Below are positions 1-28,013 of a stretch of DNA of 28,013 nt, in pieces. A program made the translations under genes and the position numbers. Below the pieces are notes generated by a model. The model had not been told where the DNA came from and ran no database searches. It saw nothing but the letters and a program-made list of their open reading frames with translations. Within the stretch, counting starts at the first letter, position 1. Every line of letters starts with the position of its first letter. The DNA lies in assembly GCA_019058365.1 (NCBI GenBank), contig JAHPZE010000044.1:1-28013 (forward strand), in the 5' to 3' direction. This DNA comes from Promethearchaeota archaeon. Its GTDB lineage: Archaea; Asgardarchaeota; Lokiarchaeia; Sigyniarchaeales; SOKP01.

Positions 1-9
1 TATAAAAAG

Positions 10-204
10 TCAATGTTCAATAGGATTTAGAGATCTACTTCCTTTGGTACTGTTAATAGATCTTTTATTGGATATATTTTGAGTAAACTTACATTCAGGA
101 TATCCGGTACAGTCTAAATATGTTCCATACTCCCCATGACGGATTTCTAATGGCTTTCCACATTTTGGGCAGTTTTTATTAGAAATATCTTTATTGTCAT
201 TCAT
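10..204 (-). CDS. Small stand-alone topoisomerase I-type C4 zinc-ribbon protein (zf-C4_Topoisom-like)
   Basis: CPKCGKPLEIRHGEYGTYLDCTGYPECKFT matches the CxxC...(R/K)xG(x)YGxFxxCxxYPxC ribbon pattern. It is very similar to the three ribbons at the C-terminus of the upstream helicase and starts 38 nt after that gene's stop, same strand, different frame. Confidence 0.75.
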   Translation of the reverse strand: MNDNKDISNKNCPKCGKPLEIRHGEYGTYLDCTGYPECKFTQNISNKRSINSTKGSRSLNPIEH

Positions 205-242
205 AAGTTTACTCTCTTCTATCGTTTTTAAAATTTCAAATA

Positions 243-3047
243 TTATCTTCTTCTTTTCATTCTACTTTTAAAATCTAAGAGATAATTACAACGAGGATAT
301 CCCGTGCAACCTAAAAAAGTACCATATGGGCCTTTTCTCACAGTTAAGGGACTACCACAATCAGGACAAATCAATAGATTATCATCACTAAGATTAAAAG
401 TGAATCTACATTTTGGATAACCGGTACATCCTAAGAATCCCCCATATTGACCTTGACGTATCGCTAAAGGTTTACCACATTGCTCACAATATCGTGGAAG
501 CATATTGATTGTAAGAATCTTTTTATCTTCATATCTATCTGATAAATCTTTTAAATCCTGAGTATATTTACACTTAGGATAACGGCTGCATCCAAGAAAA
601 TTCCCTTTCTTTCCGGTCCTTTTAACCAAAAAGCTTTCACAATTGGGACAAGATATTGGGATTTCTGGTAAAATTCCTTTAATAAACGATTTCATGTAAT
701 CAGATAAACCGTCATCCCATCTTTTCGTCGAATCTAAACGTAAACGCATGAGATATGGATTAATTTCATTTAAAAACATAGAATTGTTTTGTTCCATACT
801 ATAAATATAGAGAAATTTTTTACTTCGAGTTAAAGCCACATAGAAAAGCCTTCGTTCTTCATCGATAAAGCCATCTGATTCAAACCTTTTTGCTAATTCC
901 ATTACAGAAGAATCTTGTATCTCACATGGAAAACCATAGAGCCCTGAAGTCATATCTGTTAAAATTACGTGTTGACTTTCAGAACCTTTTGATTTATGAG
1001 CACTATAAAATCTAACACCTCCATGTTCTGATTCTGTTGGAACTCCTTTAGCACCACAATAAATCTCTAATCCTTTTAAGTATTTATTGAATCGTGATAA
1101 AACCATAATTTCATGAGGATCAATACTATCATCTAATAGAATTTGGATAAGATTATAGATATTTTCATACTGAATTTTATAGTTATAATTAAATCCTGAT
1201 GTAAAATCAATAAACATGGGTTGCATTCCAATATCATGAGTTGAATGAGTTTCTTTAACAATTTGTTTCCTGTTATTAGCTATTAGCTCATTAGACATAC
1301 CAACTATGGTTTGACTACTTCGATAGTTGCTATTCAGATATGTTATTTCTGGATTTGGAAAATAATCTTTGAAATTAACAAAAAACCTAACATCGCTGCC
1401 TGTAAATTGATAGATACTCTGCCAATCATCACCCACACAGAATAATTTTGTATTTGAGTTTTCATTGGCAAAACTTCTAATTAGTTCTAATCTTTGATAA
1501 GAAATATCTTGGAATTCATCAACTAGAACATGAACATACCTATTAGAGTATTTCTCAGGATCTTTTTTAGCCAATTCAACAGCGAGGTTAATCATGTCAT
1601 TGAAATCGATTTGATTTTCCTTTTGCAAATAATCTTGATACTTCTTATATACTTCAAGAGCTAATTCTCCGAATAATTTTTGTTTTTTTGAATATTTTTT
1701 CGATTTAATACGTTCAGCTATATCCAGTACTGTAAAAAAATTACATTTTGATATTTTTATAAAATTACCAACGAGGTTGACGACTTCATTTCGTTTATCT
1801 TTAAATTCAAATGTTTTTTCGACTAATTCATTATAACTTAAAGGATTAAATTCTATACTTGGAATTTTTTGTTTTAATTTTTCCTTTAATTTTGGGATTA
1901 ATTCTTCAGACAAACGTTCATAATCCCAAGTTTCTATGAGTGATTTATTATGGGTTTGAAATTGTTCTAATTTCCAATTTCTTAACTCTAAATATTCTTC
2001 TGCAGTTTTCGTAAACCATTCAGGGACTTGATTTTCCTTATTCAATCCCCAATGTTCAATATAAATATCATAATCAGTTAGATAAAAGTCAGGATGGTAT
2101 TCTTTATCCTCCTCACTCTCATCAACCCATTCTACTAATGGTTCATACTCAAATCCGATACCATGTAAGAAAAGGAAGTTTCCAATATCCCTTTCAGAAA
2201 TTGATTTCACAGATATATCGTCCAGAGTTGAATAATTTTTATTTCTCATATATTTGTAATATTCTTCTTTATCTTCAAATGATTCCTCTTTTACTTCTTG
2301 CTCTGAATGATATGCTAAATATTCTATAAGAATATTTTGATATTTATCTTCTCGAAGAACCTCCATGAACAATCTTTCAATGAGTTCATATATTTTTTTT
2401 TCATTTCCATCGAAAATAAGTTTAGGTTTATGACCTAGTTCCTCTTCTATTATGCTTCTTCCTAAAGCATGAAAGGTTGAGATATCTATTTCAATACCAT
2501 AATTCTTTTTTAACCTTTCCTTCATCTCATCGGCAGCTACTTTAGTAAAAGCAAGTGCTAAAATTCTTTCTTTATCAACCTTATCTTTTCGTCTAATTAA
2601 ATAAGCAATCCTAGAAGAAATTACACTTGTCTTCCCTGAGCCTGCTCCGGCAATTACAAGGTTATGTTTATCATCTTTAATTACAGCCAATCTTTGTTCT
2701 TCATCCAAGGGATATTTTAATCCATCATCCTTTCCATCTAAAAAGGATGCGTATATTTTTAATCGTCTTTCTATGAACTTCTGATTGTAATTATTAATCT
2801 CTTCAATAAATTTGTGTAAATTTTTTCTAAATTTTCTAACTCGTCCTCTTTCTTTAAATTTGAATAAAGATCGACGAGGAAATTTAGTTAATTGATTTAT
2901 ATCTTGAAAAAGTTTACGCTTTTTATCATAAATTAAATAAGTATCTCCTTTAAGGAAGTTTTGCCAATCTTTTTCCAACTTCTGCTTAAGTTCATATTTT
3001 TCTGGAAATAAATCTTGGATTTTACCCTTAGGCATATATAATTTCAA
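243..3047 (-). CDS. helD: Superfamily 1 UvrD/REP helicase, DNA helicase IV-like, with an internal PD-(D/E)xK-like insert and three C-terminal topoisomerase C4 zinc ribbons
   Basis: Q motif LDEEQRLAV; Walker A AGAGSGKT; Ia LAFTKVAADEMKERL; STFHALG; II LVDEFQDIS; III VGDDWQSIYQF; IV NYRS; V SAHKSKGSE; VI EERRLFYVALTRSK. Insert KSISERDIGNFL...YHPDFYL...IYIEHWG. Ribbons CPNC..GCSRYPKC, CEQC..GCTGYPKC, CPDC..GCTGYPRC. Start is TTG 3047 or the ATG four codons downstream. The symbol denotes the helicase IV-like subfamily, not proven orthology. Confidence 0.88.
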   Translation of the reverse strand: MKLYMPKGKIQDLFPEKYELKQKLEKDWQNFLKGDTYLIYDKKRKLFQDINQLTKFPRRSLFKFKERGRVRKFRKNLHKFIEEINNYNQKFIERRLKIYASFLDGKDDGLKYPLDEEQRLAVIKDDKHNLVIAGAGSGKTSVISSRIAYLIRRKDKVDKERILALAFTKVAADEMKERLKKNYGIEIDISTFHALGRSIIEEELGHKPKLIFDGNEKKIYELIERLFMEVLREDKYQNILIEYLAYHSEQEVKEESFEDKEEYYKYMRNKNYSTLDDISVKSISERDIGNFLFLHGIGFEYEPLVEWVDESEEDKEYHPDFYLTDYDIYIEHWGLNKENQVPEWFTKTAEEYLELRNWKLEQFQTHNKSLIETWDYERLSEELIPKLKEKLKQKIPSIEFNPLSYNELVEKTFEFKDKRNEVVNLVGNFIKISKCNFFTVLDIAERIKSKKYSKKQKLFGELALEVYKKYQDYLQKENQIDFNDMINLAVELAKKDPEKYSNRYVHVLVDEFQDISYQRLELIRSFANENSNTKLFCVGDDWQSIYQFTGSDVRFFVNFKDYFPNPEITYLNSNYRSSQTIVGMSNELIANNRKQIVKETHSTHDIGMQPMFIDFTSGFNYNYKIQYENIYNLIQILLDDSIDPHEIMVLSRFNKYLKGLEIYCGAKGVPTESEHGGVRFYSAHKSKGSESQHVILTDMTSGLYGFPCEIQDSSVMELAKRFESDGFIDEERRLFYVALTRSKKFLYIYSMEQNNSMFLNEINPYLMRLRLDSTKRWDDGLSDYMKSFIKGILPEIPISCPNCESFLVKRTGKKGNFLGCSRYPKCKYTQDLKDLSDRYEDKKILTINMLPRYCEQCGKPLAIRQGQYGGFLGCTGYPKCRFTFNLSDDNLLICPDCGSPLTVRKGPYGTFLGCTGYPRCNYLLDFKSRMKRRR

Positions 3048-3178
3048 TTAACCACAATTAAAAAATATGAATAATTTATACTTTCAAATGTTTATAAAAA
3101 AACGAGTTCTTTTATTGATAGAACTCATTATATTCAATTTTAGGATTAAATTGATAATTAAATAAACACTAATTTATC

Positions 3179-3616
3179 ATGAGTAGAATTCCAATCAAAA
3201 AAAGCGAAGTTCTTAAGATTTATACTGATGGTGCGGCGCGAGGTAATCCCGGTCCTGCCGCGTATGCCTTTCTGTTTGTTCATAATGATACCATAATCCA
3301 CCAAGGGTCTGGATTTATCGGAACTGCCACCAACAATACTGCGGAGTATAAAGCAATAATTAACGCATTAAAAGCAGCTGAAAAGTTCCATAGAGGTCAC
3401 ATTCAAGTGTTCTCAGACAGTAATTTAGCAGTCCAACAAATTAACAAGAAATGGAAAATCAATTATCCGCATCTGTCAGAAATGTGTAATAAGATTTATA
3501 AACTCATAGATAAATATGAGCAAGTTGAGTTTTTACATGTGAGTCGTAATAAGAGGTACATTAAAGAATGTGATAAATTATGCAATTCTCTGTTGGATAA
3601 AGAAACTATTAGTTAA
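3179..3616 (+). CDS. rnhA: Ribonuclease HI (archaeal/actinobacterial-type)
   Basis: IYTDGAARGNPGPAA, ATNNTAEYKAII, FSDSNLAVQQ, HVSR..ECDKLCN; the four catalytic acidic residues (D, E, D, D) are present. Confidence 0.93.
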   Translation: MSRIPIKKSEVLKIYTDGAARGNPGPAAYAFLFVHNDTIIHQGSGFIGTATNNTAEYKAIINALKAAEKFHRGHIQVFSDSNLAVQQINKKWKINYPHLSEMCNKIYKLIDKYEQVEFLHVSRNKRYIKECDKLCNSLLDKETIS

Positions 3617-3660
3617 TATTATAATACTACTTCTAATTATATAAACGAAATCCACTGTTA

Positions 3661-3837
3661 TATATAAAAAAAATTATTCCTAAACCTATCAGTGTTAGTG
3701 GAAGAAAACATTATGACTCTTTGTAAAACGCTTGGAATGAAAAAACACCTACCCATAATGAATGGCACACATTTAATTTTGATGATCTTATTGGAATTAG
3801 AGAGTATGATGCGATTTTACCAGATCTGAAGGTATAA
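3661..3837 (+). pseudogene. Possible 3' gene relic of unknown function
   Basis: Frame 1 reads YIKKIIPKPISVSGRKHYDSL*NAWNEKTPTHNEWHTFNFDDLIGIREYDAILPDLKV*. Composition is protein-like and GC is higher than the flanks, with one internal TAA and no start. No family recognised. Confidence 0.25.
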
Positions 3838-4164
3838 TTTTATTAAGAGAAAATACAAAATGATTAGTTGAATTAAAAATGTTGCACCTAAAATTTTTTT
3901 TTATCTTTTGATATTAGGAAAATGTGAAAAAATTTGTTCTGAAAGAAGAATATGTGATTAAAGGATTTTCAACTTTGTTAATTAGCTGCATTTATTAATT
4001 AAATGGTTCCTTTTTAAAATTCATAAAAAAGGCATAATTTCCTATTAAATATAAAGCATAAATTTATTTCTTTACATTTTTATCGAAATATTGGAAAGAT
4101 TAATCAACCAATTCTTTTCTTTACAATAAGATTTTGAGAGAGAATTAAAAGAGGAAAAATTAAA

Positions 4165-5082
4165 ATTTATCAGTTAGAAGATAGGTTTAATCCAATCAAC
4201 ATTTGTCCAGAAGTAGAAAATTGCTGTGAAAATCCATGTATTGAATATATAGGTGGCAATAAAGTATGTACAAATTGTGGAACTGTTTTAGGGCAAATTT
4301 TTGTAGAGAGTGAGAGAAAAGCTTACGGTATTGAAGAGGTTAATCAGAGAAGACAAACAGAACCCTCCTGGAGAGAATTTGGCCCAAGAACTATCCTTCC
4401 AAGTAATAGAATTGATTCAAAAGGAAACGTGATAAATGCTAAGAAAGGTCTATTATTTTCAAGGCTCGCAAAAATTCAACGATCTCTCATAACTTCATTG
4501 GAACGGAATTATTGGGAATCAAAACCGAAATTAAAATTGTATACATCAAAACTTAATATTCCCGCATATATCAGTGAGACGGCATGGAGAATATATACTG
4601 AAGTAGCTAAGAAGAAATTAACAATGGGTCGTTCAATTGATGGATTTATTGCAGCCTCATTATATGCCGCTATACGGATTCATGAATTTCCAAAATTGCT
4701 CGAAGATGTATCTGAAGCATCAATGGTGTCAAATCGTACATTATTTCGTTCTTTAGGTATGATTGTGAGGGAGATTCTTCCGGTCTTAGGTTTAGATTAT
4801 CATCCAATTTCAGTAGAGAAACTTATATTTCTTTTTGGTAATAAATTAGGATTACCAGAAGACATTAAAATTAAAGCTTTAAATCTGCTTAAAGATACCT
4901 CTAAAAAGGGTTTATCATTAATTGGAAAAGATCCTAAAGGCTTAGCTGCTGCTGTGTTATATTTGATTGCCAAAAAAACCAAATTTCAGAAAACTCAGGT
5001 CGAAGTAGCTCAAGCCGCAAAAGTAACTGAAGTGACCATAAGAAGTAGGGTAAAAGATCTTAAAGCTTTAATGGATTCCTAA
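4165..5082 (+). CDS. tfb: Transcription initiation factor IIB (archaeal TFB paralogue); N-terminus extends well upstream of the GTG at 4429
   Basis: Two cyclin-like repeats (KLTMGRSIDGFIAASLYAAIR; GKDPKGLAAAVLY...TQVEVAQAAKVTEVTIRSR). The same frame is open from 4138 and encodes a Zn ribbon (CCENPCIEYIGGNKVCTNCGTV) and a B-reader-like segment (ERKAYGIEEVNQRRQTEP) before 4429. Start tentatively placed at ATT 4165, 9 nt after AGAGGA, giving 305 aa. Confidence 0.9.
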   Translation: MYQLEDRFNPINICPEVENCCENPCIEYIGGNKVCTNCGTVLGQIFVESERKAYGIEEVNQRRQTEPSWREFGPRTILPSNRIDSKGNVINAKKGLLFSRLAKIQRSLITSLERNYWESKPKLKLYTSKLNIPAYISETAWRIYTEVAKKKLTMGRSIDGFIAASLYAAIRIHEFPKLLEDVSEASMVSNRTLFRSLGMIVREILPVLGLDYHPISVEKLIFLFGNKLGLPEDIKIKALNLLKDTSKKGLSLIGKDPKGLAAAVLYLIAKKTKFQKTQVEVAQAAKVTEVTIRSRVKDLKALMDS

Positions 5083-5104
5083 AAATGAAATTTTTACTCT
5101 TAAT

Positions 5105-5116
5105 AAAAAAAAAAAA
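5105..5116 (-). terminator. Oligo-T archaeal terminator candidate for ferritin
   Basis: 12-A run on + (12 T on -) about 20 nt downstream of the ferritin stop, between convergent tfb and ferritin. Confidence 0.45.
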
Positions 5117-5135
5117 TTAGAGGATTTGTGACTAC

Positions 5136-5627
5136 TCACTCAGGATGTTTTATATGTTGGTCCCAAACACCGAGCATTTTACCGCTTAATAAGAAACTGT
5201 TATATAGATCAGTGAAAAGGTTTTCTTCTTCGATTTGTTCTTGAATGAACCAGTTTAATAAATCAAAAGCGTAGTATTCGTTTTTGGTTGTCGCTAAATC
5301 CATAAGTTCTTTAATTTTGTTAGTAATGTATTCTTCATGTTTGATTGCTGCGACTAATAGTTCTTCAACATTTTCATATTCAGTTGCCACGCTTTCTACT
5401 GTATCAAATTTAACCTTTCCTCCTGTTTCTTGGATATAATGAGTAAATTTCATAGCATGCTTATATTCTTCTTTTTCTGCATGAGTCTTCATAAAGTTAG
5501 CAAGACCCTTTAATCCTTTTTCAATAGCCCAAGCAGCCATGCCTAGGTAAATATATGCTGATTGTAATTCTTCAACGATTTGTTTGTTCATCAGTTCATT
5601 TAATTCTTTTGAAATTAGATCTACCAT
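5136..5627 (-). CDS. ftnA: Non-haem ferritin
   Basis: MNKQIVEELQSAYIYLGMA, EEYKHAMKF, HEEYIT, LNWFIQEQIEEE: ferroxidase-centre Glu/His/Gln residues of prokaryotic ferritins; 163 aa. Confidence 0.92.
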   Translation of the reverse strand: MVDLISKELNELMNKQIVEELQSAYIYLGMAAWAIEKGLKGLANFMKTHAEKEEYKHAMKFTHYIQETGGKVKFDTVESVATEYENVEELLVAAIKHEEYITNKIKELMDLATTKNEYYAFDLLNWFIQEQIEEENLFTDLYNSFLLSGKMLGVWDQHIKHPE

Positions 5628-5848
5628 TTTTTATCATCTATTTTTTGGTAAAACAAAAAAATCTCTCTTATTAAACGTATTTCTTAAATTTTCTAGATAT
5701 AGTTGGCAAATATCCTTTTAAATTGAAACTCTCGCTCATGATTAATTTTTATTTTATAATATTGAGGTAATGAAATTCAATAAAATATTATAGAAAGGTT
5801 CTAAAACTTGATTTCTTATTTTTTGAATATAAAATAACGAGATGGTTA

Positions 5849-6673
5849 ATGATTTTAGAAGAAAAAATAATTTTAATTACTGGGTCCACAGATGGCATCG
5901 GATACCAAACTGCAATTGAACTTGCTAAATCAGGATATCATGTAATTGTTCATGGAAGAAATCGGGAAAAAGCTGAATTAGCATTAAAAAATATAAAAAA
6001 AAAAATTAATAATAGTAAATTGAGTAGCGTTTATGCTGATTTAAGATCTTTCACTGAAATTAAAGAAATGGTCAATGATGTATGTGATCGTTTTGATAGA
6101 TTAGATGTGTTAATTAATAATGCGGGAGTATATAAATCAGAGCGAAGTATAACACAAGAAGGCTTAGAAGAAACTTTTGCGGTAAATTACGTGGCACCTT
6201 TTCTTCTTACGAATCTCTTATTAGATTTGTTGAAAAAAGGGAAATCAGGTAGGATAGTAAATGTCGCTTCAAGAGTTCATTCTAATAATTTTGATTTGGA
6301 TAATTTACAATTGGAGAATGGATATACTGGTGTAAAAGCTTATGCAAATTCAAAAACGGCTCTTATATTATTTACATATCTTCTTACAGATAAATTGAAG
6401 AATACCAATATTAGTGTAAATTGTCTTCATCCAGGAGTAATAAATACAAAATTACTGAGGTCTGCTTTTGGTTCACATGGGGCGTCGCTAATAGATGGTG
6501 CTAAGACTTTAATCTTTGCTGCTATAGCACCAGAATTAGAAAATGTAAGTGGAAAATATTTTGTAAATAATCGTTCTCAGTCCTCAAAAACTATCACCTA
6601 TAATAAAGATATTCAAAAAATGCTCTGGAAGAAAACAGAAGAACTTATTAAGATGGAGTTTACAGAATTATAA
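5849..6673 (+). CDS. Short-chain dehydrogenase/reductase, retinol dehydrogenase/WWOX-like subgroup
   Basis: ITGSTDGIG (TGxxxGxG), HGRN, LINNAG, FAVNYVAPFLLT, NVAS, catalytic YANSK (YxxxK), LHPGVINT, SGKYF. Confidence 0.92.
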   Translation: MILEEKIILITGSTDGIGYQTAIELAKSGYHVIVHGRNREKAELALKNIKKKINNSKLSSVYADLRSFTEIKEMVNDVCDRFDRLDVLINNAGVYKSERSITQEGLEETFAVNYVAPFLLTNLLLDLLKKGKSGRIVNVASRVHSNNFDLDNLQLENGYTGVKAYANSKTALILFTYLLTDKLKNTNISVNCLHPGVINTKLLRSAFGSHGASLIDGAKTLIFAAIAPELENVSGKYFVNNRSQSSKTITYNKDIQKMLWKKTEELIKMEFTEL

Positions 6674-6896
6674 GTAATGAACATACTAAATGAAGTTAAG
6701 TTTGAAAAAAATACTTAGGTTTTAATTTTCAATAAATAAACACCTTAAGATTCTACAGTTAAATAAAAATCTCCAGAAAGAGAGTCAAATTTTATATTAG
6801 TACTATCCAAGCTATAAATCCTATGGATTTAGTTACTTTACGAATCATTAAATAAATAAAATGCAAATTTGATGTTTATCAGAAATAAAAAAAACC

Positions 6897-8093
6897 TTAA
6901 AATTGAATTTTAATTTTCAAATCCTCTGGTGGTAGAACTTCCTTTTCAGAAATCAACTCTCGAGCTTCATCTACTTTGTCCCAAACATTCCAAAACAATA
7001 CTCCAACAACTTTTCCATTTTCTAAATAGTATACAATACCTTCTTCAAATGGTTTTTTCCAAGATTCCACAGTCTCTAATTTTGAATCCAAAATGCCAAC
7101 AGCTTCATAACCTAGGTCAAATAAATCAGAGAAAAAATAGGATAACTGTTCGTAAATAGTATTTTGACCTGTCATATTTTGGCCAACAATATTTCCCATA
7201 TTAAGTGCATTATCTTCATGTTCCACACGAAGAGATTTATTAAGTGTTGTATTATAATGACGGGCTACATCACCAGCAGCATAAACATCTTTTACATTTG
7301 TTCGGAGGTATTCATTAACTATGATACCATCATTAACTGCTATATCTGTATCTTTCAATAATTCTATATTAGGTTTAATTCCTAAACCAGCGATTATAGC
7401 ATCGAATTTGAATTTTTTTCCACTTTTTGTCTCAACTAAATATTCCTTATTATCTTTAGATATATTAGTTACTAACTCACCCGAAAAGACTTCTACTCCT
7501 TTTTCTTGATAATAGGTATTAAGATATTTACTTAGTTTTTCAGGAAAAGTAAGTCCACCAATTCCAATTTCGGGGAAGATCATGGATACTTTTGATTCTG
7601 GTTTATACATTTTTATTCCTGCTGCTATTTCCGAACCAATAAAACCTCCTCCAATTACTCCAAACTTATTGTTTTTATCAACAATGTCTCGCAGTTTTTT
7701 ATAGTCTGAGAGAGTGCGGTAATAAATAATTCCTTTCTCTTCAATATTTGGTAGTTTTTTAGGTATGCCACCAGTAGCAATTAGTAATTTTTGATAACTG
7801 TACTCGTTGCTATTATTATCATATACTTTTTTATTGACAGGATCAATTTTTATTACCGTTTGATTAAGGTGCATTTCAATGTTCAGATTAGACGTCTCTA
7901 AATCAATATCTTCAATTTCGTCTTCTCCCGTCCAAAGAGTTTTTGATAATGGAGGTCGCGCGTAGGGAGGATATTCTTCATTACTTATTAATCCAATAGT
8001 TCCTTTGGCGTCAATTTCCCGAATACTCTGAATCGCTGCATCAGCAGTCATTCCTCCTCCAATGATTAAATATTTATAATTAAAACTTTTAAT
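6897..8093 (-). CDS. FAD-dependent NAD(P)H oxidoreductase (ferredoxin/rubredoxin-reductase, MDAR/AIF-like family)
   Basis: PYARPPLSK, LLIATGG, VIGGGFIGSEIA, VYAAGDVA, RVEHEDNA, YFFSDLFD. The FAD-binding fingerprint YLIIGGGMTA lies largely upstream of the ORF-track ATG (8051). The frame is open to a TAA at 8099-8097, so the start is placed at ATT 8093, 9 nt after GAGGTGA. Confidence 0.9.
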   Translation of the reverse strand: MKSFNYKYLIIGGGMTADAAIQSIREIDAKGTIGLISNEEYPPYARPPLSKTLWTGEDEIEDIDLETSNLNIEMHLNQTVIKIDPVNKKVYDNNSNEYSYQKLLIATGGIPKKLPNIEEKGIIYYRTLSDYKKLRDIVDKNNKFGVIGGGFIGSEIAAGIKMYKPESKVSMIFPEIGIGGLTFPEKLSKYLNTYYQEKGVEVFSGELVTNISKDNKEYLVETKSGKKFKFDAIIAGLGIKPNIELLKDTDIAVNDGIIVNEYLRTNVKDVYAAGDVARHYNTTLNKSLRVEHEDNALNMGNIVGQNMTGQNTIYEQLSYFFSDLFDLGYEAVGILDSKLETVESWKKPFEEGIVYYLENGKVVGVLFWNVWDKVDEARELISEKEVLPPEDLKIKIQF

Positions 8094-8102
8094 AAGTTAT
8101 TC

Positions 8103-8109
8103 TCACCTC
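8103..8109 (-). promoter_or_regulatory. Shine-Dalgarno site GAGGTGA for the oxidoreductase
   Basis: Minus strand reads AGAGGTGA-gaataactt-ATT AAA AGT; the same GAGGTGA precedes the Hsp20 ATG. Confidence 0.7.
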
Positions 8110-8533
8110 TTATTTAATTCATAAATCAACCAAAACTTTTTTCTATATAAAAATATTGCTTTATATACTTGTCTAAGCAATAAGATAATAACTTCATATA
8201 TATAACTAAAGGTTATGAAATATTATCATAACTTTGGTAAATAATTAAATTAGGAAACCATCATCCCACTTCTTTTTTTGAAAGATAAGTTTTATTAGTT
8301 TAGACTTTAACTATTAAAGAATTGAATCAAATTTTTTAAATTCTCTCGATACTATAATTTTTTTTGTTTAAAACCAGATATCAAGGAATTTATCTAATAT
8401 TTATACTTTAAAAATGCATTTCCAATTATACATTCTTTTTATTTGTAAAAGATTAAATTTTCTTAGTCTTTTTCATGCAAATATTAATTATCCTAATTTT
8501 TTATATTGTACTAATAATAATTTAATACTTTTA

Positions 8534-8540
8534 GAGGTGA
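8534..8540 (+). promoter_or_regulatory. Shine-Dalgarno site GAGGTGA for hsp20
   Basis: GAGGTGA-aaat-ATG (8545). Confidence 0.7.
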
Positions 8541-8544
8541 AAAT

Positions 8545-8898
8545 ATGACTGAAACAAAAGAAGAGCTAGTTAAAACAGAAACCGAAGAAAAAGAAGATAA
8601 ACCAGTAAAATTAAGAGCATTTCCCGAGATTTGTGCTTTCACCAATGAAGAGGGTAATGGATATGACATAGAAATTTATTTACCTGGAGTAGAAAAAGAT
8701 ACTATCGAACTAAAAATGAATAAAGATTATATCACTATATACGGTGAAACAGAGACTCTTAAGTATATTGGTTCTTATAATTTATGCTGTCCTGTTGATA
8801 CTAAAAATATTCATTCCACTTATAAAGAAGGTTTACTAAAAATCCATGTACCCTTCAAAGAACCTAAATTGCACACTATTGAAGTAAAAGTCGAATAA
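8545..8898 (+). CDS. hsp20: Small heat-shock protein (Hsp20/alpha-crystallin family)
   Basis: YDIEIYLPGVEKDTIELKM, STYKEGLLKIHVP (A-x-Y-x-x-G-L-L signature) and a C-terminal I-x-V motif (TIEVKVE); SD upstream. Confidence 0.88.
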   Translation: MTETKEELVKTETEEKEDKPVKLRAFPEICAFTNEEGNGYDIEIYLPGVEKDTIELKMNKDYITIYGETETLKYIGSYNLCCPVDTKNIHSTYKEGLLKIHVPFKEPKLHTIEVKVE

Positions 8899-8899
8899 A

Positions 8900-8920
8900 T
8901 CTTTTTTTTCCTTTTTTTTT
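8900..8920 (+). terminator. Oligo-T archaeal terminator candidate after hsp20
   Basis: Two long T runs (tcttttttttccttttttttt) immediately after the TAA. Confidence 0.55.
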
Positions 8921-8978
8921 GAAAGAAGTATGCATTCTATAAATTTAAAAATGAAATATTAATTAAGGTGTATAACCT

Positions 8979-9128
8979 ATAAAAGAATTTCAAGATTGTA
9001 TTGAACAAATTAAGGATGATAAGGTTATTCCTCACAGTACACAAAATCTGCTAAAAGACATTGAATACGATGAGGAAATTTTTATTCAAGATATATGTAA
9101 AAGTCTAAGAAAAAAAACAATTTCATAA
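8979..9128 (+). CDS. Possible 49-aa small protein with ATA start, or a gene relic
   Basis: AAGGTG (8965-8970), 8 nt, then ATA AAA GAA TTT... = IKEFQDCIEQIKDDKVIPHSTQNLLKDIEYDEEIFIQDICKSLRKKTIS*. An in-frame TAA at 8973 excludes an upstream canonical start. Confidence 0.3.
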   Translation: MKEFQDCIEQIKDDKVIPHSTQNLLKDIEYDEEIFIQDICKSLRKKTIS

Positions 9129-9209
9129 AATGGTTCACATTAATTCTTATTTATTATATATCAAATAACTTTAAAGGCACGGTTTATTCTCTTTCACTTA
9201 ATTATTAAT

Positions 9210-10200
9210 TTAATAGAAATTTGGTGGTAAAAACTCTGTCTGATCAACAATGACATCTATGAGATTGAATCCCTCTGATTGCATTGCCTGTTTGACACTA
9301 GCATCTAATTGACCTAATAGCTCTATATAAATTCCCATACCTCCGAAAACTTCTGCTAAGTAAACAAGATTGGTTTGTGGACAATCAATATCATAATATC
9401 TTTTTTTATATACCATTGCTTGGCCAAATTTTACAAATCCTAATTCAGAATTATTGATTACTACAATAGTATAATCTAAATCTAATCTTTTAATTGTTTC
9501 AAATTCGCTTATTCCTCCATTCATTAATCCTCCATCTCCCGTAAAAACAATCTTCTTAGATCTGTTAGATCTCTCACTAAATAAATCTGCTGCTAGACAT
9601 GTTCCTATAAGAGCTCCCACATCAAATCCTGTTGGTCCTACTCCTCTTGGAGTAATAATCTTTCTTCCTATACTCTTTACAGGAAAAAAAACACCAATCC
9701 ATCTTAAACTTGCGCTCGCATCGGTTATTAAATAATCATTTTTAGTAAAATTATTCGAAATACCTTTTAGGACCCTTTGCGGCTTAATTGGTTGACTATT
9801 CAACATAAAGAATTATCCAAAATTCTATAGTTTTTATGATTTAATCTTAATTCTTCTATGTTTTTTTCCTTATACTTAAAATTTCTTGTTCATTATCAAC
9901 ACTGGTAATTCCATATGAGGAGAGTTTATGAATAAATTCGGTAAGTACTACTTTTGGATCTCCAACAACTCCCAATGGATGGTAAGATAAGCCAATCTCA
10001 GCAGGGTCAATATCTATCTAAATCATTTCTGTTTTGTGTGTTGGGACTTTAAAATTAGCAGTATCATCCTCAGTTAATCGATTTCCAACTACAATAAATA
10101 AATCTGTTCTTCTTATGAATGTATGATTTGGTTCTTCTCCAAAAAGTCCGATTGTCCCAAAATATAAATGGGAAGGAGCGCTGCTAAATAGTTCATTTAA
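9210..10200 (-). pseudogene. Thiamine-diphosphate-dependent enzyme (acetolactate synthase/IlvB-like) pseudogene, 5'-truncated
   Basis: 9210-9806 holds the C-terminal ThDP motif TGDGGLMN...VINNSELG. Upstream, 10200-9860 reads ...FGTIGLFG...TDLFIVVGNRLTEDDT...EMI*IDIDPAEIG...VVGDPKVVL (middle domain), with a TAG at 10020-10018 and two frameshifts (about 9860 and about 9807). No N-terminal Pyr domain is visible. Confidence 0.85.
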
Positions 10201-10296
10201 TCAACAAATTTCTTTTTTCATAAAAATAAATTAATAGAATCTAACGAAGAGAGATTATTATATAAGAAAATAAAAAAAAAGATGATGTTTTTATAT

Positions 10297-11844
10297 TTAA
10301 TCGTTTATAAAATTAACTAGTTTTAATTTTTTTCGAATTAGCCCTATTGAGAACATGCAAAAAACGAAAGCAAAGCTAATCAAAATTGAAATATTGTATC
10401 CTGGAATTCCAGCTCCATTACCATCGCCATCTTCAACTTCAGTTGAGATTTCTAAAACATAATTACCTGAAGAATAATCTGGATTTGATACAATAATTAC
10501 ATAATCCCCTGTATATGCTGGATTAAATGAACTGATTTCTTCATTAGCCCCAGGACTGTCAGAATGAGAACTAGCATCTGCAGATGTCTCAGAAAATATT
10601 CCATGTCCAATAAATAAATCAAATGTTTTATCTACTGGAACTGTTAGAGAAATATTATAGCTTTTTGTTGATTCTAACGATATTAGATAACTATCAAAAA
10701 CTTCATTTGATGTAAAACCCCCATTTACAGTGTCACCAGGACTAATTTCCTGTAACCCAGTCCCATCTCCATTTTCTATTTCGATCCAATGATAAACATA
10801 ATTCACACTTGAAGTAGTGAATTGCACAAATAAGGCTTTATCTTGAATTAAATTTGTAGCATCAAATGTCAAGAAAGCTACTTCGTCCCACATAATTTCA
10901 GAATCCCTATATTGAGCAGAGGTACTTAAAAGTTCTATTGTATGACCAAGATCTTCATATAAAATAATGGTAGGACCCCACGATGGACCTCCTCGAACTC
11001 CTATAATACAATATTTATTAGCTCGAGCGATTGCTGCATAAGTTGTTAAACCCCCATTACTATCGTAAGTAGTAGAATATTTTGGATTGTCATCACCCAG
11101 TTCATTAATTTTAATATTATAGCTTCCTGTAGTGTAATCAGGATTAGTTACTACAATACAATAGTAGCCATCTGCAGGGACAGATCTAACTATGCTTTCA
11201 TCAGCTCCTAGAGAATTAGAACGGCTTTCTCCTAATGATGAATCCTCATCAGATATACCTTTACATAAATAGAGATCAAACGTTTTATCAGAAGGTACAT
11301 CCAATTCTATCGAATAAGTTTTATTGGAATGGAGATATACTTGATACGAATCAATAACTTCACCCAAACTAAAACTGCCACCTAATTGTTCTCCCACATT
11401 AATAGATTGTACTCCAGATGACTCTCCGTTTTCCAATTCAATCCAATAATAATTTCCAAGTGTAGGAGATTCTTGTCCAGCTCGAGCATAATATGTTGTA
11501 ACCTCAGATAAATCCGTCCCATCAATAGTAAAAAATCCTACTTCTCTCCAATCAATTTCAGTAAAATAATGTATATAGGTTTCCCCTAGTTGAATGGTAT
11601 ATCCTAAGTCCCCAAATAAATATCCATCTAAACTAGCGTCTCCACTACGAAAACTAACAACAGCATATTTACCTGGAGTAACATTAAAAGAATAATAATT
11701 TGGATCGTAATCGACAATCTGATGATATAAAGATGAATCATCATCTAAAGACGTCTGTGCCGTACTATATATGCTATTAGATGAAAGAGTAAACAATCCT
11801 ATTAATGCAATAAATAAGATAAATTTATATTGCTGTTTTTTCAT
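10297..11844 (-). CDS. Secreted, C-terminally anchored surface protein: two tandem ~218-aa repeats with PPC-like beta-sandwich domains and a Loki-CTERM-like tail
   Basis: Signal peptide MKKQQYKFILFIALIGLFTL. Repeats aa ~32-248 and ~249-468 (WIELENG/WIEIENG, EVIDSY/EVFDSY, VPSDKTFDLY/VPVDKTFDLF, GADESI/GANEEI, NPDYTTGSY/NPDYSSGNY). Tail GDGNGAGIPGYNISILISFAFVFCMFSIGLIRKK. Confidence 0.8.
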   Translation of the reverse strand: MKKQQYKFILFIALIGLFTLSSNSIYSTAQTSLDDDSSLYHQIVDYDPNYYSFNVTPGKYAVVSFRSGDASLDGYLFGDLGYTIQLGETYIHYFTEIDWREVGFFTIDGTDLSEVTTYYARAGQESPTLGNYYWIELENGESSGVQSINVGEQLGGSFSLGEVIDSYQVYLHSNKTYSIELDVPSDKTFDLYLCKGISDEDSSLGESRSNSLGADESIVRSVPADGYYCIVVTNPDYTTGSYNIKINELGDDNPKYSTTYDSNGGLTTYAAIARANKYCIIGVRGGPSWGPTIILYEDLGHTIELLSTSAQYRDSEIMWDEVAFLTFDATNLIQDKALFVQFTTSSVNYVYHWIEIENGDGTGLQEISPGDTVNGGFTSNEVFDSYLISLESTKSYNISLTVPVDKTFDLFIGHGIFSETSADASSHSDSPGANEEISSFNPAYTGDYVIIVSNPDYSSGNYVLEISTEVEDGDGNGAGIPGYNISILISFAFVFCMFSIGLIRKKLKLVNFIND

Positions 11845-11993
11845 AAATTTCGCCTTTTTTAAAAATTTAATAATAAAAAAATTTTTTTAATTATAATATG
11901 CAAAAATGTAATTTAAAAATATATTTAAATATAACGATTAGAGTTATATATCTAAGAGCAATTATAATTATTTATGGGAAATTAGGAATAAAT

Positions 11994-12200
11994 CTATTCC
12001 TTATATAAAAAGTTCTTATCTTCTCCATCTGCTTTTTCATTATACTTTTTAAAATCACTTTCTAATTAATTACAGTGTTCTGGAGGTTTACCAAACATTT
12101 CCTTTAAATAATATATTGTGGTTTCATTGAAATCTTTGAATGAATCCTTTATTTATTTAATAATCTCTTGAGAATTATTAGATATAGGTTTTTGAATCAT
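11994..12200 (-). pseudogene. Possible small gene relic with two in-frame TAA stops
   Basis: From ATG 12200: MIQKPISNNSQEIIK*IKDSFKDFNETTIYYLKEMFGKPPEHCN*LESDFKKYNEKADGEDKNFLYKE*, in one frame with TAA at 12155 and 12068. Confidence 0.35.
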
Positions 12201-12427
12201 AATAATTCATTTCTAAAAATATTTAAAAAATCAGAATTATTGTTAACCCGATCTATGATAAGATGAATTAAATTTTTGAGAATTGTGATTTGAAACTAAG
12301 GATAGGAGAAAAGCTAATATTGAATTTTCAAATAGGATATGATTAAATTTAATTCATCACTATTAGAACATAATTAAATAAAGACAATTAACCTATTATT
12401 TTTCATAAGATAAATATGTGAGAATTC

Positions 12428-13669
12428 ATGGTTGCAATAAAATTAACTGATGATATATATTGGATAGGAGCTAATGTTCATACAGAAGATTTATTTGAGG
12501 GTATATGGCCGATCCCTAATGGAGTTGCTTTAAACTCTTATGTTGTGAAAGGGGATAAGATAGCAATAATTGAGTTAGTTAGAGAATGGGGGGGTGCTGC
12601 TCTAACCCTACTTAAAAATCTTGATTCAATTTCAATTAAATTATCAGATATAGACTATATAATTTTAAACCATCTCGAACCTGATCATACAGGATTTACA
12701 TATCTAGTAAATTCCTTATCTCCAGATGCAGAAATTGTATCAACCCAGAAAGGAATAGATTTAGTTAAAGCATTTTACCATATTGAAAGCAATTTAAAGG
12801 CCGTTAAAACTAGCGATGTTATAGATTTAGGAAATAATAAGAAATTAGAATTTGTTGAAATCCCTAATGTTCATTGGCCAGAGACAATGGTTACTTATGA
12901 AAAAAGTTCGGGAATTTTATTTTCAGGTGATGCTTTTGGAGCTTTTGGGGTTCATCAGGGATGCATTTTCGAAGATGAAATCTCAGATGAAAGTAAACCA
13001 TATTGGGAAGAAGAAATGCTACGTTATTATGCAAATATTATATCTACGTTTTCCGGTAATGTGTTGAGTGCAATTGAAAAGTTATCAGAGTTAAAAATTA
13101 ATATGGTTGCACCTTCACATGGTTTAGTTTGGCGAAGCTCCCCGGGTGTGATAGTAAAGAAGTATAAACGATTTGCCAATTACAATAAAGATTATGCAGA
13201 ACCAGCAATTTGTGTGGTGTGGGGGAGTATGTATGGTAACACAGAAGTAATGCTGAACTCCGTTTTAAGAGGTATTGGAAAAGTAGGAGTACCCGTGAAG
13301 GTACATCGACTACCTAATGAGGATCCATCATTTGCCCTCTCAAATGCTTACAAATCTGCAGGTCTAATAATTGGAGCACCTACTTATGAATATAGTATGT
13401 TTCCACCAATGAAATATTTTATGGAATTATTACAAAAAAAGCGTATTTTATATAAAAAAGTGTTATATTTTGGATCTTACGGATGGAGTGGGGGAGCACA
13501 GAAGGATTTTGAAAAATTAGCTGAAAATATGCATTGGGATATTTTTGAACCACTTACTTTTAATGGTTATCCCACATTAGAACAACTTGAAAAAGGTGAA
13601 AAAATGGCAATGGAATTAGCTAAACAAGTTAAAGAAATACCCTCTAAAATTAATAATGAAAATTATTAG
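12428..13669 (+). CDS. fprA: Class A flavodiiron protein (A-type flavoprotein; O2/NO reductase)
   Basis: Metallo-beta-lactamase di-iron motifs NHLEPDH, PNVHWPE, FSGDAFG, APSHG, followed by a flavodoxin domain SMYGNT, GAPTY, FGSYGWSGG. Confidence 0.93.
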   Translation: MVAIKLTDDIYWIGANVHTEDLFEGIWPIPNGVALNSYVVKGDKIAIIELVREWGGAALTLLKNLDSISIKLSDIDYIILNHLEPDHTGFTYLVNSLSPDAEIVSTQKGIDLVKAFYHIESNLKAVKTSDVIDLGNNKKLEFVEIPNVHWPETMVTYEKSSGILFSGDAFGAFGVHQGCIFEDEISDESKPYWEEEMLRYYANIISTFSGNVLSAIEKLSELKINMVAPSHGLVWRSSPGVIVKKYKRFANYNKDYAEPAICVVWGSMYGNTEVMLNSVLRGIGKVGVPVKVHRLPNEDPSFALSNAYKSAGLIIGAPTYEYSMFPPMKYFMELLQKKRILYKKVLYFGSYGWSGGAQKDFEKLAENMHWDIFEPLTFNGYPTLEQLEKGEKMAMELAKQVKEIPSKINNENY

Positions 13670-13815
13670 TCATGATAAGTTAGAGAATCTTCAGGTAAGA
13701 ATTCTAATATTTAAAATTTAATATCTTTTTTACCTCTTTAATTAGATTTCTATTTTTTTTAGACCTAACAATTATATACTTTATTTAAAATTAATTAATA
13801 GGTGATGTTTTTATA

Positions 13816-14781
13816 TTGAAAAAAGAAAGTTTACATCCTAAAATTTCCATAATAGGTTGCGGAAATGTTGGAACCCGATACGCTTATGCTCTGATTATAA
13901 AAGGAATTGCTAGAGAAATTGTAATGGTGGATATAAATCGCAAGAGGTTAGAGGGAGAAGTTATGGATCTCTCTCATACTGCACCGTATACTAACCCCGT
14001 TGATATACTTCCTGGAAAATTTGAAGATATTGTAGATTCTGATATTGTAGTGATTACTGCAGGGAAAAACCAAGAACCTGGTGAAACAAGACTAGAATTA
14101 GTAAATAAAAATGTAGCATTATTCAAACAGATTATCCCCAAAATACACAATTATGCTCCACATGCTATTTACTTAATCGTTTCAAATCCAGTGGATGTAT
14201 TATCCTACGTTACCTATAAAATATCTGGAAAACCTAAAAACGAAGTTATGGGGGCAGGTACAACATTGGATACTGCTAGGTTTAGATATTTATTAGCAAA
14301 ATATTGTAATATAAGTGCCAGAAATGTACATGCTTACATTTTAGGAGAACATGGTGACAGTGAATTTGCTTTGTGGAGTAGTGCTATGATTGGTGGAATT
14401 CATATTAAAAATTATAGCAAAATGAGTAAATATGTTAATTTTAATGATTCTGATAAAAATTTTCAAATGATTTTCGAAGAAGTAAGAGATTCAGCATATA
14501 AAATTATAGATAGAAAAGGAGAAACTTCATTTGGTATTGGTTTAGCATTAGCACGAATTTCTCAAGCTATTGTAAATGATGAGAATACTATTTTTCCAAT
14601 CTCAACTCTAGTTGAAGATTTTTATGGTGTGAATGATGTCTATACAAGTTTACCAAGTATTATTAATAAGAATGGTGTACAAGAAACTCTTAAGATCGAT
14701 TTAAATGATGATGAAATTAAAAGTTTCAAGAATTCTGCTAATAAGCTTAAGGATGTAATTAAAAAAATAAGTTTAACTTAA
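13816..14781 (+). CDS. ldh: L-lactate dehydrogenase (NAD-dependent, LDH/MDH superfamily)
   Basis: IIGCGNVG, acidic VDIN, substrate loop TAGKNQEPGETRLEL (Gln at the LDH/MDH discriminating position), VSNPVD, GTTLDTARFR, LGEHGDS, KGETSFGIG. TTG start 10 nt after AGGTGA (13800-13805). Confidence 0.9.
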   Translation: MKKESLHPKISIIGCGNVGTRYAYALIIKGIAREIVMVDINRKRLEGEVMDLSHTAPYTNPVDILPGKFEDIVDSDIVVITAGKNQEPGETRLELVNKNVALFKQIIPKIHNYAPHAIYLIVSNPVDVLSYVTYKISGKPKNEVMGAGTTLDTARFRYLLAKYCNISARNVHAYILGEHGDSEFALWSSAMIGGIHIKNYSKMSKYVNFNDSDKNFQMIFEEVRDSAYKIIDRKGETSFGIGLALARISQAIVNDENTIFPISTLVEDFYGVNDVYTSLPSIINKNGVQETLKIDLNDDEIKSFKNSANKLKDVIKKISLT

Positions 14782-14804
14782 CAAATTTTCTAATAAAAAA
14801 CGAA

Positions 14805-15143
14805 TTATAAACTTAAAAAAAAATTAATCATAATGGATAGAAGTAATACTATTAAAGAACATGAGAACAAATTCGATGAATAGAGTGTTGAACTATTCCC
14901 GACATGAGTACTATTAATAGTAAAATCGAGAAAGGGACTATCATGATTAGAAGTTGCGTAAATTCGCTGATTTTCTAATCCCGAAAACACAGATTCTCTA
15001 GTTAGATTTATTGCAAAAACCAAAGTTAGCCCTTCTGGATAAGGCAATTCAAACTTAACTTTTGAAGAATGATGAATAGTATTCCAATATAAAGGGGAAA
15101 TATTCCTAAGATTTATACTGATGTTGCAGAGTGTAGCAATCAA
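14805..15143 (-). pseudogene. Probable 3' remnant of a decayed secreted/membrane-anchored protein gene (relic may extend to ~15450)
   Basis: 112-codon ORF rich in N/S/T with a hydrophobic C-terminus (CSLIVLLLSIMINFFLSL) and no convincing start. Upstream minus-strand frames hold broken protein-like pieces (KFKHTLPPTQHNYDFKLRFYFKP; YGYNIYSSVNITAANFKA*NLTIEI). Confidence 0.3.
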
Positions 15144-15491
15144 GTACTTGAGGGATTTCTGTAAATAAGGAGGGTTTAAAATAAAATCTTAATTTAAAAT
15201 CATAATTATGCTGAGTTGGAGGTAATGTATGCTTAAATTTTTCTTTGATAATTTATTGGAACATACCCTTAAGCTTATAATTCCAATTAATCACAATTAA
15301 AAAATACGGATCTTTTTGAATTAAGTGAATAAATTTGAAACATTTTTTTACTCGAATTTTTATTATTTCTATAGTTAAGTTCTATGCTTTAAAATTAGCA
15401 GCAGTAATGTTTACGCTCGAATAGATATTATAACCATACAATTTTAACAATATAATTCAGTTATGCAGTAATAGGGCTTAATTTATTAATA

Positions 15492-18400
15492 GTGAAAAGA
15501 GGTTATGGAGATTTGAGAATATTAGTTTTAAGTCATCGAAATCCGTATTTTCCTCCATATATTTTTTTAAAAATGCCTGAGACGATTCAAAGAGATGATA
15601 TTAAACAGGTTCCTTTATTGATAGATCTCTATGAAAACGGTTTTTTTAAACATATGTTTGGAACTTTTAAAACTGCTAACCTAATCTTTGATATCCCGAG
15701 CGAGTACTCAAAAACTCAAAAGGAGCACCTTTTAATTTCATTAGTTATTGATGGTAAATCTAAAATTAATTCTGCATTAGCAGAAGAGTTTTTAAAGGGA
15801 TTAGTCGAAGAGTTCAAAAAAATCGAAAATGTTTTCAAGGCATTTTATGTGGGCTCTAGAATATATAAAGGAGATCCTACAAAATTAGAGGAAATTAGAA
15901 CATTACTCAATACTTTTCATTTATCTTTTCCAGAGGAAAAAGTTATATTTGAGCAAAAAGAGGCAAAAATATTAATTTTTGGGCTTTCGTTGGCAGGGAA
16001 AACGACTATAATTAGAACGAGAAGAAAATCAGTATCAAAAACAACATTTCCAACTATAAATGTAGATATTTCAAGAATTTTAGTTAACAATGTATCGTTA
16101 TTAACTTATGATATTCCTGGAAAATACAAAGTTAAAGAATTATGGAAACCTTATCTAAAAAACCAAGACGGATTGATTTTTGTTTTAGATGTTACCGATA
16201 CAATAAAATTCTCATATGCACGTGAATTATTGCATGAAATTGCGGGGAAACCAGAATTAAGTGAATTGCCACTTCTTATCCTTTATAACAAAATTGAAAT
16301 AAAACAACCTGATATAAACGATCTAGATGAGGCCATGGGAGTGAAAAAACTCGGAAAGAGACCAATGAAATCATTTTTAGCAAGTGGGATTAAAAACATA
16401 AATATTGATGAGGCGTTTAATTGGCTTTCACTTAAAATTGCAGAGAGAGTTGAACATTATACTCCAAGAAGAGAGATTGGTATAATTTTTAGTCACTGGG
16501 ATGAAAATCTTGGTCTTAAAATTGAAGCAGTTTATCCTACAGATGCTTTTGAGAATCCAGAATTGATATCTGTAAAAAGTTTTTCAATATCACAATTTAT
16601 TTTTGGAGGGGAACAGTTTAGACCAGCCTCAGTCATTCTTCCTTTTCCTCACTTAAATTCAAATGCAGCAATTTACTTTGATTTTGTGCCAAATGAGAGC
16701 ATCAGGGGTGGTATATTACCATTATCTTTAATAATTTATTACAATGAAAAAATTCCTAAAAATATTATTAACCAATTTAGTTCTTTCATACTTCAGCAAT
16801 TTGATGAGATAAAAAAGAATTATTTAAATAAAAATCAAATAACCACTATTCTTGAAATTATTCATAATACAATAAATCATCAAATTGATTTATATCGGCC
16901 ATCAATTGAAGCACTTAAAATGGCTGAATTACATTATGAGGCTTTATTTAAAGCTGCTCGGGATGCTATTTTAATAATTGATAAAAAATCAGGAATAGTT
17001 ATGGATGTTAATAAAGAAGCTGAGGCTTTGTTTCAACGACCATTTGAAGATTTCATTGGAATGCATTCAAGTCAAATATTAAGTGATATAATTGATAAAG
17101 ATTTTAATGAAGAGTTATTTGATCAATTTAATTATCCATTTCCCTTAAGATTAGAGGTTATTGATAGTGCTGGTAATTTTATTCCAGTTGAAATTAGTCT
17201 CAATGAAGTACAGATGGGGGGTCAAATTTTAGTTCAGTATATAATTCGGGATATTAGTAAGAGAGTAGAAGCAGAAATTAAATTAAAGCATTCTGAAATA
17301 AAATATCGTCATCTTTTCGAAAATTCACCGTTTTCTATTCTTTTGATTGATCCTAATGGAACTTTAGTTGACTTTAATCCTGTTTTAGAGGAAACATTAG
17401 GATATACAAGAGAGGAACTTATGGGACGTAAATTTGTAGATCTTTTATTAATACATCAAGATTATATTAAAGATGTTCTAAAAAGATTGAAAAGACAAGA
17501 AAGAGGAAAAATTCTTTCTCCATTAGAAATTCAACTTTACCATAAAAATGGCAACCTAATTTGGGTAAATTTACAATCATCTTTAGTTGATATTGGTGAT
17601 AAAACATTTTATCAAATTATTTGTCAGAATATAACAGAGCAGAAAAAAATAGAACAGGAATTAAAGAAAATATCTAGATTAAAAACTATTATTGCAGGAA
17701 TTGTATCAAGATTTGTAGGTGTAAAGAAAAATAATCAAGCTTTAATTGAATCACTTAGAGATATTGGTGAATTTATTAACGCAACACGAGCATATCTTTA
17801 CATTTTTAATAATAATTTTAATTTCACAAAGAGAAATTATGTCTGGTCTCGTAAGTTGATTCTTCCTCCAATTAATTTACCTGAAGATATAGACATTAAT
17901 AATTTTCCATGGTTAAATGAGAACTTAAAAGAATCTGATTATTTTTATATTAAAAACGTAGCTACACTTCCTAGAGACGCAGTAAAATTAATGTATTTTC
18001 TTAAAAATCAAAAAGCGAATAATTTTTTGACACTTCCAATTAAAATTAATGGGATTTTAGAAGGATTAGTTTGCTTTGATAATGTAGGAGATCAGGATTA
18101 TTGGGTAGAAGAAAATTTAGAATTATTAACTATTATTTCAGAGATTTTTAAAAATGTGATGCTACGTATGTTAGTTGAAGAAAATATACGTATAGGTGAA
18201 GAAACTATGCACCAAGAATTAGATAGAGAATATTTTTATAAAGAACTATTCGTAAATGATATAAATTCTATAATAAAGAACGTTCAATTATTATTAGAAG
18301 ATTACAGCAAGCAAGATAGAAAAATTATATCAAAATCTAAAAGAGAATTACTGGATGATATTAAAGATCAATGCATAAATGGTCAACTTCTAATATACAT

Positions 18401-18884
18401 AATACAAAAATTAACTATGATTGATGAAGCAAATGTTTTAATTAAATCAGTAAATTTAAATGATGTTATTGATGATGTTAAAGAATTTATCACAAATAGT
18501 TATTCTAATAAAAAAATTAGAATAACTGTCGAACACCCATCAGAGGATCTATATGTAAAAGCTGATAAGTTCCTCATTGATGTTTTTGTGAATATCCTTA
18601 TCAGTTCAATTCGATACAATAAAAATCCAAAAATTAAGATTAAAATTATTATCTTTAGAAGTCAAATGGATGACATAAATTATATTAAAATAAAATTCAT
18701 CGACTATCAAAAAGAGATTTTAAATATAGGAAAAGAAATGATCTTCCGAAAAGAAAGAGAAAAGGATAGTAAGATTAAAGAAATAATTTTAGGATTTCTT
18801 TTAGTCGAACGAATCTTAAATAGTTACAATGGAAAAATTTGGGTTGAAGGAGATTCTTTTTTAATTTTATTGCCCGAAGCTTAA
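15492..18884 (+). CDS. Multidomain signalling protein: uDENN/longin-like + Arf-like small GTPase + uDENN/longin-like + PAS + PAS + GAF + degenerate histidine-kinase (HisKA/HATPase) core
   Basis: GTPase aa ~157-318: G1 GLSLAGKTT, G2 FPTINV, G3 YDIPGK, LWKPY, GLIFVLD, G4 YNKIE, NIDEAFNWL. PAS aa ~480-590 (YEALF..DAILIID..VN...IIRDISKR) and ~603-718 (YRHLFENSP...LGYTREELMG...NITEQK). GAF aa ~745-892 (RAYLYIF...FPW...LPI...GLVCFD...W). Kinase-like tail YKELFVNDIN...DVFVNIL...YNGKIWVE...LP. TTG 15513 (9 nt after GAGGT) is a likely alternative start. Confidence 0.88.
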   Translation: MKRGYGDLRILVLSHRNPYFPPYIFLKMPETIQRDDIKQVPLLIDLYENGFFKHMFGTFKTANLIFDIPSEYSKTQKEHLLISLVIDGKSKINSALAEEFLKGLVEEFKKIENVFKAFYVGSRIYKGDPTKLEEIRTLLNTFHLSFPEEKVIFEQKEAKILIFGLSLAGKTTIIRTRRKSVSKTTFPTINVDISRILVNNVSLLTYDIPGKYKVKELWKPYLKNQDGLIFVLDVTDTIKFSYARELLHEIAGKPELSELPLLILYNKIEIKQPDINDLDEAMGVKKLGKRPMKSFLASGIKNINIDEAFNWLSLKIAERVEHYTPRREIGIIFSHWDENLGLKIEAVYPTDAFENPELISVKSFSISQFIFGGEQFRPASVILPFPHLNSNAAIYFDFVPNESIRGGILPLSLIIYYNEKIPKNIINQFSSFILQQFDEIKKNYLNKNQITTILEIIHNTINHQIDLYRPSIEALKMAELHYEALFKAARDAILIIDKKSGIVMDVNKEAEALFQRPFEDFIGMHSSQILSDIIDKDFNEELFDQFNYPFPLRLEVIDSAGNFIPVEISLNEVQMGGQILVQYIIRDISKRVEAEIKLKHSEIKYRHLFENSPFSILLIDPNGTLVDFNPVLEETLGYTREELMGRKFVDLLLIHQDYIKDVLKRLKRQERGKILSPLEIQLYHKNGNLIWVNLQSSLVDIGDKTFYQIICQNITEQKKIEQELKKISRLKTIIAGIVSRFVGVKKNNQALIESLRDIGEFINATRAYLYIFNNNFNFTKRNYVWSRKLILPPINLPEDIDINNFPWLNENLKESDYFYIKNVATLPRDAVKLMYFLKNQKANNFLTLPIKINGILEGLVCFDNVGDQDYWVEENLELLTIISEIFKNVMLRMLVEENIRIGEETMHQELDREYFYKELFVNDINSIIKNVQLLLEDYSKQDRKIISKSKRELLDDIKDQCINGQLLIYIIQKLTMIDEANVLIKSVNLNDVIDDVKEFITNSYSNKKIRITVEHPSEDLYVKADKFLIDVFVNILISSIRYNKNPKIKIKIIIFRSQMDDINYIKIKFIDYQKEILNIGKEMIFRKEREKDSKIKEIILGFLLVERILNSYNGKIWVEGDSFLILLPEA

Positions 18885-21578
18885 ATTATACGGTAATAAT
18901 TTTAGAATAATATGGATTTTTTTAATATTTTCTTTTACATTAATTATAATAAAATCATTAACTATTACAGAAAGCGCTTCATTTTTAGAAATGTCGCTTC
19001 CATTAAATATAATAGGGGATTCCTCTTTCCACCATTTAGGTTTATGGATTTTAATCTTCAAATCTTGGGTAAATTTTAAGTTTAACTCAACTTGAAGCAA
19101 ATTTGAGGTTGATTCAATAGAAATGAGGGGAGATTTAAAGTGAAAATTCTGATTTTCTATTTTAGGATGAATGGTAAAAGAATTATAACCTGCTTCTATT
19201 CCGGCTATCTTAATAACGGATAATAAATAACATGCATGTATATTGAGATTCATTGCTGGGAAATCACATGTAGGGGTTAAAAGATGATAAAATGCCTGAC
19301 CCGCGTTTTCAGCATAATTTGCATTAAATGCATCTGGTCCCGTCCAAATACCATACCAAATATGCGGATAAACCTCAGCCCTTCTCATTAGAGAATTTTT
19401 TATTAACGAATTATAAGCTTTCTCAGAATCATATAATGAATATCCCCATGTTAAGAGTGAGTTCATCGCATACCAAACTCCACCATTTACATCCCATCCA
19501 TATGGCAAAATATTCATTGATGTCTTCTTTGGAGGATATAATATATATTGTCCAATAGGTGAGGGTTTGTCTAAATTTGTAAATATTTCATTAATTAAAG
19601 CATAAACTTGTTCGTTCTTTAGCATCTTTGAAATTAAAATCCAATTATGATGTTCTAGATATATCTTCTTATCTCCAATCGGGTTTCCCTGGCCATTCCA
19701 TCCTCGATAAAACCATCTTCCATTCCAAGTTTTTAAAATAGCTTCTTTTAATTTTTTGAATTTCTCATTATAAACGCTAGCTAAATTAGAATTATATTTT
19801 TCCAATAATGGGAGTAATTTTTGAAGAATATAAACAATAAAAGCTGTATTAAAATTTGATTCTCCATATTGAATAAATCTTTTACGATTTCCTACAAATA
19901 AACTGATTCCATCATTCCAATCTCCATCACCGACCTTTATTAACCCATGCTCCCCTATCCCAACTTTATCAGAAAAGATATAATCAAGAGAAATAAATAA
20001 TCGTTCTAACACAGTTGATGCCATGTTAAGGCTTTTTGGATAAAATGGAATCGTTTCTTGAAGAAAATTGAAGTCTCTTGTCATGTAAACATATTCCACT
20101 ATACCCCAAATCAAAAAGATATGCAAGTCGGATGGTTTAAAATGAACTGACCTTGTAAATGTTTTAGCAAATCCGTATATACTATAGGGTAATTTCCCAC
20201 TTGGTTCCATTAAGGAAATTGTATAAGTTAAATATTCTCGAGCTAAATGAGGATTTAAAAAGATGATTGAATTAATATAGAAAATATAATCCCTTATAGC
20301 ACCATCAAGCCCGTGTCCAATTAAATATATTGAACCTTGAGGGAATTTGTGTAAATTAAAATACTCGTCAAAATAACAAGCACTTCTTATATAATATGAA
20401 TGCCATTTGGTTTCACGTGATAACCAAGAATCATTTTCACAACATAATTCAATAAAAGAGTTCTTCCATTTTTCCGAGTTCCATTCTAAAATAGAATTTT
20501 CCGAACTTATTTCTTTGTATTTTTTAATCAGATTATTAATTTCCTCTTTTTCAGAGTATCCAAAAATGCAAGTAAATTTACGAGTTTCCCCGGGTTTCAA
20601 TTGAAATTCTGTTTCTATCCCTAATGATGGATTTTTATTATAATTAGAAACAATATAACCTTCAGAAAAATCTGAATATTTAAAATCAATCTTTATTTGA
20701 TTTTTATTTTTTACTTTTAGGGGTTTATAGAAAAATCGTGTTGCATTACCATGTAGCATAGATAAAAATATTGTTTTTGGATAAAAATTATGTTTGGCTG
20801 GAACTTCTGGTTTTTTAGGTGGCTCCTTCTTATATTTCGGTTTAACAAAAATTGTTTGTGTTTTTACATCAAGCGAAATATCAAAAATAAATTTTTTATC
20901 AAATTTTTTTCGAGAACCATCTGTATCGGTTTTAGTAATTTTTTGAGAGAATTTTATAAGTTTGCCAATAAGATTGAGAAATTTATTTTTACTAAATTTT
21001 TTTCGATTATTTGAGGTTACCACAAGAGATCTTAATATATGGTGGAGATAAATATCCCAAAAATCTATAAATTTAGCATTTTTTATGGTAGTGCTACTTG
21101 ATTCATTCGAAAAAGAAATCTCAGAGATAACAATGGGGTCATCTGAAAATGGAGTACAAATGTTATGAATTATTTTTAGATTATTTCTCTTAATCTCTTT
21201 TTTAAAATAACCTATTCCAAAAACCCTCTCAAAAATGCAATTTTTATCTGAATCTTCTCTATCAAATAAATCCGAATCGAAATCTTTAGAATTTCCTAGA
21301 TTAAAAAAAGCAATTCCTCCTCCAAGCTTCTTTAATTTTTCATTTTGGAACGTTAACCACTGAAATCCTCTGCTTGATTCTAAGACTTGGATATATCCTC
21401 CGTTATGTACCGTAGCAGTTATTCGATCGTTTCCAATCTGATGGAAATGATCTATTGAATGACCATAAGTAGTCGGAGTTTTAGCAAAGGTATCTTTATA
21501 TTGATTACATGTGTAATTAAATGCAGGTAAACCATAATTATCCTCAATCCATACCCCAAATTTAATACTATTGCTCAT
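18867..21578 (-). CDS. GH94-like (alpha/alpha)6-barrel glycoside phosphorylase/hydrolase
   Basis: About 900 aa; GAIRD, SDLHIFLIW..EYVYMTRDFNFL, GEHGLIKVGDGDWNDG (GH94-type DWND catalytic motif), GES, WNGRWFYR, NGGVW. ATG 21578 preferred over TTG 21599. The 3' end overlaps the convergent gene by 18 nt. Confidence 0.75.
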   Translation of the reverse strand: MSNSIKFGVWIEDNYGLPAFNYTCNQYKDTFAKTPTTYGHSIDHFHQIGNDRITATVHNGGYIQVLESSRGFQWLTFQNEKLKKLGGGIAFFNLGNSKDFDSDLFDREDSDKNCIFERVFGIGYFKKEIKRNNLKIIHNICTPFSDDPIVISEISFSNESSSTTIKNAKFIDFWDIYLHHILRSLVVTSNNRKKFSKNKFLNLIGKLIKFSQKITKTDTDGSRKKFDKKFIFDISLDVKTQTIFVKPKYKKEPPKKPEVPAKHNFYPKTIFLSMLHGNATRFFYKPLKVKNKNQIKIDFKYSDFSEGYIVSNYNKNPSLGIETEFQLKPGETRKFTCIFGYSEKEEINNLIKKYKEISSENSILEWNSEKWKNSFIELCCENDSWLSRETKWHSYYIRSACYFDEYFNLHKFPQGSIYLIGHGLDGAIRDYIFYINSIIFLNPHLAREYLTYTISLMEPSGKLPYSIYGFAKTFTRSVHFKPSDLHIFLIWGIVEYVYMTRDFNFLQETIPFYPKSLNMASTVLERLFISLDYIFSDKVGIGEHGLIKVGDGDWNDGISLFVGNRKRFIQYGESNFNTAFIVYILQKLLPLLEKYNSNLASVYNEKFKKLKEAILKTWNGRWFYRGWNGQGNPIGDKKIYLEHHNWILISKMLKNEQVYALINEIFTNLDKPSPIGQYILYPPKKTSMNILPYGWDVNGGVWYAMNSLLTWGYSLYDSEKAYNSLIKNSLMRRAEVYPHIWYGIWTGPDAFNANYAENAGQAFYHLLTPTCDFPAMNLNIHACYLLSVIKIAGIEAGYNSFTIHPKIENQNFHFKSPLISIESTSNLLQVELNLKFTQDLKIKIHKPKWWKEESPIIFNGSDISKNEALSVIVNDFIIINVKENIKKIHIILKLLPYNLSFGQ

Positions 21579-21706
21579 AATTATACTTTTTTCTTGCAAA
21601 TAAGAATTTTTTTCATAATGATATAATCAGAGTTTAGTCCAAGCAATATTTTTTATCTATTAGTTTACGATTAAAGTGCTCCATTTTTCAAGTGCTTTAA
21701 AAATAC

Positions 21707-22474
21707 TTACGTCAAATTCTTGATTTTATTTTCTTCTTGATTATAATAATAAATACCGAGTGCATGAACCGGATTATCCAGCAATAGAGAATAAACTAAA
21801 GGGAAAGTTAAATCGTTTAGGAAGTGCGCTTTTAATGAATCCACATCACCTTTCATCTCTAATTTTTCTATGGTCTCTTTAGTATCTTTAAAATTCCAGT
21901 TCTGCTCAAAGTTTTGAAAATCCTTTCTGGAATCGTATTTTTTAATTTTTTCTATAACCTCTATAATAATTACATCGATTTGATAGAGGCTTTTATTTTC
22001 TATATGTGATAAAAACATTGCAGCATGCTCATTAAATTTAAGAGTTCTTAGCAATCCAATTATTTGGTTAATATTAGAGGGATTAATGATTATATCTTTA
22101 TATAGTTCATTCTTGCGCCCGCTTATTACTCCAGCAATATAACGCCTTAAATAAATTAGACTATTTTTTAAGGAATATATATTATCAAATTCTTTTTTAA
22201 AATTTCTTCTTACTTCAATTAGATAAATTAATGCTGGAATTAGAATGAAAGAATAATTCAAACTAAATTTAGCTATTAAGCTATAAACACTGATTTCAGT
22301 AATAATGTAATACGTAAGAATGTAGCAAAATAGCATTACTAGGATCCCTATAATTACTACATCTTTGATTATAAACCATCTTCTTTTATATGAAAACCAA
22401 TTAATTTTAAATTTAAATCGTTTAAAATTAATAGATTTCAAATAATTTATTATATCGTTTTTTCTCATTCTCAT
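21707..22474 (-). CDS. Hypothetical membrane protein (two N-terminal TM segments + soluble helical domain)
   Basis: 255-aa ORF in very AT-rich DNA; hydrophobic stretches VVIIGILVMLFCYILTYYII and YSLIAKFSLNYSFILIPALIYLI; no family recognised. Confidence 0.65.
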   Translation of the reverse strand: MRMRKNDIINYLKSINFKRFKFKINWFSYKRRWFIIKDVVIIGILVMLFCYILTYYIITEISVYSLIAKFSLNYSFILIPALIYLIEVRRNFKKEFDNIYSLKNSLIYLRRYIAGVISGRKNELYKDIIINPSNINQIIGLLRTLKFNEHAAMFLSHIENKSLYQIDVIIIEVIEKIKKYDSRKDFQNFEQNWNFKDTKETIEKLEMKGDVDSLKAHFLNDLTFPLVYSLLLDNPVHALGIYYYNQEENKIKNLT

Positions 22475-22626
22475 TTCATTTTATAAATAGAATAGATATA
22501 CAATTAAACTCTCAGTGAATAATTTTAAATTTTTTTGTTAGGTATTTAATAGTTATAGTTGTATTCTAATGGGCTACTCAGAAGTGGAAAATACAAATCA
22601 TAAAGCAAATACTCTAACCCATTTTT

Positions 22627-24024
22627 TTAATTCTTCTCTTGTAAAAAATCGTAAATTTGATCTGCGATTATTTTCCCATGAGCTACAGCATCAACCACAC
22701 TTTTCGATCCGAGCACACAATCTCCCCCTGCTAATACTTTAGGAACACTTGTGAAGAACTTTTCATTTACTATAAAGGTATTCGATTTTGTTGTTTTGAA
22801 TCTATGGGTATCAAATCCGCTTAGATCGATTTCTTGACCAATTGCTTCAATAATATAATCAGCTTCAACCTTGATTTCGATATCTTCGATAGGAACTGGA
22901 GTAGGGCGACCACTTACGTCTTTATCTCCGAGTTCTACTCTTTGACATACAATCCCTTGAGATTCTTCATCTATACAATAAAATTCTTTTGGGTTAACTA
23001 AGAATTCAATATTGATGCCTTCATTTTCTGTGTCTTGAATTTCAGCCTTTCCTGCGGGCATATGTTCCTTTTCTCTTCGATATAAAATAGAAACATCTGC
23101 TCCAAGTCGCTTTGCAACTCTAGCGGCATCAGTGGCAGTACTTCCACCCCCTATAATTACAACTTTTTTATTATTCAGATAAGGTATATTTTCGTTAAGA
23201 TTATGACTTCTTAAGAATTTAAGAGCTTGCATAATAATTAGTGGATCTTTTCCCGGAATCTTAAGTGATTTAGCTTTCTGAGCACCTATTCCTATAACTA
23301 TAATGTGAAATCCTAACTCAAATATTTGATCAATACCAAAATCCTTATCAATACTTTTATTGGTTATGATTTCAATCCCACAATGTTTTAAGTTTTCTAT
23401 TTCTGTATTTAAAACTGACTTTGGTAGCCGAAATTCAGGGATTTCTGTTGTAAGCATGCCTCCAATTATTTCATGTTTTTCGAAAATAGTCGCTTTAATT
23501 CCATATTTCCTCAAATAAAATGCAACCGTGAGACCAAGAGGCCCGGAGCCTAAAATAGCTACTTTCTTATCTAAATCAGGGTTACATTTAAAATAATCTT
23601 CGAGGGGGCCATAATTATCAACTAAAAATCGTTTTATCATAGGAATTTGAATTGGATCTCCATTTATACCTGCGGTGCAATGAAGTTGACAATAGCCGGG
23701 GCAGACTCTTTCAACACTTCTAGGAAAGGGATAATGCTTATAGATAATTTTGAGAGCCTCCTCGATCTTACCATCCAGCACATTTCTAATAATATCTCTA
23801 GAATTACAATGAGTGGGGCAGTACTTCATACAGGGGGGTGGTTTTATTTGAGGATCGCTTTTTGTAAAGCATTGATAACAACGCTCGCATTCTTTGATTA
23901 CCTCCTCTAATTCTAAATACCCTAGATTCACCTCTTCAAAATTTTTGATTCGTTCTTCCGCCGGTAAATAATGCCGTTCTATTGCTACTTTACTTCTTAC
24001 TATTTTTTGTTCTTTTTTCGTCAA
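22627..24024 (-). CDS. GltD/SudA/NfnB-like Fe-S flavoprotein (NADPH-dependent oxidoreductase)
   Basis: ERIKNFEEVNLG, ECERCYQC...PCMKYCP, RVCPGYCQLHC (two Fe-S cluster motifs), ILGSGPLG, IPEFRLP, IIGGGSTATDAAR, LYRR, EAIGQ, AGGDCVLG..VVDAVAHG; TTG start. Confidence 0.88.
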   Translation of the reverse strand: MTKKEQKIVRSKVAIERHYLPAEERIKNFEEVNLGYLELEEVIKECERCYQCFTKSDPQIKPPPCMKYCPTHCNSRDIIRNVLDGKIEEALKIIYKHYPFPRSVERVCPGYCQLHCTAGINGDPIQIPMIKRFLVDNYGPLEDYFKCNPDLDKKVAILGSGPLGLTVAFYLRKYGIKATIFEKHEIIGGMLTTEIPEFRLPKSVLNTEIENLKHCGIEIITNKSIDKDFGIDQIFELGFHIIVIGIGAQKAKSLKIPGKDPLIIMQALKFLRSHNLNENIPYLNNKKVVIIGGGSTATDAARVAKRLGADVSILYRREKEHMPAGKAEIQDTENEGINIEFLVNPKEFYCIDEESQGIVCQRVELGDKDVSGRPTPVPIEDIEIKVEADYIIEAIGQEIDLSGFDTHRFKTTKSNTFIVNEKFFTSVPKVLAGGDCVLGSKSVVDAVAHGKIIADQIYDFLQEKN

Positions 24025-24311
24025 TTTACTTAATATTAATCAATCTGTAAGTTTTGATTAATATATTATCTTTATAAATAAATTTGATAAATCTGGAGTC
24101 TAAGATCATTGGATAATTCATAGTTTATAAAAATTTAGATTTCAAAACAATAAAGTATGTGTTATATACCAAATTAAATGTTATTTCACTGAAAGTTTTA
24201 ACAAAAGTAAAAAATATATAGAAAATATACATTTTTTTTAAATAGTGAAACACCTTAATTTAATCCTTAAAAATCGATAATTATCAAAATTTAAAGAAAA
24301 ACTTATTAGAA

Positions 24312-24866
24312 ATGAGAAGTAAGATAATTATTTTTTTGTTGTGTGTGTTATTATTGGCTGGATTTTATTTTATTGGAGATATTTTAAAAAATTATAAGGG
24401 AACAAATTATAAGATTAAAATAGCTGATTATGATGATTCAAATGTTTACGGTTATAGTGATTATTTCTCAATTAATAATGGATCAGGAACAATTACAATA
24501 ACCAGTCCTATTAATTCTACTTCATGGGAAGCTGGTAATTGGTATTTTATTAAGTGGAATTCAACAGGTACTATTATACTTGTAGATATTGAAACATACA
24601 AAGGAAATGCTTTAAAGTATTCTATAAAGAATGTATCTAATACAGGTGTTTATTATTGGTTGATTGATGAAGATATTGAAGCTGGAACAGATTGGAGGAT
24701 TAAAATTATTAATTCTGATGATTCAAATCAATATGATTGGAGCGATTATTTCGAGATATTTAGAAGGGAATCACCAGGTCTACCAATACCTGGATATAAT
24801 TATTACGTGATAATTAGTCTGATATTCATTTTTTCGACTCTAGCAATCAGAAGAATGAAAAAATAA
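24312..24866 (+). CDS. Small secreted Ig-like (Kre9/KNH1-N, 'Ser-Thr-rich GPI-anchored' type) protein with Loki-CTERM-like tail
   Basis: Signal/anchor MRSKIIIFLLCVLLLAGFYFI; domain ITITSP..SWEAG..Y.IKW...VDIETYKG...NTGVYYW.I...GTDWRIKI...SDYFEI; tail IPGYNYYVIISLIFIFSTLAIRRMKK. Confidence 0.75.
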   Translation: MRSKIIIFLLCVLLLAGFYFIGDILKNYKGTNYKIKIADYDDSNVYGYSDYFSINNGSGTITITSPINSTSWEAGNWYFIKWNSTGTIILVDIETYKGNALKYSIKNVSNTGVYYWLIDEDIEAGTDWRIKIINSDDSNQYDWSDYFEIFRRESPGLPIPGYNYYVIISLIFIFSTLAIRRMKK

Positions 24867-24886
24867 TTTAGATTTAGAAATAAAAA

Positions 24887-26104
24887 TTATAACTTTTCAA
24901 TACACTTAAAAAGCGTATCGGATAATATTTTTTCCCGAGGATCTCCAACTAAATAAAAGCCGGATTTATTCATCCCATAACAAAATCCAACTTGATTTGT
25001 AGGATCAGCATAAGCAAAAGAGCCGCCAGCTCCAGGTGTGCCAAAAGCATTTTCATCTGAACCAAATAAAAAGTCTGGTGAGGGTTTTATAAACCCAAGA
25101 GAGAACCGTGAATTAAGATGAAGTACTTGATCAAGAGGTCCCAAATCTGGAACAGCTGCTGGTTCCATTAAAGCATTCAGTGTTTCTTGTTTAATACTTA
25201 ATTCTTTTCCACCAGTTGCGAAAAAGCTATATAATTTTGCAACGTCTCGCACCTGAACTATCCCGTTTGCAGCTGGTAATTCTATTCTGCGTAATTCTCG
25301 TTGGTTATAACTTTTAACGGTTTGCAACAGTTTAGGATTAGAAAAAGTTCTATTTGTAATAGTACCTTTTTTAAGGAATGCTTTTACAAAAGCTTTAGGA
25401 AGTTTTTTAGTGTTAAAAATCATTCGAAGCCGGTATAATGGCGCATAAATATTCGCAATTCGATCATCTGGCACTTCATCTGGTAATCCAATATAAATCT
25501 CTAAACCCAAAGGTTTTGCAATCTCATCGCGAAAGAATTGACCAATAGTTCGATGTTGAGGATCAGTTCTTCTGATTAATTCACTCTCATACCATCCAAG
25601 TGTAATACCATGATATCCATGTAGTTTTCCAGGTTCCCATAACGGCTTTTGTTTTGCAATTGCGGATTCCATCTTGTCGGGATCCCCTAGAGTTTCTAAA
25701 TCTAAAGGTTCATCAATTGCGCACAATCCTGCCTTATGTGAAAGTAATTGCCTTACTGTAATATTTTCTTTGTCATTTTGAGCAAAATTAGGCCAATATT
25801 TTGAAACCTTCTCATCATATTCAAAATATCCCTTCGTATGTGCAAGGGCACACGCCAATCCAGAAATACCTTTAGTTGTAGAAAAAACAAGAACTAATGT
25901 ATCTTCCTTCCAAGGATCACGGGTTTTTGCATCACGATATCCACCCCATAAATCTACAACCTTCTTTCCTTTATAATAAGCAGCACATGCTGCTCCAACC
26001 TCTTCTCCTTTTCTAAAAGTATTAATAAATTCTTCTTTCACTTCTCCAAATCCAGGTTCGATAAACCCATGGATCATTGACTCATTAATTTTAAATTTAG
26101 ACAT
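24887..26104 (-). CDS. Serine hydrolase, beta-lactamase class C-like / family VIII esterase
   Basis: VVDLWGG, FSTTK (SxxK), YWPNF, TVRQLLSHKAGL, PG..HGYHG (catalytic Tyr), PAANG, FGTPGAGGS..ADP. Confidence 0.9.
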   Translation of the reverse strand: MSKFKINESMIHGFIEPGFGEVKEEFINTFRKGEEVGAACAAYYKGKKVVDLWGGYRDAKTRDPWKEDTLVLVFSTTKGISGLACALAHTKGYFEYDEKVSKYWPNFAQNDKENITVRQLLSHKAGLCAIDEPLDLETLGDPDKMESAIAKQKPLWEPGKLHGYHGITLGWYESELIRRTDPQHRTIGQFFRDEIAKPLGLEIYIGLPDEVPDDRIANIYAPLYRLRMIFNTKKLPKAFVKAFLKKGTITNRTFSNPKLLQTVKSYNQRELRRIELPAANGIVQVRDVAKLYSFFATGGKELSIKQETLNALMEPAAVPDLGPLDQVLHLNSRFSLGFIKPSPDFLFGSDENAFGTPGAGGSFAYADPTNQVGFCYGMNKSGFYLVGDPREKILSDTLFKCIEKL

Positions 26105-26430
26105 TTTTAATCATTAATTTTTGTAAAAAGAAAATTACGTATTATTAAGAAAGTTAAGTTATAGAATACAATGGTATCAAATTTAAACTTTTGTATCTTG
26201 ATAGAGCGGGTGAATTTAATAAGAATACCCTCCTCATAAATCTAAAAGGTTTTAAATTAACCTAAATCTCCTAATAGATACATTTACATGAATTCTCGAA
26301 AGAAATCTAAGCTCTGCAACCGTTTCATGAATTTTTTGTAGCTATTAAAACGAAGTTTTTAACAAAAATAAACTTCATATACTCTTGATTCAAAATATTT
26401 TTTATATTTATTACTATTTTACATATAATT

Positions 26431-27909
26431 ATGACAATTGTAGAAGTAAATTGTGGAAAAATAAAAGGTTATACTGAAAATAATTTGCATATTTTTAAAG
26501 GGATTCCTTATGCGGAACCTCCTATTGGTGATTTACGTTTTAGTCCTCCACAAGCAAAAAAAGCTTGGAGTGGTGTGTTAGAAACTACGGAATTTGGACC
26601 TTGTGCATTTCAAGGATATACTCCGCTTGAAGATGTAACCGGAAAACTGCAACCTGAAAGCGAAGATTGTTTAACACTTAATATTTGGACTCCTGCTATT
26701 GATAATAAGAAAAGACCAGTAATGTTTTGGATACATGGAGGGGCTTTCATTATGGGGGGAGGTAGAAGCCCCATCTATGATGGTTCCACATTAGCTCAAC
26801 GTGGTGACGTTGTTATAGTAACGATAAATTACAGATTAGGTGCTTTTGGATATCTTTTCATTCCTGGTGTGACTGCAAATGTAGGACAACTAGATCAGAT
26901 TTTAGCGTTAAAATGGGTCCATGATAATATTGCTAAATTTGGGGGTGATCCTGATAATATTACGATTTTTGGAGAATCTGCAGGTGCATATGCGGTTATT
27001 ACATTAATAGCGATGCCCGCTGCTAAGGGTCTCTTTCGTCGAGTTATAGCACAAAGCATGCCAACTATCGATCCCAAAGTAACAAAAAAACCAACAAAAG
27101 ATTTGATGCGTGCTTTAGGGATTAAAACTGGAGATATTAATACATTACGTAAGATTGCTCCCGAAGAGATTATAAAAGCTCAAAATGAAATCACTAACCA
27201 AGGAGCGCTAGCCTTTCGACCTTTAATCGATGGTGAGACATTCCCCGTACATCCCTTAACCGTATTCAGGGAAGGTAAATGCAAAAATATTGATTTAATG
27301 ATGGGAACTAACCTACATGAGGCCAAACTGTTTACATCAATGAATCCCCTGACAAGTAAAATTAAGGATGAAAAAGCTATAATGCTTTATTTAGGAATGA
27401 TGGGAATAAACTCTGAGAACGCCAGAAATGTTATCGATACTTATAAAAAGGCACGATCAGGAATCTTATCAAATGAACCCAAAGAATTATTGGATTCTAT
27501 TGTTACTGATCTAATGTTTCGAGTTGCAACACTACAAATACTTGAAGCACAATCCAAATATCAGCCAAATACTTATAATTACTTATTCACTTGGGAAACT
27601 TCCGCATTTAATGGAAGATTTGGTGCTTGTCATGCCCTTGAACTTCCATTTGTATTTAATACTCTTAAAGAACCTGGAATGAAAGCTTTTGTGGCTAATG
27701 CAACGAATACAGAAAATTTATGTGAAAATATGATGGACGCGTGGCTTTCATTTGCTCATAGTGGTAATCCGAATCATGATAGAATTCCACACTGGCCCAC
27801 TTATGATAAGAAAAGCAGAACTACCCTTTTATTCGGAAAAGAATTTAAAATCGCTAATGCATTATTCGAAAAAGAGCGAAAAGCATGGGAAAGAATAATT
27901 AAGATATAA
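26431..27909 (+). CDS. Type-B carboxylesterase (para-nitrobenzyl esterase/family VII-like)
   Basis: FKGIPYAEPPIGDLRF, EDCLTLNIWTP, WIHGGAF, NYRLG, FGESAG (nucleophile Ser), GTNLHE (acid), GACHALEL (His). Confidence 0.93.
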   Translation: MTIVEVNCGKIKGYTENNLHIFKGIPYAEPPIGDLRFSPPQAKKAWSGVLETTEFGPCAFQGYTPLEDVTGKLQPESEDCLTLNIWTPAIDNKKRPVMFWIHGGAFIMGGGRSPIYDGSTLAQRGDVVIVTINYRLGAFGYLFIPGVTANVGQLDQILALKWVHDNIAKFGGDPDNITIFGESAGAYAVITLIAMPAAKGLFRRVIAQSMPTIDPKVTKKPTKDLMRALGIKTGDINTLRKIAPEEIIKAQNEITNQGALAFRPLIDGETFPVHPLTVFREGKCKNIDLMMGTNLHEAKLFTSMNPLTSKIKDEKAIMLYLGMMGINSENARNVIDTYKKARSGILSNEPKELLDSIVTDLMFRVATLQILEAQSKYQPNTYNYLFTWETSAFNGRFGACHALELPFVFNTLKEPGMKAFVANATNTENLCENMMDAWLSFAHSGNPNHDRIPHWPTYDKKSRTTLLFGKEFKIANALFEKERKAWERIIKI

Positions 27910-28013
27910 CTAATTCTTTGAAATAATTTAAATCTTGAAATTCTTTTCGATTTTTTAAATCAGTATCTAATGAAGTATTTATTTATCTTTAATTTTTTAT
28001 TTTTTTTATTCCG

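Follow-up and report, generated by a model that had tools for sequence, protein, structure and literature searches.

An Arf-family G domain enclosed between two longin-type domains, on a chain that continues into PAS, GAF and degenerate histidine-kinase parts, was found in the window (the whole 28,013-nt stretch of DNA that was analysed, with a G+C content of ~29%). Judged from sequence profiles and structural models, the flanks are true longins of two different Asgard subfamilies, each bearing an [FW]D-x3-G(P) hairpin and a later Arg-Gly loop, a signature that is common at the sequence level to the eukaryotic longin-pair GAPs FLCN, NPRL2, SMCR8 and C9orf72. We lean, by a modest degree, towards a platform of GAP-type ancestry in which the paired longins would sit against the Arf switch face, present as a decayed clamp in the window copy.

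The open reading frame opens at a GTG at 15492 and ends with a stop at 18884 on the + strand (1130 aa, P0001); residue numbers in all domain coordinates count from this GTG (Table 1). The real start of the gene is most likely the TTG at 15513, because a Shine-Dalgarno-like motif lies just upstream and most orthologues have 1123 aa with the same first residue. The database gene call for this contig (P0003, 1103 aa; window 15492-15575) begins at Met28, so that the first two strands of the N-terminal longin are missing from it.

Table 1. Coordinates of the gene, its parts and the paralogues encoded in the same genome
Feature	Position	Strand	Basis or remark
Whole gene: longin-Arf-longin-PAS-PAS-GAF-degenerate histidine kinase	15513..18884	+	Open reading frame, 1123 aa from TTG
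Shine-Dalgarno-like AGAGGT	15497..15502	+	Read in the sequence; ~10 nt 5' of TTG 15513
Longin-type N-domain (aa 8-147), degenerate in this copy: P21-P22 replace GP and K74 replaces Arg	15513..15932	+	AF2 model, hhalign, family
Arf-family G domain, aa 152-319	15945..16448	+	P-loop GLSLAGKT, G3 DIPGK, G4 NKIE
C-terminal longin domain, aa 325-445; W336-D337, G341 and R405-G406-G407 conserved	16464..16826	+	
Long helix joining C-longin to PAS1, aa 447-480	16830..16931	+	AF2 helix 447-480; 126-147 in the C-domain model
Two PAS domains, about aa 488-590 and 604-718	16953..17645	+	Pfam PAS_9 1e-26 (two stretches), PAS 1e-17
GAF-like domain, aa 751-884	17742..18143	+	Weak match: Pfam GAF E 9e-4, below curated cut-off
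Degenerate histidine-kinase core	18225..18884	+	HATPase_c (1026-1128) E 4.8e-4, 21 bits, below cut-off
N-domain-PAS-GAF-PAS paralogue	L007:1492-3147	+	Window's own genome
Longin-Rag-like GTPase paralogue	L002:409-1878	-	Window's own genome; sub-threshold Folliculin match, E 0.0019
Receiver-longin paralogue	L003:1351-2229	-	Window's own genome
Longin-Rab/Ras-like GTPase paralogue	L004:1480-2520	+	Window's own genome

The Pfam Arf domain was matched at residues 152-314 (E 6e-34), and both sequence and fold place aa 152-319 in the Arf family. On the flanks (residues 1-150 and 320-470) no Pfam family was found even at E 10. An earlier note made from the sequence had placed a GTPase between two flanking domains at 15513-16886, and this layout was right. 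The AF2 model of residues 1-481 had a mean pLDDT of 80 and a pTM of 0.45, with low inter-domain confidence; a structural search with this 481-aa model had GTPases alone among the matches listed and was uninformative on the flanks.

The C-domain was modelled alone by AlphaFold2 from an alignment of 30 orthologues (A3; pLDDT 87.9, pTM 0.85) and searched against 48,161 representative chains. The top structural match was the longin of a Lokiarchaeal Roadblock-Longin protein (8yqg; score 16.1, 136 aligned, 2.5 A). Below it stood the longins of Lst4 (13.5; 13.5-13.8 across two looks), FNIP2 (12.0, range 12.0-12.6), FLCN (11.6), NPRL3 (11.3), C9orf72-SMCR8 (11.2) and NPRL2 (10.0-11.1), then SNARE longins (9-10), DENND1, Mon1-Ccz1 and TRAPP (8-9.4) and roadblock domains (8.7 or less). 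Foldseek was concordant (8yqg 1.5e-4, SEA/GATOR1 chains ~4e-4, Lst4 8e-4), and re-examination of its top 1000 chains left the order of matches unchanged. Since 8yqg and the GAP-class longins rank first, the C-domain as modelled is a longin, nearest to the class of longin-pair GAP complexes. The structure search proposed earlier as a check thus came out for the longin fold when run on the C-domain alone, with the GAP class best among eukaryotic matches. Assignment as Roadblock/LC7 was rejected, as no helix precedes strand 1 and roadblock domains were not the best matches. A protein-atlas feature search with the C-domain gave a low-score lead only, to an Asgard cluster with NPR2 on 19% of its members; the Pfam NPR2 model had no match in the window's own genome, and three sub-threshold matches in 300 other genomes of the phylum lay outside the longin part.

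Both flanks follow the longin order by DSSP on the AF2 models (beta1-beta2-alpha1-beta3-beta4-beta5-alpha2-alpha3, with no helix before beta1). The N-domain block, with a pLDDT of 77-92 within the model of residues 1-481, has strands at 9-16 and 23-28, a helix at 35-46, strands at 50-55, 59-69 and 77-87, and helices at 94-109, 114-119 and 129-145. BLASTP of one flank against the other found nothing (E 5.3), and hhalign with orthologue-only profiles gave no significant alignment of N against C (P 0.074). With wide family profiles (237 N-domains versus 131 C-domains), the two aligned across 91 columns in hhalign (probability 78%, P 1.7e-5). Several controls were run: the N profile against its own PAS1, PAS2, GAF and G domain gave P 0.2-0.4, 60 column-shuffled C profiles scored at most 17.9 against the 35.4 observed, and a reversed C profile scored 13.3. 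PAS1 against PAS2 reached 99%. At the hairpin, the N-family L-S-x-F-D-x3-G-P...P is aligned onto I-F-S-x-W-D-x3-G...Y-P of the C-domain, and in the loop before strand 5 the N-family A-R-G is aligned onto R-G-G. With this P value, clean controls and the same order of elements in the AF2 models, the mutual similarity of the flanks was upheld in the register drawn in the earlier note.

No significant match came from profile searches of PDB sequences with A2, A3 and A4; the best matches of the N-domain profiles included NPRL2's first hairpin (E 1.0 and 0.17). A Pfam scan of 26 standalone N-domain proteins returned three weak matches to Afi1 (uDENN-like) and nothing else. Taken on profiles and models, the N-domain is in all likelihood a longin. 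The flanks had been described as uDENN/longin-like: the longin part of that description holds for the C-domain by structure search and very probably for the N-domain by hhalign and AF2 order, and the DENN part does not. A DENN domain (uDENN-cDENN-dDENN) was rejected, the N-domain being followed by Arf and the C-domain by a helix and PAS, with no DENN-family Pfam match.

Motif states were counted across 82 orthologues. In the C-domain, WD (336-337) is present in 79/82, including the window copy, and stands five and four residues before Gly341, a pattern as in C9orf72 W33-D34. Gly341 is found in all 82, again including the window copy, with Pro next to it in only three. Arg405 is kept in 80/82 and the full RGG (405-407) in 75/82, and the window copy has RGG. 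Known arginine fingers of longins are FLCN R164, NPRL2 R78 and SMCR8 R147; the Arg-Gly loop may correspond to NPRL2 Arg78, a match given no weight here. At positions 21-22 of the N-domain, the orthologues have a clear GP in 18 cases, PP in 35 and RP in 15; in the wider family (A4) the hairpin G is invariant and P reaches at least 90%. Position 74 is Arg in about 48/82 orthologues and in at least 90% of the wider family. The window copy has PP for the family GP and Lys74 for the family Arg, and the first copy is indeed the more degenerate one, as the earlier note had said.

The G domain of the window copy keeps the P-loop (GLSLAGKT) and the switch I Thr. Its G3 reads DIPGK, with Lys211 in place of the catalytic Gln that is present in 44/82 orthologues, and its G4 reads NKIE, with Glu269 for the Asp of the NKxD found in 78/82. 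The window copy therefore has neither of these Arf hallmarks, and its N-terminus is a longin domain rather than an amphipathic helix. Coupled loss of the G3 Gln (codon 16122-16124) and the N-longin Arg74 (15711-15713) was also considered. Arg74 occurs in 44/44 orthologues with Gln and in 4/35 with Lys or Tyr, which is suggestive; the tree is underpowered, offering only four independent contrasts (sign test p 0.5 or more), and in the wider N+G set the Arg is kept beside a non-Gln G3 in at least 14/52 clusters. The coupling was not counted as support.

In the kinase part, the H-box of the window copy reads N-D-I-N, with Asn for His, and G1 reads DYQKEI. Distant orthologues have H-D in the H-box, and a few have DNGxGI. 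On these sequence grounds the histidine kinase is very probably inactive in the window's clade, given N-D-I-N here against H-D in the distant orthologues, and the ancestor of the kinase core was probably an active kinase, since those orthologues retain H-D and a few DNGxGI.

In longins of the GAP class, strand 2 starts with a GP motif and an arginine finger is present, with C9orf72 W33-D34 just before G38-P39 (PMC12290439), and GP and Arg are present in structurally similar Asgard longins (PMC12290439, 2025 Traffic paper). In the C9orf72-SMCR8-ARF1 structure the longins cup ARF1 and SMCR8 Arg147 is directed towards the nucleotide; activity depends on C9orf72 W33/D34 (PMC8213707). For the window protein, we infer that the two longins pair into a built-in platform, which would engage the enclosed Arf-family G domain at its switch face; which way the regulation runs is inferred likewise. 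The nucleotide state would pass through the helix at aa 447-480 into the PAS-PAS-GAF-kinase part. The ancestral platform was most likely a GAP-type regulator or a GTP-state clamp and not an exchange factor; GAP-type rather than GEF-type ancestry is the best-supported reading of the motifs and modelled structures. In the window's clade, catalytic decay has changed the G3 Gln to Lys, the N-longin Arg to Lys, GP to PP and the kinase His to Asn. Canonical GAP chemistry could not run in the window copy because the N-longin Arg, the GP and the G3 Gln are all missing there. With the canonical hydrolysis chemistry lost on both sides, a slow or locked clamp is likelier than an enzyme cycle, and the window copy is probably a slow or non-hydrolysing nucleotide-dependent clamp or scaffold.

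A more far-reaching version of this proposal is tentative, and we give it perhaps one chance in a few: longin-Arf-longin would be a single-chain longin-pair GAP of ancestral type together with its client, acting in Gln/Arg/His-intact orthologues as a self-timing GTP switch that gates a histidine kinase, with the window clade as a locked, non-catalytic derivative. If true, it would be direct fusion evidence that Arf-family GTPases partner the GP/Arg-motif Asgard longins.

The distribution of the parts bears on whether the longins act on the G domain of their own chain. An N-domain profile search of 1.84 billion representatives gave 566 clusters at E 1e-3 or better, and architectures were counted in the best 145 of these. 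The N-domain is standalone in 29 clusters, joined to PAS or other sensor parts without a GTPase in 64, directly followed by a G domain in 36, and part of N + G + C-domain proteins in 16. It thus lacks any GTPase in 93 of the best 145 clusters, so the N-domain has roles beyond a GTPase in cis. The longins may not regulate the cis G domain at all, serving instead as modules that dimerise or recruit partners, be these other proteins or other small GTPases in trans, with Arf as an independent input or output. Consistent with this are the best structural match, 8yqg, which is a longin homodimer, the dimeric nature of histidine-kinase scaffolds, the many other small GTPases encoded in the genome, including those of L002 and L004, and the decay of the N-longin Arg and GP in the window's clade, in a protein whose identity between genomes remains at 80-96%. 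Set against it, the C-domain was found only directly behind N + G, and a search for standalone C-domain proteins gave four short matches only, one of which bears an Arf domain, and no separate standalone family. The tripartite module also exists alone at ~475 aa: three N+G+C proteins (P0201, P0209 and P0236; 473-483 aa) consist of longin-Arf-longin without sensor or kinase. Longin-GTPase fusions with three GTPase families in one genome further argue for a direct longin-GTPase relationship. We give this reading, in which the longins do not act on the cis G domain, a chance of about one in four.

The earlier note had read the protein as a possible intramolecular GEF. In such a GEF the longin pair would act on the enclosed G domain by opening its nucleotide pocket, in the manner of Mon1-Ccz1, TRAPP or DENN on Rabs. 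The longin-type flanks around a GTPase fit this reading, and the rest of it does not stand well, because by structure scores and motifs the closest relatives are longin-pair GAPs and not GEFs. The Mon1-Ccz1, TRAPP and DENND1 matches lie 3-8 Z units below those of GAP-class longins, no exchange-type element was identified, and the WD, G(P) and Arg-Gly motifs conserved here are reportedly confined to GAP longins and missing in the longins of TRAPP, adaptin and DENND (PMC12290439). A GEF is hence improbable here. Least probable is a reading in which the C-domain alone is a longin and the N-domain has a different profilin-like sensor fold (PAS or GAF-like): the order beta-beta-alpha-beta-beta-beta is common to PAS, and the protein-atlas feature search gave weak leads to PAS clusters for one standalone member of the family (0.81-0.87, few shared features), whereas the hhalign contrast between its own PAS and GAF domains and the C-longin, the single helix between strands 2 and 3 with long helices after strand 5 in the AF2 model, the NPRL2 hairpin among top PDB matches and the 3/26 members with weak Afi1 matches all count against a non-longin fold.

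As a known system for comparison with the preferred platform of paired longins on the Arf switch face, the ARF GAP longin pair C9orf72-SMCR8(-WDR41) bound to ARF1 was used (PMC8213707; PDB 7mge, 7o2w, 6lt0). In the window protein, by contrast, all three parts share a single chain in which the longins bracket the G domain, without DENN parts and without WDR41; the N-longin Arg and GP are also missing from its copy, as is the G3 Gln. FLCN-FNIP2/Lst7-Lst4 and the GATOR1 pair NPRL2-NPRL3, longin-pair GAPs for Rag, supply the best eukaryotic structural matches to the C-longin, but they act on Rag and not Arf, and their longins sit in separate subunits whose C-terminal parts are DENN or NPRL-specific. 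The 8yqg longin belongs to a roadblock-longin protein, crystallised as a homodimer, and is not fused to a GTPase or sensor.

Related fusions are already in print (Liu 2020, Tran 2024, Zhu 2025, 2025 Traffic paper). MK-D1 has longin-GTPase, GTPase-roadblock and longin-GTPase-roadblock fusions (PMC10933270), Asgard Arfs with longin N-termini have been described (PMC11914678), and NPRL2-like longins show many fusions with two-component domains (bioRxiv 10.1101/2020.10.19.343400). These share with the window protein the organisms, the kind of fusion and the link of eukaryote-type GTPase regulators to prokaryotic sensor-kinase parts; in contrast to them, its C-terminal flank is longin-type and not roadblock-type. 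In the literature texts that were searched, no description was found of two longins bracketing Arf on a PAS-PAS-GAF-kinase chain. Which Asgard GTPases, Arf-related or Rag, partner the GP/Arg-motif GAP-like longins is an open question in PMC12290439, and a conserved chain in which two of these longins enclose an Arf-type G domain suggests a natural answer on the evidence of fusion. Longin-Arf-longin also offers a soluble and compact system in which to ask if the GAP activity of longin pairs is older than the eukaryotes, and its attachment to PAS-GAF-kinase would wire eukaryote-type GTPase regulation into prokaryotic signalling. The value of this particular copy is limited by the published related fusions and by its catalytic decay.

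Longin-GTPase adjacency is a recurrent theme in the window's genome, which encodes the paralogues L002-L004 and L007 (Table 1). L002, L003 and L004 have GP/RGG-type motifs; [FW]D is present in L002 and L003, and L004 lacks the aromatic residue and reads D-E-L-G-P.

With residues 1-470 as query, 113 clusters were obtained, every one from Asgard archaea and of the same architecture; identity was 46-96% across almost the full query length. Their source labels are Promethearchaeota or Lokiarchaeia, and also Thor-, Odin-, Hod-, Hermod- and Heimdallarchaeota. Orthologues that are 75-88% identical carry NCBI labels of six Asgard phyla (Odin-, Thor-, Hod-, Hermod-, Heimdall- and Promethearchaeota), and these labels look inconsistent. 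Gene neighbourhoods were compared using 61 related loci taken from species-representative genomes; no conserved neighbourhood was found, with neighbours recurring in at most 6/60 related loci. A contig labelled Bathyarchaeota (L069:1700-2527) encodes an N-longin and Arf with 35% identity to the window protein, for which mis-binning, gene transfer or a wider distribution are possible explanations.
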